Shown here: one piece after another, positions 1 to 64,000 of the stretch | How positions within the stretch are numbered: position 1 is the first letter of the stretch | Layout: the number at the start of each line of letters is the position of its first letter | Assembly: GCA_035546815.1 (NCBI GenBank) | Contig: DASZWB010000001.1 | Location: 20,667-84,666, forward strand | Length of the DNA stretch: 64,000 bases | Direction of reading: 5' to 3' | Source of the DNA: Candidatus Saccharimonadales bacterium | GTDB lineage: Bacteria; Patescibacteriota; Saccharimonadia; Saccharimonadales; UBA4665 | Made by a program: the position numbers and the translations under genes | The notes under the pieces: model-generated | Database searches by the model: none | The model's input: the letters and a program-made list of their open reading frames with translations, nothing else | What the model was told of the DNA's origin: nothing

Positions 1-226
1 CCAGCGCGTCAATGGCTTTGGCCAGCTCGCGGTCTTTCTCGGTGATGGCTTTATCGCCCTCGTGCGTGATCAGCCAGATCTGCACCACGTTCCACTCGTT
101 TTCCCAGCGCGGATGGTGCTGGAATTCCTCGGCCAGCCGGGCCACCTTCTCCATAAAGGCCCAGGCCTGCTTGAAATCGTCAAAATTGAACTGTTTGTAG
201 AGTCCGTGTTTGGTTTCTTGCCACAT
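1..226 (-). CDS. 4a-hydroxytetrahydrobiopterin (pterin-4a-carbinolamine) dehydratase, C-terminus cut by window edge
   Basis: Absent from the ORF track because the stop lies off-window. Reverse translation from ATG at 224-226 gives MWQETKHGLYKQFNFDDFKQAWAFMEKVARLAEEFQHHPRWENEWNVVQIWLITHEG..., which matches the PCD/DCoH family core (HHP..W, L.TH). Confidence 0.75.
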   Translation of the reverse strand, partial: MWQETKHGLYKQFNFDDFKQAWAFMEKVARLAEEFQHHPRWENEWNVVQIWLITHEGDKAITEKDRELAKAIDAL

Positions 227-303
227 GTGTCTCTATCGTAGCACGCCGGCCGGCCTAAGGATACTCGCCAGAACCCGCGCCGACGCTGTAAAATGGATAG
301 TCG

Positions 304-2565
304 ATGAACCGCGCATGGCAACTCGCACGAAATAAGCTCGGCTGGGAGAGCTGGCAGCTGCTGTACGTGCTGCTGAGCGTTAGCTGGCTGCTGGGGCCGA
401 GCCTGGACCGGCAGCTTTCGCATACCTCGACGTTCATCAGCGAGTTCGAGGATCCGGGGCGGCCGGGCTCGCTGCTGTTTCGGCTGTGCGATATTTCGGC
501 GGCGCTGGTGCTGGCACTGGCGGTTGGGCTGCTGGTTTGGCGGCGGGCGCGGCTGGCGCACTCCACGACTTTTTGGCGGACCAGCGTGGTCTTGCTGGCT
601 ATTGTGGCTCTCGGCTCGCTAATTGATGATTTATTTCCCTCGGCCTGCCAGGCCGGCGCGCACTGCTTGATACCAGGCGGCCTGTCGCGCACGGTTCACA
701 CGGGCGAGTCAATCGGCACCACGCTGGCGCTGATTGGGCTGAACGTGGTGTGGGTCATCAAAAAAATGCCGTGGGCGCGCAGCGTGCTGTTTATTCAGCT
801 GGCCTGGGGGGCGCTCTTTATTTATGGCCAGCTCACCACGGGCAATACGAGCACGCTGGCGCAGTTTGCCTACCAGGTGGCGGTGACGCTGTGGGTGGCC
901 AGCGTGGTGCCGGCGCTGGCCGGCTGGCGGCGGCGCGTTGATCCTCGGCGGCAGCTGCGGCCGCTAATTCATTTGATTGCCGCCTGGGTGTTCGCCGGCG
1001 GCTTTTTGGCGATTGTGACTTCCATCCGCAACCTCGGCGAAATCAGTCATCGCAGCGCCGCTTACTTCGGTGACAACACCGCCTGGCTCAGCCAGCACGG
1101 CGTGGCGGTCGGCATCTTGCTGATGTATGTCAGCCGCCACCTCTGGCGCGGCGAATATCGGGCCTGGCAGCTGGTTTGCCTGCTGCTGTGGCTGGAAACA
1201 CTCAAATACGCCGCCATTACCCCTGATGGCGACCTGGTGCTGCTCTACGGACTAACGGCCTCGCTGCTGTTTGTGCTGCGGCCGCTGTTTGACCGCGTCA
1301 CCTCAGTGGAAGCCTTGCGCGAGCGGCTGAAAAAGCTGGCTTTTGTGGCCGCGGCGTTTGTGCTGGCCCTGATCGTCGGCGTGGTCGCTTTCCGCTACAA
1401 GCACCACCAGGACCTCGACAGCCTCAAGCTCAACTTCGGCCAGCTGAGCCGGCACTTTTTCCTGTTTGATGTCGTGAACGATCTCGGGCCAGTGCGCCGG
1501 CGGCTTCTGGGGCAGGTGCTAAATACCGCCGGCATCGCCCTTTTGCTAGCAATTTTGATTTCGCTGTTCCGGCCGCGCCAGCCGCTGCTCCAGCCGGCCA
1601 ACCAGCAGGGTCGCCAGCAGCTTTTGGAGCGCCTCGGCCGCTACAGCAACTCCACCGAGGATTACTTCAAATACTGGCCGCAGCCAAAGAGTTACTGGTG
1701 GAACGATGACCGCTCGGCGGTTGTGGCTTATCGGACGGTTGGCAACGTGGCCTTCGCGCTGGCTGATCCGGTGGCCGCCGACACCGCGCGCGGCGCGGCT
1801 ATCCAGGATTTCACGGAGTTTTGCCGCCGGCACGGCTGGCGCGCCTGCTTTTTGATGGTTTCCGAGGACAGCCACCGGCTCTATAAATCCGCCGGCTACA
1901 AATTGCTGCGGATCGGCGCCAGCGCCGTGGTCGACATCGAGACTTTCGCCGCCGAAACCGCCCGCAACAAGTGGTGGCGCTGGGTGCTGAACAAAGCCAA
2001 GCGCCAGGCGTGGGAGTATCAGCTGGCCGAGCCGCCGCACAGCCTGCGCCTGATCGCCGAGCTGCACCGCGTCTCAAACGCCTGGTTGCAGCGCCAAAAT
2101 CACCAAGAGCGCGGCTTTGCGCTGGGCTATTTTGACCGAAGTTATTTGCAGCAATGCCGGCTGCACCTGCTGCGGCGGGAGGGCCGCGTCATCGCCTTCG
2201 CCAACGAGCTGCCCGCCTACAACGGCCTGCCCGCCGCCACCATCGACCTGATGCGCTTCCTGCCGGAGTACAATCACGCCATGCCCGCCCTGCTGGCGCA
2301 CACCATTCAGCGGCTGCACCAAGAAGGTGCCAAGCGGCGGTTTGACCTCGGCTTTGTGCCGCTGGCCTCGCCGTCCGGCCGCGGCGAACAGCTTATAAAA
2401 GTGGTCGGCCAGCTGCTGATGAGCGAAGTCGTCTCCGCCCAAGGTCTCGAACAATTCAAGAATAAATTTGGCCCCACCTGGTGTGATAATTACATCGCCT
2501 TCGACGGCGACTGGATCGACCTGCTCCACATCACCCGCCAGCTGGACACACTACTTAAATTATAA
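304..2565 (+). CDS. Polytopic membrane protein with C-terminal aminoacyl-phosphatidylglycerol synthase (MprF/LysX C-terminal, DUF2156-type) domain
   Basis: 753-aa ORF. The N-terminal ~450 aa are hydrophobic and multi-TM. The C-terminal part (YFKYWPQPKSYWWNDDRSAVVAYRTVGNVAFALADPV...) resembles the MprF synthase domain. Confidence 0.6.
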   Translation: MNRAWQLARNKLGWESWQLLYVLLSVSWLLGPSLDRQLSHTSTFISEFEDPGRPGSLLFRLCDISAALVLALAVGLLVWRRARLAHSTTFWRTSVVLLAIVALGSLIDDLFPSACQAGAHCLIPGGLSRTVHTGESIGTTLALIGLNVVWVIKKMPWARSVLFIQLAWGALFIYGQLTTGNTSTLAQFAYQVAVTLWVASVVPALAGWRRRVDPRRQLRPLIHLIAAWVFAGGFLAIVTSIRNLGEISHRSAAYFGDNTAWLSQHGVAVGILLMYVSRHLWRGEYRAWQLVCLLLWLETLKYAAITPDGDLVLLYGLTASLLFVLRPLFDRVTSVEALRERLKKLAFVAAAFVLALIVGVVAFRYKHHQDLDSLKLNFGQLSRHFFLFDVVNDLGPVRRRLLGQVLNTAGIALLLAILISLFRPRQPLLQPANQQGRQQLLERLGRYSNSTEDYFKYWPQPKSYWWNDDRSAVVAYRTVGNVAFALADPVAADTARGAAIQDFTEFCRRHGWRACFLMVSEDSHRLYKSAGYKLLRIGASAVVDIETFAAETARNKWWRWVLNKAKRQAWEYQLAEPPHSLRLIAELHRVSNAWLQRQNHQERGFALGYFDRSYLQQCRLHLLRREGRVIAFANELPAYNGLPAATIDLMRFLPEYNHAMPALLAHTIQRLHQEGAKRRFDLGFVPLASPSGRGEQLIKVVGQLLMSEVVSAQGLEQFKNKFGPTWCDNYIAFDGDWIDLLHITRQLDTLLKL

Positions 2566-2608
2566 GTTCTTCCTCAATCTGACCCGCCGAAAAGCTATCT
2601 TTGGAAAG

Positions 2609-3490
2609 TTACTTGTTTTTCGAGTTCAGCGACGTAAGAATACTCTGGACCTCACCTTGGTGGTCGGCGAGATTAAAGACAGGCGAGGTCATCCCTTGAG
2701 AATTGACAGTGAAATTCTCATTTATTATAACTACGAAAAAAGCCTGGGCCTTTTGGCTGGTGAATACCGCTACGTAGCTCAGTACCGTGTTTGGATCATT
2801 GTCGGCGTTAATTGCACAAACGTTGACATTCGTACCCAGATTGGGCAGATACTCGCTGAACCCCATGGTTAGGCCCGATCCAGCGCAGTTATTATAGGTG
2901 CTTAAGAGTTGTTTGCCGGCGTCGGTGTTGGCCGTCGCCAGCGGATCCGCGTCAATGCGCATAGCTACGTAGGTTTTGCCATCGATAGTAGGTGATATCA
3001 GGCTGGTCTGTGCCGCTGCTGGCGATTGTCCCGGCGGAGTATACGGTGTATATGGGGCAATCTTGGAGCCACGGAAGAACTTAACAGTACAGACGTGGGT
3101 CTTGCAGATAGGATAGTTGTACGTTGTAAGCTTTTGCCTAAAAATAGTAGCCCGCAAATTTTGATTAGTTGCCAAGACCGCCCCTATCGCCGCTAATACT
3201 ATTATCAGCAAAGCTCCTTTTATTAACTTTCTCCAAGGTGGGCGGTGTGTTTTTTGGGACAGATTCGGAGGGCTTGTAATTGAGGTTACCGCCGGTGGAG
3301 GAGTAGCGGGTATCGCAGAAGTCGCAGGTGATGCCCCTGGATCGGGTACAAGATTAGGGTCTGTAGGTTGGATAACTTTCATGCCGCCAGTCGCATTCTC
3401 CGAGGTCGCGCTAATTTGGGGAGTTACAGTAGGCTGGTCAGCTTCTACCGGCTTGTCAGGCGTATCGTTCGGGCTTTGTTCGGGTTGCAT
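2609..3490 (-). CDS. Hypothetical membrane-anchored exported protein (Pro/Thr-rich N-terminus, one TM)
   Basis: 293-aa ORF with a low-complexity P/T/S-rich head, a TM segment (ALLIIVLAAIGAVLA) and a globular C-terminal part. I recognise no family. Confidence 0.45.
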   Translation of the reverse strand: MQPEQSPNDTPDKPVEADQPTVTPQISATSENATGGMKVIQPTDPNLVPDPGASPATSAIPATPPPAVTSITSPPNLSQKTHRPPWRKLIKGALLIIVLAAIGAVLATNQNLRATIFRQKLTTYNYPICKTHVCTVKFFRGSKIAPYTPYTPPGQSPAAAQTSLISPTIDGKTYVAMRIDADPLATANTDAGKQLLSTYNNCAGSGLTMGFSEYLPNLGTNVNVCAINADNDPNTVLSYVAVFTSQKAQAFFVVIINENFTVNSQGMTSPVFNLADHQGEVQSILTSLNSKNK

Positions 3491-3614
3491 GTAATTTATT
3501 TATCTTGGTCCTAGTATGGCCAATTCTAAGTCTTTTCAAGGATTAGCGCAATGTCAGCTACTTTGGCTGTAATGACAGACGCAGGTCCTATCTAGTGTAT
3601 AATTTTACGGTGTT

Positions 3615-3690
3615 CGGGGTGTGGCGCAGTTGGTAGCGCGTACGGCTGGGGGCCGTGAGGTCGCAGGTTCAAGTCCTGTCACCCCGACCA
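3615..3690 (+). tRNA. tRNA-Pro (anticodon GGG)
   Basis: Hand-folded cloverleaf: acceptor CGGGGTG/CACCCCG, anticodon stem TACGG/CCGTG, loop CTGGGGG, T-arm GCAGG-TTCAAGT-CCTGT, encoded CCA. Confidence 0.9.
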
Positions 3691-3704
3691 GCATGATGAA
3701 AAGT

Positions 3705-3735
3705 AAAAACTCGAGCCTGTGAGCTCGAGTTTTTA
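3705..3735 (+). terminator. Rho-independent terminator after tRNA-Pro
   Basis: Stem CTCGAGC / GCTCGAG (3710-3716 / 3723-3729) followed by TTTTT. Confidence 0.7.
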
Positions 3736-3900
3736 GGAGTCGGGGCCGGGTTGATCACCTGAGGTTTCCCAGGTGGGTGCCCGCACTTGCCGGCCACGGC
3801 CGACAAAAATATTAGGCTCCCTGAATGATAGTATCAGATAATCATTCGCCCGGCGTAAGAGCTGAAAGCTCCCCGACTTACTCTTATTATACCGCTCGGC

Positions 3901-4530
3901 TCAGCCCAGGAAAAGCTGGATGAACCAGGTTTCGATGTTAATAATTGGCCCGGAAATAAACTGAAAAATCAGCAAGATAAAGACCAGGATGGCCAGGAAG
4001 CCGGCGCTTTCAATCTGGCGCATCACGTCCTGCAGCGGCTCCGGCGCAAAGGCGTACAGCAGGCGCGAGCCGTCGAGCGGCGGGAACGGAATCATGTTAA
4101 AAACAAAGAACGCCACGTTGACTTCTACAAAAATAACCACCGCGTTATAGAGATTTTCGCTGAGGCTCGGCCCGAGCGCGTGGAATGCCAGCGCGCCCAG
4201 TCCGGCCAGCGCCAGATTGGTCAGCGGGCCGGAGACGCCGATTAGCGCCGCGCCGTACTCGTCCCACTTCACGCGGTCGGGATTGAACGGCACCGGCTTG
4301 GCGGCAAAAAACGGCGGCAGGCCGCTGATAATCAGGATCATCGGCAGCAGCACCGTGGTCAGGCCGTCGATATGCTTGAGCGGATTGAGCGTCAGCCGGC
4401 CAGCCAGATAGGCGGTGTCGTCGCCCAGCCAATGCGCCACATAGCCGTGCATGGCCTCGTGGATGCCCATCGAAATAATAATCGACACCAAAATGGCCAC
4501 CAGCTGGAAGGCAGATAAGTCGCTGAACAT
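3901..4530 (-). CDS. Site-2 protease family (peptidase M50) membrane metalloprotease
   Basis: 209-aa multi-TM ORF with an HExxH motif (HEAMHGYVAHWLGDDTA) near the N-terminus, typical of small M50 proteins. Confidence 0.7.
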   Translation of the reverse strand: MFSDLSAFQLVAILVSIIISMGIHEAMHGYVAHWLGDDTAYLAGRLTLNPLKHIDGLTTVLLPMILIISGLPPFFAAKPVPFNPDRVKWDEYGAALIGVSGPLTNLALAGLGALAFHALGPSLSENLYNAVVIFVEVNVAFFVFNMIPFPPLDGSRLLYAFAPEPLQDVMRQIESAGFLAILVFILLIFQFISGPIINIETWFIQLFLG

Positions 4531-4600
4531 TACGACTTAGTATAACAGGCGTGCGGCGGCTGCGCTCCGGTCCTTCTCCTTCAGTGGTTGGCTCGTAGTG

Positions 4601-4657
4601 TGATATGTCATATATCATATACTTCAATCTGTTAGCCATATAATATATGATATACTC
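4601..4657. promoter_or_regulatory. AT-rich dyad element, copy 1 (TATATCATATA ... ATCTGTTA ... TATATGATATA)
   Basis: Lies in the divergent M50/rpmB spacer. Arms at 4611-4621 and 4644-4654 are reverse complements. An ungapped alignment to the reverse complement of 22280-22336 gives 49 of 57 matches, counted by hand. Confidence 0.5.
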
Positions 4658-4747
4658 GCCAATCGCGCTGTCAGAGCGGACAGGCGGGCTCATTGACTCA
4701 ACAACCGTTTTCGGCTACAATAACACCTTGAATATCTAGGATAACCT

Positions 4748-4972
4748 ATGCAGAAATGTGACATTACCGGCAAAGGCAAGCAGTACGGCCACAACGTGAG
4801 CTTCAGCCAGCGCCATACCAAAAAAGTCTGGAAGCCCAACCTCCAGAAGAAAACGCTCGTGGTCGACGGCAAAAAAGTCACCATGAAGCTCAGCACGCAG
4901 GCCATCCGCACCCTCAAGAAAAAGGGCCTGCTGACCCCTGTCGAAGTCAAAAAAGCCTCCAATTCCAAATAG
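4748..4972 (+). CDS. rpmB: 50S ribosomal protein L28
   Basis: 74-aa ORF MQKCDITGKGKQYGHNVSFSQRHTKKVWKPNLQKK..., a classical L28 sequence. Confidence 0.9.
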   Translation: MQKCDITGKGKQYGHNVSFSQRHTKKVWKPNLQKKTLVVDGKKVTMKLSTQAIRTLKKKGLLTPVEVKKASNSK

Positions 4973-4983
4973 GCGGCCGGCCC

Positions 4984-5613
4984 ATGCCAGCCCAGCATCA
5001 GACCGAACTACACTTGCCGTTCGAAGGCGAATGGCTGGTGTTCTGGGGCGGCGACACGCCGGAACTGAACCACCACCACGACAGCCAGGCAGAGAAATAC
5101 GCCTTTGACTTTGTGGTGACCGACGAGGGCGGCAACTTCTACCGTGATGGCGAACGGACCAACGAGGCTTCGCTCGCCTTTGGCCGGCCGATTCTCAGCC
5201 CGGCGGCTGGCACGGCCATCGAGACCGTCGACGGCGTCCGCGACAATCGGCCGGGCAGGCTTAACACCTACTCCATCCTCGGTAATTACGTCTTGATCAA
5301 GCACAATGAGGATGAGTTCTCCCTTTTGGCGCATCTTCGACAATACAGCCTGCAGGTTCAGGCTGGCGAACAAATCGAACAGGGCCAACTGCTCGCCCAG
5401 TGCGGCAACTCCGGCCGCTCAAGCGACGCCCACTTGCATTATCAGCTTCAGGATTTCGACGTCTTCGCCGAACTAAATACGAGCCACGAACAGCGCGCCC
5501 TGGCCCGCGGCATAAAAGCCTACTTCACGGATGTCCTGCTGGAGCGAAACGGCATCACCAAGCCCCGCCGGCAGTGCTCGCCCGTCAAAGACGACATTGT
5601 CAGCAACGCCTAA
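4984..5613 (+). CDS. M23 (LytM-type) family metallopeptidase
   Basis: C-terminal half LAHLRQYSLQVQAGEQIEQGQLLAQCGNSGRSSDAHLHYQL carries the M23 signature (G.SG.S..PHLH-like). No signal peptide is visible. Confidence 0.6.
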   Translation: MPAQHQTELHLPFEGEWLVFWGGDTPELNHHHDSQAEKYAFDFVVTDEGGNFYRDGERTNEASLAFGRPILSPAAGTAIETVDGVRDNRPGRLNTYSILGNYVLIKHNEDEFSLLAHLRQYSLQVQAGEQIEQGQLLAQCGNSGRSSDAHLHYQLQDFDVFAELNTSHEQRALARGIKAYFTDVLLERNGITKPRRQCSPVKDDIVSNA

Positions 5614-6233
5614 GCTGTTTCGAGTACGACCAGCTGCGTAACATCGGTCAATTCGCCTGGTTTGAGGCGCAATTTAGCGACGGTTTCTTTGGGCTCCATG
5701 GCCATTTCTTTGAGGGCGCTCGCCAGCGTTTGCTGCGGCATCGGGTACTTCAGGGATTTATCGTCATAATGCGTCGGCACGACCAGTTTCGGCTCGATGG
5801 CCTTGATGAGCTTCAGCGCGCCGACCGGATCGACCGTGTAGCCGTTGCCGCCCACCGGCACCACCAGCACGTCAATCATGCCGATGGCTTCCAGTTGCGC
5901 CTCGCTCAGCTCGGGGTAAATGTGACCGGTAAACAAAAAACTGGTTTCGCCGACCACCAGCTTGAACATGGTGGCCCGCATGGTGCCCGCCTCGTCCAGA
6001 TGCGCCCGCGCGGCGATACCAATGACGGAAATATCGGCCACTTCGTACTCGCCCGGACCGCTAAACACCAGGCGGCCGGCCGGCTGAGCTTTGGGCGGCA
6101 GCGTGCAGAGGCTGACGTCGTCCGGCTTGGTGACGCTTTTGGCGCCGAGTTCGGCCAGATTATCGTCGATGACGATGCGCGTGCCCTTCTGCGTCAAACT
6201 CAAACAATTCGCCCCGTAAAACTGTAAATCCAT
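5610..6233 (-). CDS. MBL-fold metallo-hydrolase
   Basis: 207-aa ORF MDLQFYGANCLSLTQKGTRIVIDD...VVPVGGNGYTVDP, resembling small UPF0173-like MBL-fold proteins. Its stop overlaps the convergent gene at 5610-5613. Confidence 0.55.
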   Translation of the reverse strand: MDLQFYGANCLSLTQKGTRIVIDDNLAELGAKSVTKPDDVSLCTLPPKAQPAGRLVFSGPGEYEVADISVIGIAARAHLDEAGTMRATMFKLVVGETSFLFTGHIYPELSEAQLEAIGMIDVLVVPVGGNGYTVDPVGALKLIKAIEPKLVVPTHYDDKSLKYPMPQQTLASALKEMAMEPKETVAKLRLKPGELTDVTQLVVLETA

Positions 6234-6234
6234 G

Positions 6235-6909
6235 TTACTCCTTACTTTTTTCTGATTTGGCGGCCGGTTTGGCGGCTACAGTCGGCCCGGCCGCGGTCGG
6301 CTCAACCGGCTTGCTCAACAGATGATGTTCGTCAACCAAAATCTGCTTTTTGGCCCGTTCCACCCCCACCGCAAAGCGGTCTTTGATGCCCTGGCGGTAC
6401 TGAAAATCAGTCAGACTCATCACGGCGTAGCGCAGGCTTTTGCCTTCTTGTTTTTCCAGCCGATCGACGTATTTTTTGAGCGCGTTTCGATTGACGTCGC
6501 CGACTACCAGAAAATCAATGCCGGCGCTGTCGTCGCGCGTAAACTGACCGGTGTACAGCGCCAGCTCCACGTGCCCGACAGCTTTCAGATCAGCCTCCGC
6601 CGCCTCGTCAGCGCCGTCCTCGGTCACCTTCTTTTTAGTAACCGATTTGTTAACGCCGCCGCCAAAAATCTCCTGCAGCGGCTTGTAATACTCAAATTTC
6701 TGATTCACTTCATAGTAGAGCCGGTTGTTGGTGTTTTCGGAAACGATGATGCCGATGTTGAGCAAATTGCTCAGCTCGCGCCGCACCGAATTGATCTGCT
6801 CGTCGATTTTGCGGGTGATTTCGCGCACGTAAAATGAGCGGTTCGGGCTGCTATAAAACAGCTGCAGCAGCTTGACCCTCGTCTTTGACCCAAAGAGTTG
6901 TTCAACCAT
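6235..6909 (-). CDS. Winged-helix (ArsR-like) DNA-binding protein
   Basis: The N-terminus LFGSKTRVKLLQLFYSSPNRSFYVREITRKIDEQINSVRRELSNLLNIGII looks like a wHTH. The tail is Lys/Ala-rich. Confidence 0.5.
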   Translation of the reverse strand: MVEQLFGSKTRVKLLQLFYSSPNRSFYVREITRKIDEQINSVRRELSNLLNIGIIVSENTNNRLYYEVNQKFEYYKPLQEIFGGGVNKSVTKKKVTEDGADEAAEADLKAVGHVELALYTGQFTRDDSAGIDFLVVGDVNRNALKKYVDRLEKQEGKSLRYAVMSLTDFQYRQGIKDRFAVGVERAKKQILVDEHHLLSKPVEPTAAGPTVAAKPAAKSEKSKE

Positions 6910-6945
6910 GATTCCATTGTAGCAAACGATGATGCAGGACGAAAT

Positions 6946-7860
6946 CTATTTACTCAAAAATGTTGTCACTTCTGCCACAACAGTAGGCCATTTTACAGGG
7001 GTAGAATACCAGTGAATACTATTATTACGTTTGAACCAGGTGCGTTGGCGTTTGGCCAAATCGAGCGTTGCTTTAATGATTTTTTGGCGGGTTTCTTCGC
7101 GATTTTGAGTGCCCCCGGCAAGGCCCGTGCTGCCCTCATCGGCGCCTTCAAAGTAGCCGCGCCACTGCGCGTAACCGACGCCTTTGAGCGCCTCGCACTG
7201 CCAGCCATAGCGCTCGGCCAGCTGGCGCACCTCCGTCTCCAGACCGGCCTTCAACATAGTGTCCACGCGCCGCTCAATCCGCTCTTTTAGCCGCTGCCGC
7301 TCGGTCTTAAGCCCGATGACTAAAGTGTTCGGCCGCAGCTGCTGCTTGTGCGGCCGTTGGCCGCCAGTCTCCAGCAACCTGATCAGCCGGCGCTTGTTGC
7401 GAACATCCACATCACCTGGCTCGATGCCCCGCTCCTTAACAGTGTTAAGGAGTTCCTGCGCGCTCAGACGATTGAACCTTTCGCGGTTGGCGCGGTCGCC
7501 GGCCGGCAAAAAGCCGTAATCGTACAGCACGCCGTCGATGTAGAGGCCGGTGCCACCAACCATAATCGGCAGTTTGCCGCGGGCAGCGATATCCTCGATG
7601 GCCGCCTGCGCCAACTCCTTAAAAACCGCCGCCGTAAAGTCTTCGCAGGGCCCCACCACGTCCAGCAAATGATGCGGCACGGCCGCCCGTTCGGCGGCGC
7701 TGGGCTTGGCCGTACCGATGTTAACCTCGCGTCGCGCCGTCCACGAATCAGCGCAAATCAGCTCGCCGTCAAACCGCTCGGCCAGCCTGAGCGCCAAGGC
7801 CGACTTGCCCGACGCTGTCTCGCCCACAATAACCAGTAGCGGCGGGCTCGCATCACTCAT
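6946..7860 (-). CDS. miaA: tRNA dimethylallyltransferase
   Basis: P-loop LLVIVGETASGKSALAL plus MiaA-like body. I place the start at the internal ATG (MSDASPPLL) rather than the 7929 start in the track, because the longer form would overlap the upstream gene. Confidence 0.85.
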   Translation of the reverse strand: MSDASPPLLVIVGETASGKSALALRLAERFDGELICADSWTARREVNIGTAKPSAAERAAVPHHLLDVVGPCEDFTAAVFKELAQAAIEDIAARGKLPIMVGGTGLYIDGVLYDYGFLPAGDRANRERFNRLSAQELLNTVKERGIEPGDVDVRNKRRLIRLLETGGQRPHKQQLRPNTLVIGLKTERQRLKERIERRVDTMLKAGLETEVRQLAERYGWQCEALKGVGYAQWRGYFEGADEGSTGLAGGTQNREETRQKIIKATLDLAKRQRTWFKRNNSIHWYSTPVKWPTVVAEVTTFLSK

Positions 7861-8248
7861 CGAATAAACTTGCCTGCGGGTCCGCAGCCGGCGCGGTGCC
7901 CGGCGGCCACCAGATGAGTCTATCGACATCGACCTGATAATTTTCGCTCACTGCGTAGCCCTCGCCTTCCAACACCTGCTTGTGCCCGCGCCGGCCGCCC
8001 GGATAGCCGGCCGCCAGGCCGCCCTGCTTGTTAACCACCCGCTGCCAGGGTAAATCCGGATCGCCAAAGTGCGCGATGCCGCCGACGATGCGCGCCGCCC
8101 GCGCGTTGCCGCACAGCGCCGCCAGCTGCCCGTACGTCATCACCCGCCCGCGCGGAATCTGCGCCACCAGCGCCTCCACCCGCCACCGAAATCCAGCCTC
8201 GCCGACGCCCGAGCCCGCACCCGACGCCGCCTCAAGCTCGTCCATCAA
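7853..8248 (-). CDS. Alkyltransferase-like (ATL) protein of the MGMT/Ogt DNA-binding-domain family, lacking the acceptor cysteine
   Basis: IPRGRVMTYGQLAALCGNARAARIVGG...PWQRVVNKQG. The canonical PCHRV active-site Cys is replaced by Trp (PWQRV), as in YbaZ/Atl1-type proteins. Confidence 0.7.
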   Translation of the reverse strand: MMDELEAASGAGSGVGEAGFRWRVEALVAQIPRGRVMTYGQLAALCGNARAARIVGGIAHFGDPDLPWQRVVNKQGGLAAGYPGGRRGHKQVLEGEGYAVSENYQVDVDRLIWWPPGTAPAADPQASLFDE

Positions 8249-8831
8249 AGTACTCCAAGACCGCCGCCCAATCCGCGCAGCGCGTCACGCCCGCCGGCAA
8301 TTCCTCGGCCTGATTCCAGGGGTAATCGCCAAACAACACTCCATCGATCCCCTGCTCCGCGCAAGTCTGGACATGCCCAAGCGAATCGTCAATCAAGGCG
8401 ACGGCGCCCACTTCGCGGCAGACAGCCGCCTTGGGCTTCGGCTGCTTCATCTCCAAATGATAACCAACGTGGACCAGCTTCGTGAAAATACCCTCAAAAT
8501 GGTCATTAATCCAACGGTGCGTATGACCGGTAAACTTGGGGTGTCTGGAGGTTACAATCGTTAGGTCGAAACGGTTGGCCAGCTGGCCAATCGCTTCTTT
8601 GGTCTCCGGCAACGGCTGGATATGGCCGTGATCGGCCTCGTTAAAAGCGTATACCCGCTTAACAGCCTCTTCTTGAGGAAGGCCGATGACCGACTGGAAA
8701 TCATAGCAGAAAAAGTCATCGGCAGTTAGGCCGCCGTCGTGAATAGCATTATCAAACTCTATGAACTCCGCCACAAACGGGAATAGCACTTCGTCAACGT
8801 CCACCGCAATAGTCTCTCGCGCCATGGTCAA
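8232..8831 (-). CDS. HAD-superfamily hydrolase (5'(3')-deoxyribonucleotidase-like)
   Basis: N-terminal DxDxV motif (IAVDVDEVLFPF) and size fit NT5C-like HAD phosphatases. It overlaps the ATL gene start by 17 nt, indicating an operon. Confidence 0.5.
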   Translation of the reverse strand: MTMARETIAVDVDEVLFPFVAEFIEFDNAIHDGGLTADDFFCYDFQSVIGLPQEEAVKRVYAFNEADHGHIQPLPETKEAIGQLANRFDLTIVTSRHPKFTGHTHRWINDHFEGIFTKLVHVGYHLEMKQPKPKAAVCREVGAVALIDDSLGHVQTCAEQGIDGVLFGDYPWNQAEELPAGVTRCADWAAVLEYFDGRA

Positions 8832-8858
8832 ATTATAGCAATCTCGCGCCGGATAACC

Positions 8859-10718
8859 TTAACCGTGCAGCGAGGTTTTGTGCACGCGGGTTTTGGCTTC
8901 GTTGGCCACGGTTTGCAGGAATTGCTCGAGGCCGATTGGCGCCTCGCCCTCGTGCACCGCCATATCCTTACGGATCCGCGGCACCACTTCCCCGCTCTCG
9001 ATTTCTTTCTGGCCAATGACGACAGTGTAGGGGACTTTGGCCACCTCGGCAGCCCGGATTTTCTTGCCGACTGACTCGTTGGAATTGTCGACGCTCAAAC
9101 GCAAACCAAGCGCCTCGGCCTGCCTGGCCAGCTTGTCCGCAAACGCCACCGTCGCTGCTTCTTGATTAACGCTAATCACGCGGATCTGCTCCGGCGCCAG
9201 CCACACCGGAAACCGCCCGGCCGTATGCTCAATGTAGACCGCCAAAAAGCGCTCAATCGAGCCCAGCAACGCGCAGTGGATCATCACCGGCCGCACCCGA
9301 CCGTCGTCATCAGCCGCATATTCCAATCCAAAGCGCTCCGGCTGCACAAAATCCAGCTGGACCGTCGCCACCTGGTGCTCGCGCCCCAAGGCGTCCGTCG
9401 CCATAAAGTCGATTTTCGGCCCGTAAAACGCCGCCTCGCCGTCCTGCTCAAAATAGTTCAGCTTGGCCGCCACCACAGCGTTCTTGAGCTGCTCCTGGGC
9501 ACTTTGCCACAGCTCCGCCGACCCCAGATAGCCATCACCGTCATCGCGGTAGCTCAGCCGCACCCGCAGCTTCATATCCACCACCGCATACAACTCGCCG
9601 GCCGCCGCCAACAGATTATTAATCTCCGCCTCAATCTGGTCCTGCCGGCAAAACACATGGCTGTCATCCTGGGTGATGGAGCGCACGCGGTTCAGCCCGC
9701 CCAGCTCACCCGATTTTTCATCGCGGTACACCGTCGTCGTCTCCAGATAGCGGATCGGCAAATCCCGATACGACCGCGGCTGCGCAGCATAAATCCGCGT
9801 GTGATGCGGGCAGTTCATCGGCTTCAGCACCAGCTCGTCGCTGGTTTCCTGACTTTTCACCAAAAACAGCTCGTCGCCAAACTTGTCCCAGTGGCCGGAC
9901 GCCTCATACAGCGCCCGTTTGGTCATGTGCGGAATCCACACCTTCTGAAAACCGTGCCGCTCGCGCAAACTGTTCGAGAACGCCGCCAACTCCTCGCGCA
10001 ACACCGTGCCGCGCGGCGTAAACAGCGGCAAACCCGACCCCACCATATCCGAAAAAATAAACAGGTCGAGCTCCTGCCCCAGCCGGCGGTGATCACGCTT
10101 TTTAGCCTCTTCCAGCATCGCCAGATGCTGGCGCAGCTCTTTCTCGGTAGCAAAGGCCACCCCATAAATCCGCTGCATCTGCGCATTTTGCTCGTTGCCG
10201 CGCCAGTAAGCGCCGCTGACCCGCTGCAGCTTAAACGCGCCAACCTTGCCTGTAGATTCCACATGCGGCCCGCGACAGAGGTCGGTAAAATCGCCATTGC
10301 GGTAAAACGACACGTTCTCCACCGCCGAGCCGCCCTCGGCAATCGTCCCCATCTCGTCCTGGCTCAAATCCTTGGCCGCCGTGGTGCCGGCCCGCTTCAA
10401 ATCGTTCAAAAGCTCTTCTTTATAGGGCTGCTCGTTCTGCTGAGCCCAGGTGATGGCATCGTCCACCGGCATCTCCAGCCGCTCAAACGGCTCGTCGGCC
10501 TCGATAATCTTGGCCATCTCGGCCTCAATCCGGCCAAAATCCTCCTCCGAAAGCTTCGTTTCGCCCAGATCAACATCATAATAAAAGCCGTTCTCCACCA
10601 CCGGCCCCACGCCAAACTTGGCCTCCGGCCAGAGATGCTGCACCGCCGCCGCCATAATATGCGCCAAACTGTGCCGCATCGGATATAACTGATCGTCGCT
10701 GTCGCTCATTGCCTCCAT
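8859..10718 (-). CDS. thrS: Threonine--tRNA ligase, short form without N-terminal TGS domain
   Basis: MRHSLAHIMAAAVQHLWPEAKFGVGPVVENGFYYD (second additional domain, HxxxH), followed by a class II core and anticodon-binding domain. Start chosen at MEAMSDSDD (ATG 10716-10718). The extension to 10829 would run through a terminator hairpin. Confidence 0.9.
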   Translation of the reverse strand: MEAMSDSDDQLYPMRHSLAHIMAAAVQHLWPEAKFGVGPVVENGFYYDVDLGETKLSEEDFGRIEAEMAKIIEADEPFERLEMPVDDAITWAQQNEQPYKEELLNDLKRAGTTAAKDLSQDEMGTIAEGGSAVENVSFYRNGDFTDLCRGPHVESTGKVGAFKLQRVSGAYWRGNEQNAQMQRIYGVAFATEKELRQHLAMLEEAKKRDHRRLGQELDLFIFSDMVGSGLPLFTPRGTVLREELAAFSNSLRERHGFQKVWIPHMTKRALYEASGHWDKFGDELFLVKSQETSDELVLKPMNCPHHTRIYAAQPRSYRDLPIRYLETTTVYRDEKSGELGGLNRVRSITQDDSHVFCRQDQIEAEINNLLAAAGELYAVVDMKLRVRLSYRDDGDGYLGSAELWQSAQEQLKNAVVAAKLNYFEQDGEAAFYGPKIDFMATDALGREHQVATVQLDFVQPERFGLEYAADDDGRVRPVMIHCALLGSIERFLAVYIEHTAGRFPVWLAPEQIRVISVNQEAATVAFADKLARQAEALGLRLSVDNSNESVGKKIRAAEVAKVPYTVVIGQKEIESGEVVPRIRKDMAVHEGEAPIGLEQFLQTVANEAKTRVHKTSLHG

Positions 10719-10745
10719 CTTATCACTTTCCAAACTACCGAGGTA

Positions 10746-10786
10746 AACAAAAAACGGTTGATGATTCTCGCAATTATCATCAACCG
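10746..10786 (-). terminator. Intrinsic terminator/attenuator hairpin inside the thrS 5' leader
   Basis: On the minus strand the sequence reads CGGTTGATGAT-aattgcgaga-ATCATCAACCG followed by TTTTTTG. It ends about 28 nt upstream of the thrS ATG, and no upstream minus-strand gene needs terminating. Confidence 0.55.
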
Positions 10787-10988
10787 CTCTTCCCCGTTTT
10801 GGAGAGGCTGTTAAAAACAGTCTCGGCAAAACTTCACCTGTGATGAATATCTTAGCAGGGCTAGTACTATATGGCTAGCCTATTTATGCTGTAATTCTCA
10901 CACTTCTGCTGGGGAAAAGTCTGTGACATATCTAACACCATCCGTGACGTTAAGCTGCGCCGATTGATTTCCCGCCCCATAATTGCTA

Positions 10989-11018
10989 CTATTACCCCTG
11001 ATTCGAGCATCGTTTCAC
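10989..11018 (-). promoter_or_regulatory. Putative thrS promoter (GTGAAA-N18-TAATAG)
   Basis: -35-like GTGAAA (complement of 11013-11018) and -10-like TAATAG (complement of 10989-10994). The same GTGAAA box sits 17 nt from a TACAAT box upstream of tRNA-Arg. Confidence 0.35.
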
Positions 11019-11069
11019 TACGGACGCTTTGCTCGCGTCTACAAAAAGCCAAGATTTTGACTTTTTGGG
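11012..11069. repeat. Intergenic module copy A (GTTTCAC..GACGCTTTGCTCGCGTC-TAC-AAAAAG hairpin CTTTTT-GGG)
   Basis: A 26-nt block GACGCTTTGCTCGCGTCTACAAAAAG is identical to 21339-21364. A 21-nt block is identical to the reverse complement of 21175-21203. The module abuts the 5' end of tRNA-Val. Confidence 0.7.
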
Positions 11070-11144
11070 ATCCTTAGCTCAGTTGGCTAGAGCGCTTCCT
11101 TGACGTGGAAGAGGTCAGAGGTTCGAGTCCTCTAGGATCCACCA
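11068..11144 (+). tRNA. tRNA-Val (anticodon GAC)
   Basis: Acceptor GGATCCT/AGGATCC, anticodon stem CTTCC/GGAAG, loop TTGACGT, T-arm AGAGG-TTCGAGT-CCTCT, encoded CCA. Confidence 0.9.
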
Positions 11145-11166
11145 CTTAAGACCTAAGCTTAGCCTC

Positions 11167-11535
11167 ATGAAATTACCATATGACAACTCACAATTTATCG
11201 ATGAACGCCTTGCCGCAACAGGTCTATTAACAGAGGCCGGCATACGGGAAAAGCTCATTACGCCGAAAGAAGCGATAGTGATGGACCGCATAGCGCAGCT
11301 TCTAGCATCTCAAGACCAATTCTGCCTAGGAGAAGTCGCGGACTACCTGGCTCTTAACCCGGGAGTGGTCAGACCACTACTCCATCAATTTACTGCTGAA
11401 GATAAGCTGCTCGAAAGCCATCCTGATGCCAATCACCCCTCTAAAAAGGGTGGGCGGCGGCGTAATAGCTATCATCCTACTGAATTAGGCAAGATGGTCT
11501 TTGCCGCTTTCGAGGCTCCTTACTCTGAGTTTTAA
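11167..11535 (+). CDS. Hypothetical protein, possible wHTH
   Basis: 122-aa ORF. The central segment (EAIVMDRIAQLLASQDQFCLGEVADYLALNPGVVRPLLHQF) looks MarR/wHTH-like. I recognise no firm family. Confidence 0.4.
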   Translation: MKLPYDNSQFIDERLAATGLLTEAGIREKLITPKEAIVMDRIAQLLASQDQFCLGEVADYLALNPGVVRPLLHQFTAEDKLLESHPDANHPSKKGGRRRNSYHPTELGKMVFAAFEAPYSEF

Positions 11536-11590
11536 TGAAAATTTCATGAAATAACAGAGGTCGGAAGCATAAGCTATATGAAGTATAGTA

Positions 11591-11619
11591 TTGACACGAT
11601 CTGCCCTCACTGCTAAGCT
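11591..11619 (+). promoter_or_regulatory. Sigma70-type promoter TTGACA-N17-TAAGCT
   Basis: TTGACA at 11591-11596, a 17-nt spacer, TAAGCT at 11614-11619. Confidence 0.5.
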
Positions 11620-11625
11620 GGTTCG

Positions 11626-11814
11626 GTTAAACGAGGAAGTGGTATTAAACGACGCAGTGCTTTAGATGCCTTCGAACTTTTCTACGAAGAGTTGACCGGG
11701 ACCAAGTCCACCGATCGCATCCGCAGACTCCGTTCCACTACTGCCGGATAACAACGGTTTTAGCGAGTCGCAAAATGTCCGAGGTTTGAGAGAGCCTCGG
11801 ACATTTTCTATTTT
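11626..11814 (+). ncRNA. Candidate ~190-nt small RNA or cis-leader upstream of nrdR (class unknown)
   Basis: Bounded by the promoter above and a strong intrinsic terminator. It contains no ORF longer than 9 codons in sense and has several local hairpins (for example CTTCG..CGAAG). Confidence 0.4.
11775..11814 (+). terminator. Rho-independent terminator
   Basis: 10-bp stem ATGTCCGAGG / CCTCGGACAT (11775-11784 / 11795-11804), followed by TTTTCTATTTT. Confidence 0.75.
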
Positions 11815-11896
11815 GGCCGCTGTAGCGATGGGTTTTCCCCGCCTTTCGGGAGTTTTTCCACTAGCTTTTTGTATAGCGTTATGACAATATGTTGAC

Positions 11897-12298
11897 ATGG
11901 TTTGTATACAATGCGGCGGTGAGACGGCCGTTGTGAACTCTCGGCATCAGAAACGGCTCAATCAAGTTTGGCGGCGGCGAAGCTGTAAAAACTGCGGCTC
12001 AGTCTTTACCACGCAGGAGTCGGCTGCATACGGCGGCGCCTGGGCCGTTCAGAGCCGTTCTGGGGCGCTCTCGCCCTTTTCGCGCGATAAACTGCTGCTG
12101 AGCCTGCATCGCAGCCTGCAGCACCGCAAAACGGCCGTGCACGACGCCTCCGCTCTCGCCGACACTATCATTAAGCGGCTGTTAGGCATTGTGACCGAAG
12201 GTAAATTAGAGAGCCAACAGATCAAACAGGCCGCCCAGGTAGCCCTCAACCGCTTCGACAAGGCTGCCAGCGTGCACTACGCCGCGTTTCACCAATAA
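11897..12298 (+). CDS. nrdR: Transcriptional repressor NrdR
   Basis: MVCIQCGGETAVVNSRHQKRLNQVWRRRSCKNCGSVFTTQE is the NrdR zinc ribbon, followed by an ATP-cone-like remainder. Confidence 0.85.
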   Translation: MVCIQCGGETAVVNSRHQKRLNQVWRRRSCKNCGSVFTTQESAAYGGAWAVQSRSGALSPFSRDKLLLSLHRSLQHRKTAVHDASALADTIIKRLLGIVTEGKLESQQIKQAAQVALNRFDKAASVHYAAFHQ

Positions 12299-12301
12299 TA
12301 A

Positions 12302-13927
12302 TTAGCGTTTGCGGGCGAGGAGTTTCATGCGGCCGCGGCCTTTGACGGCTTTTTCGGTGACGTCGAATTTGCTGATGTAGCGGCCGAACATCAGGCGGGT
12401 TTGGCTGTTGAAGGCGGCGATGGAGCCGAAACAGAAGCTGGTGATGGGCGTGAGCACCCATTGCAGCAGCATCAGGATGGAGCGGTGGCGCTTGTAGCGA
12501 GCCGGCCGCGGCGGCAGTGTGACCAGGCAGATGTAGACCGAGATAACGGCGGTGGCCAGGCCGATTTTTTGGACGCGGCTGACGATTAGCGGCAGTTCGT
12601 TGGCGGCCAGGCTTTGCGGGTGCAAGAGCGGCGGGATGAAGCCGGAAACGAACACCAGCGCCACGCCGGTGGCCCAGCTGACGTGGCTCTCCAGGGTGCG
12701 CAGCAGTTTGCTTAAGACGTTGAGTTTGGGGATCGGATTGGGGTGCCAGAAGCCCTTATCGGCGATGTAGGCGATGTCCGAGGCGCCGTAGGTCCAGCGG
12801 CGCAGCTGCATGAACTGGGCTTTGATGGTTTTGAGGTAGCCGTCGGCCAGCACGGCGTCCTGGTAAATCGGGATGCTGAACGGATAGACGCGGTAATCGC
12901 CGTTGAAATGGAAGTAGCTGCGCCAGAACTGGTGGCCGTCCTCGACGACGGTGCGGGTGCTCCAGAAATCCATGTCGATGAGGGCTTGCATGGGCTGGGC
13001 GTGGGCCGAGAAGTTGCGGCTGAGGTGCGGGCGCTGCGAGCCGACGATGTAAAACAGGTTGTTGCCGGTGGCGATGACGCGCATCATGGTCGGCGCGTCC
13101 CAAATGTTGTTGGTGTACATGGCCAGCGGCTGGTAGGAGGCGTTTTGCGGTTTGGGGACCACGCAGAACAGGTAGCTGAGGGCGGCAAAGTAGCGCTTGT
13201 CGGGCCGATTATCGGAATCGAGCGTGGTGACGAGGACGTTTTTGGGGTCGATGTCGGTTTGTTCGAGGTATTTTTGCAGCTGGCGGGCGGCGTAGGTGAT
13301 GTTGCCGCCCTTGCCGATGACTTCGCCGGGAATATTCGGCGGATGCTTGACGGCCATGGCGTGCTGAAATTTATCCTTGTAGAGGTCCAGCAGTTCCAGC
13401 ACGGTGGCTTCGGCGGCTTTGCCGGCGCGGCCTTCGTAGGCCATCACCAGGATGATTTTTTGGCTGTCGTAGTTGCTGTTGATGACGGCCTGGATGGTCG
13501 GCTCGAGGATTTCGCGGCTTTCGTCGACGCTGGCAATGATGACGGCGTGGGTTAGCTGCCGGGGCTTGATAACAGTGGTGCGATCCTGCAGGCGGCGGAG
13601 GTTGGCGAGGTGCCATTTGGGCCGCTTGAGGGTGATTTTGTCGCGCGTTTGGCCGGCATCGAGGTCGTCGCACAGGCCGTTCCAATCGAGCTTCATATGC
13701 TGCTTCATGGTGCGGTAGCCGGCGATGGCCCGGAAGGAGTAACCGATGGAGCGCACAAAGAAAATTAACAGATAGATCAGCACGAAAAAGACGGCCGCGT
13801 CGACGCTGATGAAGCTCAGGATGAGCGGCGTGAACAGCAGCGTCCAGCTGAGTGCGCCGGGCAGGATTTCGAAGAAGCGGTAGTGGCCGTGGCGGTCTTG
13901 CTCGTAGGGAATCTCCAGATCGGTCAT
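12302..13927 (-). CDS. Membrane-embedded family 2 glycosyltransferase (processive, cellulose-synthase-like)
   Basis: 541 aa with flanking TM segments, a TTLDSDN (D,D,D) motif and a QxxRW motif (QLRRWTYG). Confidence 0.7.
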   Translation of the reverse strand: MTDLEIPYEQDRHGHYRFFEILPGALSWTLLFTPLILSFISVDAAVFFVLIYLLIFFVRSIGYSFRAIAGYRTMKQHMKLDWNGLCDDLDAGQTRDKITLKRPKWHLANLRRLQDRTTVIKPRQLTHAVIIASVDESREILEPTIQAVINSNYDSQKIILVMAYEGRAGKAAEATVLELLDLYKDKFQHAMAVKHPPNIPGEVIGKGGNITYAARQLQKYLEQTDIDPKNVLVTTLDSDNRPDKRYFAALSYLFCVVPKPQNASYQPLAMYTNNIWDAPTMMRVIATGNNLFYIVGSQRPHLSRNFSAHAQPMQALIDMDFWSTRTVVEDGHQFWRSYFHFNGDYRVYPFSIPIYQDAVLADGYLKTIKAQFMQLRRWTYGASDIAYIADKGFWHPNPIPKLNVLSKLLRTLESHVSWATGVALVFVSGFIPPLLHPQSLAANELPLIVSRVQKIGLATAVISVYICLVTLPPRPARYKRHRSILMLLQWVLTPITSFCFGSIAAFNSQTRLMFGRYISKFDVTEKAVKGRGRMKLLARKR

Positions 13928-13930
13928 GGC

Positions 13931-14287
13931 TTAGCGGAGCATCAGCAAAGCGTTACTTACGATGACGGTCAGCACCAGCAGCAAAATGCCGAGGGCGAGC
14001 ACGGCCAGGGCCAGCTGGCGATGGATTTGGTAGGCGCGCAGGCTGAGCATGGTGTGGGCCACCAGCACGATGACGGCGAAGGCCGCGAAAGCCAGCAGAT
14101 CGGTGACGCTGCCGGTGTGAAAGGCGTCGGCGCCGAGGCTCGGGCGATACTGCACGATGTAGCTGTTGCCGTGCGTGGACACCAGTTTAACAAGGATGAA
14201 AATGGCGCCCGCCACGGCCGCGAAGGCGTTGAGGCTGAGCAGCAGGAGCACTAAATGATCGTGAAAATACTTCTTGGAAACGGCCAT
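13931..14287 (-). CDS. Small integral membrane protein (3 TM), upstream partner of the GT2 gene
   Basis: 118-aa hydrophobic ORF ending 3 nt before the GT2 start. No family recognised. Confidence 0.45.
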   Translation of the reverse strand: MAVSKKYFHDHLVLLLLSLNAFAAVAGAIFILVKLVSTHGNSYIVQYRPSLGADAFHTGSVTDLLAFAAFAVIVLVAHTMLSLRAYQIHRQLALAVLALGILLLVLTVIVSNALLMLR

Positions 14288-14329
14288 ATGATTAGACTAA
14301 TTGTAACATTAGCGGTCGATGATAAGAAC

Positions 14330-14403
14330 TGGTGCGAGATACGGGAATCGGACCCGTGCCCCTTGCTTGGGAAGCAAATGTACTACCATTATACTAATCT
14401 CGC
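14330..14403 (-). tRNA. tRNA-Gly (anticodon CCC)
   Basis: The reverse strand reads GCGAGAT..TTTGC-TTCCCAA-GCAAG..CACGG-GTCCGATT..ATCTCGC-A-CCA. The cloverleaf folds by hand. Confidence 0.85.
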
Positions 14404-14409
14404 AAAATG

Positions 14410-14485
14410 TGGAGCCACCTAGCAGGATCGAACTGCTGACCTGCGCGTTACGAATGCGCCGCTCTACCAACTGAGCTAAGGTGGC
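14410..14485 (-). tRNA. tRNA-Thr (anticodon CGT)
   Basis: The reverse strand reads GCCACCT-TA-GCTC-AGTTGGTA-GAGC-G-GCGCA-TTCGTAA-CGCGC-AGGTC-AGCAG-TTCGATC-CTGCT-AGGTGGC-T-CCA, with one A-C mismatch at 31-39. Confidence 0.85.
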
Positions 14486-14566
14486 AAATCAGTCTGTATT
14501 ATAGCAGTTGCTAACAACCGCGAAAATTGTTACTATTACCCCTGTCTTTTCATCGTATGGTGACGC

Positions 14567-14643
14567 GGGCTCGTAGTGAAGAGGCCTATCACGCCTCCCT
14601 GTCACGGAGGAGATCGCCGGTTCGAATCCGGTCGGGCCCGCCA
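14567..14643 (+). tRNA. tRNA-Asp (anticodon GTC)
   Basis: GGGCTCG..CCTCC-CTGTCAC-GGAGG..GCCGG-TTCGAAT-CCGGT-CGGGCCC-G-CCA. Confidence 0.9.
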
Positions 14644-14724
14644 GATTGACTTTTGATTATACTTATGCTATTGTAGCCATATTGGAGCGTTCGCTTCATG
14701 TCCACGAATTCGGGGAGGCCCGAT

Positions 14725-15237
14725 ATGAGTGTTTCACAGTTTTCGGTTAGCAAGCGCTTCGCGCCGCTGCTGGCTTTGGCGGTTCTGGCGCTGATGGTGC
14801 TCGGCACGGTCTCGCGGGCTGCCGCCGAGTCGACGGTGATTAGCCATCGGCAGACGAATGTGTTCTTCACTTGTAATATCGATTCGGAACCAGGTGAACC
14901 TTACCGACCCATCTGCATGAGAGCGATATATCAGCACGGCGGTTTCAAATATACAAGATCGTCGAACTACGGCTCTCTATTTTACAACGAAAAGGAAGCA
15001 GTAGTGGGCTTTAAGCTGGCGCTCGTCTCCGGCGAGAAGATTGTCCAGATCGAAACGACCTACAGTTACGCCAACAACCGCGGTCAGATTCATTTCAAGT
15101 GGAATGGCAGGGGTACTTTGCCGCTTCAGCGTTCTTATAAGGGTACTGAGGTACACTTGAATTTCGTTAACGTTGGCGTGCATTCACCCAAGCTGCCGGA
15201 TCAGCCGAAGCAACCGGAACACACCGGCATGCGTTAG
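14725..15237 (+). CDS. Hypothetical secreted protein
   Basis: Start chosen at the ATG preceded by GGGGAGG (MSVSQFSVSKRFAPLLALAVLALMVLG, a signal-peptide-like N-terminus). No family recognised. Confidence 0.5.
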   Translation: MSVSQFSVSKRFAPLLALAVLALMVLGTVSRAAAESTVISHRQTNVFFTCNIDSEPGEPYRPICMRAIYQHGGFKYTRSSNYGSLFYNEKEAVVGFKLALVSGEKIVQIETTYSYANNRGQIHFKWNGRGTLPLQRSYKGTEVHLNFVNVGVHSPKLPDQPKQPEHTGMR

Positions 15238-15254
15238 TTGTTTGAGCAACGCGC

Positions 15255-15288
15255 GGGACGGAGTCCATACAATTTGTGGCTCCGTCCC
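15255..15288 (+). terminator. GC-rich hairpin downstream of the 14725-15237 gene (no clear U-tract)
   Basis: 9-bp stem GGGACGGAG / CTCCGTCCC beginning 18 nt after the stop codon. Confidence 0.35.
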
Positions 15289-15441
15289 GAGCCCGCTCCT
15301 TCTACCTGCCGCAACTGCCTGCCCGAATTCGTTTTACATTACTCGCGTCAAATTAGGGTGATTTTGCGCTCCAGAGAGACTTCCTCTGGACAAAAAGTGG
15401 TTTTTATGCTAGTATTATAGGTGTTCATCCGGCTTGTCGTT

Positions 15442-16512
15442 ATGAGCCTTACAAAAATAAAAACTCAGCTTAAAAATCGTCTGGCGCGGCTGCGGCCGAA
15501 GCCTGTTTCGCGGCGGGCGCTGCGTATGGCCGAGCCTCTGCTGTTTACTGCCGCTCTGCTGACGGCGGCGGTTGGTTGGCAGTTTGCCGTGGCGCGGCCG
15601 GCGGCCAGTCACACTGCTCCGCAAAAAAGTATTCACCAGACGGCGGCCAAACATCAACCGGCGGCCAAACCAAAAGCCGCGCCGGCGGCAGCACCGGCGG
15701 CCGCGCCCCAAACGCCAGCGGCAGCCAGCACCGCGCCCGCCGCCGCACCAAAACCGCCCGCGCCGGCACCGGCCGGCAGCTCCAAGACCGAGCCGGTGGT
15801 CACGCCGTCACCGGCCAGCAGCGTTAGCGGGCTGACCCCGACTTCGACCGCACCGAGCGGCTCGACGGGCGGCAGTCAGCAAGTCACCAGCGGCTACTAT
15901 TCCACCAACTGGTCGGGCTATATGGCCAGCAACGGCACGTTTACGGCGGTATCCGGGTCGTGGCACGCCACGTCGCCCAGCGGTAACGGCTCGACGACTT
16001 CGGCTGATTCGACCTGGATCGGCATCGGCGGCGTCACCTCCAGCGATTTGATCCAAGTCGGCACCGAAAACATCGTTAGCGCCAGCGGCCAAGTTTCCAC
16101 CTCGGCCTTTTACGAACTGTTGCCTGCCTATGCCGTAACGGTGCCTGGCGTGAGCGTGTCAGCCGGCGACAGCATGAGCGCCAGCATCACCAACCTGGGC
16201 GGCTCCAGCTGGAAAATCAGCATTATCGACAACAGCGACGGGCAATCCTTTTCGATAACGGTGTCGTACGCCTCGTCGCTGTCTTCGGCGGAATGGATCG
16301 AGGAAGACCCCAGCTACTCGGCGCACCGACAGATTCCGTTCGACAATTTTCAGGCCGCCTACTTCGCGGGTACCTCAACTGTCGAAAACGGCAGCGCCGT
16401 GAACCTGTCCGGCAGCACCGCGCAGCCGATCATCATGGTCGGCGGTGCGGGCCAGTTCATCGCCGTGCCGTCGGTGATCAGCGGCGGCAGCGCCTTTAGC
16501 GTCACGCCGTAG
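15442..16512 (+). CDS. Secreted peptidase G1 (eqolisin / Peptidase_A4-like glutamic peptidase) with Ala/Pro-rich linker
   Basis: YYSTNWSGYMA...DSTWIGIGG...SSAEWIEEDPS match the eqolisin motifs (NWaG, WvGiDG, aEWIvEd). A TM/signal segment and an A/P-rich spacer precede the domain. The start could instead be GTG at 15421. Confidence 0.55.
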   Translation: MSLTKIKTQLKNRLARLRPKPVSRRALRMAEPLLFTAALLTAAVGWQFAVARPAASHTAPQKSIHQTAAKHQPAAKPKAAPAAAPAAAPQTPAAASTAPAAAPKPPAPAPAGSSKTEPVVTPSPASSVSGLTPTSTAPSGSTGGSQQVTSGYYSTNWSGYMASNGTFTAVSGSWHATSPSGNGSTTSADSTWIGIGGVTSSDLIQVGTENIVSASGQVSTSAFYELLPAYAVTVPGVSVSAGDSMSASITNLGGSSWKISIIDNSDGQSFSITVSYASSLSSAEWIEEDPSYSAHRQIPFDNFQAAYFAGTSTVENGSAVNLSGSTAQPIIMVGGAGQFIAVPSVISGGSAFSVTP

Positions 16513-16524
16513 TTCGGCGCCAGG

Positions 16525-16803
16525 CTACTCGTCGGCGTCGAAGGCTTTGCGCAGCTCGGCCTTGGCGGCGTTGAGAGTTTGGCGACGGCTGGCTGGCAGG
16601 TTTTTGCCGGCGCGGTTGATGTAAAAGTTGAGCATCGACATGGCGGATTGGCGGGCTGAAGCCTTGCGGCGCTGGCTGGTTTCGGCGGATTTTTTGAGCG
16701 AGCGGGCGATTTTGCGCGGGTCATCCCAGGTAAAAACGCCTTTTTCTAGGTCTAGCGCGTCGCTCCGTTCGGTGACGCGGTGCGACCAGCGTTTGGCGGG
16801 CAT
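16525..16803 (-). CDS. DUF3175 domain protein
   Basis: ALDLEKGVFTWDDPRKIARSLKKSAETSQRRKASARQSAMSMLNFYINRAGKNLPASRRQTL is typical DUF3175. Start set at the internal ATG (MPAKRW) because the 170-aa version overlaps the upstream ORF. Confidence 0.7.
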   Translation of the reverse strand: MPAKRWSHRVTERSDALDLEKGVFTWDDPRKIARSLKKSAETSQRRKASARQSAMSMLNFYINRAGKNLPASRRQTLNAAKAELRKAFDADE

Positions 16804-16807
16804 GACT

Positions 16808-17089
16808 CTACTCCTTGTGGCGGCGCTGGTCTTTGGCGGGGTCGTAGCCTTCGACGGTGTTGCCGGCGTTGGGCTCCTCGACCTCGGCGCCTTCGTTATA
16901 GAGCTCCTCAAAATCCTGATCGTCGTCTTGCTGCGGATAATCCTTGGTTTCGCGCTCGCCGCGGATTTCGCGGTCCAGATTTTCGTCGGCCGGATCGTCG
17001 CGGCTGGGCGTTGGCAGGGCGGCCGGCGTGTCGCCATCCTCGGGTAATTTCTCTAATTTTTCTTCGTCGTTTGGCTCATCGGGCGGCAT
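16808..17089 (-). CDS. Small highly acidic hypothetical protein
   Basis: 93-aa D/E-rich ORF ending 5 nt before the DUF3175 start. Its third-position GC bias matches neighbouring genes. Confidence 0.4.
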   Translation of the reverse strand: MPPDEPNDEEKLEKLPEDGDTPAALPTPSRDDPADENLDREIRGERETKDYPQQDDDQDFEELYNEGAEVEEPNAGNTVEGYDPAKDQRRHKE

Positions 17090-17160
17090 GGCGGGCTCCT
17101 TTTATGATAATTCCAGCATAGCTAAGCCGGCGGCAAAAGAACAGTAAGAAAAGCTACAGC

Positions 17161-18288
17161 TTAGACTTTGATGTATTCGTGGACCGGTTCTTTGGCTTGC
17201 AGCGGCTTGGTGTAGATGGTGATGGGCTGGTAGGTGAACTGGATGTGGGCGGCGTGCAGGCTGCTGCCGTTGGAGTCGATGACCTTGACGATTTCCAGCG
17301 TGTAGCCGGTGTTGATGATGCCCGAAGTTTGGCCGGGTTTGAGGCGGAAGAGTTCGGCGGACAGCACCGGCGACAGGCTGCGATCATTAACGCTGATAGC
17401 GTTTGGATATTGGCCGCCGCCGGCTTTGGTGGCGGTGTCGTCAGACACTTGCTGGGCCAGCTTGCCGAAGTCAGCGCCGCCTTCCAGCTGCTGGAGCGCT
17501 GCTTGGGCCCGCTGGTTGGTGCGGGTATCCAGTTTGGCCACCACGGCCTGCTGCAACAGCTGCTGCCGCAGTTCGCGCTGGAAATCGCTCTCGCTCCAGC
17601 CCCAAAACTCATTCAGCACTTCTTTGAAGACGTGGTCGTTGTTGCCGAGGCGGTTCTGGCTGCGCAGCAGCGACACCTCGTTAGTAACGGCCTGCTGGCT
17701 GACCGACACGTGGTGCTGAGCGGCCAGCTGCTTAACATAAGCATCTTGAACGACCTCGCTCATGGCCTGTTCTTTGAGGCGTTTTAGCTGAGCTTTGCCG
17801 TCTTTGGTCGAGAAATTAGCCTGTTGCTGCGTTTGGTAATAATGCATGTCGCGGCGCAGCTCAAACAGATACGATTCGTAGCTGATCCAGTTGGAACCGG
17901 CTTTGGCGACCGGAAACGGCGCGACTTTGGTGACGCCGTACAGAAAACCGGAAGTCGACTGGAATTTGTAGAGCGCCAGGCCGCAGTAAACGAAAAAGGC
18001 GATCAGCACGGCCAATAATATGAGAATCGAATTGCGCACCACGTGGCGCTTGGAGTGCTGCAGCGGATAAATGTACTTGCGGGCCGTGGACAGCACTTCT
18101 TCGCGGTGCTCCTCGACGGTGTCGCTGGTAATCCGCGGCACGTTGCTCAGCGCCTCGGTCACCCGCTCTTCGGCTGGCTTGCCGCGCTTAAAAGGCCGTT
18201 TCAGCTTAACCTGCGGCCGCTTAAGGTTAAGGGCCAGCTTGGGCTGCTTCAGCCTAGATTTCTTCGACTGCTTCGATGTCTTCTTCAT
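17161..18288 (-). CDS. Membrane-anchored parvulin-type peptidyl-prolyl isomerase (PrsA/SurA-like)
   Basis: Basic N-terminus, one TM, and a C-terminal PpiC-like block ADFGKLAQQVSDDTATKAGGGQY...GQTSGIINTGYTLEIVKV. Confidence 0.55.
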   Translation of the reverse strand: MKKTSKQSKKSRLKQPKLALNLKRPQVKLKRPFKRGKPAEERVTEALSNVPRITSDTVEEHREEVLSTARKYIYPLQHSKRHVVRNSILILLAVLIAFFVYCGLALYKFQSTSGFLYGVTKVAPFPVAKAGSNWISYESYLFELRRDMHYYQTQQQANFSTKDGKAQLKRLKEQAMSEVVQDAYVKQLAAQHHVSVSQQAVTNEVSLLRSQNRLGNNDHVFKEVLNEFWGWSESDFQRELRQQLLQQAVVAKLDTRTNQRAQAALQQLEGGADFGKLAQQVSDDTATKAGGGQYPNAISVNDRSLSPVLSAELFRLKPGQTSGIINTGYTLEIVKVIDSNGSSLHAAHIQFTYQPITIYTKPLQAKEPVHEYIKV

Positions 18289-18883
18289 TATCGGTAGTGG
18301 TGGCGTTATCGTCGTCGCTGACCGGCGATGAGCGCTTTTTGGCGTTGCCCGGATACGGCTCGGCGTTAATGCCTTCGTCGCGCAGAATACTCAGGATTTG
18401 CTTTTGGATCTTGGCCGGATGATGCACGTCGTGAATAACCATATCTCCCACGTAAGTCTGCATCTTTATTGTACCAAATCCGAGCAGGGTTTCCTGCAGG
18501 CCCGACACCTCGTAATTGACTGATTGGATCTGCGGCAGCCCCAGATCGGCCACCGCGCGGTGGAAGAGCCCCTTTTGGGTGATCTGAATAAAGCGCTGAT
18601 CGGTCAGAATGAAGACGCTGAAGTGCCAGCCGATCCAGCTGGGCGCGAAAATCAGCAGGCCGAGCAAGCAGCCGGCGGCGAAGCCGCCGAAAAACACGCC
18701 AAAGCCGAGGTTCGGATCAACCGCTGACGGCAGCACGCCAATCAGCGGCCCCAGCAGGCCAAACACCAGCCCTTTACGCATCACAATCGGGTGCTTGCGA
18801 AAGACAAACAACACTTCTTCGTCGTCGAACTGGTCGTCGAAGTATTTTTGAGGTTTGTCCGCTGTTTGTTCGGCTTCGGCCAT
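18254..18883 (-). CDS. Membrane protein with bacterial PH (YdbS/YdbT-like) domain
   Basis: A two-TM hairpin followed by FILTDQRFIQITQKGLFHRAVADLGLPQIQSVNYEVSGLQETLLGFGTIKM. The C-terminal tail is acidic. Confidence 0.45.
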   Translation of the reverse strand: MAEAEQTADKPQKYFDDQFDDEEVLFVFRKHPIVMRKGLVFGLLGPLIGVLPSAVDPNLGFGVFFGGFAAGCLLGLLIFAPSWIGWHFSVFILTDQRFIQITQKGLFHRAVADLGLPQIQSVNYEVSGLQETLLGFGTIKMQTYVGDMVIHDVHHPAKIQKQILSILRDEGINAEPYPGNAKKRSSPVSDDDNATTTDNEEDIEAVEEI

Positions 18884-18997
18884 ACGAGTATTGTATCAAA
18901 CCCTCCTGAACTTCCCGGGCGGACCGATCGGCTACCAAATCACTTTAGCTTATGATACAATCCAAGGGAATATAGCGTTCCGCAATAAGGAACTTAT

Positions 18998-21133
18998 ATG
19001 ACACAAAAACACTCTATCCTAAAAAAATTTCCGCTTTACATTGTGGCGCTGCTGGTGGCGTCGTGTAGTTTGCTGCCGCTGGCCGCGGCTGACAGCGGTT
19101 GCGACAGCCTTGATTTCAACGGCGGATCAGGCACCGCGGCGGACCCATGGCAAGTAAACACCGCCGCCCAACTCGACAACGTGCGCGATTGCCTGGGCAG
19201 CGGCACGCTGAGCTATTATTTTGTACAAACCGCCAATATCAACTTGGGTGTAGCACCGTATAATCAAGACACCGGCTGGACGCCGCTCGGCAACAGCGCC
19301 GCGCCGTTTTACGGTTTTTACGATGGCGCCGGCCACACGATAAGCGGACTTGATATAAACCAGCCAACTGACGCGACTACCTCCAGCAACCCGGCCGCCT
19401 TCGGCCTCGGCCTGTTTGGGTACACGCAAAATGCTACCATTATGAACCTGGCTGTCACCGGCGCCAGCCTAACTGGCAGCGGCACGATGGGCGGCCTGAT
19501 AGGCTCGGCGACCGGAACTAATATTTATAATTCCTCCGCGGCCGGCAGTCTGGAGGGACGGTACCGGCTGGGCGGTCTGGCCGGCTTTGCCAGCGGCGGC
19601 ACGATCTTCAGCAGCCACTCCGGCATCAACATCAAGGGTGACGGCAGCCAGAACACCACCGGCAGCGACCCGACGCAGCAATCGTATCAACAAGGCGGCT
19701 TGGTGGGCTACCTGGGGTCAAACGGCGCCATCATTCGCTCTTATGCCAGCGGCAATATCAGCGGTTACCAAGTAGGCGATACCCGCGAACAAGTCGGCGG
19801 GCTGGTGGGCGGGCTCTGGGGAGCTCAGAGCAGTATCCTCGACAGTTACGCGACCGGCGCGGTGGACGGCGGCAAATATAGTACCGGCGGGCTGGTGGGC
19901 CGCGTCGGCTCCAGTACGGCCTCCATCAATAATAGCTTTGCGACCGGCGCCGTAACCGGTGTAAGCGGCCAGACCGGCGGCTTGGTGGGCGGCACGGCGG
20001 GCACCATTGCCTATGCCGGTGCCGACAATTTTTGGGATGAAGACACCACCACCTTGACCGTCTCGGGCGGCACCGCCGAAACCGGCGAAACGACCGCTGA
20101 GATGAAAGACAGCGCAACCTTTACGGCGGCCGGCTGGGATTTCGACGCCATCTGGACCATCGACTCCTCCACGAACGGCGGCTATCCCTTCCTGCAGCCG
20201 GCCTACGCGGTCGTCCCCATCGCGGCCGGCAACGGCACCATCAGCCCTTCGACCATGCAGATCGCCGGCGCCGGCCAGAGTCTTGCCTTTACCATGACGC
20301 CCGCCAGCGGCTACGGCGACAGCGTTAGCGGCACTTGCAGCGGCACCCTGTCGGCCGGCGTCTTCACAACTGATTCAACCAATCAAGCCTGTACGGTGAT
20401 TGACAGTTTCCCGCCGAACACCTATAGCGTTACTTTCGACACGCAGGGCGGCTCGAGTGTGGCGCCCCTGTCGCAGGCCTATACCGGCACCATCAGTCTG
20501 CCAGCCGCGCCGACGCGCGCCCATTATACTTTTACCGGCTGGAACACCGCGGCTGACGGCAGCGGCACCAGCTACAATGCCGGCGACAGCTTTAGTATGC
20601 CGCTCAACGGCACCACCCTTTATGCCCAATGGTCGCCTCAGCAATACAGCCTGCAGTACAGCGCTGGCAGCGGCGGCTCGGTGACTGGTTCTGCCTCCCA
20701 AACCGTTACCTATGGTGCCGACGGCGCGGCAATCACGGCCGTGCCGGACGCCGGCTACAAGTTCACTGGCTGGAGTGACGGCGTGACCGCCAACCCGCGG
20801 ACCGACCGCGCGATCAGCCAGGATATATCTGTTACGGCAGAGTTCGCGCCCCTGGCCGGCCCTGTCTCAGCCGGCCCTGTCAATAAGTCGACGGTGACCT
20901 CAAAGGTGGCGGCTGGTCAGGCTCAGGCGGCTCAATTTTTTGCCATCGCTTCGCCCACAGCTTCATCGAAGGCAGCAAGTCCTTCCGCCGCCCGCCAGGT
21001 AGCCCAGGCAGCCGCACCGCTCAACAGCCGTAAATCAAGCGCCGACAACTGGGTCATCCTCGTGGCCGTCAGCCTTATGCTCGCTCTGTTCCTCATTCTG
21101 GTGTTCCGCCGCCGGCGCGCTGACAAACAGTAA
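18998..21133 (+). CDS. Large surface protein with GLUG-type repeats and Listeria-Bacteroides (Flg_new/InlB B-repeat) domains, C-terminal TM anchor
   Basis: Signal peptide, then repeated GGL(I/A/V)G motifs (GLUG-like). YSVTFDTQGGSSV...YTFTGWNTAADGSGTSYNAGDSF...LYAQW and YKFTGWSDGV are Listeria-Bacteroides repeats. The protein ends in a TM segment plus RRRRADKQ. Confidence 0.65.
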   Translation: MTQKHSILKKFPLYIVALLVASCSLLPLAAADSGCDSLDFNGGSGTAADPWQVNTAAQLDNVRDCLGSGTLSYYFVQTANINLGVAPYNQDTGWTPLGNSAAPFYGFYDGAGHTISGLDINQPTDATTSSNPAAFGLGLFGYTQNATIMNLAVTGASLTGSGTMGGLIGSATGTNIYNSSAAGSLEGRYRLGGLAGFASGGTIFSSHSGINIKGDGSQNTTGSDPTQQSYQQGGLVGYLGSNGAIIRSYASGNISGYQVGDTREQVGGLVGGLWGAQSSILDSYATGAVDGGKYSTGGLVGRVGSSTASINNSFATGAVTGVSGQTGGLVGGTAGTIAYAGADNFWDEDTTTLTVSGGTAETGETTAEMKDSATFTAAGWDFDAIWTIDSSTNGGYPFLQPAYAVVPIAAGNGTISPSTMQIAGAGQSLAFTMTPASGYGDSVSGTCSGTLSAGVFTTDSTNQACTVIDSFPPNTYSVTFDTQGGSSVAPLSQAYTGTISLPAAPTRAHYTFTGWNTAADGSGTSYNAGDSFSMPLNGTTLYAQWSPQQYSLQYSAGSGGSVTGSASQTVTYGADGAAITAVPDAGYKFTGWSDGVTANPRTDRAISQDISVTAEFAPLAGPVSAGPVNKSTVTSKVAAGQAQAAQFFAIASPTASSKAASPSAARQVAQAAAPLNSRKSSADNWVILVAVSLMLALFLILVFRRRRADKQ

Positions 21134-21143
21134 GACAGGTCTT

Positions 21144-21169
21144 TGGTATCCCCAAACGGATTCGAACCC
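21144..21169 (-). pseudogene. tRNA 3'-end remnant (T-loop, acceptor 3' strand, CCA only)
   Basis: The reverse strand reads GGGTTCGAATCCGTTTGGGGATACCA. No matching 5' half, D-arm or anticodon arm can be folded from the upstream 50 nt. Confidence 0.45.
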
Positions 21170-21205
21170 AAAAAGCCAAGGTCTTGGCTTTTTGTAGACG
21201 CGAAC
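21167..21205. repeat. Intergenic module copy C (inverted relative to copies A and B)
   Basis: CCC-AAAAAGCCAAG-gt-CTTGGCTTTTT-GTAGACGCGAAC. The hairpin at 21170-21193 probably terminates the surface-protein gene. Confidence 0.65.
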
Positions 21206-21220
21206 GAAGTGCCGTTTGCT

Positions 21221-21295
21221 TGGTGTCCCCACTGCGATTCGAACACAGATCTGCTCCTTAGGACGGAGTTATTCTATCCATTGAACTATGGGGAC
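21221..21295 (-). tRNA. tRNA-Arg (anticodon CCT)
   Basis: The reverse strand reads GTCCCCA-TA-GTTC-AATGGATA-GAAT-A-ACTCC-GTCCTAA-GGAGC-AGAT-CTGTG-TTCGAAT-CGCAG-TGGGGAC-A-CCA, with a 27-43 A-C mismatch. Confidence 0.8.
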
Positions 21296-21304
21296 TCGCT
21301 ACTG

Positions 21305-21333
21305 ATTGTAACAGTAGTCGGCGCTAGTTTCAC
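21305..21333 (-). promoter_or_regulatory. Putative tRNA-Arg promoter GTGAAA-N17-TACAAT
   Basis: -35-like box is the complement of 21328-21333 and -10 TACAAT is the complement of 21305-21310, with an exact 17-nt spacer. The -10 ends 9 nt before the mature tRNA 5' end. Confidence 0.5.
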
Positions 21334-21384
21334 TGAACGACGCTTTGCTCGCGTCTACAAAAAGGCCTGCTAGGCCTTTTTGGG
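21327..21384. repeat. Intergenic module copy B (includes ndk terminator hairpin)
   Basis: GTTTCACTGAAC-GACGCTTTGCTCGCGTC-TAC-AAAAAGGCC-tgcta-GGCCTTTTT-GGG. The hairpin at 21359-21381 overlaps the ndk stop codon. Confidence 0.7.
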
Positions 21385-21876
21385 TTGGGTGAACTTTTCG
21401 TGGACGGCGGTGTAGTCGTGGAGTTCGTCGGGCTTGAACCAGTGAGCAATTTCTTTGTCCGCTTCCTCGGCGGTGGCTGAGGCGTGGATGATGTTGGCCA
21501 CGCCGCGGCCAATGCTGGCCGCCTGGCCGTAGGTGACGTGCGCGTAATCACCCCTGATGGTGCCCGGCAAGGCGCTCTTGGGCTCGGTGTCGCCGGTCAT
21601 TTTGCGGACGGCGTCCACGGCCTCAACGCCCTCCAGCACCATGGCGATCACCGGTCCGTCCTGCATGGAAGCCAGCTGGCTCTCGAAAATCTCGTCGCCC
21701 TTGCGGGTTTTGAGGGTGCCGATGCCCTCGTAGTGTTCAAAATAGTGTTCACGGCCGGGCTCGAGCATTTTCATGCCGACGATTTTGAAGCCGGCGTGCT
21801 CAAAACGAGTAATAATTTCGCCGACGATGCCGCGAGCCACGGCGTCCGGCTTGAAAATGACGAGTGTTTTTTCCAT
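21370..21876 (-). CDS. ndk: Nucleoside-diphosphate kinase
   Basis: MEKTLVIFKPDAVARGIVGEIITRFEHAGFKIVGMKML..., a classical NDK N-terminus. The protein is 168 aa. Confidence 0.9.
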   Translation of the reverse strand: MEKTLVIFKPDAVARGIVGEIITRFEHAGFKIVGMKMLEPGREHYFEHYEGIGTLKTRKGDEIFESQLASMQDGPVIAMVLEGVEAVDAVRKMTGDTEPKSALPGTIRGDYAHVTYGQAASIGRGVANIIHASATAEEADKEIAHWFKPDELHDYTAVHEKFTQPKKA

Positions 21877-21884
21877 GAATCTCC

Positions 21885-22274
21885 TTATTTACGGGTCTTT
21901 CGCGTTGGTGTTGTTCGCTGCTGATATTCTATCACGAGCCGCGCGCCCAGCGCATCGGCCAGCCTCAACAATGTGTTCAGACTGGGGTTGGCCTTGCCGC
22001 CCTCGATTTTGGACACCCGCTCCTGGTTCATAGCGGCCCGCTCGGCCAGCATAGTCTGCGACAATCTGCGCCGGTTGCGAGCATCGGCCAGCTGGAAGCC
22101 TATCAGTCGCCGATCCGTCAGCAGCAGATCGGCGTTGGCTCGCTGCTTGTCGGCCGCCTTAAAGTCGCGCTCCCGCTCCAGCTGCGCCATGGCCTCGGCC
22201 TGCAGCTTCTCGATTTGCCGATCGTAACTGCTCATGCCTGCTCTTGTCTGCCCGTCCCGAGATTTACTATTCAT
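21885..22274 (-). CDS. XRE-family helix-turn-helix transcriptional regulator
   Basis: C-terminal RRLSQTMLAERAAMNQERVSKIEGGKANPSLNTLLRLADALG is an HTH_XRE domain. The N-terminal ~55 aa are coiled-coil-like. Confidence 0.7.
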   Translation of the reverse strand: MNSKSRDGQTRAGMSSYDRQIEKLQAEAMAQLERERDFKAADKQRANADLLLTDRRLIGFQLADARNRRRLSQTMLAERAAMNQERVSKIEGGKANPSLNTLLRLADALGARLVIEYQQRTTPTRKTRK

Positions 22275-22279
22275 AAAGT

Positions 22280-22336
22280 GAGTATATCATATAATATATG
22301 GATAACAGATGGGGGTATATTATATATGATATATCG
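22280..22336. promoter_or_regulatory. AT-rich dyad element, copy 2 (inverted relative to copy 1)
   Basis: Arms TATATCATATA (22283-22293) and TATATGATATA (22323-22333) around TAACAGAT. The element lies immediately upstream of the XRE gene ATG and contains its TATACT -10 box. Confidence 0.5.
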
Positions 22337-22439
22337 CTAAATCGCAGAGGACGATTGCCGAGCCCCCAGCCTCCTCCCCTGGCCTCCAAACCAGCCGACT
22401 TCTCGTGCAGCCCACGTCGCACAATGATATACTGAGCCT

Positions 22440-23354
22440 ATGCTCTTCGCTAAAGCCAAGACCGACTTTCTGGAATATCTGGAGCTCGAACAGAACCGCT
22501 CGCAGAAAACCATCGAAAACTATAACCATTATTTGACCCGCTTGATCGATTTTGCCGGCGACATTAAGGTGGCAGATATTGATGCCGAGCTGATCCGTAA
22601 ATGGCGGCTCTGGCTGAACCGTTTGGGCACCAATACCTCTGATGAATTGAGTAAAACCACGCAGAATTACCACTTGATTGCGCTGCGCAGCTTTTTGAAG
22701 TTTTGCGCCAAACGTAACATCCCCGCCCTGACGGCCGACAAGGTGGAGCTGGCGCGTACTCGGCGCAAGCAAGTCACGTTCTTGAACGAAGACGAGCTGC
22801 AGCGAATATTTGCGCAGCCTAATCTGAACACCCTAAACGGCGTGCGCGACCGCGCCATCCTGGAACTGCTTTTTAGTTCGGGCCTGCGCGTTAGCGAGCT
22901 GGTGGGGTTGGACCGCGATCACATCAATCTGAAGCGGCGCGAATTTATGGTGCGCGGCAAAGGCCAGAAAGACCGGCCGATTTTCATCAGTCCCGAAGCC
23001 GCCAAGTGGGTTGAACACTATTTGCAGAAGCGTCAGGACACTTCGCGGCCTTTATTTGTGCGTTACAGCGGGCGCAAACAGGTTGATTTGTCCGGCAATT
23101 TTCACCGGCTGACGGCCCGCAGCGTGCAGCGGCTGGTGGCGCGCTACGCACGGCTTTCTGGCATCACTAAGCACGTCAGTCCGCACACCCTGCGGCACTC
23201 GTTCGCGACCGACTTGCTGATGAACGGCGCCGACCTGCGCTCCGTGCAGGCCATGCTCGGCCACAGCAACATCGCCACCACCCAGATTTATACGCACGTC
23301 ACCGATCCCCACTTGCGCGCGGTGCACGAGAAGTTTCATCGGCACGGGGAGTAA
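22440..23354 (+). CDS. Tyrosine site-specific recombinase, XerC/XerD family
   Basis: N-terminal SAM-like core-binding domain. The C-terminal catalytic region has HTLRHSFATDLLMNGADLRSVQAMLGHSNIATTQIYTHV (R..HxxR..Y). Confidence 0.8.
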   Translation: MLFAKAKTDFLEYLELEQNRSQKTIENYNHYLTRLIDFAGDIKVADIDAELIRKWRLWLNRLGTNTSDELSKTTQNYHLIALRSFLKFCAKRNIPALTADKVELARTRRKQVTFLNEDELQRIFAQPNLNTLNGVRDRAILELLFSSGLRVSELVGLDRDHINLKRREFMVRGKGQKDRPIFISPEAAKWVEHYLQKRQDTSRPLFVRYSGRKQVDLSGNFHRLTARSVQRLVARYARLSGITKHVSPHTLRHSFATDLLMNGADLRSVQAMLGHSNIATTQIYTHVTDPHLRAVHEKFHRHGE

Positions 23355-23357
23355 TGA

Positions 23358-24515
23358 TCAGTTGACGCTACAGGAGTTATTCGGGTCAGTGATACCACTG
23401 CTTTGCTCTACCGTGCCGGCTACCGGATCAGTGCTAAACCGCTTACAAATATCTTGGGCTTCTACTCCATAACTCGCTGACGAGCCAGGTTGATAGAGAG
23501 GTTTATAGACCTGCAGGCGCTTCAATACCTGACGAGCTTTGCCGGTCACGTCAATCACCACTTGGCTATTACTAAAATTAAGGCCGTTACTGGAACTGTC
23601 TTTGGCGTTGGTAAGGTAAACTTGTGATTTATCGTAATAATTAATTATGTGGACCAGGTAATACTCATTGGGGCTGCCCGACAGTCCTTTAACGTTAACC
23701 TTGACCTGGCCGCAGGCGCCGGTGGTGTGCGTAGTGGTGCTAATCCGACCGGCAACTTGGCTGCAGGTAGCCGAGATGATGCTGCCTGAGGCGTCACTGC
23801 CGACCGTCACGCTGCCGCTGCCGCTGGCCGTCGGTCGAAAATAGTAGGTTTGCGTATTATTTAACAGAGACGTGCGGTCCACCGCGTTGAGCGGCGTGAT
23901 ACTAAATTGGAGCATGGCCGGCGCACTGCCCCACTGACTGCCGTCAGTAGCAGAACCGATCGGCGGAAACGTAGTGCCCCCTGGGGGCGTATCATACTGG
24001 CTGTCAGTGCTATTCCAGGTCACATCAAAAGAGCTTAAAGCATTACTGCCCGTGGTAGAAAATACCGTGGACCAGGCCGAACCCGGATCGAGCGCTTTGG
24101 TAAGCGTCGGCGGAGTCAGATTAACCATCAAACAGGTGTAGGAAACGCCGTGAGAACTATCAATATTGCCGCTGGAGGCCTTTACCTGAGAGCCGGCGGG
24201 GAGCGTAGTAGGATCGATGCAGTTATTATTGGTGCTGGCGGTAATGTAATTATGCAGAATGTCGGCATAAGCGTCATTGATGCCGCTCTCCGCCGCGTCA
24301 TAAGCTTGATTGGCCAGCTGTTTATTAAGCGCGCTTTGCTGTTCGCGGCGTGCCAGCGTGGCGAAACCGACCGTCATGAGCGCTAGCACCACAATTAGAA
24401 CCAGGGCTATCACTATCGAAGCAAAGCCGTCTTCGGTAAGAGTATGACGCTTCGCCCTGTTGCCGGTGTGTTTGTTAGCCATAAGCTTGTTCTCTGCCTT
24501 CAATTGTATCCTCAT
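23358..24515 (-). CDS. PilX-like minor pilin / pilus tip-associated protein
   Basis: The N-terminal hydrophobic helix EDGFASIVIALVLIVVLALMTVGFATLARREQ lacks Glu5, as PilX_N-type proteins do. It is the last gene of the pilus operon. Confidence 0.5.
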   Translation of the reverse strand: MRIQLKAENKLMANKHTGNRAKRHTLTEDGFASIVIALVLIVVLALMTVGFATLARREQQSALNKQLANQAYDAAESGINDAYADILHNYITASTNNNCIDPTTLPAGSQVKASSGNIDSSHGVSYTCLMVNLTPPTLTKALDPGSAWSTVFSTTGSNALSSFDVTWNSTDSQYDTPPGGTTFPPIGSATDGSQWGSAPAMLQFSITPLNAVDRTSLLNNTQTYYFRPTASGSGSVTVGSDASGSIISATCSQVAGRISTTTHTTGACGQVKVNVKGLSGSPNEYYLVHIINYYDKSQVYLTNAKDSSSNGLNFSNSQVVIDVTGKARQVLKRLQVYKPLYQPGSSASYGVEAQDICKRFSTDPVAGTVEQSSGITDPNNSCSVN

Positions 24516-25210
24516 AGAGAATTATCCGTCAAACGCTTCGTGACCGTGACTTGCAGCCGCGCGGTAGCGCAGAACTGGTCGCCAGTCCCGCCTTTACACA
24601 GAGGATTGGTGCTGGCGGGGTTGTTCAAAAGGTCGTCATCGCCATACGCCACCCCAACCGTGACCACATACGGCGAAGTTACTGGGTTGATAGAAAAAGT
24701 GCTTAAACGCGATTTCGCGGCCACCAGTTCGGCACCATTTGAGCCTCCCGTCGTAGCGCTCGGATTAGACTGAGTAAGGTCAGCGGGCACGCAGCCGGCA
24801 CCGGAGCTAATCGTATCCCGCCATAGAATGTGCTGAAGCGTATAGTCACCAACGGTGCTGCCCATTTGGATTCCGGTAGCGAACGAATAGCGGATATTAT
24901 CTATGCAATAAGCGTATATGGTGGTGGCGTTGACGTCATGCTGGGGATAGGTTTGCGACACCGGCCCCGACGGCGAATGATCGCTCAGCTGCAAATGGCT
25001 GGCTACGTCGTCGACGATACTGCGCGCGTTATCTTGGGCGCGGGATTGATTAATACCTTTGTAGTACAAGTTGCTGACATTTATCATTAACACGGTAACT
25101 AAGAGTATGATTGTCGATAGTACCGCCGTGGCGATCATCAGCTCGATGATCGTGAAGCCGCGCTCGTTCGGCCGCCGGTCTCGGTTAGGCTGAGCTAGCT
25201 TGGCGAACAT
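24512..25210 (-). CDS. Minor pilin (prepilin-type N-terminal cleavage/methylation domain)
   Basis: ERG/FTIIELMIATAVLSTIILLV class III signal. Shows 4-nt start/stop coupling with the neighbouring gene. Confidence 0.65.
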   Translation of the reverse strand: MFAKLAQPNRDRRPNERGFTIIELMIATAVLSTIILLVTVLMINVSNLYYKGINQSRAQDNARSIVDDVASHLQLSDHSPSGPVSQTYPQHDVNATTIYAYCIDNIRYSFATGIQMGSTVGDYTLQHILWRDTISSGAGCVPADLTQSNPSATTGGSNGAELVAAKSRLSTFSINPVTSPYVVTVGVAYGDDDLLNNPASTNPLCKGGTGDQFCATARLQVTVTKRLTDNSL

Positions 25211-26052
25211 AGCGTCACATTCTGGGTCTGCGACCCGTCTTTAGCTTGCGCGGTGGCTCCATCGGTTGAAATGTACGAGGCGTTGAATTTAACCGACAGT
25301 ACTCCGTTGGCATCGAGAACCGGCGTGGTCGGTGTGGTGGAGACGGCGGTCATGTTTGGCGACGTGCCCGTCAGCGTCACTGTATCGCCGGGCGCGCCCG
25401 CCAGATTTATGGTGGCCGTTACTTTGTAATTCTGAGCTTTGACTTTGGAGCAGACGGCGGTTTGCAAAGAAGCCGTTAACAAAGGGGCTGATGGGTGGTC
25501 GTCCGACCCGTCATCTGAACCACTGTCTGAGCCCGAGCCATCGGACCAGCCGGCAGCACCCGTCGGCAGTTGCGGCATGCGATAATCAAGTGTCACCGTA
25601 TCATTGCCGCTACCTGAAATATCCGGCCAGGTCGCGGTGGCCGTAAAAGTACCGGGCGCGGAACAAGTAGTGCTAACCGCATCGCACCGCGAAATACTTA
25701 TCGTATAGCAGAACGAATCAGCAGCCGCGCAGGTGCTGCCCGATTGGCTGAACGTACAGGGATTAGAACCGTTAATCGGAGTGTAAGTGCCGTTAATCAT
25801 GCAGAAAGTCGTCGCGGCGGGATTAGTATACAGCCGGCTGTCAGTTGAAACGCGTAATTGCTCGACCTGTGATTCCAGCAGCTCGGAGGCCTGTGAATTC
25901 TCCTGGGCCTGACGGGTGTTTTGCAAGCTGCGGTTAGCGGTAGCATAAGAAATGCCGATGGCTAGTCCCAGCACAGCCAGCACGATCATCACTTCGACGA
26001 TGGTGTCGCCGCGCTGGCCCCTCACCGCCAGTTTTTTCAGCTTGTTTTGCAT
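25195..26052 (-). CDS. Minor pilin-like protein with atypical processing site
   Basis: RGQRG/DTIVEVMIVLAVLGLAIG is pilin-like, with a hydrophobic helix and Glu at +5 but Asp at +1 instead of Phe. Confidence 0.5.
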   Translation of the reverse strand: MQNKLKKLAVRGQRGDTIVEVMIVLAVLGLAIGISYATANRSLQNTRQAQENSQASELLESQVEQLRVSTDSRLYTNPAATTFCMINGTYTPINGSNPCTFSQSGSTCAAADSFCYTISISRCDAVSTTCSAPGTFTATATWPDISGSGNDTVTLDYRMPQLPTGAAGWSDGSGSDSGSDDGSDDHPSAPLLTASLQTAVCSKVKAQNYKVTATINLAGAPGDTVTLTGTSPNMTAVSTTPTTPVLDANGVLSVKFNASYISTDGATAQAKDGSQTQNVTLCSPS

Positions 26053-26831
26053 GCCGTTGTCCCTATATTAGCTACATTAACGTTTAGTGTGCCGCCGCTG
26101 TTGCTATTCAAGCCTATGTCGATAGTTCCGTAACGAGTGCCATCGGTCAGGCAGATGCTTATGCCGCTGCTCTGTGTTATTGATGACAGATTGCTGCTGT
26201 TGGCGCCGTAATACAGGGCGACCGTTTGCGCGCCATCGCCCAGGACGCCTGCGGCATCGCCGGCCTGGCCCAGACTTTGCAGGAAAGCAATCTGGCGCGC
26301 CGCCGTATAATTGCCGCCGGTGGAGATGCCCACGACCGACAAGTTCTGCGACATATCTTGAGTAGTAATCAAACTACCAACTCGAGTAGCTTGAGCGCTG
26401 CTCAGATTTGTTATTTCGTTACCGCTCCCATCAATTCGCAAACCAGCCACCGGATAGACGCTAAAGGTGTTTGTCGTGCCCGAGGCAAAAGTTAACGACT
26501 TGCCCAGAAAAACACAGGTGGGCTGGGTGCCTTGAGCCGCCGCGCCGGTTCCTACCGTTATGTTCAGGGTTCCGGCACCCGTTTGGCCGCAGGTAATCGG
26601 TTCGTCGTTATACTGACCGTCGGCCACCTGCTCGATTACGTCTTGGATTTGCGAAGCCATGGTATTCACCCCTGAACTAAAAGCGGTCCGCTCTTGTTTG
26701 CCGTTTACAAAATTAACTGCCGCCAAGAATATTACTCCGGAGACCGCCAGGACGATCATCACCTCAATGATGGTGTAACCGTTAGCTGAACGCCGCGGGC
26801 GGTGTAGCTGTTTATTTTTGCCACCCAGCAT
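26037..26831 (-). CDS. Minor pilin (prepilin-type N-terminus)
   Basis: SANG/YTIIEVMIVLAVSGVIFLAAV. Start set at ATG (MLGGKNKQ) rather than the TTG start at 26852 in the track. Confidence 0.6.
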   Translation of the reverse strand: MLGGKNKQLHRPRRSANGYTIIEVMIVLAVSGVIFLAAVNFVNGKQERTAFSSGVNTMASQIQDVIEQVADGQYNDEPITCGQTGAGTLNITVGTGAAAQGTQPTCVFLGKSLTFASGTTNTFSVYPVAGLRIDGSGNEITNLSSAQATRVGSLITTQDMSQNLSVVGISTGGNYTAARQIAFLQSLGQAGDAAGVLGDGAQTVALYYGANSSNLSSITQSSGISICLTDGTRYGTIDIGLNSNSGGTLNVNVANIGTTACKTS

Positions 26832-26889
26832 AATGCTCTCAGTATAGCACAAGCGTTATGGGGTGCCACCCCTGGAAACGAATTCTGCG

Positions 26890-27744
26890 TTAATAGTGGA
26901 TAACGGTGTGCTGGTACCAGTGCAGGATGTCGGCGCCGAACAATTGGGTGATGATCAGGCCGGCGATTAGGAATGGGCCGAACGGAATCAGGCTATTTTT
27001 GCTCAGCCGCTGGCTTTTTAGGAGCGACAGGCTGACCAAGGTGCCGAGAAAAGATGCCAAAAAGATGAACAACACGCTGCGGCCGGGCGTGCCGGCCACC
27101 AGACCGAGCAGCCAGCCGAGTTTGACGTCGCCGCCGCCAATCCACTTGCCTTCCGAAAACTGGAACAGCGCGTAAAAGATACCGCCGCCGATGGCCACGG
27201 CCAGCACGGCGTTTAGGAGCGCTTTTAGCGGGCTATCGGCGTTGATAATCGAGATGAGCATCATAACGAAAGCGGCAACGCCGGCCGGATAAAGGATCCG
27301 GTTGGGCAACAAAAACCAGCGCAGATCGTAAACCGTGAGCGCCATCAGCCCAACTAGCAAAATGAGCCACCACACAAAGACACCTATCTCAAAGCCGTGC
27401 AGCGCGGCCGGCCACCACACGTACGAAGCGATAAAAAGGAGTGCGGTGGCCAGCTCCACGAGCGGGTATTGCTTGGCGATGGGTCGGCCGCAGTAACGGC
27501 ACTTGCCGCCCAGGCTGAGCCAGCTGAGCAGCGGCACCAGGTCTTTGGCGACCAGCTCGTGGTGACAGTGCGGGCACATCGACTTGCCGGTGGCGATAGA
27601 GAGGCGTTTGGCGTAAGCTTTGTCCGGCTTTTTCTTTGTTTTGGCCTGCTCGGCCTGCTCGTGCACCCGCCAGACCAAAGCGTTCACAAAACTGCCCAAA
27701 CACAGCCCCACGACCGCCAGAATCACAATAATCATTAGCATCAT
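26890..27744 (-). CDS. pilD: Prepilin peptidase (A24 family)
   Basis: Multi-TM protein with the zinc-binding CPHC....CRYCG motif (MCPHCHHELVAKDLVPLLSWLSLGGKCRYCGRPI). Confidence 0.85.
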   Translation of the reverse strand: MMLMIIVILAVVGLCLGSFVNALVWRVHEQAEQAKTKKKPDKAYAKRLSIATGKSMCPHCHHELVAKDLVPLLSWLSLGGKCRYCGRPIAKQYPLVELATALLFIASYVWWPAALHGFEIGVFVWWLILLVGLMALTVYDLRWFLLPNRILYPAGVAAFVMMLISIINADSPLKALLNAVLAVAIGGGIFYALFQFSEGKWIGGGDVKLGWLLGLVAGTPGRSVLFIFLASFLGTLVSLSLLKSQRLSKNSLIPFGPFLIAGLIITQLFGADILHWYQHTVIHY

Positions 27745-27799
27745 AGTAGCACAAAAGAGAACAGGCCCCGAAGGGCCTGTTCTCTTGCCTTGCTTTACA

Positions 27800-28333
27800 C
27801 TAGGAAGTGGTGCACTGCAACGTTTTACCGCCGGAGGTCTCCGTCAGGTAATAGAGAGCAACTGACCGAGCTGAAGCAGGAGCAGTGCTAACGGCGTTGC
27901 CGTTATCTGGGCAACTATGCCCCGTCTGCACCTGAATAGTAGAAGTAGGAATGGTAGTATCAGTGCCGATGTCGGCTCCAATCTTGAGTCCGGCAGTCGG
28001 CGTCGTGTTACATACCACAGCCGTACTACCATTGACGTTTACTGTTTCAGCTGTTGTGCCCGGAGAAGCACAAGTTCCGTTGGCAATCGTGACCTTGCCA
28101 TTGGTGCTGCTTATACTACTTGGCGTAGCGCCATTGTTATCAGATTCGTAAGTATTGATAGCGCCCGCAACGGAAGCGGCGTCATTCTTGATGGTCGTGT
28201 TACGGCTGTTGCGCTGCAGGGCCGGAACCGCTAACAGCACAATTAACAGGATTAAAGCAGCGATGGCCAACACAATCATCACTTCGATGATGGTAAAACC
28301 TTCGCTGTTACGTTTTTGTAATTTCTTAAACAT
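27800..28333 (-). CDS. Type IV pilin (likely major subunit)
   Basis: MFKKLQKRNSEG/FTIIEVMIVLAIAALILLIVLLAVPALQRNSRNT. The gene has its own upstream spacer. Confidence 0.75.
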   Translation of the reverse strand: MFKKLQKRNSEGFTIIEVMIVLAIAALILLIVLLAVPALQRNSRNTTIKNDAASVAGAINTYESDNNGATPSSISSTNGKVTIANGTCASPGTTAETVNVNGSTAVVCNTTPTAGLKIGADIGTDTTIPTSTIQVQTGHSCPDNGNAVSTAPASARSVALYYLTETSGGKTLQCTTS

Positions 28334-28450
28334 TGCAGGTGCCCCTTTGCAACTTACTATTTTCTAACGTTTTTAACGCTTATGGTTTGATAGTACCCTA
28401 GTCGCCGGTGAAAAAGCAAGCCGCGGGTTCATATTTATCCACAGTCCTCA

Positions 28451-29053
28451 TTATAATTGCTGACACTTCACCGCGGTGCTGTTAGCGCCGGTTTGAATGG
28501 CGTACAGCGCCACCACGCTGTTGTAGCCAGCCCCGCTGCTGGTTGATTGGCCAGGGTTATTGGCATCACATACTTGGTGGTTGTAGATATAGACGGTGTC
28601 CAGATCGGGCGTCACGGAGTGCGGCGCTTCGGTTGGCGTATCTTTCCAGTCACCGGCAATACAAAATACGATCAGCGGCCGCGGTGTGGTAGGCGGCTGG
28701 CAGGAGGCGTCCGACGCGCTTGTGGCAGTGAGGTAGGTCGGATTATGGGTTCCGAGCGGCGTGTAGTAAGTGAGCCTCGACAGATCACCCGCGGACAACG
28801 GTGCATCCGAACTCGGCATGTTGCCGCCGTTATTCAGCTCGTAATGCGACACGGCTGCCAAAATCTGCTGAATGTCCTGCCGGCGCTGATTGTTATGGCT
28901 GCTGCGTTCCAGTGCCGGCACCGCCAACAGCACCACCAACAAAATCAGCCCAGCGACAGCCAGAACAATCATCATCTCTATAACTGTAAAGCCGCGCTGC
29001 CCCGAAAACGCGGGAGATTCGGCAATGAATCGGTGTTGCCGCCTCATACTCAC
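28451..29053 (-). CDS. Type IV pilin paralogue
   Basis: SGQRG/FTVIEMMIVLAVAGLILLVVLLAVPALERSSHNNQRRQD. The N-terminal 35 aa closely resemble those of the 27800-28333 pilin. Confidence 0.7.
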   Translation of the reverse strand: MSMRRQHRFIAESPAFSGQRGFTVIEMMIVLAVAGLILLVVLLAVPALERSSHNNQRRQDIQQILAAVSHYELNNGGNMPSSDAPLSAGDLSRLTYYTPLGTHNPTYLTATSASDASCQPPTTPRPLIVFCIAGDWKDTPTEAPHSVTPDLDTVYIYNHQVCDANNPGQSTSSGAGYNSVVALYAIQTGANSTAVKCQQL

Positions 29054-30271
29054 CTATATGTTATTAGTAAAGCCTGATTGGTTCACCAGACCGTAAATTG
29101 GCAGCAATACAGCAGCTACGATCACTATGGCGATTAACCCCATGATAATCATCATCACCGGCTCGATGATAGTGCTGATGGCCTTGATTTCGTTATCGAC
29201 CTCTTTTTCGTAATAGTCGGCCACTTTCTCAAGCATGGTCTCCATGGCACCGGACTGCTCGCCGATATGGATCATATTTGGCACTAGTTCGAGGAAGTTG
29301 GGATCGCCCTGCAGCGAGTCGGATAGCGCCTTGCCGCCCTTTACTTTGTCGGCGGCGTGAGCCAGAGATTTTTCGATGTGCACGTTATCGACCGCGTCGC
29401 CGGTGATTTCCAGCACCTGGATAATCGGCACGCCGGCGGCCACCAGCGTGGTACCGGTGCGAGCGAAACGCGCCATGTACATCTTCATGTACAGATGGCC
29501 GATCGGCCAGGCGCGCATCTTGGCGGTGTCAATGGCTGAGCGGCCGCCGATCGTGCGCGCCCAGCGCGAACCGAAGAAAATAAGCAAGACAACCATAATA
29601 ATTACGACCCACCAGAAGTGCGTAATGAAATGCGAAACGGCTAACAGGATTCTGGTCAATATAGGCAGCGACACGCCTGGCAAGCCTGCGTATATGCTCT
29701 GCACTTGCGGAAGTACTTTAACAACCATGAAGATAACTACTGCTATCATTACCAACAACACGACGCACGGATAAATCATAGCGCCGCGCACCTTGCTAAT
29801 AATATCGGCATCTTTTTCCTGCTGGTCGGCCAAGCGCTCCAGCGCCTTGTCCAAGGTACCGGAGGTTTCGCCAGCCGCTACCAAACTGACAAATACGCGG
29901 TTGAAAACGGTCGGGTGCTTTTCAACGGCCACGCTGAAAGCATTGCCCGCCTCCACATCTGAAATCAACTGGTTAATAACAATCTTAAACGACTTATTGG
30001 TGGTTTGCCCGGCCACGCTGCGCAGGCTCTGCACCAGCGGCAAGCCGGCGTTAATGAGCGTGGACAGCTGCCGGCTGAACAGCACCTTGTCTTTGGTTTT
30101 GATGCGGCCGAAAAAGCGGTTGCCGCCGGCTTTGAGCGGCCGGATCGAAATCGGCGTGTAGCCTTGCTCGCGGATCAGCTTGGCGGCGGCCTGCTCGTTG
30201 TCGGCCTGCACTTGGGCTTTGACTTTTTTGCCGGTTTTGGCGTCTTTGGCTTCGTAGGTAAAGGTCAGCAT
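29054..30271 (-). CDS. pilC: Type IV pilus platform protein (GspF/PilC family)
   Basis: 405 aa with a duplicated T2SSF domain pattern and three TM segments. Confidence 0.85.
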   Translation of the reverse strand: MLTFTYEAKDAKTGKKVKAQVQADNEQAAAKLIREQGYTPISIRPLKAGGNRFFGRIKTKDKVLFSRQLSTLINAGLPLVQSLRSVAGQTTNKSFKIVINQLISDVEAGNAFSVAVEKHPTVFNRVFVSLVAAGETSGTLDKALERLADQQEKDADIISKVRGAMIYPCVVLLVMIAVVIFMVVKVLPQVQSIYAGLPGVSLPILTRILLAVSHFITHFWWVVIIMVVLLIFFGSRWARTIGGRSAIDTAKMRAWPIGHLYMKMYMARFARTGTTLVAAGVPIIQVLEITGDAVDNVHIEKSLAHAADKVKGGKALSDSLQGDPNFLELVPNMIHIGEQSGAMETMLEKVADYYEKEVDNEIKAISTIIEPVMMIIMGLIAIVIVAAVLLPIYGLVNQSGFTNNI

Positions 30272-30272
30272 C

Positions 30273-31343
30273 TCAGCTCCTCATCAACCTATCCAATTCA
30301 TCGAGATCGACGGCAAAGTTGCGGGCTTCGTCGTAGCTGATGGTGCCGGCGTGAATCAAGTTGACCAGCTGCTTGTCCATGGACTGCATGCCGTACTCGG
30401 CGCCGGTTTGGATGACGGCCTCCAGCTGATGCGATTTGCCTTCGCGGATAATGTTGCGCACGGCCGGCGTGGCCACCAGAATTTCGGCCGCGGCAATGCG
30501 GCCGCCGCCAATTGACGGAATCAGGCGCTGCGACACAATGGCCATCAAAATATTGGACAGCTGGGCGCGGATTTGCGGCTGCTGGTGCGGCGGAAAGACG
30601 TCAATCATGCGGTCGATCGACTGCGCGGCGCTGTTGGTGTGCAGCGTGGCGAACACCAGGTGGCCGGTTTCGGCGATGGTGATGGCGCTGGCGATGGTCT
30701 CCAGGTCGCGCATCTCGCCGATCAAGACCACGTCCGGATCTTCGCGCAAGGCCGAGCGCAGCGCCGCGCTGAACGAATAGGTATCGTAGTGGACTTCGCG
30801 CTGCACCACCACCGATTTGTGCGATTTGTGCGTGTACTCGATGGGGTCTTCGATAGTAATGATGTGCATGGCTTTTTCCATGTTGATCTTGTGCACCAGC
30901 GCCGCCAGGCTAGTTGATTTGCCGGAGCCGGTCGGGCCGGTCACCAGCACCAGGCCGCGCGGATAATCGGCAAACTTGTTGACGATGGTCGGCAGGCCGA
31001 GCTGCTCAATGGTCAAAATTTCGTTCGGAATCAGGCGCAGCGCGGCCGCCATGTTGCCCCGCTCGTGGAAGGCGTTGACACGGAAGCGGCCCAGATCGCC
31101 GTAGGCGAAACTAAAGTCGAATTCCTTGTCTTTGAGCAAAATCTGCTTCTGGTCTTCATCGAGAATCGAGAAAATCAGCGCTTCGACGGCTTCTTCGTCG
31201 AGGATGTCGGCGCCGGTTACGGCCACCAGCGAGCCATCCACGCGCAGCATCGGCGGCAAACCGACCTGAAGGTGCAGGTCCGAGCCCTTCTTTTTGATAA
31301 CTTGGTCGAGCAGTACTTCGATTCTCGGTTGTCCTGTTGCCAT
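30273..31343 (-). CDS. pilT: Twitching-motility (retraction) ATPase PilT
   Basis: 356 aa with Walker A GPTGSGKST, an Asp box and His box. The PilT-type length lacks an N-terminal GspE_N domain. Confidence 0.85.
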   Translation of the reverse strand: MATGQPRIEVLLDQVIKKKGSDLHLQVGLPPMLRVDGSLVAVTGADILDEEAVEALIFSILDEDQKQILLKDKEFDFSFAYGDLGRFRVNAFHERGNMAAALRLIPNEILTIEQLGLPTIVNKFADYPRGLVLVTGPTGSGKSTSLAALVHKINMEKAMHIITIEDPIEYTHKSHKSVVVQREVHYDTYSFSAALRSALREDPDVVLIGEMRDLETIASAITIAETGHLVFATLHTNSAAQSIDRMIDVFPPHQQPQIRAQLSNILMAIVSQRLIPSIGGGRIAAAEILVATPAVRNIIREGKSHQLEAVIQTGAEYGMQSMDKQLVNLIHAGTISYDEARNFAVDLDELDRLMRS

Positions 31344-31382
31344 AACCCACCTCCTGCCGCTAGCGGCCGCTTATCCCCGTCA

Positions 31383-33203
31383 TTACGCGTTATCCTCGGC
31401 GGCCACGCGGTTTACTTCTTCCAGGGTCGTTTTGCCGTCCAGCGCCTTCAAATAGCCGTCGCGGCGCATGTTGATCATGCCCTCGCGGGTGGCCATGTTT
31501 TCTATTTCGGATGCTGTTGCTCTTTTCATGGTTAGCGCCTGGATAGCCTCTGTAACCTCGAACACCTCATAGAGGCCCATTCGTCCCCTATAACCGCCGG
31601 GGGTATCAGTCGTATCCGTACCCTTGGTTAAAGTATAAGCGGTTTGCGTCCTCAAGGGCAAGCTTTTATAGCCTAAATCTTGGGCGAAGGGCGCCACTTG
31701 CTCTTTGGTGGCCGGCAACAAGCCGCCGAGCGTTTCCTGAATGGCGCGGGTTTCGGCGGCATTGGATTGATAGGTTTGCTTGCCCTGATCGGCCACCCGT
31801 CGCACCAAGCGCTGACCGATCACCGTATGCACCGTGCTGGCAATCAAAAACGGCTCGATGCCCATGTCCAGCAGGCGCGGCAGGATGCCGGCGGCGCTGT
31901 TGGTGTGCAGCGTGCTGAAGACCAGGTGGCCGGTCAGCGCGGCCTGGATAGCCAGCTGAGCGGTTTCTTTGTCGCGGATCTCGCCGACCATCACCACGTC
32001 CGGATCCTGACGCAAAATGCTGCGCAGGCCGGTGGCAAAGGTCAGGCCCACGGCCGGATTGACCTGGATCTGGTTGACGCCCTCGATCTTGTACTCCACC
32101 GGATCTTCCAGGGTGACGATATTGATCGAATCGTTCTTGATTTCCTGAATCAGCGCGTACATGGAGGTCGATTTGCCGGAGCCGGTCGGGCCGGAGGTCA
32201 GAATCATGCCGTTCGGCCGCTGCACGCCTTTGCGGATCAGCCTGAGCGCCCGTCCGGTGTAGCCCATGGCTTCCAATTTCAGCGCCGTGCCGGACTTGTC
32301 CAGCAAGCGGATAACCACCTGCTCGCCCCAGACTGTCGGCGAAATGGCGATACGCAGGTCGATCTCTTTGTCGTCGACCAGCACCGTAAACTGGCCGTCC
32401 TGCGGGATGCGGTGCTCGTCGATTTTCAGGTTGGATAAAATTTTGACTCGCGAAATCAGGGCCGGTTCGGCGTTTTTGGGCAGGCGCATAATTTCGCGCA
32501 GCACGCCGTCGATACGGCAGCGTATTTTCAGCTCCTTTTCGAGCGGTTCGATGTGCACGTCGCTGGCGCGGTTGCGGGCCGCAAACTCCAAAATGGCGCT
32601 CAAAGCCTTGCTGATCGGCGAGTCTTCAACGATGGTCTTGATGGTTGAATTGCCGCGCCTGAGCGCATCGGCGCCCTTTGGCGCGTCTTTGCCGTCCGTG
32701 GGCGCCTCTTCGCCGCCGCCCACGTCCGCCTGTAAAGCCGCCTTCATTTGCGTGTCCAAGCGCGCCGAATACTGCTTGAGCACGTTGCGGATGCCGGCCT
32801 CGCTGGCCACGTAGACTTTCAGCGGCCGGCCGATGCGGTTGCTCAAATAATCGACCGCCTGCACGTTATCGGCGTCGAGCATGGCCACCACCAGCCGGTG
32901 CTGCATTTCGCCGAGCGGCACGGCCATGTAGCGTTCGGCAATGTCCACCGGCAGCAGCTGCAGAATTTTCGGATCGACCTTAGCGTTCGTGAGGTTAACG
33001 TACGGCACTTCGGTAACCGCGGCGTTGGCCTTGGTGAGCTGCTCGTCGGTAATCAAATTATTCTTCACCAAGTAGCCGAGCAGCGGCTCTTTTTTCTCCT
33101 TGGCCGCCTGGCGCGCTTCGCGCAATTTGTCGGCCGTCAGCATGCCGCTGGACACCAAAATGTCGGCCACCTGCTGCTCAGTACTGGCTGACAGCACGCT
33201 CAT
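31383..33203 (-). CDS. pilB: Type IV pilus assembly ATPase PilB (GspE family)
   Basis: 606 aa with an N-terminal T2SSE_N/MshEN-like domain and Walker A GPTGSGKST. Confidence 0.85.
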   Translation of the reverse strand: MSVLSASTEQQVADILVSSGMLTADKLREARQAAKEKKEPLLGYLVKNNLITDEQLTKANAAVTEVPYVNLTNAKVDPKILQLLPVDIAERYMAVPLGEMQHRLVVAMLDADNVQAVDYLSNRIGRPLKVYVASEAGIRNVLKQYSARLDTQMKAALQADVGGGEEAPTDGKDAPKGADALRRGNSTIKTIVEDSPISKALSAILEFAARNRASDVHIEPLEKELKIRCRIDGVLREIMRLPKNAEPALISRVKILSNLKIDEHRIPQDGQFTVLVDDKEIDLRIAISPTVWGEQVVIRLLDKSGTALKLEAMGYTGRALRLIRKGVQRPNGMILTSGPTGSGKSTSMYALIQEIKNDSINIVTLEDPVEYKIEGVNQIQVNPAVGLTFATGLRSILRQDPDVVMVGEIRDKETAQLAIQAALTGHLVFSTLHTNSAAGILPRLLDMGIEPFLIASTVHTVIGQRLVRRVADQGKQTYQSNAAETRAIQETLGGLLPATKEQVAPFAQDLGYKSLPLRTQTAYTLTKGTDTTDTPGGYRGRMGLYEVFEVTEAIQALTMKRATASEIENMATREGMINMRRDGYLKALDGKTTLEEVNRVAAEDNA

Positions 33204-33272
33204 AGCCGTGCCTCCACGCCGTAGCGGTTGGTTCGATTCGTCGGGGTTACGTACCTGGCCACGCCAGCTCCC

Positions 33273-33527
33273 CTACTGCGCCGAGCTGCCGCTGAACGGA
33301 TCCGGATTAGCGTTCTGACCGGTGGTAATGGGCTGGGCCGGATCAAAGGCCTGGTTGTTAAAGTAACGGCTATCCGGCTTAGATATTTGCGCATTAATCG
33401 GCTGCACTACTTCGACCTGCTGTTGCCGGTTTTTGGGCGGTGCAAAGATAGCTTTCGAGGCAAACAGCGAAACTAGCGCGCTAATAAAGACCACTACTAT
33501 AATCAGGGCAATATCTTTTTGCTTCAT
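33273..33527 (-). CDS. Small membrane-anchored protein of the pilus operon
   Basis: 84 aa with one N-terminal TM. Its start overlaps the stop of the upstream pilO-like gene (ATGA-type coupling). Confidence 0.45.
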   Translation of the reverse strand: MKQKDIALIIVVVFISALVSLFASKAIFAPPKNRQQQVEVVQPINAQISKPDSRYFNNQAFDPAQPITTGQNANPDPFSGSSAQ

Positions 33528-34201
33528 TTGATCGCCTTCTTGGTTATGCCGATTGTCTTGACCGGCTGATAGTACGTATGAGCATTGATGGTCGCCGTCA
33601 TGCTGTTAGTGCTGCCGCTTATATCAAGTTTATCGACTACAATGGGCCGGATAGAACGCTGCAGCGTGGTTAAGAGCTGGCCAATGCTGGTGTAGCTGGC
33701 ATTACTCACGCTGAACGAAAATGGAATGCTTACCGGTTGCGGGTTAGGACTTGAGGTGTTGTTTTGCTGATTCAGCTGATCGTCAGTGCCGGTTATGCTG
33801 CTCACCTGCAAGCCGCTATCAACGAGGATTTTCTCGATGCTGGAAGCCAAAGCCGGAAAATCGTAAGTCGGTGGCAAAGCGTCCAGAACAATCTTAGAGT
33901 TAGACCCGTCGTTATCGCCCGTACCGGCAGCATTGCCGCCAATCACGTTAGTGGCAGCTCCATCAAAGGCCTTATAGGACGTCTGCAAGTCGCCGAAGGT
34001 GTTAATATTTTGCTGCAATTGTTTGTGAGCCTTTTCTTTGGCACTTATCACTCTGCCCTGATAGCGATTTTGGCTAAAGACCGCTTTGGCGGCGAACAAA
34101 CAGAAAACCGTAATGAATGCGGCCACGGCCACGATAAACACCATTTGCGCCTGCGTTTTATCAATTGCTACTCGTTTGGTGGAAATTTGCGGGGTTTTCA
34201 T
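33524..34201 (-). CDS. PilO-like pilus assembly protein
   Basis: 225 aa with an N-terminal TM followed by a coiled-coil. Position after pilN and 4-nt overlaps on both sides support the call. Confidence 0.45.
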   Translation of the reverse strand: MKTPQISTKRVAIDKTQAQMVFIVAVAAFITVFCLFAAKAVFSQNRYQGRVISAKEKAHKQLQQNINTFGDLQTSYKAFDGAATNVIGGNAAGTGDNDGSNSKIVLDALPPTYDFPALASSIEKILVDSGLQVSSITGTDDQLNQQNNTSSPNPQPVSIPFSFSVSNASYTSIGQLLTTLQRSIRPIVVDKLDISGSTNSMTATINAHTYYQPVKTIGITKKAIK

Positions 34202-34923
34202 TGTTGGCCTCCATTTGTCGTCGAGCTTGTCGGGCTTGGGCTCGGTGCGGCCTTAAACAAGTCATTCGGATCATTAGCACTCAGGTATGTAGTGGTAATG
34301 CTCGGCACGGTCAATTTAACGTTCTGGGTTATATCAAAGATGGTGGTGTCGTATGACAAAGTAATCGAATAGCTGGCCGACTGACTGGTGCCGGCGCCAG
34401 AGCCGCTGCTGAGGCTAAAGCTGCTCAGCACAATGTTGCTGAAGGCCGGTTGGCCGGAGGGGTTGTTATCGGAAGTGTAGGTGGTTGATTTGAGGGTATC
34501 GACATATTGGTTAACATGCGCCAAATTATCAGACGTACCGGTAATGGTGGCGGTCTGCTGCGTGAAATCAATTGTAAAGTCGGAGATACTGACGCTTGTT
34601 GGTGTCACTTCGTTCAAATAGTCAAATAACCTGCTAGCCGCCGGCTCCTGCGAGTGCAAATTCGTCAGGCTGTTCAGCTGGTTTTGGACGGTTAGAATTT
34701 TGTTGATTTGCGGCTCGTTCTGCAGTTTGGAGCTTTCCGAATTGATGTCTTTATTCAGGTCGCTGAGGTGCTTTTTTTGCAGGCCGTCAACGCTCAACAG
34801 CAGCAGCAGAATGACGATGGCCACGCCGGCCACCAGGAAGGAGGCGCTCAACACCAGGCGGCGCGTGCGCTCGGCCTTGATGTAAGCAAGTTTGATGTCG
34901 GGCAGTAGGTTGAGCTGAATCAT
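34198..34923 (-). CDS. pilN: PilN (fimbrial assembly) protein
   Basis: MIQLNLLPDIKLAYIKAERTRRLVL followed by a TM is the characteristic PilN N-terminus. Confidence 0.7.
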   Translation of the reverse strand: MIQLNLLPDIKLAYIKAERTRRLVLSASFLVAGVAIVILLLLLSVDGLQKKHLSDLNKDINSESSKLQNEPQINKILTVQNQLNSLTNLHSQEPAASRLFDYLNEVTPTSVSISDFTIDFTQQTATITGTSDNLAHVNQYVDTLKSTTYTSDNNPSGQPAFSNIVLSSFSLSSGSGAGTSQSASYSITLSYDTTIFDITQNVKLTVPSITTTYLSANDPNDLFKAAPSPSPTSSTTNGGQQ

Positions 34924-35954
34924 GCTGTGCGCTCCGCCAGGCCTACCGCCACGCTAAATTGGTTCGAGATGGCCAGCAATTCGTTCTGCCGGTCTTGGCC
35001 GAAGCTGACGTTGCGCCAGGCATTGCCGATCTCCACGCTGACGCCGAATTTATTAGCCAAATACAACGGAAATTCCGGAATGATCGAGGCGCCGCCGGTG
35101 ACAATAATGCGCTCCACTTTGTTGGTGGTGTAGCGCGTCTGGAAAAACTTGATTGATTTTTCGACTTCGGTAGCCAGCAGTTCGACCGTGCCGTTGATGG
35201 CTTGGAACACCTGGCCTTCCAACTTCTCCTTGCTAAGACCGAACTTAAAGACGAATTGCTCGGCCTGTTTTTGATCGACATTCAGACCTTGGGCGGCGGA
35301 GCGGACAATCGCCTCCACGCCGGTCGGAATGCTGCGCGTGAGATGCGGCGAACCGCCGAGTACAATCACTAAATCCGTGGCGCGGTGACCGACGTCCAGC
35401 AGCAGCTGCGCGCCGCCGTCGGGCGCGCTCAGCGCCCGCGCCATCGCCAAGTTGTCCGGCTCAAAAGCCACCACATTTAGGCCGATTGACTCCAGCATGT
35501 CCAGCCGATCCTCCACAAATTTGTTAGGCACGCTGGTCAGCAAAATTTCCTGCTTGGTTTTGTCGGCCGGCGAGTCGCCCAGCAGCGCCCAATCCACTTT
35601 GGATTCGGCCAGCGGCGTCGGAATCAGCGAATCCGCCTGATACTTAATGGCTTTGGCCAGCTCGGCGCTCGGCAAGCGGTCCACGTCGGCCACGGTGGTA
35701 AACACCCGTCCCGACGGCACGCCGACGGCCACGTTTTTGGTGGTAACGTGCGCCTGGGAAACCAGCTGAGCGATGGTTTGCGCCAGTTTCTGCTGGTCGG
35801 CCTTGGAATCGCTGAGCGCAATCGTGCTGTCCAGCGGCACGTAGGCGTACTTTAAGAGCGCCTTGGGATTGCCGGCCCGCAGCTCCACCAACCGCACGGC
35901 CGTGCTACCGATATCCAGCCCGAAGAAGTCAGAATTCACACCGAGCAAATTCAT
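34920..35954 (-). CDS. pilM: Type IV pilus assembly protein PilM (actin-like ATPase fold)
   Basis: 344 aa, FGLDIGSTAVRLVEL..., with FtsA/PilM-like phosphate motifs. Confidence 0.8.
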   Translation of the reverse strand: MNLLGVNSDFFGLDIGSTAVRLVELRAGNPKALLKYAYVPLDSTIALSDSKADQQKLAQTIAQLVSQAHVTTKNVAVGVPSGRVFTTVADVDRLPSAELAKAIKYQADSLIPTPLAESKVDWALLGDSPADKTKQEILLTSVPNKFVEDRLDMLESIGLNVVAFEPDNLAMARALSAPDGGAQLLLDVGHRATDLVIVLGGSPHLTRSIPTGVEAIVRSAAQGLNVDQKQAEQFVFKFGLSKEKLEGQVFQAINGTVELLATEVEKSIKFFQTRYTTNKVERIIVTGGASIIPEFPLYLANKFGVSVEIGNAWRNVSFGQDRQNELLAISNQFSVAVGLAERTA

Positions 35955-36119
35955 GCGCCCGCCTCACTCACCGCCGAGGATTTCATGCCACGAATTATAT
36001 CATAAGCGGTTTGGCCGATTAGCGCCGCCGCTTGCGTAAATTCGCGTTGTGTTTGTTCCCCACCCATGCTCATGCTCGGTTTGCTATCTGTTTCCTGTTT
36101 ATGCTTTTATTCTACCCCA

Positions 36120-39100
36120 TCACAACACCGGTGGCAAACTGGTAATGGAATCGTCGCTGCCAGCACCATTGCCCCCATTGTTCTCGGGCTCGGTTAGGTA
36201 CAGCTCCGGAGACAATTGGAACACCTCGGCGGCGCAGGTTTTATGATCGATCCAGGTGCCGGCGTTGCTGCACTTCGTTAAAGTCGGCGGAACTATCGAC
36301 GGACCGGTGGCCTTGGGCTCGCACAAGTAGTAGCCCTTGGCCCAGGTCTGCTTGCCATCGCTGGTGCCGTCGCTATCGGCCACCTCGCTGATTGGTGTGC
36401 AGTTCTGGCTGGTGTCGTTTGTCAGACTAAACTCCAAAACCGGATCACCCGTCGCCCGGGGCTGGTTCATGCACAGCCAGTTGTCATTCCAGCCGTAGTT
36501 TTTAGAATCCGGCGCGTTCCACGGCGTACAGTACGGATACCCGTGACTCTTTATATAGTCAAGATTGGCCTGGCCGCTAGATATGTTACACCCGGCGCTG
36601 CCTATGAGCTGCTGCACCAAGGTGCAGCTATTTGCAGCGTAGGACGTCCAAGCCAGCTTGAGTGATGAGCTGTTCGGCAAACAGAGCACGTTATCGCCCC
36701 ACCCGTTCGGGTCGCCCGGCTCATTAATGGCGGTGCACGTCAAGCCAAGCGATGACGGGCTGGCTGACAGGCAGGATTCACCGTTCTGCGGCTTGCCGTA
36801 GGCGCCGCAGCTGCTCCACTCAACATTGGTAGGCAAACCAGTACTGCCAGGCACCACGGTCGGTACCTCGTCGCGCAACGAGCCGAAGGTGCGCAACAGC
36901 TTCACCTGATCGGCCACGAAACTGCCGTTCACCACCAGCTGGTTTTTGGCGCCGTTAAAGAGGCTGGAAGCAGCACAGGCTTTGTAGGCCGAGGTGCCGC
37001 AGGTGTAAATGGTGCCGCCGCTAATATAGGTACCGTCCAACTGGGTAACGCCCGCCGCGATATAAATATTGCCGCTGGCATAGAGTGTGAGCGAAGGAAT
37101 GGAATCAGTCTTGGTGCCTGGGTCGTAGCTCCAGCCGCTGGTGCTGTAAACTATCTTTCCGCTGATATAGACATCGCCGTTGACGAACACCTTGGTGTCC
37201 GGCTTAGTGATGGTGTCAGTTCCAAAATCAACCTTTGTAGTTGATCCCGATGACCCGTATTCGTAGTGCGGCGTGCTGCCGCCGAGGCTGCTGATAGTTA
37301 CCGCGGTGGTAGCGCCCGGGCTGCTCTTGGCCTGCACGTCCGCCGGCTTCGTCGGCGTCACACAAGCGTCACCCGAGCCGCCGTAGTAGCCGCCAAGCGC
37401 CGGACTATCCAAACTGCTCGAAACTGCCGGCATTGGTTTTAGCGAGCCGTCGCTGGCAGTATATTTTCCGACATTGGCAAAAGAAAGTTTATTGGGCGAG
37501 TTGGTGACCGTAGACGCCGGCTGATCGCTAGCCACGCCGGTTATCTGGAGCAGCGCCAAAGCACTGAGCTCGGAGCTGGCGCCACGATCGGCACCGGCCG
37601 GATCAGCATTATCATTCCAGCCGGCCAGCAAACCGCCGTCGGAACTGCCGGAACACGTGAAGGTGCCGCTGCTGCTAGGCTTGGCAACCTGCTTCACATC
37701 CGCCGCCAAGCCGCCGGCGCCTTTCGCCTTAAAGTACGGTTCATTGGTAATCGTCAGACAATTGCCGTTCTTAGTAGCATCATTGTCCCCCCTGTCGCCG
37801 TAACCAGATGGCCCATGATACCCGTTCCCCGGCGATATAGTCACTTTCGGACAATACTGATCGCCGGCGTTCATACTGGAAATAGGATAGTTATACTGAC
37901 GCGATATACCGGTGCCGTAAGTATCGATAGTGTCGTGCTCACCATCTACCGTGGTGCCGGAAGCGTTAGTCAGCGAGCCCTTGGTGGTAGCAGTGGTAGT
38001 GGTGCCTTCCGTCAGGCTGCCGCCTACCGTGTAGCTCACGCCGTGCTGAGTGCTGCCGGCAATATAGGGATCTTCCGCATTAGTACCAGGCACTATGCTA
38101 ACGCTTGGATCAATATTGAAGTGCTGGAAAATCGGCACGTCCACGCTGCAGTCGTCGCCCAGCGAAGCATGCGGTTCCAAATCCGGGTAAAGCGTAATGT
38201 GATAGAGCTGCGCGGTTGAAGGCGCCGTGAAATTTATGAATACCGTTCCTTCATCATACGGCTGCCCAGGCGGGTTGAGCGAAAAACCTGTGTCATTATG
38301 GGTATAGTTAGGGTTACCATTCTCTGGCGGTTCGGTCACGCTGAAGTTATAGCCACCTACAGTAGAAGGGATAGTTTCCGCACTCGGATCAGTATTATCG
38401 TTTTTAACCTGCACCTGCAACGTAAATTGATGGCCGGCTACAACCGTACCTGGAGGACCCTGCTCGTCATCTATTACCTGCGCGATACTGCAGCTGGCAT
38501 GATAGCAACCATAAGAATGATCCACCGGCGAATCACTGTCTTCAATCCAGTCAGAACCATTCCATGTATACCTATGTATTATTACGTGAACGGTTTGACT
38601 CACCGCCGCGTACTTGAGGTCTATAGTGTCTCTTCCTTGGCCGTTGTCCGCGACTAAGTAGCTGCCATCATGGTCTGTTCCCGTTAGCTGTATGTACTGT
38701 CGATGTCCATCTTGATGACTTACGTCGTAAGTGGTTTCGGAGCATCCCAGAGAGTGCGAGGCGTCACAACCATTACTGTCGGTACAGCCACCGCCATTCA
38801 TTGACACGGTCACACAGGCGTTGCTACTGCTGCCCGAAGCCGGACTACCTCCTTGCTGATTACTAAAGGTGATTCTTTGACAGTATTGTTGACCATCTTG
38901 CGCTCCGCCGGGAATTTGATAGGAAATCGATACGTTGGTGTTGGTTGTTACATAGCCAGGAGGGCTACTGCGAGCAATAACCGGACTACTATCATTGGGG
39001 TACTTCCTCACTACATTCCAGGTATAGCTAGGCTGATCACCACTAGTGGTTATGGTATGTGTAAAAGTCACTGTCTGGCCCGGCTGTGCCGTAGACGGAT

Positions 39101-39851
39101 TCACGCTTGAGTTAGCGTGTGTAGTCCAGGTGTTTGGATGCCAAATCATTTGAACAAACGTATTCTGACCGTTTGTAACTGTAAAGTAATTTTGGCCATA
39201 GCTAGAGCTCCCTTCTGTGTAATGAGGAATGGTATAAGATCCCGAAGGACCATTAACGCTTATACTCCAGTAGCCATTTTGAGTACTGCCTATGGGGGTG
39301 GGCCGAAGATTACTGAACCAAAAATGAGTGGGGCTGTTTGAGGGGCCGCAATCTAATACATATCCGTTACCTATCTGTGACGTATCCAGCCCTCCGGGAC
39401 CAAAAGCATCCCAGCCAGTGCACTGAGTAGGATGTGCACCTTCAAGGCCTAAGCTATTATCGGTATAGCTTTGAAAACTATTTGTACGATTACTAAAATT
39501 CCCATCAATATCCATAAATATTCTGTCATTCAAATTTGTTTGCTGACCGTTTACCACGCCCCAGTCTGGGTCAGTTCCTGATATACCAGAATTTATATGG
39601 TAGACCGTATCTATCGACTGATTAGTAGAGGCATCATAGGCACTTACAATTAGCCCTGCCATGTTACCGCCATGAGCACCGTTATATTGGGGGCTGACCC
39701 CCCAATTGAAGCTATTTTGAGCCTGCGAAAAAGCAGTCGGATTTGAAGGGCATTGGCCAGTATTGGCCTCAGCCTTATGGCCAGGTAATATTATCCCAGC
39801 ACCTAAAACTACTAGAGCAAAAATACCAATTTTTATAGTCAACTTAAACAT
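36120..39851 (-). CDS. Giant secreted protein (1243 aa), possible pilus-associated adhesin
   Basis: Signal peptide MFKLTIKIGIFALVVLGAGIILPGHKAEA. The middle has Ig-like repeat signatures (QYCQRITF...ACVTV; QYCPKVTISP...NCLTITNEPYFKAKG). The C-terminus has three Cys-bounded W-x-DN-x-LC-type modules. Its start overlaps the upstream gene by 8 nt. Confidence 0.6.
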   Translation of the reverse strand: MFKLTIKIGIFALVVLGAGIILPGHKAEANTGQCPSNPTAFSQAQNSFNWGVSPQYNGAHGGNMAGLIVSAYDASTNQSIDTVYHINSGISGTDPDWGVVNGQQTNLNDRIFMDIDGNFSNRTNSFQSYTDNSLGLEGAHPTQCTGWDAFGPGGLDTSQIGNGYVLDCGPSNSPTHFWFSNLRPTPIGSTQNGYWSISVNGPSGSYTIPHYTEGSSSYGQNYFTVTNGQNTFVQMIWHPNTWTTHANSSVNPSTAQPGQTVTFTHTITTSGDQPSYTWNVVRKYPNDSSPVIARSSPPGYVTTNTNVSISYQIPGGAQDGQQYCQRITFSNQQGGSPASGSSSNACVTVSMNGGGCTDSNGCDASHSLGCSETTYDVSHQDGHRQYIQLTGTDHDGSYLVADNGQGRDTIDLKYAAVSQTVHVIIHRYTWNGSDWIEDSDSPVDHSYGCYHASCSIAQVIDDEQGPPGTVVAGHQFTLQVQVKNDNTDPSAETIPSTVGGYNFSVTEPPENGNPNYTHNDTGFSLNPPGQPYDEGTVFINFTAPSTAQLYHITLYPDLEPHASLGDDCSVDVPIFQHFNIDPSVSIVPGTNAEDPYIAGSTQHGVSYTVGGSLTEGTTTTATTKGSLTNASGTTVDGEHDTIDTYGTGISRQYNYPISSMNAGDQYCPKVTISPGNGYHGPSGYGDRGDNDATKNGNCLTITNEPYFKAKGAGGLAADVKQVAKPSSSGTFTCSGSSDGGLLAGWNDNADPAGADRGASSELSALALLQITGVASDQPASTVTNSPNKLSFANVGKYTASDGSLKPMPAVSSSLDSPALGGYYGGSGDACVTPTKPADVQAKSSPGATTAVTISSLGGSTPHYEYGSSGSTTKVDFGTDTITKPDTKVFVNGDVYISGKIVYSTSGWSYDPGTKTDSIPSLTLYASGNIYIAAGVTQLDGTYISGGTIYTCGTSAYKACAASSLFNGAKNQLVVNGSFVADQVKLLRTFGSLRDEVPTVVPGSTGLPTNVEWSSCGAYGKPQNGESCLSASPSSLGLTCTAINEPGDPNGWGDNVLCLPNSSSLKLAWTSYAANSCTLVQQLIGSAGCNISSGQANLDYIKSHGYPYCTPWNAPDSKNYGWNDNWLCMNQPRATGDPVLEFSLTNDTSQNCTPISEVADSDGTSDGKQTWAKGYYLCEPKATGPSIVPPTLTKCSNAGTWIDHKTCAAEVFQLSPELYLTEPENNGGNGAGSDDSITSLPPVL

Positions 39852-40860
39852 AGACTTTATATCCCAGCTTCTGCTTAGATTGATTTAGGTACTGGGCATA
39901 TGTTAAGCCACTATTGCCACCTTTAGTTGAATCCATCTTTACTATCAAGTAATACGAATCAGTGGTAACATTTTTTTTCGTAAGGGAATTATTTACACTT
40001 ACCACAAATGGTGCAGAAATTTGACCAGCTTTCATACTGTGTATCTTCCCTTGAATTGATTTAGGTAAAATAAGTGGGGTTGCCGGTAAAAATATATTTG
40101 AAGTGTCAAAGGAACCTGAATGGGGAAGTGTTTGATACGCTTGTAGACCTAGCTGTGGGTCGTCGTGTTCCTCTTGTATGGCCTGATCAAAGGTTATTTT
40201 GTGGGTCTTAATTTCATTGTAGATATTTGTAATAAAATTATCCGCGTACTGTTTATCTTGAGCGATGGCCGAGGCATTACCCATCAGGGGGTCAGATGCC
40301 TCTTGAAGTCCTAAAGCCGGGGACTGGAATGCAATGTGTCGGCTAAAGTTAGCAACTATAAGTTGCCCCTTATAAAGGCCCTCCGTATATGCCAATAATT
40401 TATCAAAATAAACGCTGTTCAAATCACTTTGATACACATATTTATTTGTATTTTTTTGGCTGACTATCGATGGACCAAACTTGGCGGTGACGTCACTATC
40501 ACCTACTGTAATGCCGGCTTTTTTAGCCATGGCCTCAGTTAGGTATTTGTCAGCCAGTACGACAGTCGCTTGATGGGCGGTAACTCCCTGGGTTGTACCT
40601 ATTAAATTATCAACGTCTTTCTTATATATTTTATGCCCGGCGGCCTGCGCATACACTTTTTGACCAGGCTTGGCTATATAAACCACCGCCAGAATAATAA
40701 TTACGACCAATAAAATACACGCTGTAAAAATAAAGAGCGCCCTTTTCGTAGGGCGACCACCGCGCCACCAGCGCTTGCCCGCCGCTTGCCCACCGCTGCC
40801 GACCTTTATATCGGAATTCAGGCTAGCGCCCTCGGTATCAGTATTTTTATTAGCCACCAT
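39844..40860 (-). CDS. Membrane-anchored hypothetical protein (SurA_N-like chaperone region possible)
   Basis: 338 aa with an N-terminal TM. AT-rich codon usage differs from the flanking core genes. Confidence 0.45.
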   Translation of the reverse strand: MVANKNTDTEGASLNSDIKVGSGGQAAGKRWWRGGRPTKRALFIFTACILLVVIIILAVVYIAKPGQKVYAQAAGHKIYKKDVDNLIGTTQGVTAHQATVVLADKYLTEAMAKKAGITVGDSDVTAKFGPSIVSQKNTNKYVYQSDLNSVYFDKLLAYTEGLYKGQLIVANFSRHIAFQSPALGLQEASDPLMGNASAIAQDKQYADNFITNIYNEIKTHKITFDQAIQEEHDDPQLGLQAYQTLPHSGSFDTSNIFLPATPLILPKSIQGKIHSMKAGQISAPFVVSVNNSLTKKNVTTDSYYLIVKMDSTKGGNSGLTYAQYLNQSKQKLGYKVYV

Positions 40861-40943
40861 GGATATATCCTGGCTAACAGTATAGAAACATAACCGTTAT
40901 GACGCAAGTTTCGAGCGCCCATGTTTTTTCCTGAATTCAGACT

Positions 40944-41675
40944 CTAAGAGTTGCCCCAATTTTGGCGGAGATCTTTAGTGGCCTCTTCACTTTCTTTGGC
41001 TTGAGCACAATTGCCGTGGACAGCTATACGTAGCGTAAAGTTTCTTTTAGCTTCTACCTTATGTGTCTGCGTATTTTTAATACTTTCTGTCAATGTCAGC
41101 TCAGTTTTCTGAAACTTCCCATTCTCACACTCATTAAAAAGATAATCGGGCCACGCATGAGAAGGCCCATAATTAAGCTCGCTCTCACCTTCTTGATTGC
41201 CAATATAAACAGGATTGTTAGGAGGCCCAAGTTTTATCATAGTTTCAGCATCACCTCTTTTCCCCATCTTTATTTGGCCATGAGAAACCCTTTCCCATAA
41301 AGGCCCGCAACCTATTGGCATAGAAGAATATTCGAACTCACCCGAAATATTCTGAATATAGTAGTGATGAGGTGTAAAAGGCCTAATACCGGCGTGGTTC
41401 ATTACAAGAGGCTTTTTAACTAAGGGTTTTTCAAGTCCCGCACGAATGCACTCCTGTTTTGAAGGCGCCTCGAAGACCCCTTGAGTGCTTGTAGTATTCG
41501 GCTCATTTTCAGCTCCTACCGGTTCAGCTACATAAGCTTCCGCAGCGCTTGCTACACCTAGAGAAGCTATACCAATGGTAGCAAGTTGACCGATACGACT
41601 ATTGCGAAAAGCTGTTTCGAGGCGTTCAAATACACCAGGATTGTCAACAATGGGTGCCTGATTAGGGTTGCTCAT
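40944..41675 (-). CDS. Hypothetical secreted protein
   Basis: 243 aa with a hydrophobic N-terminal segment (IGQLATIGIASLGVASAAEA). The gene is AT-rich and I recognise no family. Confidence 0.45.
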   Translation of the reverse strand: MSNPNQAPIVDNPGVFERLETAFRNSRIGQLATIGIASLGVASAAEAYVAEPVGAENEPNTTSTQGVFEAPSKQECIRAGLEKPLVKKPLVMNHAGIRPFTPHHYYIQNISGEFEYSSMPIGCGPLWERVSHGQIKMGKRGDAETMIKLGPPNNPVYIGNQEGESELNYGPSHAWPDYLFNECENGKFQKTELTLTESIKNTQTHKVEAKRNFTLRIAVHGNCAQAKESEEATKDLRQNWGNS

Positions 41676-41851
41676 CTCTAGAACCTCACATTAATGATTC
41701 TAAGTCATCTTATACACCTTTTTTTACCAGGGGTCAAGCTTAAGCACAATGAGAAATTTCACATTGTTTTAATATTTCTAGGCGTCTAAGTCTCGTAAAA
41801 AACGATTGGCGAAATGGAAAGCCCGCCTGACGCAACTAGTCCCCACCTACC

Positions 41852-42115
41852 CTACCGCCGGCGATACACTTCCCGCCGGTGCTGCACTCGCAACAGGCGG
41901 ATGGTTTTGCCTTCGGCATCAAAAATAATTCTGTAGGGCCCTATCCGCCAGCGATATGTGCCGGCAGCGGCATCGACAAGTTTTTTGGCATGCTCTAACG
42001 GGTCCGGCTGATCTAAAAAGAACTTCAGTTTCTTGGCTATGCGCCGCTGGGTTACAGTATCCAACGCCTGCAGATCCTTTTTGGCGCGGCCCTCAATTTT
42101 CAGTCGGTAACTCAC
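41852..42115 (-). CDS. Type II toxin, RelE/ParE family
   Basis: 87 aa with a GTG start. YRLKIEGRAKKDLQALD...YRWRIGPYRIIFDAEGKTIRLLRVQHRREVY is a typical RelE/ParE fold signature. Confidence 0.75.
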   Translation of the reverse strand: MSYRLKIEGRAKKDLQALDTVTQRRIAKKLKFFLDQPDPLEHAKKLVDAAAGTYRWRIGPYRIIFDAEGKTIRLLRVQHRREVYRRR

Positions 42116-42157
42116 CGCGCGCCGGCCTCGCCCTGTACACGGCGTATATGCCGAGCC

Positions 42158-42415
42158 TTACGACTCATCCCAGAGATCACCAAAAACCTCCTGAGGCGTA
42201 TACCAGTCTTTGCTGGCGCGCGCTTCGGCGATACTCTTCACGTAAGCCGGATCGTTCACGGCTAGCAGATCTTCCAGCATATCGATATCCACCAGCGCCG
42301 ACTCCACTTTGCCGCGCCGTTTTACCAGAATGACATTCTTACTGCCATGAACCGCGTCCAAGGCTTCGGATAAATTTTTGCGCATCATTGACGCGTCGAT
42401 AGTTTTGGCACTCAT
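42158..42415 (-). CDS. Type II antitoxin, Phd/YefM family
   Basis: MSAKTIDASMMRKNLSEALDAVHGSKNVILVKRRGKVESALVDIDMLEDLL. The start is preceded by AGGAG, and imperfect inverted repeats lie just upstream. Confidence 0.75.
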   Translation of the reverse strand: MSAKTIDASMMRKNLSEALDAVHGSKNVILVKRRGKVESALVDIDMLEDLLAVNDPAYVKSIAEARASKDWYTPQEVFGDLWDES

Positions 42416-42539
42416 GATATAGCTCCTAGCGTACATAATAAAGTTACATCCGTATTGTACGTTTGTTAGTTGATTATTTCAAGTGTCCTGTAGCTTATCC
42501 CCTACCTTTCTTGGAGGTTTAGTCTGCGAATACGTCGGC

Positions 42540-44033
42540 TTAGTGGCCGGCCGCGATGACGGTTTCGCCATGGCTAGGGTCACCTTTGGCCTTTTGCTGG
42601 CGGATGACGAAAGTGGCAATGAGGGCGGCGATGATGCCGAAGGTGGAGGCGATGAGGTAGCCGTCGTGATAGCCGTGGACCGTGGCGGCGGTTATTGGGT
42701 TGACCGTTAACACATGGTGGGCCTGCAGGTTTTTGAGGTAGTGCGTGGTGCTCGAAGCCGCGATGCCGGTCAGCACGGCCAGGCCGAGCGCGCCGCCCAC
42801 CTGCTGCGAGGTGTTCAAAAGCCCTGAGGCCAGGCCGGATTCGTTATGCGGCACGCCCGAGGTGGCCGCCACCGTGCCGGCCACGAAGACGCCGCCCATG
42901 CCGAAGGCCATCAGCGACAGGCCGGGCGCCACGTCGCTCCAAAACGAACCGTGCACCGGAATGTGCGACAACCAAAACAGGCCGCCGGACACGAACAGCG
43001 GCGCAATCATCAAAATTGGTTTGTAGCCGACGCGCTGGATAACCCGCGGCACGTTGGTGGCCACAATGGCGATAATTACCGGCATCACCAAGAAGCACAG
43101 GCCCGTCTTAACCGGCGAATAGCCCAAAATTTCCTGCATATACAAAGTGGTGAAGAAAAAGATAGAGAACATGCCAGCCGCCATGCAGAACATCAGCAAA
43201 TCGGCGCCGGACAGGTTGCGGATGCGGAAAATGCCGAGCGGCACCAGCGGGTGCTCGACGCGCTGCTCGTTGATTACGAAAGCCACCAGCGCGGCAATGG
43301 CGATGCCCAAAAATACCAGCGCGGTCGTGGAGGTCCAGCCGTCGGTCGGCGCTTTGACCAGCGCATAAACCAGCGACATCAGGCCGCCGGTGGCCAGCAC
43401 GGCGCCCGGCAAATCGAGCTGGTTGTGGTCGATGTCCGAGTCGTGACGGTCCAGAATCAACAAGGACGACGCCACCACAATGACGCCCACCGGCACATTA
43501 ATAAAGAAGTTCCAGCGCCAATCCAAATACTGCGTGAGAACACCGCCCAGCAGCACGCCGGCCGCCGCGCCGCCGGACGCCACCGCGCCCCAGACACTGA
43601 GCGCCACGTTGCGCTCGTGCCCTTCCCGATAAGTGACCAGCACGATGGACAAGGCCGCCGGCGACATAAAAGCGCCGGCCAGACCCTGCAGGCCGCGGGC
43701 GGTGATGATCCAGGCCTCCGATTGCGCCAGCGCGGTGCCCAGCGAAGCCAGCGTAAACAGCGAAATGCCGGCCAAGAATATCCGGCGCCGGCCGAACAAA
43801 TCGGCCGCCCGTCCGCCCAGCAGCAGGAAGCCGCCGAAGGTCAGGGTGTACATGGTGACGATCCACTGCAAGTTCTCCGGACTCATATGAAAGGCCTTCT
43901 GGATGGCCGGCAGCGCCACGTTGACGATCGACACGTCGAGCACCACCATAAACTGCGCCAGCGCCAGCAACACTAAAATCAGCCAGTGGTTAGCCTGTTT
44001 GCGCGGTGCGCCGGATGATTTCGCTTTCGCCAT
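42540..44033 (-). CDS. MFS transporter, DHA2 (EmrB/QacA, 14-TM) drug-efflux type
   Basis: 497 aa with about 14 hydrophobic segments. Contains LDVSIVNVALPAIQ and GRRRIFLAG motifs typical of DHA2. Confidence 0.8.
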   Translation of the reverse strand: MAKAKSSGAPRKQANHWLILVLLALAQFMVVLDVSIVNVALPAIQKAFHMSPENLQWIVTMYTLTFGGFLLLGGRAADLFGRRRIFLAGISLFTLASLGTALAQSEAWIITARGLQGLAGAFMSPAALSIVLVTYREGHERNVALSVWGAVASGGAAAGVLLGGVLTQYLDWRWNFFINVPVGVIVVASSLLILDRHDSDIDHNQLDLPGAVLATGGLMSLVYALVKAPTDGWTSTTALVFLGIAIAALVAFVINEQRVEHPLVPLGIFRIRNLSGADLLMFCMAAGMFSIFFFTTLYMQEILGYSPVKTGLCFLVMPVIIAIVATNVPRVIQRVGYKPILMIAPLFVSGGLFWLSHIPVHGSFWSDVAPGLSLMAFGMGGVFVAGTVAATSGVPHNESGLASGLLNTSQQVGGALGLAVLTGIAASSTTHYLKNLQAHHVLTVNPITAATVHGYHDGYLIASTFGIIAALIATFVIRQQKAKGDPSHGETVIAAGH

Positions 44034-44134
44034 ATGGTAGTATTCCTCCCTGTCAGATTTACGCGGACTTGTATTTCTTTCAGCCGTCTCTTAGAATAAA
44101 AGTACTGAATCATTGTAAAGGTCAAAGGTTGAGG

Positions 44135-44578
44135 ATGTCAAATATTACCCGCGAGAAAACTGTGCAAAACATGTCCGCCGAAGAATCCTTTATTATTTTT
44201 ATCAAATTTTTGATGCTGTCCAAGCACCGCGTGATTGAGCTTGGCTCCAAGTACGAACTCACTGCCATGCAAACGCTGACGCTGTTCCTGCTCGACCAGC
44301 CTTGCCCGATGCACGGCCTGCGCAAAGTTTTTAACTGCGACGCTTCAAACATTACCGGTTTGGTGGACGGCCTCGAGCAAAAAGAGCTGGCCAGCCGCTA
44401 CGAACACCCGCAAGATCGCCGCATCAAGATGGTCCGGCTAGAGGAGCGCGGCCGCGAAGTCCGCCGCGCCCTGCTCCGCCAGCTCGGCAAACAAGATGGC
44501 CCCGTCTGGTCGCGCCTGACGCCCGCCGAATACCGCACCCTCATACAGCTTTTGCAAAAAGTCACCCAGGAAGCCTAA
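44135..44578 (+). CDS. MarR-family transcriptional regulator
   Basis: Start set at the ATG preceded by GGTTGAGG. The LTAMQTLTLFLL...ASNITGLVDGLEQKELASRYEHPQDRRIKMVRLEERG wHTH is MarR-like. The gene is divergent from the MFS gene. Confidence 0.75.
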   Translation: MSNITREKTVQNMSAEESFIIFIKFLMLSKHRVIELGSKYELTAMQTLTLFLLDQPCPMHGLRKVFNCDASNITGLVDGLEQKELASRYEHPQDRRIKMVRLEERGREVRRALLRQLGKQDGPVWSRLTPAEYRTLIQLLQKVTQEA

Positions 44579-44637
44579 AAATTTGGCTTTTGCCGGGCAT
44601 AAATTTATAGTGAAAGTTATGTAAGGAGGGTTCGCCT

Positions 44638-46827
44638 GTGTTTGCTGCTATCGCTCGGTTTTCGGTTCGTTTTCGGTGGTTGATTATTATTTTTTGGCTG
44701 GCAGCCATTCCGGTGGTGACGGCCAATTTCCCCAGCATCAACAGCGTCACCAAAAACGACAATTCGCAATTTTTGCCCAAAAACAGCCCGACCACTAAGG
44801 CCGGCCAGCTGGAAAACGCTTTTCAGAGCAAGAACACGGCCGGCACGTCGGTGATTGTGGCGGTGCGCGCCGGCGGGCAGCTGACGGCCGCCGACAGCGC
44901 CGCGCTGCAGCAGATTGCCCAGAACGTTAAGCGCGTCAAAGATGTCACGACCGTGCAGGATCAGGGCGTGTCGGCCGACGGCCAGGCCCAGGAGCTGCTG
45001 GTGGGCGTGAACGGCGCCGGCTTTGGCGAGCAGGCCACGCAAATCGTTAGCGATATCCGCGCCCAATTTAAGGATTTGCCGGCTGGTTTGAACGTTTATT
45101 TGACCGGTGATTTGGCGGCCGGCGTCGACGCCGATAACGCCAATCAGAAAGGCCGCAACGACACCGAGGGCCTGACCGTGGTGTTCATTTTGGTCTTGCT
45201 GCTACTGGTGTTCCGGGCCGTGCTGGCGCCGATTACCACGCTGATTCCGGCCGGCATTGCCCTGGCGATTTCGCAGCCGGTGATTGCCGAATCAACCAAA
45301 ATCGGCGTGCAGGTGTCGTTTATTACGCAAATTTTGCTGATTGTGCTGGTGCTGGGTGCCGGCACGGATTACGGGCTTTTCCTGGTGTTCCGCGTGCGCG
45401 AGGAGCTGCGCAATGGTCACGCGCCGAAGGACGCCGTGGTGCGGGCCATGGCGCGCGTTGGCGAGTCGATTACTTTTTCGGCCGCCACGGTGGTGGCCGC
45501 GCTGCTCTGCTTGCTGCTGGCCAGCTTTGGCATTTATAAGGGTCTCGGGCCGGGGCTGGCTATCGCGCTGGGCATTATGCTGCTGATTGCGCTAACGTTT
45601 CTGCCTGCCTTACTGGCGGTGTTGGGCCGGGCGGTTTTTTGGCCGTCCAAGACCCGCAAACGGCCGCTTAAAATCGGGCTGTGGGGGCGCGTGGCGGACC
45701 GCGTGATTAAGCGGCCGGCTTTGATGCTGGGCTTAGGCGTGATCATTTTTGGCGGTTTGTCGTTTGGGATTTTGGGCTACAAGACGACCGGTTTCGGCGA
45801 TCAATCGGCGCCGAACGGCAGCCAATCGGCTACCGGCCAGCAAGTTATCGCGGCGCATTTTCCGGCCGCCAATAACAATCCGGATTTGCTGCTGCTTAAG
45901 TTTGATCAGCCGGTTTGGAATAATTTAGCGGCGGTGCAGAAAGCTCAGAACGAGCTGGCGGCGTCGAGCGTTTTTAAGGCCGTGAGCGGGCCGTTTGACG
46001 CCAACGGCTTCACGCTGACGCCGGCGGCGCTGCAGCAGCTGCACGCCAGCGGCGCCAACACGCCGGCTACGCAGGCCATTTCGCAGTTCATTAGCCCCGA
46101 CGGCCGGACCGTGCAGTTTTATGCGCTCTTCAAGGCCGGACCGAGCGGCAGCCAGGCGGCCACCGACGCCACGCCGGCAGTGCGGGCCGAGCTGGCAAAG
46201 GTCGCCAGCAATGTGGGCGCGGCGGAGAACGGCGTTTACGGCATCGACTCGGTCGGCTACGACGTCAGCCACACCGCCAACGACGACCTGAAACACATCG
46301 TGCCGGTGGTGCTGGTGATCATCGCCATTTTGCTGGCCATCCTGCTGCGCAGCCTGGTGGCGCCGTGGTACCTCATCGCCACCGTCGGCCTGTCGTACTT
46401 GGCCGGTTTAGGTTTCGCCATGATTGTTTTCGTGCATCTCGGGCATCAGGACGGGCTGAACTTTATCCTGCCATTTTTGATGTTCATTTTCAGCATGGCG
46501 CTCGGCGAGGATTACAACATTTTGGTGATGAGCCGCATCCGCGAGGAGGAGCACAACCACGAGCACGACACCACCGAGCAGGCCGTGGCGCGGGCCGTCG
46601 GCGTTACCGGCAGCACCGTGACTTCCGCCGGCCTGATTCTGGCCGGCACGTTCGGCGTGCTGGGGCTGGTGGGCGGCAACGAGCAAATCCAGCAAATCGG
46701 CTTCTCGATCGCCTTCGGCGTGCTGCTGGACACCTTCTTCGTGCGAACCCTGCTGGTGCCGTCAATCGTCACCCTGCTTGGCCGCTACAATTGGTGGCCG
46801 TCACGGCTCTACCACGAATCTAAATAA
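44638..46827 (+). CDS. MMPL-family (RND superfamily) membrane transporter
   Basis: 729 aa with a GTG start after GGAGGG. Two 6-TM bundles are separated by soluble domains, and GTDYGLFLVFRVREEL and GEDYNILVMSRIREE motifs are present. Confidence 0.8.
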   Translation: MFAAIARFSVRFRWLIIIFWLAAIPVVTANFPSINSVTKNDNSQFLPKNSPTTKAGQLENAFQSKNTAGTSVIVAVRAGGQLTAADSAALQQIAQNVKRVKDVTTVQDQGVSADGQAQELLVGVNGAGFGEQATQIVSDIRAQFKDLPAGLNVYLTGDLAAGVDADNANQKGRNDTEGLTVVFILVLLLLVFRAVLAPITTLIPAGIALAISQPVIAESTKIGVQVSFITQILLIVLVLGAGTDYGLFLVFRVREELRNGHAPKDAVVRAMARVGESITFSAATVVAALLCLLLASFGIYKGLGPGLAIALGIMLLIALTFLPALLAVLGRAVFWPSKTRKRPLKIGLWGRVADRVIKRPALMLGLGVIIFGGLSFGILGYKTTGFGDQSAPNGSQSATGQQVIAAHFPAANNNPDLLLLKFDQPVWNNLAAVQKAQNELAASSVFKAVSGPFDANGFTLTPAALQQLHASGANTPATQAISQFISPDGRTVQFYALFKAGPSGSQAATDATPAVRAELAKVASNVGAAENGVYGIDSVGYDVSHTANDDLKHIVPVVLVIIAILLAILLRSLVAPWYLIATVGLSYLAGLGFAMIVFVHLGHQDGLNFILPFLMFIFSMALGEDYNILVMSRIREEEHNHEHDTTEQAVARAVGVTGSTVTSAGLILAGTFGVLGLVGGNEQIQQIGFSIAFGVLLDTFFVRTLLVPSIVTLLGRYNWWPSRLYHESK

Positions 46828-46885
46828 GGCCGAGCGGCCGGCTGCACTCCGCCTGACCCTCATTTTAGGCATGGCCAGGCGCTCG

Positions 46886-47407
46886 CTAAATAGCCAGCAT
46901 TTTGCGCAGGGTTTTGATGTTACGGTTAGTGTTGAAATTTCTGTATTTGGCCTTGGCGAGCGTTTTGCCGAAGGAGCTGCGCAGCGTCAGGCCCTGATCG
47001 ACGCGCCAGTAGATGACGCCGCGGCCGGTTTGGACTTTTTCGCCCCTGCCGAGTTCAAAATCGTCAGCCAAAATGGCCTTTTCTAGCCCGTTTTCGATAA
47101 AGATCACATAGTCATGCTGCTTGCTGCTAGCGGTGCCGAACGGATAGCCGTCAACGATTGCCCGGAGCCGCTCAAGCGGCACGACTTGGACGATGGCCGG
47201 ATAAGCAAAGGTTTTGGTCAGCGCGGCTTCGATCAATTTTTTTAAGTCAGCGGCCGCAGCATCGCTCTCAAAGACGACATTGCCGGATTGCAGCAGCGTA
47301 GCCACATTATGCAAACCGGCCTTGTCCAGACAAACGCGCAAATCGGCCATTTTGACGACCCGCCCGCCCACGTTAATACCGCGCAGAAACGCCGCGTAGC
47401 GCGCCAT
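46886..47407 (-). CDS. DUF1697 domain protein
   Basis: MARYAAFLRGINVGGRVVKMADLRVCL is the DUF1697 signature N-terminus. Confidence 0.75.
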   Translation of the reverse strand: MARYAAFLRGINVGGRVVKMADLRVCLDKAGLHNVATLLQSGNVVFESDAAAADLKKLIEAALTKTFAYPAIVQVVPLERLRAIVDGYPFGTASSKQHDYVIFIENGLEKAILADDFELGRGEKVQTGRGVIYWRVDQGLTLRSSFGKTLAKAKYRNFNTNRNIKTLRKMLAI

Positions 47408-47572
47408 TTATTGCTTCGGCGTTTGCCGGCGCACCACCAGCACGTCGTAGACGAAAATGATGGCCGCCAGCACCAGAGCGATGTAAATCAGCGCTCCCAA
47501 AATGTGCAGGAAGACGCCGATCAGCCAAATCAGCACCAGCACGGCCGCGATAGTTAATAAAATATTTCCCAT
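47408..47572 (-). CDS. lmo0937-family small membrane protein
   Basis: MGNILLTIAAVLVLIWLIGVFLHILGALIYIALVLAAIIFVYDVLV. Start set at the ATG lying 6 nt after a TACAAT box. The track start at 47590 is the alternative. Confidence 0.55.
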   Translation of the reverse strand: MGNILLTIAAVLVLIWLIGVFLHILGALIYIALVLAAIIFVYDVLVVRRQTPKQ

Positions 47573-47605
47573 GCCCTCATTGTAACGCATCTAACGATAA
47601 GAATG

Positions 47606-47620
47606 TGACATGTCAGATTG
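47606..47620. repeat. Terminal inverted repeat, unit 1 left (TGACATGTCAGATTG)
   Basis: Perfect reverse complement of 48343-48357 and identical to 48555-48569. The core TGACATGTCA is itself a 10-nt palindrome. Confidence 0.95.
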
Positions 47621-48342
47621 CGGCGCGGAACTGGTGGCGGGGAGAGCGAAAACCGCTCAGGCTAGGCTCTCCCCGCACCAGTGCTTGTGTTCGTCCTGCT
47701 CTCGGACCTATCGGTATCGGAGCCGTGACACCGTTGATAGGACCGCTGCTATGTTGCGTGAACACCTGGTTAGGTCATACCCCGTGACTACGCTTGTCAG
47801 CACGACCGAGGCGCGTGGCCGTTTGCCAGCACGGCTCCAGATGAACACTCGCCTAACGAACTGCGGCTTTAGCCCGATGGACCACGGGTCATGAAGCGAC
47901 ACAGTTCGGCGTGGGTAGAAGTAGTACAAGCGGGCGGCGCGAGAAGACCTACGAAGGCGGCGGAGAGGAGGACCTCAAAACCACCAGCTTCGGAGCCGGA
48001 AGGTTGCCTTGTAACGCTCCGTCTCGTCTTCTCGCGCTCAGCCCGGGCTAGAGGCGCCGCATCCTCGCGAATTGGCAGGGAGATTCGCGAATCAATTGCA
48101 CACGCCCCCTCACTGGCGCAGCGGACACTGATTCGGGTAATGGCCGCGCGCCAGCAAGTGTGGCAATTGGTGACTACTTGGCTGTCGTCAGCTCCTCCGG
48201 CGGAACTTTATAACGATAACTTCGCTTCCGCTCCTTACGGACGCCCCAGTGCTTGGGACGGCACGGATGACGCAACTTAAATAGACTTCTCATGGCTCTT
48301 CTCCCTTGTGCCCGTTTTGCGCTATTACAAAAAACACAACTA

Positions 48343-48357
48343 CAATCTGACATGTCA
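48343..48357. repeat. Terminal inverted repeat, unit 1 right (CAATCTGACATGTCA)
   Basis: Perfect reverse complement of 47606-47620 and identical to 49278-49292. Confidence 0.95.
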
Positions 48358-48429
48358 AGGTGCTAACCTCGGAAAAACTGCGAACTACCTTGAGCTCAAG
48401 CGGCCTCTCAATCCAAAATTAGTACTATA

Positions 48430-48458
48430 ATTAAACGCTAGCTTAAAGAAAATGTCAA
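48430..48458 (-). promoter_or_regulatory. Promoter P1: TTGACA-N17-TTTAAT reading toward unit 1
   Basis: -35 is the complement of 48453-48458 and -10 the complement of 48430-48435. Boxes and spacer length match the second copy exactly, while the spacer sequence differs. Confidence 0.55.
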
Positions 48459-48554
48459 TGGTGCGGCACTTGCGGCACCTTAGACGAAGTATTATTGAAT
48501 TATTCGAACTGCCAGCGGCATCTCTCAAAGCCAATAATTAATGATTATGGAAAA

Positions 48555-48569
48555 TGACATGTCAGATTG
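48555..48569. repeat. Terminal inverted repeat, unit 2 left (TGACATGTCAGATTG)
   Basis: Perfect reverse complement of 49278-49292. Confidence 0.95.
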
Positions 48570-49128
48570 ATGGGGGCGAAGCGGCTAAAGGTTTGAGAAA
48601 GCGGCGCGGGGAGAGTGAGTCTTCGCGGGGCGAAGTAACCAGATTCCGGACAAATCCAGTCGTGCTACTCACTCTCCCGTTGCCGGCTTTGGTTTACATC
48701 CGCTTTACACGAACCCTGTCTCGGTGGGAGGCGCCAAACGGCACTTGAGACGATAGGCCCGCCGCCTGGGCGATGAAATGCCCGTACGTTACGCGGATAC
48801 CTCCACTCCCGAACACCATCGGGGGCGAAGCCTTTGAAAACTCAAAAAGCAAAATAGAGACCCGAGCGACGAGAAAGCCCCCCAAACTTAGGGACAGGCT
48901 GTGTGTGTATCACTCGCACTGCCCAGTGCGTGCCTGCAACCTTCCGGATTCTTTTGGAACCTTTCCGGTATCGCTTTCTCGCGCTCGGTATCTCTCCCCC
49001 TGTAATGACGCGCACGGCGGACTCTGATGAAGTACCAACTACCTGCATCGGAGCACAACTTGGGCCGTGGGCGCCTTACTGCCTGTTACGACGGTACTTA
49101 TCCCTCCCAGGAGTAACCGTCCAGGCAA

Positions 49129-49160
49129 GTTTTGCGGTTTTGCGGTTTTGCGATTTTGCC
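49129..49160. repeat. Tandem octamer repeat (GTTTTGCG x3 plus ATTTTGCC) inside unit 2
   Basis: Read directly from the sequence: gttttgcg gttttgcg gttttgcg attttgcc. Unit 1 has a single GTTTTGCG at the equivalent end (48313-48320). Confidence 0.9.
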
Positions 49161-49277
49161 TTAGCAAAAAGGACTCAAACTTTTGACATTATCAGAATAC
49201 GAGCAAAGCGGCGGCGCGAGTGGCTGCTCGGCGGCTGCGCTGGTCGTATCCCAATAATATCGCTTGCGCGGTTCAAA

Positions 49278-49292
49278 CAATCTGACATGTCA
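49278..49292. repeat. Terminal inverted repeat, unit 2 right (CAATCTGACATGTCA)
   Basis: Perfect reverse complement of 48555-48569. Confidence 0.95.
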
Positions 49293-49378
49293 AAGTGCTA
49301 ACCTCGGGGAATACACGGCGAATCCAGGCTTTTCGTGCGCGGACTCCAGCCGGTCTCTCGACCCAAAATTGCTATATT

Positions 49379-49407
49379 ATTAAACGCCTCTCGAGAGAAA
49401 ATGTCAA
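49379..49407 (-). promoter_or_regulatory. Promoter P2: TTGACA-N17-TTTAAT reading toward unit 2
   Basis: -35 is the complement of 49402-49407 and -10 the complement of 49379-49384, with a 17-nt spacer. The flanking ACCA and GCG bases are also conserved with P1. Confidence 0.55.
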
Positions 49408-49441
49408 TGGTTCGGCCGCTCGGATGGTAAAATAAAACTCT

Positions 49442-50524
49442 ATGGCACTCTCTATCGGCATCGTCGGGCTGCCCAATGTTGGCAAGTCTACCCTGTTTAA
49501 CGCCCTGACCGGCAGCAATATTTTGGCGGCTAATTATCCGTTTGCGACCATTGAGCCGAATACCGGCATTGTGCCGGTGCCGGACCCGCGGCTGGCTAGG
49601 CTCGGCGAGTTATATAAGACTAATAAAATCGTGCCGGCCACGGTGACGTTTGTGGACATTGCCGGGCTGGTGGCCGGCGCCAGCGAGGGCGAAGGGCTCG
49701 GCAATCAGTTTTTGAGCCATATCCGCAGCACCGACGCCATCGTGCAGGTGGTGCGGGCTTTTGACGATGCCAATGTGACGCATGTTGACGCGGCGCGCGA
49801 ACCATTGCGCGACATCGAGGTCATCAATACCGAGCTAGTGCTTGCCGATTTGCAAACCGTCGCCAAGCGCCTGCCGAAGCTCGAAAAAGAGGCCCGCGCC
49901 GACCCGAAATTGAAGCCGCTGATGGCGACTTACCAGCAGGTGAACACTTTGCTTAATCAGGGCCAGCCGCTCTGGAATCACCCTGAAGTCAACCGCGATC
50001 ACCTTGCCGACTTGCACCTTTTGACCATGAAGCCGGTTATTTACTTGTTCAATCTGGATGAGGCCGGCTTGGGCGATGGTTCAACCCGCGGCGCGCTGCA
50101 GCAACTGGTGGCGCCGGCCCGGGCGCTGTTCGTCTGCGCCAAGTTGGAGAGCGAATTGAAGGATCTGGACGCTGCGGACGCCGCCGAGCTGCTGGCAAGC
50201 TACGGCCAAACCGAATCGGGTCTGGTGCAGCTGATCCATGCCGCTTATGGCACGCTCGGCCTGCAAAGTTTTCTGACGGCCGGCGAAAAAGAGGTCCGCG
50301 CCTGGACGATTCCGGCGGGCGCCACGGCGCCGCAAGCGGCCGGCGTCATTCACGGCGACTTTGAGCGCGGCTTTATTGCCGCCGACGTAGTGAGCTACGA
50401 CGACCTGCTGGCCGCCGGTTCCCTGGCCGCCGCCCGCGCCGCCGGCAAAGTCCGCACCGAAGGCAAAGGCTACATTATGCAGCCCGACGACGTGGTGGAA
50501 TTCAAATTTAATGTTTCTAAATAA
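49442..50524 (+). CDS. ychF: Ribosome-binding ATPase YchF
   Basis: MALSIGIVGLPNVGKSTLFNALT...ANYPFATIEPNTG... plus a C-terminal TGS-like domain. 360 aa. Confidence 0.9.
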   Translation: MALSIGIVGLPNVGKSTLFNALTGSNILAANYPFATIEPNTGIVPVPDPRLARLGELYKTNKIVPATVTFVDIAGLVAGASEGEGLGNQFLSHIRSTDAIVQVVRAFDDANVTHVDAAREPLRDIEVINTELVLADLQTVAKRLPKLEKEARADPKLKPLMATYQQVNTLLNQGQPLWNHPEVNRDHLADLHLLTMKPVIYLFNLDEAGLGDGSTRGALQQLVAPARALFVCAKLESELKDLDAADAAELLASYGQTESGLVQLIHAAYGTLGLQSFLTAGEKEVRAWTIPAGATAPQAAGVIHGDFERGFIAADVVSYDDLLAAGSLAAARAAGKVRTEGKGYIMQPDDVVEFKFNVSK

Positions 50525-50565
50525 GCACTGAGAATGATGGGCCGGCGCGACTTCGGTGCGCGGGA

Positions 50566-51597
50566 TTACGCTCGAGCTGGAGTGGTCTGAGTTGAGTCGG
50601 CGCCGGATTGGCTGTGCGCGTGGAACGACGGGCTGCCGAAGCGCCGGTTGCGCATGGCCATCGGCAGACGGGAATAGGCGATCCGCAGCGGATTGATGTC
50701 CAGCGCGTGCTGAATAGCAGCCGGCACAGCGGAATTTGTAGCCGCTTCGGCAGGCTGGGACTGGGGCCGGGACTGGGGCCGGGGCTCGGGCTGGGACGCC
50801 GCCCGCCTACCAAACACTTCCTGGACGCCCTCGGCATACAACTCATCCGACGGCGGCAAGCTGCTCGGCGCAAAGGCCGGCGCTCGAGCGGTCACTACTT
50901 GCTGCAATTGCTGGATGGGCGGCGTTATCGGCCGGCCGTCGGCGCCGTTGCCGCTCCAGTCATTCGTTAAATCCTGTCCGGTCTGCTGCTCGTGCTGGGC
51001 CAGCAGGCTCTGCGCGTACAGATAATCCGACAGCTCGGGGCTCGGCTTGACGGGCTCCAGCCGTTCCGCCGGCTGAGCCGCACCACTCTGCAGCTGCTCG
51101 TGCAGTTTCTGTTGCTGCTGATGCTGCGCCAACAGATAGGCCTGCAGCTGGCGGTTAATCTGCTCCAGGTGAAGATTCTGATCTTCCTGGTGCTCGGATT
51201 GCTTGAGTTTGATCTCAGCCATGCAGTGCTGGACGTGGTTGATCAGCTTGCGCAGCCGCTGCTGATTGTAGCTGGTAAAGCGCAGCGTTTTGGAGCCGGT
51301 GGCTATCCTGATTTGCGCGCCCATCAGACGGTGGCTGTAATCAATCTCGTTAATCATGTCAAAGCGCAGGTCTTCGACGGTCAAATAATTGAGCGGCTTT
51401 TTATCTATCAGCAGCACGCGGATATTGGTCGCCACCAACAGCGCAAAACCGCCTTCGTAAATGCCGTTCACGCACTCGTAAATCTGTTCGTCCGGCAATA
51501 TAATGTTGGGCAGTTCGCTGATTTCCGTCCGGCCCCACCCATGTAAATTAAAGCGTATTTTTTTGAGCTGTTCGTCAATGGATTGCTTTGTTACCAT
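50566..51597 (-). CDS. Bacterial PH-domain protein with Gln/Pro-rich low-complexity C-terminal half
   Basis: The N-terminal ~120 aa (LPDEQIYECVNGIYEGGFALLVATNIRVLLIDKKPLNYLTVEDLRFDMINEI) resemble YokE-like PH domains. The remainder is Q/P/S-rich. Confidence 0.45.
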   Translation of the reverse strand: MVTKQSIDEQLKKIRFNLHGWGRTEISELPNIILPDEQIYECVNGIYEGGFALLVATNIRVLLIDKKPLNYLTVEDLRFDMINEIDYSHRLMGAQIRIATGSKTLRFTSYNQQRLRKLINHVQHCMAEIKLKQSEHQEDQNLHLEQINRQLQAYLLAQHQQQQKLHEQLQSGAAQPAERLEPVKPSPELSDYLYAQSLLAQHEQQTGQDLTNDWSGNGADGRPITPPIQQLQQVVTARAPAFAPSSLPPSDELYAEGVQEVFGRRAASQPEPRPQSRPQSQPAEAATNSAVPAAIQHALDINPLRIAYSRLPMAMRNRRFGSPSFHAHSQSGADSTQTTPARA

Positions 51598-51751
51598 GGG
51601 GCACCTCCGCCTTTAGCTCTTTCATGATAGTACTTTTTGGCTGAGTAAGCGGTGAAAATCCTCACAAATTGCGTGCGATTTTAATCACACGGATTTGTAA
51701 TGTTTCGAGCTATTTACCCCTGTAATTTCGCGCTCGCACAACATTTAATAT

Positions 51752-51780
51752 TTGACTTCTTATTTTACCCCTATCATAAT
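51752..51780 (+). promoter_or_regulatory. Promoter TTGACT-N17-CATAAT, 6 nt before the Crp/Fnr-family ATG (leaderless configuration)
   Basis: TTGACT at 51752-51757, a 17-nt spacer, CATAAT at 51775-51780, ATG at 51787. Confidence 0.5.
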
Positions 51781-51786
51781 ACATAT

Positions 51787-52440
51787 ATGTTGGCCACGCT
51801 GAAACAGACAGCGGAACTGGTGGACCTCTTCAGGACGCGCGGCCTCAAGCAAACGTTTCGAAAAGGTGATTTTGTAATTCGACCCGGCGATACCCCGCCG
51901 GGCATTTTTTATATCTACCAGGGCTTGGTGAAAGCCTACGACATCACCAAGTACAACGAAGAAAATTTGCTGATTATCCGCAAAGAGGACGAGATTTTTC
52001 CGCTCATTTGGGCCATTACCGGCCAGGAGCGGCACGTGATTTATCAGGCGCTGGCGCCGACCGTCACCTGGCAGTTGAGCCGGCAGGATTTTCTGGACTT
52101 TATCGGCAAAGAGCCCGAGGCACTGGCGCCGATCGTCGACATGACGATTGAAATGTACCGGCTGCACAGCGAGCGCATCCTCAACTTGGAGTACCGCACG
52201 GTGCGCGAACGCATCATTTCGTTTTTGCTGACCATGGGCCAGCGCTTTGGCAAACAGACGGCCGACGGGCTGCTGATTGACGTGCCGCTGCGGCACCAGG
52301 ATATCGCCAGCTCAGTGAACGCCACCCGCGAAACCACCAGCCGCGAGCTGTCGGCGCTGGAACGCAAGGGTTTACTCAAAAATAAGCAGTCGCTGATCGT
52401 GCTCTACGACGTCAAAGCTCTGCGCAAACACCTCGGCTGA
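51787..52440 (+). CDS. Crp/Fnr-family transcriptional regulator
   Basis: cNMP-binding-like beta-roll (FRKGDFVIRPGDTPPGIFYIYQGLVKAY) and a C-terminal HTH (RHQDIASSVNATRETTSRELSALERKG). Start set at MLATLKQ. Confidence 0.75.
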   Translation: MLATLKQTAELVDLFRTRGLKQTFRKGDFVIRPGDTPPGIFYIYQGLVKAYDITKYNEENLLIIRKEDEIFPLIWAITGQERHVIYQALAPTVTWQLSRQDFLDFIGKEPEALAPIVDMTIEMYRLHSERILNLEYRTVRERIISFLLTMGQRFGKQTADGLLIDVPLRHQDIASSVNATRETTSRELSALERKGLLKNKQSLIVLYDVKALRKHLG

Positions 52441-52470
52441 GGCGGCGGCGCGGGCGCGCGCGGCCGGCGG

Positions 52471-53127
52471 TCATTTCCATTTCAGAACAATTTGCTCGAT
52501 GGTGGCGAGGACGGTTGCGTGGTCCGGCACGTCGCGCTGGTCGTAATAATGATCGGTGTCCATGTAGTCCTCGATAACGTTCAGGCAGTACAGATCATCG
52601 GCTAAAACGTGCATGCGGTCGACCGCCTGGACGCTGGCGAACGGCGTGGCGACGATCATTTTCTCGATGGCGATCGGCTTGAGGAACTCAGCCGCCAAAT
52701 CTATCGGAAAGCCGGTTTTCAGGCCGTCCGCCACAATTATGACGTTGTGGCCTTTCAGCAGATTTTTGTCGATGGTGCCGCCGCTGCCCAGCAGTTGGTT
52801 CATATCGTGCATGCGCGTTAACTTTTCCTGCTCGATGTAGCCGTGGTTTTCGCCGATCATTTCATCAAGTTCACCTTGCGAATACTGCTGGTTGTAGGCG
52901 ATGGTGCCGCCGGCCGTGATGCCGGCCAGGGGGTCCGGCTCGCGCGGCAAGTTGATTTCCGAGCTTTCCAGCAGCGTCAGCACGCAGTGCAGCTGCGTGG
53001 CGATTTGCGCGCCGACCATCACGCCGCCGTCATTCAGAGCCACCACTGCACAGTTTTCGTAGCGATATTTCTTGACCAGCTGGCTGGCGAGCATGCGTCC
53101 GGCTTGCAGCCGCGAGGCAAAGTACAT
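52471..53127 (-). CDS. Phosphoribosyltransferase-family protein
   Basis: MYFASRLQAGRMLASQL...AVVALNDGGVMVGAQIA...VIIVADGLKTG is the PRTase nucleotide-binding motif pattern. Confidence 0.6.
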   Translation of the reverse strand: MYFASRLQAGRMLASQLVKKYRYENCAVVALNDGGVMVGAQIATQLHCVLTLLESSEINLPREPDPLAGITAGGTIAYNQQYSQGELDEMIGENHGYIEQEKLTRMHDMNQLLGSGGTIDKNLLKGHNVIIVADGLKTGFPIDLAAEFLKPIAIEKMIVATPFASVQAVDRMHVLADDLYCLNVIEDYMDTDHYYDQRDVPDHATVLATIEQIVLKWK

Positions 53128-53170
53128 GCCTGCAGTGTAGCATTACGCTAGAGCTTATCCCAGCCAATTA

Positions 53171-53887
53171 TTACAATTTTTTTAAGAGGTAGAAGCGCTC
53201 TTGATTGCCTTTGCTGCCGGCCACCTGCGAGTCGGCTTTGTCGATAATTATGAAGTGCTCTTTTGCCCACTGCTCGAAAGCTTTTAGAATTTCGCGGCGC
53301 AAGCGGTCGTTTTTGATGACGCCTTTGTGCTTCAGCGAGCTCGCGCCGGCCTCGAATTGCGGCTTAACCATGGCCACGATTTGCGTTCGCGGGGAACTCA
53401 GTTTTGCCACCGCTGGCAGGATGTCGCGCAGCGAGATGAAGGAAACATCGATGACCACGATGTCTGGCTGCTCGGCAGTTTTGAACTGGCGAATGTCGGT
53501 TTTTTCGTGCAGCTCAATCCGTTCGTCGGTTCGCAGGCTGGGGTGAAGTTGATCGGTGCCCACGTCCACCGCCAGCACTTTTTTCGCGCCGTGGCGAAGC
53601 GCGTAATCGGTGAAGCCGCCGGTGCTGCTGCCCACGTCCAGCATTATTTTGTCCGCAAAATCAAGCTTGAGCGCCGCCGCCACCGAGGCCAACTTAAGTC
53701 CGGCGCGGCTGACGTATTGCTCCGCGGCGGTCAGCGCCACCTCGTCCGCCGGCCGCACCAGCTGCCCGGGCTTGGTTATAACTTTGCGATTGACCGTTAC
53801 CTGGCCGAGCTTTATATAGCTCTCGGCCTGACTGCGCGTGGCCACCAGTCCGCGGCGAACCAGGTAGTGGTCAAGCCGCTGTCTCAT
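53171..53887 (-). CDS. tlyA: TlyA-family rRNA (cytidine-2'-O)-methyltransferase
   Basis: An N-terminal S4 domain (RLDHYLVRRGLVATRSQAESYIKLGQVTVN) followed by an FtsJ-like MTase (LDVGSSTGGFTD). Confidence 0.8.
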   Translation of the reverse strand: MRQRLDHYLVRRGLVATRSQAESYIKLGQVTVNRKVITKPGQLVRPADEVALTAAEQYVSRAGLKLASVAAALKLDFADKIMLDVGSSTGGFTDYALRHGAKKVLAVDVGTDQLHPSLRTDERIELHEKTDIRQFKTAEQPDIVVIDVSFISLRDILPAVAKLSSPRTQIVAMVKPQFEAGASSLKHKGVIKNDRLRREILKAFEQWAKEHFIIIDKADSQVAGSKGNQERFYLLKKL

Positions 53888-54350
53888 CGGCCAGCCGCAA
53901 CCAGGTAATTAAGTTTGAGGTTGATTGGATGCTCGGATTTGGATCGGCCACATAGGCCACTCCCAGCTTGTCCAGCAGCCAGCCGGCCCCGTGCCGCCGG
54001 CGGCTGTATTCGGTGGATTCTACGAAGTAATCGGGGCGCAGAGCCGCTATTGCACGTGGCACGGCTAACGCCTGGAACGGCACCACGAAGCTGAAGTCTA
54101 CGCCTTCCACCTCATCAACGTTGGCAAGCCGTACCTCCTGGCGCTGCACGGGCCGCTCGGGCCCTTTGCGTTGCCGCACTCTTTCGTCCGATGAGACGCC
54201 AATGACCAGTATATCGGCCTGTTCGGCCGCGTAGTCGATGCCCTGCAGATGGCCGGCGTGCAGCAAATCAAAACAGCCAAATCTGACGGCTATGGTTTGG
54301 TCGCCAACCTGTTCCCTGATGTCCGGCAGCGCCTGTCGTTCGATTATCAT
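53871..54350 (-). CDS. Cytidylyltransferase-like (nucleotidyltransferase, HxGH) protein
   Basis: FGCFDLLHAGHLQGIDYAAEQADILVIGVSSDERV is the CTP_transf_like HxGH motif. Confidence 0.65.
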   Translation of the reverse strand: MIIERQALPDIREQVGDQTIAVRFGCFDLLHAGHLQGIDYAAEQADILVIGVSSDERVRQRKGPERPVQRQEVRLANVDEVEGVDFSFVVPFQALAVPRAIAALRPDYFVESTEYSRRRHGAGWLLDKLGVAYVADPNPSIQSTSNLITWLRLADETAA

Positions 54351-54352
54351 AG

Positions 54353-54919
54353 CTAGTCTTTCACGCGTTCGCGGTAAGCGCCGCTGGCGGTATCGACCGA
54401 AATAACGTCGCCCTGCTTGATGAAGGCCGGCACGCGGATGGTCAGGCCGGTTTCCAGCGTGGCGTCCTTGGTAATTGAGGTACTGGTGTCGCCCTTGACG
54501 GCGTTTTCGGTGTAAGTGACTTTGAGCGGCACGTTTTTAGGCAGCTCCACGGTGATCGGCCGGCCGTCAAAAAACTGCAGCTGCACTTGATCGCCCTCTT
54601 TTATATAGCCCGCGCCGTCGCCAACCAGATCGGCCGGCACTTCGAACTGCTCAAAAGTCTCGCCGTTCATGAAGAAAAAATTTGCGCCGTCGCTGTACAG
54701 ATACTGCACGGTCTGGCTGGTAACATCGGCGCTGTCGAGCTGTTCGTTGCCCTTAAAAGTTTTCTCAAGCACCTTGCCGTCGAGTAAACTTTTAATGCGC
54801 ACATTGACAATCGAGCCGCCGCGGCCCATTACCTTCTGCTTGTAATCGACCACGCGAAACGGCTCGCCTTCCCACTGGAAGAGCGTGCCTTTTTTAAGAT
54901 CGGTTATGCTGAGTGCCAT
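54353..54919 (-). CDS. efp: Elongation factor P
   Basis: 188 aa, MALSITDLKKGTLFQWEGEPFRVVDYKQKVMGRGGSIVNVRIKSL. Confidence 0.9.
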   Translation of the reverse strand: MALSITDLKKGTLFQWEGEPFRVVDYKQKVMGRGGSIVNVRIKSLLDGKVLEKTFKGNEQLDSADVTSQTVQYLYSDGANFFFMNGETFEQFEVPADLVGDGAGYIKEGDQVQLQFFDGRPITVELPKNVPLKVTYTENAVKGDTSTSITKDATLETGLTIRVPAFIKQGDVISVDTASGAYRERVKD

Positions 54920-54928
54920 TCCAGCTCC

Positions 54929-55132
54929 TTAATTATTAGCTACGAACGGCAGCAGGGCGATGTGGCGGGCGCGCTTGATGGCCACTGCCAGGCGGCGCTG
55001 TTGGCTTTCGGTCAGGCCGGTTTTCTTGCGGCTTTCGATCTGTCCGTAAACATTGACGTAGCGCTGCAAGGTCTTGAAATCCTTGTAGTCGAAAAACGCC
55101 ACATCGGTTTTACTCTTAAATATCTTTGCCAT
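54929..55132 (-). CDS. rpsR: 30S ribosomal protein S18
   Basis: [50 protein letters not shown]. Confidence 0.9.
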
Positions 55133-55290
55133 TATTCTCTCCTTAAATTAATTGTAACGTATAGAGCTTTTTCCAGAGATGAAGTGCAAGGAAGCGGTGA
55201 GAACTGCAGGGAGCCGTACAAAACGTACGGCGAGCAAGGCTCGGAGCTGCGCTGACGCCGCAGTTCGCTCTAGAAAAAGCTCGAAAAACT

Positions 55291-55788
55291 CTAGAATGGG
55301 ATGTCGTCGAGGTTGATCGGCTCATCGCCGATATCTTCGATGACGACATCGTCTTTTTTAGCTTTTTTGCTGGGTGCGGGCTTGCTGGGCGCCGAGCTGG
55401 AACTGGCACCAGAGCCAGAACTGGATGAAACCGGCGCGCCGCCCTCATCACCGCCGCCGCGGCTGTCCAGAAATGTCACGTCGTTGGCCAGCACTTCCAC
55501 CTTGTTGCGCTTTTGCCCGTCTTGTTCCCACGAACGGCTCTGCAAACGGCCCTGCACCAGGCAACGACGGCCTTTGCTGAGGTATTGCGCCACCCGTTCG
55601 GCCAGCGGCCCCCAGCAGACAATATCGATATAGTCGGTGGCTTCCTGCCACTCGCCGCTCTGATCTTTGTAAGCCCGATTCAGCGCCAGGCTGAAATTCG
55701 TGACGTTTTGGCCGTTCGGCGTTTGCCGCAGCTCGGGATCCCGCGTGAGATTGCCCATTAATGTTACTTGGTTTAAGCTTCGTGCCAT
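55291..55788 (-). CDS. ssb: Single-stranded DNA-binding protein
   Basis: OB-fold N-terminus (LNQVTLMGNLTRDPELRQTPNGQNVTNFSLA), a Gly/Ser-rich linker and an acidic tip ending in DDIPF. Confidence 0.9.
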   Translation of the reverse strand: MARSLNQVTLMGNLTRDPELRQTPNGQNVTNFSLALNRAYKDQSGEWQEATDYIDIVCWGPLAERVAQYLSKGRRCLVQGRLQSRSWEQDGQKRNKVEVLANDVTFLDSRGGGDEGGAPVSSSSGSGASSSSAPSKPAPSKKAKKDDVVIEDIGDEPINLDDIPF

Positions 55789-55901
55789 CGTACCCTCCTT
55801 ATAAGACCTATGTCTTCGTTATTTTGTACCCTTACCCTACGCCCGCGCTCAGACTATCGTCAAGCGTAAGCGCGTTCAAAATGTTCAGATTTCAGAATTA
55901 T

Positions 55902-56297
55902 TTAAGATTCTTGGTTGTCTGAGCCTGCCTCATCTTCGCTGTCGCCGCGCTCGGCGGCTTTTTTGGCCTTTTCGGCCTTCTGCGCCTCGGCCTTGGCGAT
56001 TGCCTTGAGGTCGGGCCGCGTGATGAGGAAGCGGATCACCTCGTCGGTGATGTTGAGCGTCTGCTCGATTTTCTGCACGCCAGCCGGCGGCAGTTCGACG
56101 GTGTAAAACACATACACGGCATGCTCGTTGCCCTTGATATCGTAGGCCAGCTTGCGCTTGCCCCAGTTATCGGTGGCCGTGACTGTGCCGCCATTGTCGG
56201 TAAAAATCTTCTTGACCCGATCTTCGGCCTTGCTCAGGTCGACCTCGAGGTCAGGATGATACAGCACCGCAATTTCGTACTGATTCACATCACTCAA
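55902..56297 (-). CDS. rpsF: 30S ribosomal protein S6
   Basis: TTG start after AGGAG. YEIAVLYHPDLEVD...WGKRKLAYDIKG. The C-terminal tail is acidic. Confidence 0.85.
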   Translation of the reverse strand: MSDVNQYEIAVLYHPDLEVDLSKAEDRVKKIFTDNGGTVTATDNWGKRKLAYDIKGNEHAVYVFYTVELPPAGVQKIEQTLNITDEVIRFLITRPDLKAIAKAEAQKAEKAKKAAERGDSEDEAGSDNQES

Positions 56298-56370
56298 AAT
56301 GCACTCTCCTTCCTTCGGTTAAAGCCCGTGCTCACGAGGGGACACAAGCTGAAGTTGCTATTACCGCTTG

Positions 56371-56399
56371 ATTATAGCGTAATCACCCCTGTTGGTCAA
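56371..56399 (-). promoter_or_regulatory. rpsF-ssb-rpsR operon promoter TTGACC-N17-TATAAT
   Basis: -35 is the complement of 56394-56399 and -10 the complement of 56371-56376, with an exact 17-nt spacer. Confidence 0.6.
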
Positions 56400-57305
56400 C
56401 TAGCTAACTGCGAAATACTCATCAAGCAGTTTGTTTTCGATGGTCGGAATATAATCCACTTCACGCTCCTTCAACAACTTTTTGACCATCTCCCAGGCCG
56501 TAGTGGGAGCACCCTTTTTCAAAGCATAGGCTCGTCTGGCTTCACGGTAATCCCGTTCTACCGGTTCAACCACTTCGCTGATGGCAATATTCGCCAAGCG
56601 CAGCCCGAGCCGTAATTTTTGCTGCTGAAGCTCCTCGTCCTTATCCAACTTGCGCGTGATTAACTCAACAAACCGCTCAATGTGAGCCTGTTTGGCCCGA
56701 TCAAACCCCCGCCGCAAGGCATACTCCATGAGAAAGCGCCCTACCCTGGCCTGATCGCCTCTTGATTTTTCTAGCATGAATACACTGGGTTTGCGCAAGC
56801 GATTACGCTCCTGATCCGTCAGTTCCCGGACAGTAACGTCATCACCCTTGATAATAACCCCCAGATGCGGCACATAACCGGCGCTATTAAGGATGATGGC
56901 CCGAGCGATTGCCGCTTCGCCATCGGGCATCAGCGTGCCCTTGTAGTGTTTGTGATATATCTTGTGAGCCGCCGGATTATTGGTCTGCTGCAAGCGTGAA
57001 TGGCGAAGTGCGCGCATGGGCGCGGAGTGATTAAGGTAGTGCCGTTCGTAAAAGTAGGTGTGGTGCACGCTGGGCCGCTGCTTGCCCTGGTTCTCGGAGA
57101 TAATTGGTAGCACTACGTCGGTTCTCGTCTCCATCGGGCTGAGCGTACGATCCCAGCTATCTATCGGGGTGTAATAACCCTCGCCGCTGTCGACGATGGT
57201 GCGGGCCTCATTAAATGAAAGACGCCCCTCGGTATCGAGAGGCGTCTGGGGCGGGCCAGACGAAGAATCGTCGATGAATGGCGGTACGGATATTTGCTCA
57301 GCCAC
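56400..57305 (-). CDS. Hypothetical protein (orphan, 301 aa)
   Basis: Long ORF with plausible codon bias but visibly lower GC than its neighbours. I recognise no motif. Confidence 0.5.
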   Translation of the reverse strand: MAEQISVPPFIDDSSSGPPQTPLDTEGRLSFNEARTIVDSGEGYYTPIDSWDRTLSPMETRTDVVLPIISENQGKQRPSVHHTYFYERHYLNHSAPMRALRHSRLQQTNNPAAHKIYHKHYKGTLMPDGEAAIARAIILNSAGYVPHLGVIIKGDDVTVRELTDQERNRLRKPSVFMLEKSRGDQARVGRFLMEYALRRGFDRAKQAHIERFVELITRKLDKDEELQQQKLRLGLRLANIAISEVVEPVERDYREARRAYALKKGAPTTAWEMVKKLLKEREVDYIPTIENKLLDEYFAVS

Positions 57306-57391
57306 TGCCCTTGCCTCCGTTTTGCAGTTTTAATAAGTATGTAATTATTGTAAAAAGCTTTTGCTTGTTTGGCAAGAACTTTACACAAAGA

Positions 57392-59614
57392 TTATTGGTT
57401 CAGATAGGCGTCTTTGTCGGTTTCGGCTGGTTCGAGGTCGCCGTCCGCAGCCCCACCGCCGAAGACTTCGTCGAGAGAATTCACCAGCACCTCGCGCGGC
57501 CGCGAGCCGTCGGCCTGGCCGACGATGCCCTGCTCTTCCATGGTCTCGATCAGGCGGGCGGCGCGGCCGTAGCCGATGCGCAGGCGGCGCTGCAGCAGAC
57601 TGGTTGACGCCTTGCGGTTCTCGATCACCACCTGCACGGCGTCCTTCCACATGTCATCGTCGGCGTCCTGGCCGCCGCCGGCCGGCACGATGCCGCCCTT
57701 GCCGTTCAGCACCACCGGCTGCGAAACCACTTCGTCGTCGTACTGCGGCGGGCGCTGCATACGGATAAAATCGGTGATTTTATTGGTCTCGTTATCATCT
57801 ATGAATGCACCCTGAATGCGGCGCGGCTTGGGCATGTCGGCCGTGGTGAACAGCATGTCGCCTTGGCCGAGCAGCTTTTCGGCGCCGATCTGGTCGATGA
57901 TGGTGCGCGAATCAACCTGCGAAGCCGTGGTGAAGGCAATACGGGCCGGAATATTGGCCTTGATGAGGCCGGTGATGACGTCCACGCTGGGCCGCTGCGT
58001 GGCCAGCACCAGGTGGATGCCAACGGCGCGGGCTTTCTGGGCAATGCGCACAATCAGCGCCTCAACGTCGCGGGCGGCCATCATCATCAGGTCGGCCAGC
58101 TCGTCGATGACGATGACGATGTACGGCATACCCTCCTCTTTTTTGAGGTTGTTGTATTCGGCGATGTTGCGCTTGCGCTCGTCGGCCAGCGCCTTGTAGC
58201 GGCGCTCCATTTCGGCCACCGCCCACTTGAGCGCGCTAATACATTTTTCGGGCTCGGTCAGCACCGGCGTCAAGAGGTGCGGAATATCATCGTACGGCTT
58301 GAGTTCGACCTGCTTCGGGTCGACCAAAATCAGTTTGAGGTCGGCTGGCGAGTTGCGGTACAGCAGACTGGTCAAAATATCATTGATCATAACCGACTTA
58401 CCAGAACCGGTTTGGCCAGCGACCAAAAGGTGCGGCATTTTCGCTAGGTCGGCCACCACCGGCGTGCCGGAAATGTCTTTGCCGATGGCGAAGCCGAGCG
58501 GGCTGGCCAGCTTCTGCCACTCCGGCGATAACAAAATCGAGCTCAGCCGCACCGTGGCGGACTTGACGTTCGGCACCTCGATGCCGACGGCGCGCTTGCC
58601 CGGAATCGGCGCTTCCATACGGATGCTGTGGGCTGCCAAATCGAGCGCCAAGTTGTTCTCCAGGGCGGTAATTTTGGTCAATTTGACCCCTGTTGGCGGC
58701 TTCAAAGTATACTGCGTGACGCGCGGCCCGATGTTGGCGCCCTCCATCTCAACCTCGATGTTAAAATTCTCGAAGGTGTCGTGAATGGCTTGGGCGTTGG
58801 CGTTGACGTCGCCGGCGTCGGCCTTATCCTGCTTTTGGTTCAGCAGGTCAACGCTCGGAAACTGCCAGTCGGGGTCGCTGGCAGTGGTCAGCGCGCTGTG
58901 ATCTTCGCGGCTGGTCAGTTTTTCGGCCGTATTTTTGAGCGAGCTCATGCGCGCCGGCTGCGGCTCGCCCTTGTGATGCTCCACCGGCACGCCTTCGTTC
59001 AGCTGGAAATTTGGCTGAGCCGTAGCTTTAGCTTTGAGCGCCGCCAGGTCTTCCTCGCCCTCCTCATGATTTTTCTTAAACAAATCACCGAGCTTCAGCA
59101 AGACTTTCAGATTGATACCAAAGGCGAAGAACACCGCCAGCACGGTCAGCACCAGGAAAACCAGCGAGGCCGGCAGGCGGTCGAGCGCGCTCAGCACGCC
59201 GTCGCCGATGATTTTGCCGATTTCGCCGCCGTGGCCGCCGCTCCACGTGCCGCCCGCGGTCTTGCTGGCGAACGTCACTTGCGCCCAGCAGCTGGAAAAC
59301 AATAAGACGCACCACATACCCACGAATTTTTCGAGCGGAATTTGGCGGTCTTCGGCGATAAATTTATGAGCACCCCAGTAAGCAAAAGCCACCGGCGTGG
59401 CGTAAGCCGCCCAGCCAAACAGCCAATAGGCCGCCTTAAAAAGATTGACCGGCAGCGGCCCGCCAACCCCAAAGCCGCCCAGCAGCAATAAAAACGCCAG
59501 CAAAATGAGCACGATGGCGCCGGCCAGCGGCCAAAACGAGGACTTCTCTACGGCAGCCGCTTTGGCGCCGCCTTTAGAGCCTGCTTTTTTAACCGTTTTT
59601 TTCTTTTTAGGCAT
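57392..59614 (-). CDS. ftsK: DNA translocase FtsK
   Basis: N-terminal TM domain, a linker, a motor domain with Walker A GQTGSGKS, and a C-terminal gamma wHTH (LLQRRLRIGYGRAARLIE). Confidence 0.9.
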   Translation of the reverse strand: MPKKKKTVKKAGSKGGAKAAAVEKSSFWPLAGAIVLILLAFLLLLGGFGVGGPLPVNLFKAAYWLFGWAAYATPVAFAYWGAHKFIAEDRQIPLEKFVGMWCVLLFSSCWAQVTFASKTAGGTWSGGHGGEIGKIIGDGVLSALDRLPASLVFLVLTVLAVFFAFGINLKVLLKLGDLFKKNHEEGEEDLAALKAKATAQPNFQLNEGVPVEHHKGEPQPARMSSLKNTAEKLTSREDHSALTTASDPDWQFPSVDLLNQKQDKADAGDVNANAQAIHDTFENFNIEVEMEGANIGPRVTQYTLKPPTGVKLTKITALENNLALDLAAHSIRMEAPIPGKRAVGIEVPNVKSATVRLSSILLSPEWQKLASPLGFAIGKDISGTPVVADLAKMPHLLVAGQTGSGKSVMINDILTSLLYRNSPADLKLILVDPKQVELKPYDDIPHLLTPVLTEPEKCISALKWAVAEMERRYKALADERKRNIAEYNNLKKEEGMPYIVIVIDELADLMMMAARDVEALIVRIAQKARAVGIHLVLATQRPSVDVITGLIKANIPARIAFTTASQVDSRTIIDQIGAEKLLGQGDMLFTTADMPKPRRIQGAFIDDNETNKITDFIRMQRPPQYDDEVVSQPVVLNGKGGIVPAGGGQDADDDMWKDAVQVVIENRKASTSLLQRRLRIGYGRAARLIETMEEQGIVGQADGSRPREVLVNSLDEVFGGGAADGDLEPAETDKDAYLNQ

Positions 59615-59683
59615 TACCGTAATTATACCAGTTCCCGCCCCCTATAATAGGACGTACCTGATATTATAGCAATTTTTACAACT

Positions 59684-61828
59684 TTAGTCAATCCGGGCGT
59701 CCTGGGTGAGCAAACGGGCGCGCATTTCCTGGAAGCGTTTTTGCTGCTCGGCGGCGACTTCTTCGGCTGTCTTGGTTTTGCCGCCGGCGGCGGTTTTGGC
59801 GTCCATTTTGGCGCCGCCCTGGGCGCTAATCACGTTGACCACCGGAATGACGATCGGGCTGCGGCCGGTGTGCTCGAACAGGTAGTGCGTGACGTGGTCT
59901 TTCAGCTCGGCCTTGAAGCGGTCGAGGTCGATGCGCTTGAAACGCTGCTGGACGGCGCGCTTTAGCTCCACGCGCAGGCCGTTCATGATCTCTTCGTTGT
60001 CGCGCATATATATGAAGCCGCGACTGATGATGTCGGGGCTGGTCAGCAGCGCGCCGTTCTTTTTGTCGACAGTCAGGATGACGGCCACCAGGCCTTCTTC
60101 GCTGAGCAGCACGCGGTCTTTGACGACGATGTGGTTGACCACGGCGCCGGTCTGATCGACCAGGATGGTGCCGTGCGGCACTTCGCCGGCCAGCTCCATC
60201 TTGTCTTTGGTGAAGGCCACAACCTGGCCGTTGCCGACGTTGAGCGTGCTGGCGCGCGGGATACCGTGCTCCACCGCCAGGTCGATGTGGTATTTCTTGG
60301 AAGTAAAGTCGCCGTAAATCGGCAGAAAGAATTTCGGCTTGGTCATCTCGATCATTTCGGCGTATTCGTCGCGCGAAGCGTGGCCCGAAACGTGCAGCGG
60401 GCCGATGTTGTCCAGCTCGTGCGTTTCGTGGCGGAAAACGTGCACGCCTTTAGCCAGCAGCTCGTCGACCATGGTGCGGATTTTAGCGTCGTTGCCGGAG
60501 TACGGGATGGGCGTGCTGGACAGCACCACAGTATCCTGCTCCTTCAGTTTGACGTGGCGGTGCTCGCCGGACGCCATGCGCTGCAAAGCCGAGCTCGGCT
60601 CGCCCTGCGAACCGGTACAAACCACCACCAGGTCCTGGTCTTTCATGGTCGAGGCCGAGGCAATCGGCACGAACGTGCCCTTCGGAATGCGCACAAAGCC
60701 GTGGCGCACGGCCATTTCCAGCGTGCTGACCATGCTGCGGCCGTCCATGGCAATCTTTTTGTTGTGATGGACGGCGGCGTTGATGATCATCTGCACGCGG
60801 TTCATGTTGGTGCTGAAAAGGCCAACGAAAATGCGGCCCGGCGCCTGATCCATGATGTCCTTAAAGCTTTGTTCGATGGTCGATTCGCTTGGCGTGCGGC
60901 CCAGTCGCTCGGTGGTGGTCGATTCGCTGAGCAGCGCTAGCACGCCTTCGTCGCCGAGCTGCTTGAGGCGCTCGATGTCGGTGCGCTCATGGTCCAGCGG
61001 GTTCGGGTCGAGCCGGAAATCACCGGTGTTGATGAGCCGGCCGACCGGCGTATCCAGCACAATCACCGTGCTGCCCGGAATGGAGTGCGTCACCCGCACC
61101 AGTTCCACGAAAAATTCGCCGATTTTCAGGCGCTCGTGGGTGTCTTCGTTCATGGTAACGGTCTTAAGCTCGAAGCCGTCGGGCATCGGCAGGCCGAAGT
61201 TCTCAAAGATCTCTTCGACGCGGCCGATGGTGAAGCGCGAGCCGTAAATCGGCGCCGGATATTTCGGCACGATGTGCGGCAGGCCGCCGATGTGGTCGAG
61301 GTGGCCGTGCGTGATGACGTACGCCCGCAGCTTGTGCTTAATCTGGTCCAGATAAGCGGTGTCGGCAATGCCGTAGTTGATGCCTGGCAGGTCAACGCCG
61401 AGATCGTTGCCGCAGTCCAAAATCACGGCGTCATTCATGTATTCCACCAAAATCATGTTCTTGGAGCCGCCGCCGTCCATGCCGCCGAGGCCGACGACTT
61501 TGAGGCGCGGGCTGTCGTCGATGACGTTGGCGCGCTTTGGTTTGCCGGAAGTATCGGCCGCCACGTACTGGCTGGCGATGCGCTGGGCACCCTGCTGGCT
61601 GCGGCGCTGGGCGCGCACGGCCTGGCCGCGCGAAGTCGTCAAATTGCTGGCAATCGGCTTGCTGCCGCCCGTCTTCTGGCCGCCGCCGCGGCCCAAACCC
61701 CGCTTGGAGGCATTGCCGTTAGCGTTGGTAGGTTTGGAGCGCTTCTGGTTTTGGTTCGGACTCTGGCTCTGGTTTCGCGAGCCGGAAGCTTTGGAAGCGC
61801 CGTTATTATTCTTATTATTTGGTTGCAT
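59684..61828 (-). CDS. rnj: Ribonuclease J with ~110-aa basic low-complexity N-terminal extension
   Basis: MBL/beta-CASP core (VITHGHLDHIGGLP, HVSGHASRDE) preceded by an N/Q/G/K/R/S-rich extension. Confidence 0.85.
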   Translation of the reverse strand: MQPNNKNNNGASKASGSRNQSQSPNQNQKRSKPTNANGNASKRGLGRGGGQKTGGSKPIASNLTTSRGQAVRAQRRSQQGAQRIASQYVAADTSGKPKRANVIDDSPRLKVVGLGGMDGGGSKNMILVEYMNDAVILDCGNDLGVDLPGINYGIADTAYLDQIKHKLRAYVITHGHLDHIGGLPHIVPKYPAPIYGSRFTIGRVEEIFENFGLPMPDGFELKTVTMNEDTHERLKIGEFFVELVRVTHSIPGSTVIVLDTPVGRLINTGDFRLDPNPLDHERTDIERLKQLGDEGVLALLSESTTTERLGRTPSESTIEQSFKDIMDQAPGRIFVGLFSTNMNRVQMIINAAVHHNKKIAMDGRSMVSTLEMAVRHGFVRIPKGTFVPIASASTMKDQDLVVVCTGSQGEPSSALQRMASGEHRHVKLKEQDTVVLSSTPIPYSGNDAKIRTMVDELLAKGVHVFRHETHELDNIGPLHVSGHASRDEYAEMIEMTKPKFFLPIYGDFTSKKYHIDLAVEHGIPRASTLNVGNGQVVAFTKDKMELAGEVPHGTILVDQTGAVVNHIVVKDRVLLSEEGLVAVILTVDKKNGALLTSPDIISRGFIYMRDNEEIMNGLRVELKRAVQQRFKRIDLDRFKAELKDHVTHYLFEHTGRSPIVIPVVNVISAQGGAKMDAKTAAGGKTKTAEEVAAEQQKRFQEMRARLLTQDARID

Positions 61829-61852
61829 TAACTTTCCTTTCTTATTTGTAAG

Positions 61853-62476
61853 TTAAGATGATTTAATTTTCTCGATAATGGCGGGGATGAGCGCGAAGTC
61901 ATCAATCAATGTCTGGCGCATATCTCCGTTATAGAGGGCCGCCGCCGGATGAAACAGCGGCAAAATGACCACCTCAAACGTGTCTTTGTCATTCGCTTTC
62001 AGACGCAGTTTAACACGTTTCGGCTGGCCGTGAACCTGGCTGATTTGCAGGTCCGGCAGAAAACAATTCATGCTGTGGCGGCCCAGCGTCACGACGACTT
62101 TGGGCTGAATCACTTCCAGCTGGCTCTGTAAATACGGCAAAAATTCGCGTTTTTCTTCGGGGTACGGGTCGCGGTTGTTGGGCGGCCGGTATTTGACGAT
62201 GTTGGTGATGTAGATGTCTTCCCGCTTCAGGTCGATCATCTCCAGCATCTCATTCAGGAACTTGCCGGCGGCGCCAACGAACGGCTCGCCCTGCTTGTCC
62301 TCGTTCTTGCCCGGCGCCTCGCCAATAAAGACGATGTCGCTGTCCGGATTGCCCACGCCGAACACCAGCTGCGTGGCACCCGCTTTCAGCTCCGGCGTCA
62401 CCTTATCCTTGGCAAGCCGCTTGGCGATGTTATCAAGCTTAACTTGTTTTGCGCTGGCCATGGAAAAACCTTCCAA
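61853..62476 (-). CDS. Uracil-DNA glycosylase, family 4
   Basis: GVGNPDSDIVFIGEAPGKNEDKQGEPFVGAAGKFLNEML is the family 4 UDG motif A region. HPAAALYN is the motif B region. Confidence 0.8.
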   Translation of the reverse strand: MEGFSMASAKQVKLDNIAKRLAKDKVTPELKAGATQLVFGVGNPDSDIVFIGEAPGKNEDKQGEPFVGAAGKFLNEMLEMIDLKREDIYITNIVKYRPPNNRDPYPEEKREFLPYLQSQLEVIQPKVVVTLGRHSMNCFLPDLQISQVHGQPKRVKLRLKANDKDTFEVVILPLFHPAAALYNGDMRQTLIDDFALIPAIIEKIKSS

Positions 62477-62651
62477 TTAACTTAAACAAATTCTGCAGGG
62501 CGCCGACCAGGAAAATCAGGGTTAGCAGGTACCACCACAGGCTGCCACTATTGATAGCCAGGCTGGCGAAGCCGTATGCGATCGCCAGCTCAACTATGCC
62601 AAAAACAAAGAGACCCAGCTTGGTCTGATGCCAGTTATGCAGGCTTTTCAT
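62439..62651 (-). CDS. Small two-TM membrane protein
   Basis: 70-aa hydrophobic ORF bridging pnp and the UDG gene, overlapping both ends. No family recognised. Confidence 0.35.
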   Translation of the reverse strand: MKSLHNWHQTKLGLFVFGIVELAIAYGFASLAINSGSLWWYLLTLIFLVGALQNLFKLIGRFFHGQRKTS

Positions 62652-64000
62652 CTCGCTTCTCTTTGCCTTCCAGTTCCCGTTTGGCGGCTTTCATGCTGAG
62701 CTGCAGGCGGCCGCGGTCGTCGATGGCAACCAGTTTAACGGTGACTTTATCGCCCTCTTTCACCACGTCGCTGGTCTTGCCCACGCGCTCCTCAGAAAGT
62801 TCGCTGATGTGCACCAGGCCGTCTTTACCCGGCATAATTTGCACGAAGGCGCCAAAGTCCATCACGCTAACCACCGGCTTGTCTTTGTAGATTTTGCCGA
62901 CTTCCGGCTCCTCAACAATCGAGGCGATCCACTGCTTAGCAGCGTTGATGCTGGTAGCGTCCGGACTGGCGATCATCACCGTGCCGTCGTCCTTGATGTC
63001 GATGGTGGCGCCGGTTTCGCCGGTAATTTTCTGGATGGTTTCGCCGCCCTTGCCGATCACCTCGCGGATTTTGTCCGGATTAATCTGGATCGACTCGACC
63101 TGCGGCGCATACGGGCTGATTTCATTCTTCGGCTGCTTGATGGTCTCCAGCATGTGCGCCAGGATAAAGGCCCGACCGTCCTTGCCCTGCTCCAGGGCTT
63201 GCTGCAGCACTGCCACCGGCAGGCCGTGGACCTTCATGTCCATCTGCAGCGCCGTGATGCCCTTGGCGGTACCGGCCACCTTGAAGTCCATGTCGCCGGC
63301 AAAATCTTCGGCGTCGGCGATGTCGCTCAAAATGTACGGCTTCTTGTCGTCGCCAAGCATCAGGCCCATGGCGATGCCGCTGACCGGCGCCTTCAAAGGC
63401 ACGCCGGCGTCCATCAGCGCCATGCAGCTGGAACAGGTCGCCGCCATCGAGGTCGAACCGTTCTGCGACATAATCTCGGTGACCGATCGGATGACGTAGG
63501 GGAACTCGGCCTCGCTCGGCAAGACGGCCGTCAAAGCTCGCTCCGCCAGATAGCCGTGGCCGATTTCGCGGCGGCCCGGCGAGCCCAGGCGCTTAACTTC
63601 GCCGACGGTATAGCCCGGCGCGTTATAGTGGTGCAGGTAGCGGCGCTCGCCCTCTTTTTCCATGGTGTCCACCAGCTGGGCAAAGCTGGTCGGCGCCAGC
63701 GTGACGATGTTCAGGGCCTGCGTCACGCCGCGCGTGAACAGGCTGGAGCCGTGCGCCCGCGGCAAAATGCCGACCTCGCTGCTCAAAGGCCGCACCTCTG
63801 TTAATTTGCGGCCGTCCGGACGCACCTGGTGCTCCACAATGCCTTTGCGCACGTCTTTGTGCAGCGCCAGCTGAAAGGCGTCGTGATAGTGCTCGCGCAG
63901 CTCCTCGAACTCGCTTTCGCCCAGCTGCTTGGCCAAGTCTTCAAACATTTCGTCGCGCAGTTGCTGCACCAGCACGTTGCGCTCCGGATACGGCTTGCGC
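62635..64000 (-). CDS. pnp: Polyribonucleotide nucleotidyltransferase (PNPase), N-terminus beyond window edge
   Basis: Second RNase PH domain, KH domain (IREVIGKGGETIQKI) and S1 domain (GKIYKDKPVVSVMDFGAFVQIMPGKDGLVHISEL). The reading frame stays open to position 64000. Confidence 0.9.
   Translation of the reverse strand, partial: RKPYPERNVLVQQLRDEMFEDLAKQLGESEFEELREHYHDAFQLALHKDVRKGIVEHQVRPDGRKLTEVRPLSSEVGILPRAHGSSLFTRGVTQALNIVTLAPTSFAQLVDTMEKEGERRYLHHYNAPGYTVGEVKRLGSPGRREIGHGYLAERALTAVLPSEAEFPYVIRSVTEIMSQNGSTSMAATCSSCMALMDAGVPLKAPVSGIAMGLMLGDDKKPYILSDIADAEDFAGDMDFKVAGTAKGITALQMDMKVHGLPVAVLQQALEQGKDGRAFILAHMLETIKQPKNEISPYAPQVESIQINPDKIREVIGKGGETIQKITGETGATIDIKDDGTVMIASPDATSINAAKQWIASIVEEPEVGKIYKDKPVVSVMDFGAFVQIMPGKDGLVHISELSEERVGKTSDVVKEGDKVTVKLVAIDDRGRLQLSMKAAKRELEGKEKRDEKPA

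Follow-up and report, generated by a model that had tools for sequence, protein, structure and literature searches.

Two tandem minus-strand units between ychF and a DUF5670 gene in a Candidatus Saccharimonadales genome, a candidate new family of large structured RNAs

We found that the 1.85-kb gap between ychF and the gene of a DUF5670 protein holds two units of non-coding DNA, 752 and 738 nt long, which are probably tandem, independently promoted minus-strand genes for large structured non-coding RNAs (ncRNAs) of a new family. The gap lies within the window, the whole 64-kb stretch of Candidatus Saccharimonadales DNA that was analysed, and four mismatch-free copies of the 15-mer TGACATGTCAGATTG delimit both units (Table 1). 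Each is longer than 500 nt, has no conserved open reading frame (ORF) and has a covariation-backed fold, which makes them candidate large structured bacterial ncRNAs in the sense of a descriptive kind, not of a homology family. An earlier note, made from the letters alone, had proposed a candidate new large structured RNA family here. Its sequence claims all hold, and the proposal is supported by syntenic recurrence, covariation, fold stability and the lack of an Rfam relative. Two of its readings were revised: the functional strand is minus, not plus, and the terminal repeats form an RNA closing helix (P1), not transposon ends. Since the functional strand is minus, the flank of ~115 nt that had been placed after each unit is in fact the upstream promoter and 5' leader; its conservation was borne out (73–97% identity between copies), its position was not.

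Table 1. Coordinates of the features at the locus, numbered from the first nucleotide of the window
Feature	Coordinates	Strand	Details
ychF	49442..50524	+	divergent from unit A
Unit A promoter	49379..49407	-	-35 TTGACA 49407-49402, 17-nt spacer, -10 TTTAAT 49384-49379
Unit A 5' leader	49293..49370	-	~71-nt hairpin, base helix AAUUUUGGG / CCCYRARRUU, then linker AGCACUU
Unit A (type A RNA body)	48555..49292	-	738 nt, closed by P1
P1 5' strand, unit A, UGACAUGUCAGAUUG	49278..49292	-	invariant in 12 of 13 units
P3, long hairpin, type A only, UUAUUGGGAUACGA... / ...UCGUAUUCUGAUAA	49181..49261	-	variable tip
Central long-range helix, unit A, GAGAGAUACCGAGCGCGAGAAAGCG with GCUUUCUCGUCGCUCGGGUCUCU	48856..48997	-	encloses three hairpins
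3' domain hairpin, unit A, GGGAGAGUGAG ... CUCACUCUCCC	48602..48685	-	arms 48602-48620/48667-48685
P1 3' strand, unit A, CAAUCUGACAUGUCA	48555..48569	-	then UUUUCC
Unit B promoter	48430..48458	-	-35 TTGACA 48458-48453, 17-nt spacer, -10 TTTAAT 48435-48430
Unit B 5' leader hairpin and linker AGCACCU	48358..48420	-	single-sequence fold
Unit B (type B RNA body)	47606..48357	-	752 nt, closed by P1
P1 arms, unit B	48343-48357 and 47606-47620	-	
Central long-range helix, unit B, GCGCGAGAAGAC / GUCUUCUCGCGC	47937..48037	-	identical in L043b
3' domain hairpin, unit B, GCGGGGAGAGC / GCUCUCCCCGC	47631..47681	-	arms 47637-47647/47666-47676
DUF5670 small membrane protein gene	47408..47590	-	directly downstream of unit B
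TGACATGTCAGATTG copies	47606-47620, 48343-48357, 48555-48569, 49278-49292	+, -, +, -	

Thirteen units, 601–757 nt long, were identified across 11 related Saccharimonadales genomes, all of them between ychF and DUF1697. Two loci (L053 and L059) have no unit, and there ychF and DUF1697 are only 37–120 nt apart. The gene downstream of the units varies and may be DUF5670, DUF1697, an ABC transporter or a further unit. The two units of the window are old paralogues, which we call types A and B; the duplication is taken to be old because L043, whose DUF1697 protein is 74% identical, shares the A–B tandem and carries an orthologue of unit B (L043:4147-4798). The suggestion of an old duplication retained by selection on structure, not on coding, is supported by the recurrence of the units, by covariation, by fold stability and by the lack of codon periodicity. 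The interiors have diverged, as previously described, to the point that BLAST cannot align them, yet the landmarks are shared and their order is kept. Scans of genome and metagenome collections used strict patterns and returned 1 and 2 loci only, so the distribution of the family is under-sampled; as far as sampled, it is confined to one Candidatus Saccharimonadales clade.

Both units contain 4–13 stop codons per frame, of all three kinds, consistent with the claim that the gap is free of coding sequence. Six-frame comparison of the two units picked up nothing alike beyond the promoter, leader and arms that they share, confirming that their ORFs are not conserved. Codon-periodic substitution, named beforehand as a sign against an RNA family, was looked for in the orthologues and was absent, with substitutions spread evenly over the three positions (e.g. 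73/71/82). Indels of 1, 2, 4, 5, 7, 8 and 11 nt are common among orthologues and break the frames. Two plus-strand ORFs, 129 and 132 aa long (47891-48280, 48903-49301), could suggest that each unit is a protein gene that has decayed or is decoded in an alternative way, but this reading is extremely improbable given all three stop codons in all six frames, no translated similarity between the unit interiors, and the even substitutions and common non-triplet indels.

Searches for known relatives of the units were negative. With Rfam 15, cmscan at gathering thresholds reported six tRNAs in the whole window and nothing else, and relaxed searches of 47400-49500 (E≤10) and of seven related loci (E≤1) gave only sub-threshold look-alikes of miRNA, snoRNA, U12 snRNA and sRNA. 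The Rfam check gave no match to GOLLD, ROOL, OLE, HEARO or raiA and likewise excluded group I and II introns, RNase P RNA, tmRNA, 6S, SRP and rRNA, as the novelty of the family demanded. No match was obtained by BLAST against phages and plasmids. Viral contigs contained 36 single matches to the 15-mer, none with the extended motif, and these were set down to chance. Half-sites of CIRCE, CRP and FNR-type operators do not fit the arms, as judged by eye against their consensus sequences.

The units fold stably, and more so on the minus strand. Minimum free energies on this strand are −316.5 kcal/mol for unit A (z −6.8) and −334.5 kcal/mol for unit B (z −8.8), against plus-strand z-scores of −6.0 and −5.7; RNAalifold gives consensus energies of −189 kcal/mol in sense and −150 kcal/mol in antisense, and G–U pairs are numerous in the fold. 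Orthologues of unit A are present in L039, L041, L044 and L043 (L043a). Compensatory changes affect 40 of 198 predicted pairs compared with 17.8±3.0 in shuffles (0/500 reach 40), a control that is optimistic since the five type A sequences used are close kin. In a slide control, in which partners were shifted by 1–3 columns, 7–12 pairs had compensatory changes. Within the central region of unit A (helices 7–13), compensatory changes affect five of the 16 pairs that form helix 8, and the stem of P3 is preserved in L045 via paired changes. Two landmarks singled out from the sequence alone were recovered and now have a place in the fold. The 11-mer TTCTCGCGCTC was found at 48029-48039 and 48976-48986, offset by 423 and 421 nt from the left repeat, and is a strand of the central long-range helix. 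The GC-rich hairpin reported near one end of each unit was found in both and is the 3' domain. Both landmarks are conserved, and the 3' domain hairpin, with one purine-rich and one pyrimidine-rich arm, has a homologue in each of the 13 units, where its sequence changes are paired.

The identical 15-nt inverted repeats described earlier are indeed present as four perfect copies, two per unit, and TGACATGTCAGATTG is absent from the rest of the 64-kb window. Allowing up to three mismatches yielded nine matches against 1.1 expected in shuffles, none of 100 of which reached nine. By computed pairing, P1 joins both unit ends in 13/13 units, its 15 bp enclosing a body of 570–730 nt. Its 5' strand is invariant in 12/13; in L045, P1 differs by an A–U to G–C exchange and a G–C to G–U change. 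The core of the arm is a perfect 10-bp palindrome (TGACATGTCA). Conservation runs 5 nt past the palindrome, and the arms always occur as an inverted pair 600–750 nt apart. P1 is accompanied by the motif AGCACYU on its 5' side and CUUAUCAC on its 3' side. Such sequence invariance is unlike a plain RNA helix and fits recognition of the DNA equally well.

Two DNA-level readings of the arms were weighed against an RNA closing helix. The units might be DNA switches that invert (invertons or a shufflon), with 15-bp repeats serving as recombinase crossover sites between which the 0.6–0.75-kb segment flips relative to a fixed outside promoter. Perfect inverted repeats that are near-invariant across genomes around a drifting interior would suit this, as would a promoter just outside one repeat directed inward and a locus content that differs between genomes. 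However, 13/13 assembled units are oriented alike relative to the promoter, no recombinase was found among Pfam-annotated neighbours within ~5–8 kb, the interior has strand-specific RNA-type covariation with G–U pairs, and the G–T opposition in the L045 arm would be poorly tolerated by a crossover core that needs exact identity; we consider inversion quite unlikely. That the pair of units represents copies of a non-autonomous, MITE-like transposon is very unlikely, although their 15-bp terminal inverted repeats are perfect and units are present or absent among related genomes (missing in L053 and L059). Target-site duplications are absent in 12/12 units (flanks such as gcacct / ttttcc), there are no further arm copies in the 64-kb window or off-site in the related loci checked, and the single syntenic site holds copies that diverge in step with their host genomes. 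Furthermore, the repeats do not enclose the conserved promoter and leader, the neighbourhood contains no transposase, and the phage and plasmid searches returned nothing.

Every unit has its own minus-strand promoter, TTGACA-N17-TTTAAT, with both hexamers kept in 13/13 units and a variable spacer sequence. A simple consensus scan missed the unit A promoter because its −10 hexamer has T at position 2; transcription of unit A would start near 49372. The 5' leader of ~60–80 nt comprises a hairpin and a short linker. The hairpin recurs in most units in single-sequence folds, and across 11 sequences its base helix retains pairing through U–G to U–A exchanges. A U-run directly follows P1 in units without DUF5670 behind them. 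No canonical intrinsic terminator was found downstream of the units, which counts against reading them as RNA genes.

The module of leader and 5' arm is not exclusively bound to an RNA body, because in L040 it stands before a protein-coding gene. This arrangement bears on two further readings. In one, a transcription factor would use the palindrome TGACATGTCA, present four times, as its operator, and the region would be a long regulatory or leader segment for ychF, DUF5670 or DUF1697, its transcript having no function of its own. Besides L040, the perfect 10-bp palindromic core, the invariant arms and nearby Crp-family and MarR regulators favour an operator, which we nevertheless regard as unlikely: conservation extends beyond the palindrome and is always that of a widely spaced inverted pair, the downstream gene changes from genome to genome, and ~200 predicted base pairs with covariation between the sites would go unexplained. 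The other holds that the units are integron-like cassettes in which arm', promoter and arm fold together as a recombination site and the exchangeable cargo consists of the bodies. A tandem array, variable locus content and the L040 gene behind the same 5' arm would agree with this; yet no integrase lies in the neighbourhood, the type A and B bodies are homologous (central helix and 3' domain are common to both), the A–B order is the same in the window and in L043, and the arms are unlike attC R/L boxes, making cassettes highly improbable.

Returning to the interpretation as RNA genes, the conserved elements suggest the following course of events. A near-consensus sigma-70-type promoter would fire a few nucleotides ahead of the 5'-terminal hairpin, as its conservation indicates. 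The linker AGCACYU would then lead into the 5' strand of P1, whose partner arrives 570–730 nt later, and the 15-bp helix would close a multi-domain body, a step for which the pairing is computed and one unit offers a compensatory change. The body would consist of ~20 helices, among them P3 (type A only) and the central helix with its three inner hairpins, followed by the purine/pyrimidine-rich 3' domain hairpin and a G-poor tail, in a predicted fold that covariation supports. Because P1 is near-invariant while all other helices drift, we infer sequence-specific recognition by a protein, most likely one that takes part in processing or defines the ends. Where DUF5670 does not follow, the U-run after P1 would fit termination. 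The mature RNA of ~0.65–0.85 kb may work in trans, as a stable RNA with a structural or ribonucleoprotein (RNP) role. On balance, we lean towards an undescribed class of ornate ncRNA of ~0.65–0.85 kb in this ultra-small Saccharimonadales lineage of the Candidate Phyla Radiation (CPR), encoded by a single gene or by two tandem paralogues, with a closing helix and flanking motifs that are read by a dedicated protein or drive RNA–RNA multimerisation and a fast-evolving body under structural constraint.

The closest counterparts in kind are the large ornate bacterial ncRNAs OLE, GOLLD, ROOL and raiA (RF01071, RF01998, RF03087 and RF03072), whose functions are partly known or unknown and which likewise exceed 500 nt, are intergenic and ORF-less, have their own promoter and many covarying helices, and are narrow in phylogenetic range. 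The present RNA matches none of them by cmscan, even at E≤10, and differs in its 15-bp closing helix, which is invariant and partly palindromic, in a leader hairpin set apart at the 5' end, in its tandem paralogues and in its occurrence in CPR bacteria. In rRNA operons, a leader and a long-range RNase III processing stem bracket the 16S or 23S rRNA. By analogy, the units resemble this layout, with a long-range helix of the end sequences below a structured leader: the order of promoter, structured leader, 5' helix strand, large RNA and 3' helix strand is the same, and tandem structured RNAs sit each within its own stem, whereas here the enclosed RNA is not rRNA and the stem measures no more than 15 bp, with an invariant sequence. 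Invertons and MITEs also place short perfect inverted repeats around a non-coding segment of 0.6–0.75 kb; the units differ from them in their single orientation (13/13), the lack of a nearby recombinase or transposase and of target-site duplication, the single syntenic locus among the loci checked, and the RNA-structure constraint on the interior. The omega-RNAs of HEARO/IscB and of TnpB are transposon-end-derived guide RNAs and likewise are structured RNAs beside repeat-like ends; no IscB or TnpB gene and no Rfam HEARO match was found here, and the present RNA exceeds them two- to fourfold in length.

Bacterial ncRNAs that combine a length above ~500 nt with a complex conserved fold are, to our knowledge, very rare and amount to a handful of classes. 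Members of these classes have repeatedly proved to be ribozymes, cores of RNPs or particles that self-assemble. We found no large structured ncRNA described for the CPR in the literature; searches on large or structured ncRNA in Saccharibacteria, Patescibacteria and CPR, on new large structured RNA classes, on the TM7x transcriptome and on the motif string itself returned nothing relevant. CPR genomes are ~1 Mb and have scant room for dispensable sequence, and this lineage devotes 0.8–1.85 kb to one or two copies, each with a strong-looking promoter. If the proposed class is real, it would be a new machine, either an RNP or one made of RNA alone, in minimal-genome bacteria. The invariant 15-bp helix should ease the capture of a protein partner or processing enzyme, and the fixed syntenic locus, the natural A/B paralogues and the natural deletions provide handles for comparison. 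Among the variable neighbouring ORFs (154, 440, 708, 256, 199 and 332 aa), the sole informative Pfam match was a weak one to a methyltransferase. The DUF5670 gene likely has its real start at the ATG at 47572, 7 nt past a TACAAT box.

In the window, the earlier note had described a gap without any credible gene, and this is borne out: units A and B carry stops of all three kinds in all six frames (4–13 per frame), and translated comparison of A with B gave no similarity in their interiors. That note had also correctly placed the four 15-mers that form the units' inverted terminal repeats (arms), both GC-rich hairpins, the 11-mer (offsets 423 and 421) and a conserved flank of ~115 nt beside each unit. 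The 15-mer has four perfect copies and no others in the window, and allowing up to three mismatches gives 9 matches versus 1.1 expected. The finding as a whole stands after two corrections, to the strand, which is minus, and to the role of the flank, which contains minus-strand promoter hexamers and a leader. On the minus strand right of each unit we found TTGACA and TTTAAT separated by 17 nt; the two hexamers are conserved throughout the 13 units of our collection, with a variable spacer. The leader starts a few nucleotides downstream and folds into a hairpin. In the 11 sequences compared, the base helix of this hairpin (AAUUUUGGG / CCCYRARRUU) has U-G to U-A exchanges, and a 7-nt linker, AGCACYU, separates the leader from the first 15-mer. 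This order of promoter, leader and linker indicates that the minus strand is the one read, so that, judging by sequence, the units point away from ychF, in the direction of DUF5670 and DUF1697. DUF5670 and DUF1697 each seem to have a -10 box of their own, 6–7 nt before the ATG, and both look leaderless or nearly so (Table).

A DNA pattern taken from the right end identified L002, a Candidatus Saccharibacteria MAG, in a genome collection, and it also matched two metagenome contigs, L039 and L040. Of these, L039 aligns collinearly with the window, at a nucleotide identity of about 80–85%. The neighbour protein DUF1697 has many Saccharimonadales homologues, and contigs fetched for these supplied further syntenic loci; a search of all loci for the 15-mer yielded 13 distinct units across 11 genomes, counting the identical pairs L041/L042 and L051/L052 once each. 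All 13 sit between ychF and DUF1697.

Table. Locations of the units and of other features (window positions unless a locus is named)
Feature	Location	Description
Gap	47591-49441	
Unit A	49292->48555	minus strand, 738 nt
Unit B	48357->47606	minus strand, 752 nt
Single-unit loci	L002, L039, L041, L044, L045, L051, L060, L061, L062	
Two-unit locus	L043	
DUF5670 start	47560-47605	TACAAT, 7 nt, ATG
DUF1697 start	L002:3130-3213; L061:4952-5003	TATAAT, 6 nt, ATG
Insertion in unit A	49129-49159	includes a short tandem repeat
Inverted repeat	L039:9890-10005	long, near-perfect; arms ~30-45 nt
Leader and 5' arm, no RNA body	L040:87-1215	332-aa ORF follows
Y1 transposase gene	L053:9693-10253 (also L054-L056)	IS200/IS605 type
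Low-G+C segment	39001-42000	overlaps ORFs 39844-40860 and 40944-41675 and the end of a 1243-aa ORF
tRNA cluster	14333-14640	three genes in ~300 nt, both strands

We then considered structure. Minus-strand folds reached -316.5 kcal/mol (z -6.8) for unit A and -334.5 kcal/mol (z -8.8) for unit B; plus-strand z-scores were -6.0 and -5.7. For five type A orthologues (window A, L039, L041, L044 and L043a, the first four sharing 65–84% pairwise identity), RNAalifold predicted a consensus of 198 pairs in 24 helices, at -189 kcal/mol on the minus (sense) strand versus -150 on the complement. Compensatory double changes affected 40 of the 198 pairs versus 17.8±3.0 after shuffling, with none of 500 shuffles reaching 40, although this control is generous with only five related sequences. 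A slide control (partners moved 1–3 columns) left 7–12 such pairs versus 40, and 35–44% paired cells versus 91.7%; it and the strand asymmetry agree in direction with the shuffle result. These calculations demonstrate, computationally, both the fold and its conservation. Substitutions among the type A orthologues are spread evenly over the three codon positions and indels of 1, 2, 4, 5, 7, 8 and 11 nt are common; on such sequence features we judge the units not to be coding.

From 5' to 3', the predicted RNA consists of the leader hairpin, the linker and P1, a 15-bp closing helix formed by the two arms. Next, in type A, comes the long hairpin P3 (UUAUURGRAUACGA / UCGUAUUCYRAUAA, with a variable tip), whose stem is retained in L045 by paired changes. 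A central long-range helix encloses three hairpins and contains the 11-mer, and further hairpins lead to a 3' domain hairpin whose strands are purine-rich (5') and pyrimidine-rich (3'). This hairpin is present in 13/13 units; its paired changes include GGGAGAGUGAG/CUCACUCUCCC, GGGGAGGGUGAG/CUCACCCUCCCC and GGAGGACGC/GCGUCCUCC. A G-poor tail, the P1 3' strand and, downstream of P1, a semi-conserved YCYUUAUCAC motif complete the order. Unit A has a lineage-specific insertion, part of which is GTTTTGCG repeated 3–4 times (CGCAAAAC in the RNA sense); the insertion is absent from its orthologues in L039, L041 and L044.

The units form two paralogue types. Unit A groups with L039, L041, L044 and L043a, with L051, L002, L061, L060, L062 and L045 as more distant members, and unit B groups with L043b. 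The window and L043, whose DUF1697 proteins are 74% identical, share the order A then B, so the duplication is old. Arms, promoter and leader are identical in both copies; the bodies have diverged past BLAST detection.

Across the collection, 22 of 26 arms are identical; L002 and L051 differ in the terminal base alone, and both arms of L045 are changed (A-U to G-C and G-C to G-U). All helices other than P1 drift, and the body of window A is 65% identical to that of L039 versus 80–85% for flanking genes. This invariance of P1 against a drifting body favours sequence-specific recognition, either of P1 itself or of its DNA. The main residual doubt is that the invariant arms might act on DNA, as an inversion switch or operator, rather than on RNA. 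Orientation is fixed in 13/13 units, the neighbourhoods examined contained no recombinase or transposase near units, no target-site duplication was found beside them, and a U-run directly follows P1 in exactly those units not followed by DUF5670. For these reasons, and by analogy with the stems bracketing rRNAs, we favour an RNA-level reader of P1. Such a reader could be a processing or end-defining factor; alternatively, P1 might pair intermolecularly through the palindromic UGACAUGUCA.

Against Rfam 15 (4227 families), the window gave only six tRNA matches at gathering score, and permissive scans of the region (E<=10) and of seven related loci (E<=1) gave nothing real. These scans exclude any detectable relationship to GOLLD, ROOL, OLE, HEARO, raiA, group I and II introns, RNase P, tmRNA, 6S or SRP. 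Searches of phage and plasmid collections gave no similar sequence, and we found no description of these units in the literature. The units are best interpreted as large structured RNA genes belonging to a new Saccharimonadales family, represented here by an old tandem pair; we infer that they are transcribed, that the RNA is processed at P1 and that it acts in trans in a structural or RNP role.

The ychF–DUF1697 interval is itself a hot spot for differences in gene content. No unit is present in L053 or L059, where the two genes are separated by 37–120 nt, L048–L050 have two protein genes instead of a unit, and L041, L044 and L045 have additional ORFs beside it. In this interval RNA units number 0, 1 or 2, and uncharacterised ORFs of 154, 440, 708 and 199 aa, a methyltransferase-like ORF of 256 aa, an ABC transporter and a LysM protein may or may not be present. 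The Y1 transposase gene, found in a lineage without an RNA unit, is ~3 kb away from DUF1697. In L039, but not in the window, an inserted inverted repeat (GGGGCGACTATCTGTGCCGGGCAAGTAGAG... and its complement) separates the ychF start from the RNA promoter. On L040, the leader and 5' arm (TTAGCACCTTGACATGTCAGATTG) are followed after ~115 nt by an ORF that has no Pfam match and whose product has a signal peptide, a stretch rich in His, a linker rich in Pro/Thr and, at its C terminus, a membrane anchor; the contig stops short of where any 3' arm could show. Elsewhere in the window, a tRNA cluster was seen, and one segment with G+C of 0.43–0.45, versus 0.52–0.63 in most of the remainder, may be acquired DNA.

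Follow-up and report, generated by a model that had tools for sequence, protein, structure and literature searches.

What keeps four copies of a 15-nt sequence identical when the segments that they enclose have diverged? In the window (the whole stretch of 64,000 nt analyzed here, part of a Candidatus Saccharimonadales MAG), an exact-match scan located TGACATGTCAGATTG at 47606-47620 and 48555-48569 on the plus strand, and at 48343-48357 and 49278-49292 on the minus strand, against a chance expectation of approximately 0.04 matches; at least six matches were obtained in 0 of 100 shuffles. When up to two mismatches were allowed, the only further matches were self-overlaps arising from the palindromic core, TGACATGTCA, which is its own reverse complement. 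Two tandem units, 47606-48357 (unit 1) and 48555-49292 (unit 2), are thereby flanked by the sequence on one side and its reverse complement on the other; their interiors retain only a handful of colinear shared words of at least 7 nt, and their alignment shows conservation within the units only at the ends. The identity of the four copies, the 10-nt palindrome, the absence of the 15-mer from the rest of the 64 kb and the divergence of the interiors had been reported in an initial annotation, and all were reproduced here. That annotation had also offered three roles, namely an RNase III-type processing stem like those flanking rRNAs, a binding site for a dimeric DNA-binding protein, or recombination sites of an invertible or excisable segment. 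It did not recognize that the units are read on the minus strand, behind a promoter and a leader, that their interiors are structured RNAs, or that the frame has protein-coding cargo elsewhere.

Approximately 100 nt on the high-coordinate flank of each unit are conserved as well (48358-48458 and 49293-49407) and, read on the minus strand, they comprise a predicted promoter and a structured leader. On this strand, each unit displays the order TTGACA-N17-TTTAAT, a leader hairpin of approximately 65-80 nt, GCACYU, the 5' arm, the body, a G-rich hairpin, a C-rich linker and the 3' arm. Both promoter boxes are conserved, with a diverged spacer, between the two units and across loci; by its consensus, TTGACA-N17-TTTAAT is a putative sigma-70-type promoter, from which transcription would start. 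With P1 denoting the helix that the two arms would form in the transcript, the features of the two units and of the genes that follow them are:

49402-49407, minus strand: predicted -35 box TTGACA of unit 2, a consensus match only, with a 17-nt spacer to the -10 box
49379-49384, minus strand: predicted -10 box TTTAAT of unit 2, from sequence
49299-49371, minus strand: leader of unit 2, a long irregular hairpin (AAUUUUGGG...CCCYRRRGUU) containing the inner stem GGC-UG-GAGUC/GAUUC-GCC; RNAalifold, covariation and covariance model R1
49293-49298, minus strand: unpaired flank GCACUU of unit 2, immediately 5' of the helix; cross-frame conservation
49278-49292, minus strand: putative P1 5' strand of unit 2, UGACAUGUCAGAUUG on the RNA, paired with 48555-48569 in the minimum free energy (MFE) fold
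48570-49277, minus strand: body of unit 2, 708 nt, ORF-free structured RNA; fold z, covariation and orthologue L014
49244-49261 and 49185-49202, minus strand: arms of the unit 2 5' hairpin; covariation
48971-48988 and 48862-48878, minus strand: central helix of unit 2
48667-48678 and 48609-48620, minus strand: G-rich 3' hairpin of unit 2; covariation
48570-48608, minus strand: C-rich linker of unit 2
48555-48569, minus strand: putative P1 3' strand of unit 2, CAAUCUGACAUGUCA on the RNA, followed by UUUUCC
48453-48458, minus strand: predicted -35 box TTGACA of unit 1, from sequence
48430-48435, minus strand: predicted -10 box TTTAAT of unit 1, from sequence, with a 17-nt spacer
48364-48421, minus strand: leader hairpin of unit 1, inner stem CGC-UU-GAGCU/AGUUC-GCA; covariation, RNAalifold and covariance model R1
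48358-48363, minus strand: unpaired flank GCACCU of unit 1; cross-frame conservation
48343-48357, minus strand: putative P1 5' strand of unit 1; exact match, fold and invariance
47621-48342, minus strand: body of unit 1, 722 nt, ORF-free structured RNA; fold z and orthologue L019_u1
48026-48037 and 47937-47948, minus strand: central helix of unit 1
47666-47676 and 47637-47647, minus strand: G-rich 3' hairpin of unit 1
47606-47620, minus strand: putative P1 3' strand of unit 1, with no U-run after it; the DUF5670 gene starts 16 nt downstream
47408-47590, minus strand: DUF5670 gene, 60 aa; Pfam
46886-47407, minus strand: DUF1697 gene, 173 aa; Pfam

The DUF5670 and DUF1697 genes, being co-oriented and downstream, may be co-transcribed with unit 1.

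The two units belong to a family. Elsewhere, 22 frames were found in 18 other loci (designated by L numbers), all of Saccharimonadales type, and the motif was carried by 2 species representatives among 185,579 and by 11 metagenome contigs. Non-coding bodies of 540-750 nt (class N), always upstream of DUF1697, fill 11 of the 22 frames, and genes for secreted or surface proteins fill the other 11. Each frame has the conserved promoter directed towards the 5' arm, and all cargo ORFs are co-directional with this promoter and point away from it. Non-coding and protein-operon cargo share the same locus, next to ychF, where the content depends on the lineage: some have non-coding RNA, some Big_9/cadherin/PKD proteins together with sortase-like partners, some other secreted proteins, and some nothing; the copy number is 0, 1 or 2. 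Genes flanking the frames include those for MMPL, DUF1697, DUF5670, ychF, bPH_3 and a Crp-family protein, among others; the ychF and DUF1697 genes of the window are 100% identical to those of a Ca. Saccharimonadales MAG. The inverted repeat is kept in every recognizable unit, which favors a function; no unit with a degenerate repeat was found in related genomes, loci lacking the repeat hold no unit at all, and the window units had no match in cargo-free loci. In the units with long-spaced repeats (1.8-3.2 kb), rRNA genes were considered as cargo and rejected, as protein genes lie inside. An origin from phages or plasmids was also rejected, since blastn against either returned no match, and the 16-mer matches seen in viral contigs are attributed to chance, because both the leader and the second arm are absent from them.

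DUF1697 lies downstream of every class-N unit found (window, L019, L014, L001, L002, L026, L027 and L029). Nevertheless, the idea of an obligate partnership between the non-coding RNA and DUF1697 is weakened by more distant relatives in which DUF1697 lies beside ychF without any unit. The only relative of DUF1697 in the PDB is 2HIY, which is uncharacterized, and no literature on this domain was found.

That the frame acts at the RNA level is indicated by several lines of evidence. In the class-N leaders (n = 10), the RNAalifold consensus contains 24 pairs, 7 of them with compensatory changes, and the inner hairpin of the leader, across 13 distinct sequences, is 95% paired with 18 double-changed cells (0 of 500 shuffles) and has G.U at one pair in 8 of the 13. 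The G-rich 3' hairpin, common to non-coding and coding frames, is 96% paired with compensatory changes at 8 of 11 pairs (0 of 500 shuffles), and the 5' hairpin of the non-coding bodies is 88% paired with 8 compensatory pairs, including numerous G.U pairs, each of which would read A.C on the opposite strand; the arm alignments behind these values were hand-built with pairing in mind, from phylogenetically related sequences. When class-N and class-C leaders were combined, MAFFT plus RNAalifold yielded no structure, owing to misalignment; hand-registered arms and the class-N-only alignment were used instead. Covariance model R1 matched unit 2 at 49278-49371 (77.9 bits) and unit 1 at 48343-48421 (87 bits), and a model of the leader plus 5' arm recovered every frame and had no further match across 329 kb.

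The bodies themselves are structured, with fold z-scores of -7.0 to -8.6 for unit 2 and -5.2 to -7.1 for unit 1; non-coding units average approximately -9.7 on the RNA strand versus approximately -6.5 on the opposite strand, and P1 closes the MFE fold in all 10 non-coding units folded. Interiors have diverged down to approximately 45% identity, and their helices covary. A protein-coding gene or pseudogene was rejected, as the alignments of orthologues contain a great many indels of lengths not divisible by three, including that with L014, whose body is the orthologue of unit 2 at 80% identity; L019_u1 is the orthologue of the unit 1 body. The longest ORFs of the two units, both of 130 aa and on the plus strand, show no mutual similarity. 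Searches with Rfam 15 covariance models retrieved only tRNAs from the window at the gathering threshold, only spurious miRNA and snoRNA matches of 14-20 bits between 47400 and 49500 at E<=10, and only tRNAs and noise from 13 other loci (L001, L002 and L008-L018). OLE, ROOL, GOLLD, HEARO, rRNA, RNase P, group I/II introns and self-cleaving ribozymes gave no gathering-level match. The non-coding cargo resembles OLE, ROOL, GOLLD and raiA RNAs in being 540-750 nt long, highly structured and lineage-restricted, and its position beside the genes for a tiny membrane protein and an uncharacterized protein is somewhat reminiscent of OLE with oapA. However, it differs from them in matching none of their covariance models, in being far less conserved outside the ends (approximately 45% identity), in occurring as tandem divergent paralogues, and in sharing its frame with mRNAs. 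Our search of the literature on Saccharibacteria/CPR non-coding RNAs and on end-pairing frames returned nothing specific.

We then considered the end helix. Arm complementarity extends over 15-16 bp in all 15 complete units (15 bp in class N and 16 bp in class C), with 94% of cells paired versus 14-40% in slid controls, and it ends at both boundaries, with no extension by pairing between the leader and the 3' trailer. Positions 4-13 are invariant in 15 of 15 units, which argues for sequence-specific recognition given interiors only some 45% identical. Moreover, as three other helices of these RNAs covary freely, the repeat must be constrained as sequence, beyond pairing, in line with what the initial annotation had proposed. 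The variation that P1 tolerates lies at the helix ends and is compatible with RNA: position 1 changes from U-A to U.G in three class-C units, position 15 from G-C to A-U in L027_b, and position 16 is C-G, U-A or U.G. There are exceptions: both units of L027 are mismatched (C.A) at position 14, and two outer pairs are broken in L015b. Because the invariant core provides no covariation, it is the inverted symmetry by itself that points to pairing at positions 4-13. In addition, GCAC.T shows little or no variation in any of the frames, and no complementary partner for it was found after the 3' arm.

The explanation that we favor, and consider moderately probable, is that the 15-mers are the two strands of P1, which would close two minus-strand RNAs, and that the core is read by a probably dimeric factor, an RNase III-type enzyme being the leading candidate. 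Two tandemly duplicated RNAs would be transcribed independently, each from its own promoter, as a 5'-terminal leader hairpin, the unpaired GCACYU, the P1 5' strand, the cargo, the G-rich hairpin, a linker and the P1 3' strand, so that P1 would join the ends of structured non-coding RNAs of approximately 740 nt. The two-fold-symmetric core UGACAUGUCA, paired with itself, would be bound by the sequence-specific factor, and a double-strand nuclease of the RNase III type may cut the stalk as in rRNA precursors, removing leader and trailer and leaving a mature cargo with paired, exonuclease-resistant termini. The combination of promoter, leader and helix looks like an undescribed RNA maturation or stabilization cassette. 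Of the three roles offered initially, the rRNA-type processing stem is the one that fits best, with promoter and leader upstream, the arms exactly at the ends of the body, U.G and compensatory changes at the helix ends, and no rRNA involved; the DNA-binding site and the invertible or excisable segment found no support, for reasons given below.

RNase III is known to cut rRNA processing stalks, and the likeness to them extends to the strong promoter, the leader hairpin, the single-stranded box, a strand whose partner lies past the 3' end of a lengthy structured RNA, a separate stalk for each of the tandem genes, and a two-fold symmetry that suits a homodimeric nuclease. On the other hand, the cargo has no Rfam rRNA match at any threshold, and the stalk is just 15-16 bp long, sequence-invariant, and encloses mRNAs too. 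Classical substrates of the E. coli enzyme span approximately two helical turns (at least about 20 bp); that P1 is shorter weakens this assignment but is not decisive, since shorter substrates exist. Furthermore, A-form helices are seldom read sequence-specifically, so the conserved P1 sequence might be recognized as a single strand or as DNA. The pairing of a transcript's two ends over a long range is also functional in hok mRNA (fbi/tac) and in retrons (a1/a2), but those RNAs are short (150-400 nt) and form part of toxin or reverse-transcriptase systems, neither of which occurs here, and the pairing of their ends shows covariation instead of invariance. As a separate observation, no RNase III signature motif was found in the window and 31 loci (329 kb, small parts of the genomes).

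A less probable alternative is that P1 remains uncut and acts as a passive clamp against decay that depends on the 5' end (RNase J/E-type) and decay by 3' exonucleases, or as a long-range terminator whose U-run may stop transcription. The invariance would then stem from a single-strand signal overlapping the 5' block, for instance a boxA-like Nus site, GCACYUUGACA, and the 3' arm would be conserved only in order to remain complementary. In keeping with this, UUUU(U)C directly follows the 3' arm in 7 of 11 non-coding units, and conservation on the 5' side reaches into the partnerless GCACYU; related genomes (L020) encode RNase J. In rRNA leaders, boxA lies between the leader hairpin and the stalk strand, which is the place held here by GCACYTTGACA. 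This sequence agrees at 8-9 of 11 positions with the boxA consensus GYTCTTTAANA (PMC5725501), from which it differs at consensus positions 3 and 8, position 5 being variable; the consensus is gamma-proteobacterial and may not be that of Saccharimonadales, and the imperfect match at position 3 counts against a boxA. Moreover, GUCAGAUUG, which lies past any boxA-like stretch, is equally invariant, and the palindromic core is left unexplained. The U-run is absent from coding frames and from DUF5670-proximal units, and, for an intrinsic terminator, a stem with 6 of 15 G+C and a distance of 700-3100 nt to its upstream 5' arm would be atypical. Engineered paired termini, in which flanking inverted repeats provide double-stranded ends, do stabilize RNAs in E. 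coli and raise their abundance without processing (PMC1635301). Nevertheless, those constructs are synthetic and work with any complementary sequence, unlike P1, whose sequence is conserved within a natural, lineage-specific frame.

Beyond the favored processing by an RNase III-type enzyme, a more far-reaching, and rather doubtful, version is that the frame is a portable RNA-level cassette of an episymbiotic CPR clade, in which a dedicated factor would read P1 together with GCACYU and mature interchangeable cargo. Such cargo would comprise a new class of ornate non-coding RNAs of 540-750 nt as well as adhesin and sortase mRNAs, and the outcome could possibly go beyond trimming, to circles formed by end-joining, or to targeting to the cell envelope or the host.

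That the arms are recombination sites, at which a recombinase flips or swaps the segment relative to a fixed promoter to achieve phase or antigenic variation, with the non-coding units as decayed or alternative cassettes, is improbable. Surface adhesins are typical targets of phase variation, and the lineage-dependent cargo at one locus, the copy number of 0, 1 or 2, and the arrangement of L014, where a unit-2-like body is followed by the downstream flank of unit 1 as if by deletion between directly oriented arms or frames, would all suit it. Invertons and shufflons likewise have short inverted repeats around a segment that affects surface-protein expression at a variable locus. However, all 22 units have the same polarity, leader-proximal and G-hairpin-proximal ends having never been swapped, every ORF follows the promoter, which lies outside the segment, and no recombinase was found among the flanking genes in the window and 12 syntenic loci. 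The frame contains covarying RNA hairpins both between the arms and beyond them, with G.U pairs that hold for a single strand; a spacer-less 10-bp palindrome is too small for a tyrosine-recombinase core, and the wider site lacks dyad symmetry. For the loss and gain of units, homologous recombination of the ordinary kind, acting on the repeated frames, can account.

It is very improbable that TGACATGTCA serves as an operator for a dimeric regulator, e.g., of the Crp family, binding at both ends to cause looping or a roadblock, even though a perfect 10-bp palindrome invariant across genomes and a conserved nearby cNMP-binding/HTH_Crp_2 gene (51700-52440 in the window, two genes beyond ychF) would invite it. 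This gene is equally present in the unit-less loci L022, L024, L025 and L028. The half-sites abut, with centers 5 bp apart, whereas those of Crp/Fnr-type dimers are about one helical turn apart, and the asymmetric AGATTG extension, which an operator would not need, is kept in inverted orientation at both ends. Moreover, the sites lie away from the promoter, at approximately +75 and at the distal transcript end, and the U.G-type variants maintain the RNA pairing but not the DNA half-site. MITE-like non-autonomous elements with 15-bp terminal inverted repeats are barely credible and largely refuted: the ends and the presence/absence polymorphism among related genomes are reminiscent of them, but there is one locus per genome region examined, always in the ychF/DUF1697 neighborhood, no other copy either within the 64-kb window or across 329 kb of related loci, a motif this rare among species representatives and metagenome contigs, no target-site duplication or direct repeat flanking the arms, a conserved promoter and leader outside the supposed terminal repeat, interiors that have diverged where MITE copies are usually alike, and no plasmid or phage match other than the chance matches in viral contigs.

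Saccharimonadales are ultrasmall episymbionts with genomes of approximately 1 Mb, and the investment of 1.9 kb of such a genome in two strongly promoted, structured non-coding RNAs implies an important function; in some relatives, the same expression frame carries host-facing surface proteins. Should the end helix be a maturation or stabilization signal, its 21-nt motif would be a handle for finding such transcripts in any metagenome, and complete MAGs could be scanned with GCACNTTGACATGTCAGATTG and CAATCTGACATGTC. The non-coding cargo would then be a candidate new class of large structured RNAs of the Candidate Phyla Radiation, and a compact paired-termini module of natural origin would be at hand for stabilizing RNAs. 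The locus also makes testable the question of how reduced genomes employ, on other transcripts, RNA processing signals that are normally confined to rRNA.

The 15-mer TGACATGTCAGATTG occurs exactly on the plus strand of the window at 47606 and 48555, and its reverse complement at 48343 and 49278, the chance expectation for 15-mer matches in the window being 0.04. The four exact copies described in the initial annotation, which form inverted repeats around two units of 752 nt (unit 1) and 738 nt (unit 2), were therefore recovered, and they occur nowhere else in the 64 kb: with up to two mismatches allowed, the only further matches were shifted self-matches from the palindromic core. Both units lie within a 1.85-kb stretch holding no credible ORFs, between a DUF5670 gene (60 aa, minus strand) and ychF (plus strand), and neither matched an Rfam family at the gathering threshold or at E≤10. 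Colinear common words are almost absent from the two interiors, and long conserved blocks are limited to the arms and ~100 nt on the high-coordinate side, so that the arms are indeed identical despite diverged interiors. Unit 2 also contains an 8-nt tandem repeat (GTTTTGCG, 3.9 copies, window 49129-49159; CGCAAAAC on the RNA strand); as this stretch is missing from an 80% identical orthologue on the metagenomic contig L014, it seems to have expanded recently, within a peripheral loop.

The conserved ~100 nt hold, on the minus strand, TTGACA-N17-TTTAAT, in which the spacer has diverged, and then a leader.

Promoter boxes predicted from sequence (window coordinates)
48458-48453, minus strand, unit 1 predicted -35 box
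48435-48430, minus strand, unit 1 predicted -10 box
49407-49402, minus strand, unit 2 predicted -35 box
49384-49379, minus strand, unit 2 predicted -10 box

Both promoters are absent from the automated scan, because it demands an A at position 2 of the -10 hexamer. With a conserved promoter and leader of its own, each unit is therefore predicted to be an independent minus-strand gene, ordered as promoter, leader, GCACYU, 5' arm, body (or cargo), G-rich hairpin, C-rich linker and 3' arm, an arrangement termed here the frame.

The frame is a family rather than one local occurrence, as 22 frames over 18 loci have leader type and arms in common. The YchF and DUF1697 proteins of the window are 100% identical to MAG proteins of 'Candidatus Saccharimonadales bacterium' (213-kb contig). 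A 22-nt pattern matched two MAGs (L001 and L002, one annotated as Saccharibacteria) in 185,579 species genomes, a 21-nt pattern matched 11 metagenome contigs (L008-L018), and L019, L026, L027 and L029 were reached by walking from ychF and DUF1697 homologues. Moreover, a covariance model built on the leader and 5' arm of frames with non-coding cargo (class N) retrieves all frames, at 53-91 bits for class N and 24-48 bits for those with protein-coding cargo (class C), and matched nothing besides frames in 329 kb, including the remainder of the window. The frame had no match in plasmid and phage collections. Matches to a 16-mer in viral contigs were rejected as true frames and regarded as chance, because leader and second arm are absent; one of them, L005 (IMGVR_UViG_3300009873_001326), has two TGACATGACAGAATCAC copies just 5' of TGACATGTCAGATTG (about 1480-1610, minus strand), an iteron-like array that has nothing to do with the frame of Saccharimonadales.

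Arm-to-arm distances across frames range from 538 to 3166 nt. Class N comprises 11 units (two each in the window, L019 and L027, and one each in L014, L026, L001, L002 and L029) of 538-752 nt, without a conserved ORF and with many indels in orthologue alignments that are not multiples of three; a co-oriented DUF1697 gene follows every one of them, sometimes with DUF5670 intervening. Class C, also with 11 units (L008-L013, L015 twice, L016, L017 and L018), has a 5' UTR of 150-200 nt followed by one or two genes, with products bearing N-terminal signal or anchor sequences and, in several cases, Big_9, cadherin-like or PKD domains; the second gene either is sortase-like or recurs in conserved form from locus to locus. 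As in the window, the frames of L011 and L015 adjoin ychF divergently. A degenerate additional core copy was seen in the 3' UTR of L011, L017 and L015b (GACAAAUGUC, GACAAAAUGUCA and GUACAUGUCU), about 30-45 nt 5' of the 3' arm, and is followed in class C by a small CCC-N4-GGG hairpin immediately before GCAAUCUGACAUGUCG; class-N units have neither feature.

The inner hairpin of the leader (SSC-UK-GAGYN...NRYUC-GSS), common to both classes, is 95% paired with 18 double-changed cells (slid controls, 17-46%), figures which, like those below, are counts and not probabilities, the sequences being related and the arm alignments hand-registered with pairing in mind. None of 500 shuffles came up to its paired percentage, its number of double-changed cells or its covariation score, and at one of its pairs 8 of 13 sequences have G.U, where the opposite strand would have C.A. 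The complete class-N leader folds as a single long hairpin beginning near the predicted 5' end. The G-rich 3' hairpin (GGGGNGNG.../...CNCNCCCC), also common to both classes, is 96% paired, with compensatory changes in 8 of 11 pairs (shuffles, 0/500), pairing reaches 88% in a 5' hairpin of eight class-N bodies, which has 17 G.U cells and 8 compensatory pairs, and a central helix occurs as GAGAAGAC/GUCUUCUC, GAGAAAGC/GCUUUCUC, GGGAAGGUG/CACCUUCCC or GGGGAGGCG/CGCCUCCCC. In addition, folding z-scores were strongly negative in all ten class-N units folded (mean about -9.7 on the RNA strand versus about -6.5 on the opposite strand, the RNA strand being lower in 8), and the helix formed by the two arms, P1, closes the predicted MFE structure in all ten.

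The 15-mer is invariant at positions 4-13 across 15 complete units, and P1 varies at its ends only: position 1, otherwise U-A, is U.G in three class-C units and U.U in class-N L002 and L029; position 14 is mismatched (C.A) in the two units of L027; position 15 is G-C, with A-U in L027_b; position 16 is C-G throughout class C, and in class N it is U-A, U.G or left unpaired; and two outer pairs are broken in L015b. No outward extension of P1 was seen beyond the arms, and the unpaired GCACYU conserved 5' of the 5' arm has no counterpart past the 3' arm. That P1 is frozen, whereas the helices beside it covary freely and interiors fall to about 45% identity, is the strongest argument that it is read as sequence, and supports the sequence-specific recognition suggested initially. 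A copy of the 10-nt core, TGACATGTCA, spans the ychF start codon in L027 (5997-6006; TGAC ATG TCA), most likely by coincidence, as neither an arm extension nor a partner goes with it.

The arms would base-pair in the transcript, tethering both ends, and since the core UGACAUGUCA would pair with an identical copy of itself, the duplex would be exactly two-fold symmetric, as expected of the substrate of an enzyme that acts on double-stranded RNA as a homodimer. The same layout (promoter, leader hairpin, short single-stranded box, and stalk strands flanking a long structured RNA) is that of rRNA operons whose maturation depends on RNase III. Given this symmetry and analogy, we favour RNase III-type cleavage that would remove leader and trailer; among the three roles first put forward, the processing stem fits best, with cleavage as its presumed step, and the operator and invertible-segment roles are disfavoured. 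The excised cargo RNA would keep base-paired termini, protected at the 5' end against attack of the RNase J type and at the other against 3' exonucleases; RNase J is encoded at a related locus, and paired termini stabilise bacterial RNAs (PMC1635301). Read-through from unit 1 is plausible, as this unit has no U-run and continues straight into DUF5670/DUF1697. The DUF5670 gene (47408-47590, minus strand) encodes a 60-aa membrane protein and starts 16 nt past the unit 1 3' arm, with GAGGG just 5' of its ATG and no U-run in between; both may share one transcript, reminiscent of OLE RNA and oapA.

A weaker variant of this mechanism, which we consider rather unlikely, dispenses with cleavage: P1 would clamp the ends together, possibly as a long-range terminator, and the 5' block would be conserved through a boxA-like overlap. 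UUUU(U)C follows the 3' arm in 7 of 11 class-N units, and GCACYTTGACA agrees at 8-9 of 11 positions with the gamma-proteobacterial boxA consensus GYTCTTTAANA (PMC5725501), from which that of Saccharimonadales may differ. These are the first 11 nt of the 5' block GCACYUUGACAUGUCAGAUUG (48343-48363 and 49278-49298, minus strand), and it is the rrn boxA that they resemble. If two small gaps are allowed, this block also resembles the start of E. coli 16S rRNA, UUUGAUCAUGGCUCAGAUUG; no covariance-model similarity to rRNA was found in its region, and this may therefore be coincidence. The C-rich, G-poor linker of 40-60 nt 5' of the 3' arm resembles a Rho loading site. That the arms bound an invertible or exchangeable DNA cassette would suit the variable cargo and copy number, but is improbable, as none of the 22 units is inverted, no recombinase lies nearby, and the covarying, strand-specific hairpins would be left unexplained. 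Still less probable is an operator bound as DNA by the Crp-family regulator encoded nearby: the half-sites directly adjoin each other, the asymmetric AGATTG has opposite orientations at the two unit ends, the sites are distant from the promoter, and the regulator gene is equally present at frame-less loci. A MITE, envisaged initially as dispersed copies with target-site duplications, can practically be dismissed, with one locus only, no such duplication, and conserved sequence extending outside the 'TIR'.

MMPL adjoins ychF directly in three close relatives (L022, L024 and L025), with neither unit nor DUF1697, some other frame-less loci have different genes at this position, and more distant relatives have DUF1697 and no frame. 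The surroundings of ychF thus form a variable slot with 0, 1 or 2 frames, and the MMPL-ychF interval (window 46828-49441; L019, L022, L024, L025, L026, L027 and L029) is an insertion/deletion hot spot: it may be empty, be filled by unrelated genes, or hold one or two RNA units together with DUF1697, DUF5670 being present in some cases only. Tandem pairs of units appear to have more than one origin; the unit-2-type 5' hairpin is present in both L027 units and absent from unit 1 of the window and of L019. Compared with window 47560-49292, L014 (10119-10850) has one unit, unit-2-like along its entire length, followed by the window's unit-1 downstream sequence (..GCGTTACAATGAGGGCATG, DUF5670 start), as would be expected of the remnant of a deletion between two directly oriented 3' arms or frames. 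Elsewhere in L024 and L025 (13075-13452), a gene for PF05635, the 23S rRNA intervening-sequence protein, lies between efp and rpsR, a position from which it is absent in the window's closer relatives.

No description of the frame or of the class-N RNAs was found in Rfam or the searchable literature. The principle of an end-pairing stalk is already known; what is new, as judged from sequence, is an invariant, symmetric helix of 15-16 bp with a dedicated leader at one variable locus of a CPR lineage, a helix predicted to frame both large non-coding RNAs and surface-protein mRNAs.

Follow-up and report, generated by a model that had tools for sequence, protein, structure and literature searches.

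Results of our analysis indicate that the long-range helix present in both of two tandem units of the analysed DNA (a stretch of 64,000 nucleotides from Candidatus Saccharimonadales bacterium, referred to here as the window) is an RNA helix that closes a central, multi-branched junction of a non-coding RNA, about 0.8 kb long and encoded on the minus strand in two tandem copies; we put the probability of this reading at about three in four. In these large, structured non-coding RNAs, which make up a new family specific to the lineage, the helix is a well-supported stem. Transcription of these RNAs, their start and end points and the pairing of their terminal arms in vivo are predicted from sequence features; the molecule is most likely RNA, and its strand is most likely the minus strand of the window.

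The helix in the two units and in their homologues

The two units, which we regard as paralogous RNA gene copies placed between ychF and the DUF5670/DUF1697 genes, lie in tandem in a 1.85-kb gap (47591-49441) across which there is no credible ORF. The gap is bordered by a small DUF5670 gene (47408-47590, minus strand) and by ychF (49442-50524, plus strand), the product of which shares 100% identity with a protein of a MAG assigned to a Candidatus Saccharimonadales bacterium. Unit 1 (U1, 47606-48357) and unit 2 (U2, 48555-49292) are each bounded by a perfect 15-nt inverted repeat, TGACATGTCAGATTG / CAATCTGACATGTCA, whose arms occur in only four copies in the 64 kb, and a conserved tail of about 125 nt comes after each. 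The interiors of U1 and U2 are unalignable except for the arms, the tail and a TTCTCGCGCTC block.

The helix had been described in an earlier note from these two units, and its four strands are found, in sequence and position, exactly as given there. In U1, GCGCGAGAAGAC (47937-47948) pairs with GTCTTCTCGCGC (48026-48037) in a perfect stem of 12 bp with 77 nt between the strands, extended beyond a G/TCA internal loop by CGGGC (47931-35) and GCCCG (48041-45); a perfect stem of at least 12 bp with a loop of at most 150 nt occurred in 1 of 200 dinucleotide shuffles of this unit. In U2, CCGAGCG-A-CGAGAAAGC (48862-78) pairs with GCTTTCTCGCGCTCGG (48973-88) through 7+9 bp; one A is bulged, and 94 nt lie between the strands. 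The offset of the 3' strands from the left arm is nearly the same in both units (420 nt from the arm at 47606 and 418 nt from that at 48555), and the two adjacent double substitutions between the units (G-C to A-T and A-T to G-C) are genuine. While the positions of the strands stand, their naming as 5' and 3' has to be swapped, since the RNA sense is most likely that of the minus strand; the features listed in Table 1 are named accordingly.

Table 1. Predicted features of the two units, named in the RNA sense (coordinates of the window)
Feature	Coordinates	Strand	Basis and remarks
Unit 2 promoter	49379..49407	-	-35 TTGACA 49402-49407, 17-nt spacer, -10 TTTAAT 49379-49384
Unit 2 RNA gene	48551..49372	-	Predicted start ~49372 to U-run past 3' arm; promoter position, fold, U-run; ends inferred
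Unit 2 leader hairpin, 5' end (AAUUUUGGG...CCCCGAGGUU)	49297..49372	-	Helices 1-3 of alignment A2
Unit 2 5' arm, UGACAUGUCAGAUUG	49278..49292	-	Inverted repeat
Unit 2 long 5' hairpin (GAUAUUAUUGGGAUACGACCAG...GCUCGUAUUCUGAUAAUGUC)	49185..49261	-	Helix 6 of A2
Unit 2 helix, 5' strand	48973..48988	-	Helix 12 of alignment A2
Unit 2 junction domain: GGUUCC-AAAAG-GAAUCC hairpin, branched CAGGC stem, CCCUAAGUUUGGGG hairpin	48879..48972	-	Helices 13-16 of A2
Unit 2 helix, 3' strand, one bulged U	48862..48878	-	Fold, alignment A2
Unit 2 purine-rich 3' GC hairpin (GGGAGAGUGAGU...ACUCACUCUCCCC)	48602..48685	-	Inverted repeat; common to nearly all cassettes
Unit 2 3' arm, CAAUCUGACAUGUCA	48555..48569	-	Followed by UUUU (48551-48554)
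Unit 1 promoter	48430..48458	-	-35 48453-48458, -10 48430-48435
Unit 1 RNA gene	47606..48423	-	Predicted start ~48423 to 3' arm; no U-run after arm
Unit 1 leader hairpin, 5' end	48363..48422	-	Alignment with L021a (columns 25-84)
Unit 1 5' arm	48343..48357	-	Inverted repeat
Unit 1 helix, 5' strand	48026..48045	-	MFE folds; kept in L021a
Unit 1 junction domain inside helix, two to three hairpins	47949..48025	-	Fold; stems also in L021a though unalignable
Unit 1 helix, 3' strand	47931..47948	-	Pairing, folds, homologues
Unit 1 3' GC hairpin (GGGGAGAGC...GCUCUCCCC)	47630..47682	-	Inverted repeat; module comparison
Unit 1 3' arm	47606..47620	-	Inverted repeat

A scan of a genome collection with the arm-plus-tail motif identified a single Saccharibacteria MAG (L002), in which one unit occupies the corresponding syntenic site, and a metagenome scan with this motif added 18 more loci; a viral-contig scan for the arm/tail motif gave 0 matches. 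Contigs with close YchF homologues contributed further units in the same gap between the DUF1697/DUF5670 genes and ychF (two in each of L021 and L025, one in each of L022 and L023, and a partial one in L032), and in several relatives with ychF no unit was found in this gap. Altogether, ten complete ORF-less units of 538-752 nt and the partial one are available.

The proposal of a conserved folded nucleic-acid structure is borne out by these homologues: seven further units keep the helix with many compensatory changes, and the covariation, which the earlier note suggested checking in additional sequences, extends past the original two to nine units. In the RNA sense the helix is formed by CCGAGCG-CGAGAAAGC opposite GCUUUCUCG-(U)-CGCUCGG. 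The nine units were registered by hand, with bulged bases removed and the strands joined by an artificial linker, because a MAFFT alignment of linker-joined strands mis-registered the bulges. In this hand-registered, bulge-free excerpt 91.3% of the helix cells are paired, and 10 of the 17 helix pairs show changes on both sides, as compared to 3.2±1.5 in shuffles (0/500) and 1-4 in slid registers. The excerpt contains 10-11 G·U cells and only 3 A·C cells, all of the latter at the frayed outer end. A diverged form of the helix is present in one more unit, L025b, additional to the nine.

The sequence enclosed by the helix differs between subtypes of the units. In the U2-type RNAs the helix surrounds a three- to four-way junction with a conserved GGUUCC-AAAAG-GAAYCC hairpin and a branched CAGGC stem. 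In the U1-type, U1 and L021a have a nearly identical helix sequence but nothing alike in the sequence that it encloses, which folds in both all the same; no other internal element of the family is therefore as conserved as the helix. The junction domain of the four U2-type units (U2, L010, L021b and L023) was used for a covariance model, which scores 115-146 bits in these seed units, as a match by construction, and finds L022 (E 1.4e-3) and L021a only weakly; the search with this model did not recover U1. Across the subtypes only the closing helix is conserved, and the junction interior is not.

Whole-RNA fold, strand and terminal arms

The four U2-type RNAs (U2, L010, L021b and L023) were aligned from the leader to the 3' arm (alignment A2, 899 columns) and folded with RNAalifold. 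The resulting structure comprises 215 pairs in 25 helices with 92% of cells paired, a percentage that is inflated by the prediction of the fold from the same four sequences on which the whole full-length covariation analysis is based. The count of double changes is less affected by it, and these concern 41 pairs, as compared to 18.3±3.1 in shuffles (0/500) and 6-14 for slid registers. Helices 1 and 2, which form the AAUUUUGGG/CCCCGAGGUU leader stem, are 100% paired, the apical helix 3 of three pairs is 75% paired, and helix 6, the long 5' hairpin, is 96% paired with 4 double changes. Compensatory substitutions thus keep base pairs across homologues, as in structured RNAs. In the minus sense the two units have folding z-scores of -7.1 and -8.6; for the plus sense the values are -4.8 and -7.1.

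Several observations point to the minus strand as that of the RNA. The promoter-like sequence TTGACA-17-TTTAAT is invariant on this strand in all ten ORF-less units, and two other groups of cassettes have TTGACA-17-TAGAAT/TAAAAT and TTTACT-17-TAGATT at the equivalent site. A generic promoter scan did not call TTGACA-17-TTTAAT, because its -10 box lacks A at position 2. The minus sense folds more stably in 9 of the 10 units, by up to 60 kcal/mol (L021a, with a more stable plus-sense fold, is the exception), and the consensus fold of the four U2-type RNAs is -193.7 kcal/mol in the minus sense vs. -138.9 kcal/mol in the plus sense. The G·U pairs of the minus sense, which would become A·C mismatches in the other sense, as in the helix of L023, L021b, L025b and L010, speak for the minus strand and for RNA as the molecule. 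In L023 three G·U pairs would be replaced by three A·C mismatches, with duplex energies of -29.3 vs. -19.7 kcal/mol, and in L025b the corresponding values are -29.8 (minus) vs. -18.1 kcal/mol (plus). Several conserved U·G pairs of the leader hairpin are likewise possible in the minus sense only. There are also contrary observations: taken by itself, the helix of U1, L021a and L022 is slightly more stable in the plus sense, and the arm mismatches of L025a, L025b and L003 are G·T in the plus sense, so that in L025a and L025b a T·G pair of that sense is a C·A mismatch in the RNA sense.

In all MFE and centroid folds the two arms are paired with each other, which closes the molecule. They are near-invariant across lineages in which YchF is only about 65% identical, and their core, TGACATGTCA, is a perfect palindrome; a related palindrome, TAACATGTTA, lies across the promoter -10 box in low-GC cassettes. 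RNA pairing alone does not account for the invariance of the arms together with the palindromic core, and this pattern suggests a dimeric protein that would read either the DNA sequence or a symmetric arm duplex. The non-palindromic extension covaries between the arms (GATTG/CAATC, GACTG/CAGTC, GATTA/TGATC), which would be expected from RNA pairing and from shared protein recognition alike. An RNA clamp or terminator and a protein-binding site are thus both candidate roles of the arms.

Directly after the 3' arm, UUUU(U/C) is present in U2, L021b, L022, L025b and L002, and the combination of arm duplex and U-run suggests a candidate long-range intrinsic terminator, the stem of which would enclose about 700 nt and would be invisible to standard scans. 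U1, L021a, L023 and L010 have no U-run; in these units a conserved CUUAUC motif follows, and the DUF5670 gene starts within about 25 nt of the 3' arm. The possibility that the arm is itself a promoter, with its own TTGACA as the -35 box, was rejected, as no consistent -10 box is present 17 nt downstream.

Relation to surface-protein cassettes and alternative readings

In most of the metagenome loci the two arms flank a real gene, which runs opposite to the plus strand of the window and has its start about 160-190 nt past the tail-proximal arm. These genes encode secreted proteins of 236 to 674 aa with signal peptides and with He_PIG, Big_9 or cadherin-like domains, or with Pro/Thr-rich regions and C-terminal anchors; one cassette additionally encodes a sortase. 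Since every such cargo ORF is oriented like the promoter (minus-equivalent), the tail can be read as promoter and leader of the minus strand. The hairpin that follows the predicted start (AAUUUUGGG...CCCYGAGGUU) contains U·G pairs and is followed by the first arm. The long hairpin after the first arm (GGGAUACG...) is common to ORF-bearing and ORF-less cassettes, that of U2 being homologous to the 5'-UTR hairpin of the former, and the purine-rich GC hairpin before the second arm (GGGGAG.G.GAG / CUC.C.CUCCCC) is present in nearly all cassettes of both kinds. The ORF-less units look like a non-coding version of a surface-protein expression cassette, because promoter, leader, arms and 3' hairpin frame surface-protein genes in other Saccharibacteria.

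That the units themselves are protein-coding was considered and rejected. Their ORFs are Arg-rich and unconserved, the longest stop-free stretches lie in different frames and strands, and the ATG of the longest minus-strand ORF of U2 lacks conservation in orthologues. A tblastn search of the units with all cargo proteins revealed no similarity (best E 0.03), tblastx between orthologous units gave matches in all frames and on both strands, and substitutions are without three-base periodicity (p 0.35-0.93). Two other readings were also discarded: that of silent donors for antigenic variation, as the units have promoters and no sequence in common with the cargo ORFs, and that of integron-like cassettes, as every unit carries a promoter of its own and an attC-like site is lacking. 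Comparison with Rfam 15 (4227 families) gave no match at E<=1 for positions 46500-50500, only tRNAs for the whole window and no credible match for the seven homologous loci; OLE, GOLLD, ROOL, group I/II introns, RNase P, 6S RNA and riboswitches are among the families without a match. No description was found in the literature on non-coding RNAs of Saccharibacteria/Patescibacteria and on the arm core.

Each copy appears to be self-contained: behind a putative sigma-70-like promoter and a 5' hairpin it has one 15-nt arm, nested helices over about 0.7 kb, the purine-rich GC hairpin and then the second, complementary arm. The U2 transcript would extend from about 49372 to 48551 and that of U1 from about 48423 to 47606, and the latter may read through into the DUF5670 gene (ATG at 47590). 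The 5'-terminal hairpin would probably protect the transcript in the manner of known 5' stabiliser hairpins. The arms may clamp the RNA ends together, and in U2 the arm duplex with the U-run would terminate transcription; the helix described here would close the central junction domain and thereby organise the RNA body. As to the function, we tentatively favour the possibility that a surface-protein mRNA cassette gave rise to a stable, non-coding RNA derivative, which acts through the common modules, for instance by competition for a factor handling surface-protein mRNAs, with the junction domain as a folded body. This model is preferred because the RNA has all flanking modules in common with surface-protein mRNAs. 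A little more doubtful is the complete scenario of an undescribed Saccharimonadales-specific class of 0.55-0.8 kb, in which a cassette was exapted, its ORF was replaced by a folded RNA and this RNA acts in trans on surface-protein mRNAs with the same modules.

The main alternative, which we consider unlikely, is that the units are giant cis-acting 5' leaders on the minus strand that control DUF5670/DUF1697, the helix being part of a regulatory fold. It would explain why all ORF-less units found are upstream of DUF1697 on the same strand and why, in the four units with CUUAUC instead of a U-run, the DUF5670 start is so close to the 3' arm. However, in U2 and L021b the U-run is followed by another complete promoter, in L002, L022 and L025b the U-run precedes DUF1697, and elsewhere the same frame carries complete surface-protein genes and ends beside convergent genes; besides, no riboswitch or leader family of Rfam was matched. 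Formation of the structure on the plus strand, for example in a long ychF leader, is the least probable of the alternatives, at only a few chances in a hundred. While the units are directly upstream of ychF on its strand, L021a folds better that way and the arm mismatches of three units become G·T pairs there, this reading is opposed by the A·C mismatches in the helix of four units, by the fold preference of nine of ten units and of the consensus, and by the location of the conserved promoter and of all ORF cargos on the minus strand. Moreover, some cassettes are located far from ychF, and in many close relatives ychF is present but a unit is not.

Two further readings deprive the central structure of its function, and both are improbable. 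If the units were decaying remnants of surface-protein cassettes, that is pseudogenes with surviving UTR modules, this would agree with the 5' and 3' modules common to ORF-bearing cassettes, with the variable occupancy of the locus and with the 332-aa ORF present at the same site in the close relative L017 (YchF 96% identical over 47 aa). Yet there is no residual similarity to any cargo protein, the folding z-scores are strongly negative, the central helices are kept by compensatory changes across genomes in which YchF is only 82-87% identical, and ORF-less units are retained by at least 8 members of a lineage whose genomes are very small. Slightly less credible again are elements acting at the DNA level, either MITE-like non-autonomous transposons or invertible segments of phase variation, in which the helix would be incidental. 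The perfect 15-bp terminal inverted repeats with a palindromic core invariant across lineages, the overlap of the related palindrome with the -10 box, suggesting a DNA-binding protein, and the IS110-like gene that adjoins one arm in L003 are in line with such elements, and the surface-protein cargos are a classic target of phase variation. Nevertheless, a transposon or inverton is unlikely because the differing arm flanks show no target-site duplication, near-identical copies were not found (the copies are dissimilar, the U1 and U2 interiors being unalignable), the units sit at a syntenic site and diverge together with the host genes, about 25 examined cassettes have a single orientation relative to the promoter, and no transposase or recombinase is near the window units. 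In addition, the promoter is outside the repeats, and the G·U-tolerant covariation of the internal helix would be left unexplained.

Significance and comparison with known systems

Saccharibacteria, ultra-small bacteria with an epibiotic lifestyle, have genomes of about 1 Mb, and to our knowledge very few of their regulatory RNAs have been described. The allocation of 1.8 kb to two structured non-coding genes is notable because of this small genome and the scarcity of known regulatory RNAs. Few bacterial non-coding RNAs exceed 500 nt, and every new class among them (OLE, GOLLD, ROOL) has brought unexpected biology. The relation to surface-protein cassettes is the most interesting aspect of the family, as the modules common with secreted adhesin-like genes offer a testable handle on the expression, and perhaps regulation, of surface proteins that likely mediate host attachment.

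The units resemble OLE, GOLLD and ROOL RNAs in their size of more than 500 nt, in many nested helices closed by a terminal stem, in their intergenic location with an own promoter (predicted here), in their restriction to one lineage and in the recognition of covariation before function. In contrast to those RNAs, they have no similarity to Rfam 15 covariance models, occur in Saccharimonadales (Patescibacteria) as two tandem paralogues, and have a promoter, leader, arms and 3' hairpin that are also present in protein-coding cassettes; we know of no report of such module sharing for OLE, GOLLD or ROOL.

The long-range duplex of the 5' and 3' arms enclosing a large structured RNA is reminiscent of the processing stems of rRNA operons, which are RNase III substrates. 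However, the duplex of the units is only 15 bp long, near-invariant, with a palindromic core, and it also flanks mRNAs; the U-run after it in several units suggests termination rather than processing. Terminal inverted repeats are likewise a feature of MITEs such as the Correia elements of Neisseria, and Correia-type elements are transcribed, with repeats that can pair in RNA. The units differ from them in being five to ten times longer and syntenic, with dissimilar copies, no target-site duplication and an interior conserved in structure rather than in sequence.

Highly expressed envelope and S-layer mRNAs carry stabiliser hairpins at the 5' end, e.g., in the ompA 5' UTR. The leader stem, a few nucleotides from the predicted start and, in other cassettes, ahead of surface-protein genes, is similar to them, but the window cassettes carry no ORF, and a stabilising role of the stem is suggested by analogy only. 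The sole parallel to decoy RNAs such as CsrB/RsmZ and 6S concerns the possible mode of action, namely that of a non-coding RNA bearing the recognition modules of mRNAs; unlike CsrB/RsmZ, the units have no repeated GGA-type motifs, and the likeness is one of hypothesis and not of membership.

Occupancy of the site upstream of ychF

The occupancy of the site upstream of ychF differs among close relatives (loci L017, L014, L024, and L026-L033), where it holds ORF-less units, a surface-protein cassette, or ordinary genes without the cassette motif, and the site behaves like a hot spot of cargo replacement. At locus L010, the stretch from the promoter region of the unit to ychF contains an imperfect palindrome, roughly 107 nt long and self-complementary at 74%. 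In locus L003, the 3' arm of one cassette is directly adjoined by a putative transposase ORF (MNVVGFDVAKDSL...), labelled IS110-like from its N-terminal motif; no IS110-like ORF is present in the sister contig L008, which carries the same cassette. Within unit 2 of the window, about four tandem copies of the 8-nt sequence GTTTTGCG occur (CGCAAAAC in the RNA sense), and the orthologous units lack this repeat.

Positions of the features in the window and in related loci
Feature	Position	Loci and context
Surface-protein cassette upstream of ychF		L017 (332 aa); L014 (>588 aa)
Imperfect palindrome	L010u 811-917	between cassette tail and ychF
8-nt tandem repeat	window 49129-49159	unit 2
Sequence after 3' arm	window 48551-48554 and 47591-47605	homologous sites in L002, L010, L021-L025
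U-run directly after 3' arm (RNA sense)		unit 2, L021b, L022, L025b, L002
Conserved CUUAUC motif after 3' arm, running into DUF5670 gene		unit 1, L021a, L023, L010
Conserved 3' hairpin	window 47630-47682 and 48602-48685	nearly all cassettes
Promoter palindrome TAACATGTTA	L004 ~2227 (reverse-complement orientation)	also L016, L018, L020, L003
Crp/Fnr-type regulator gene	window 51700-52440	two genes downstream of ychF
IS110-like transposase ORF	L003 2128-3078	

Promoter palindrome and candidate DNA-binding regulators

In low-GC cassettes, a perfect arm-like palindrome lies within the promoter, between its -35 and -10 boxes (the arm core, for comparison, is TGACATGTCA). This palindrome gives a hint of a regulator that binds DNA as a dimer and would recognise T[GA]ACATGT[CT]A. 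Among the few candidate DNA-binding proteins encoded nearby is a Crp/Fnr-type regulator (cNMP_binding and HTH_Crp_2 domains), the gene of which keeps its position relative to ychF in all syntenic loci; as a reader of the arm palindrome, this protein is only putative.

Sequences at the 3' end of the cassettes

The 3' flank of the 3' arm, read in the RNA sense, falls into two sequence classes. One side of the conserved 3' hairpin is purine-rich (GGGGAGAG, GGAGG) and the other is CCUCC-like; the hairpin resembles a Shine-Dalgarno/anti-Shine-Dalgarno duplex.
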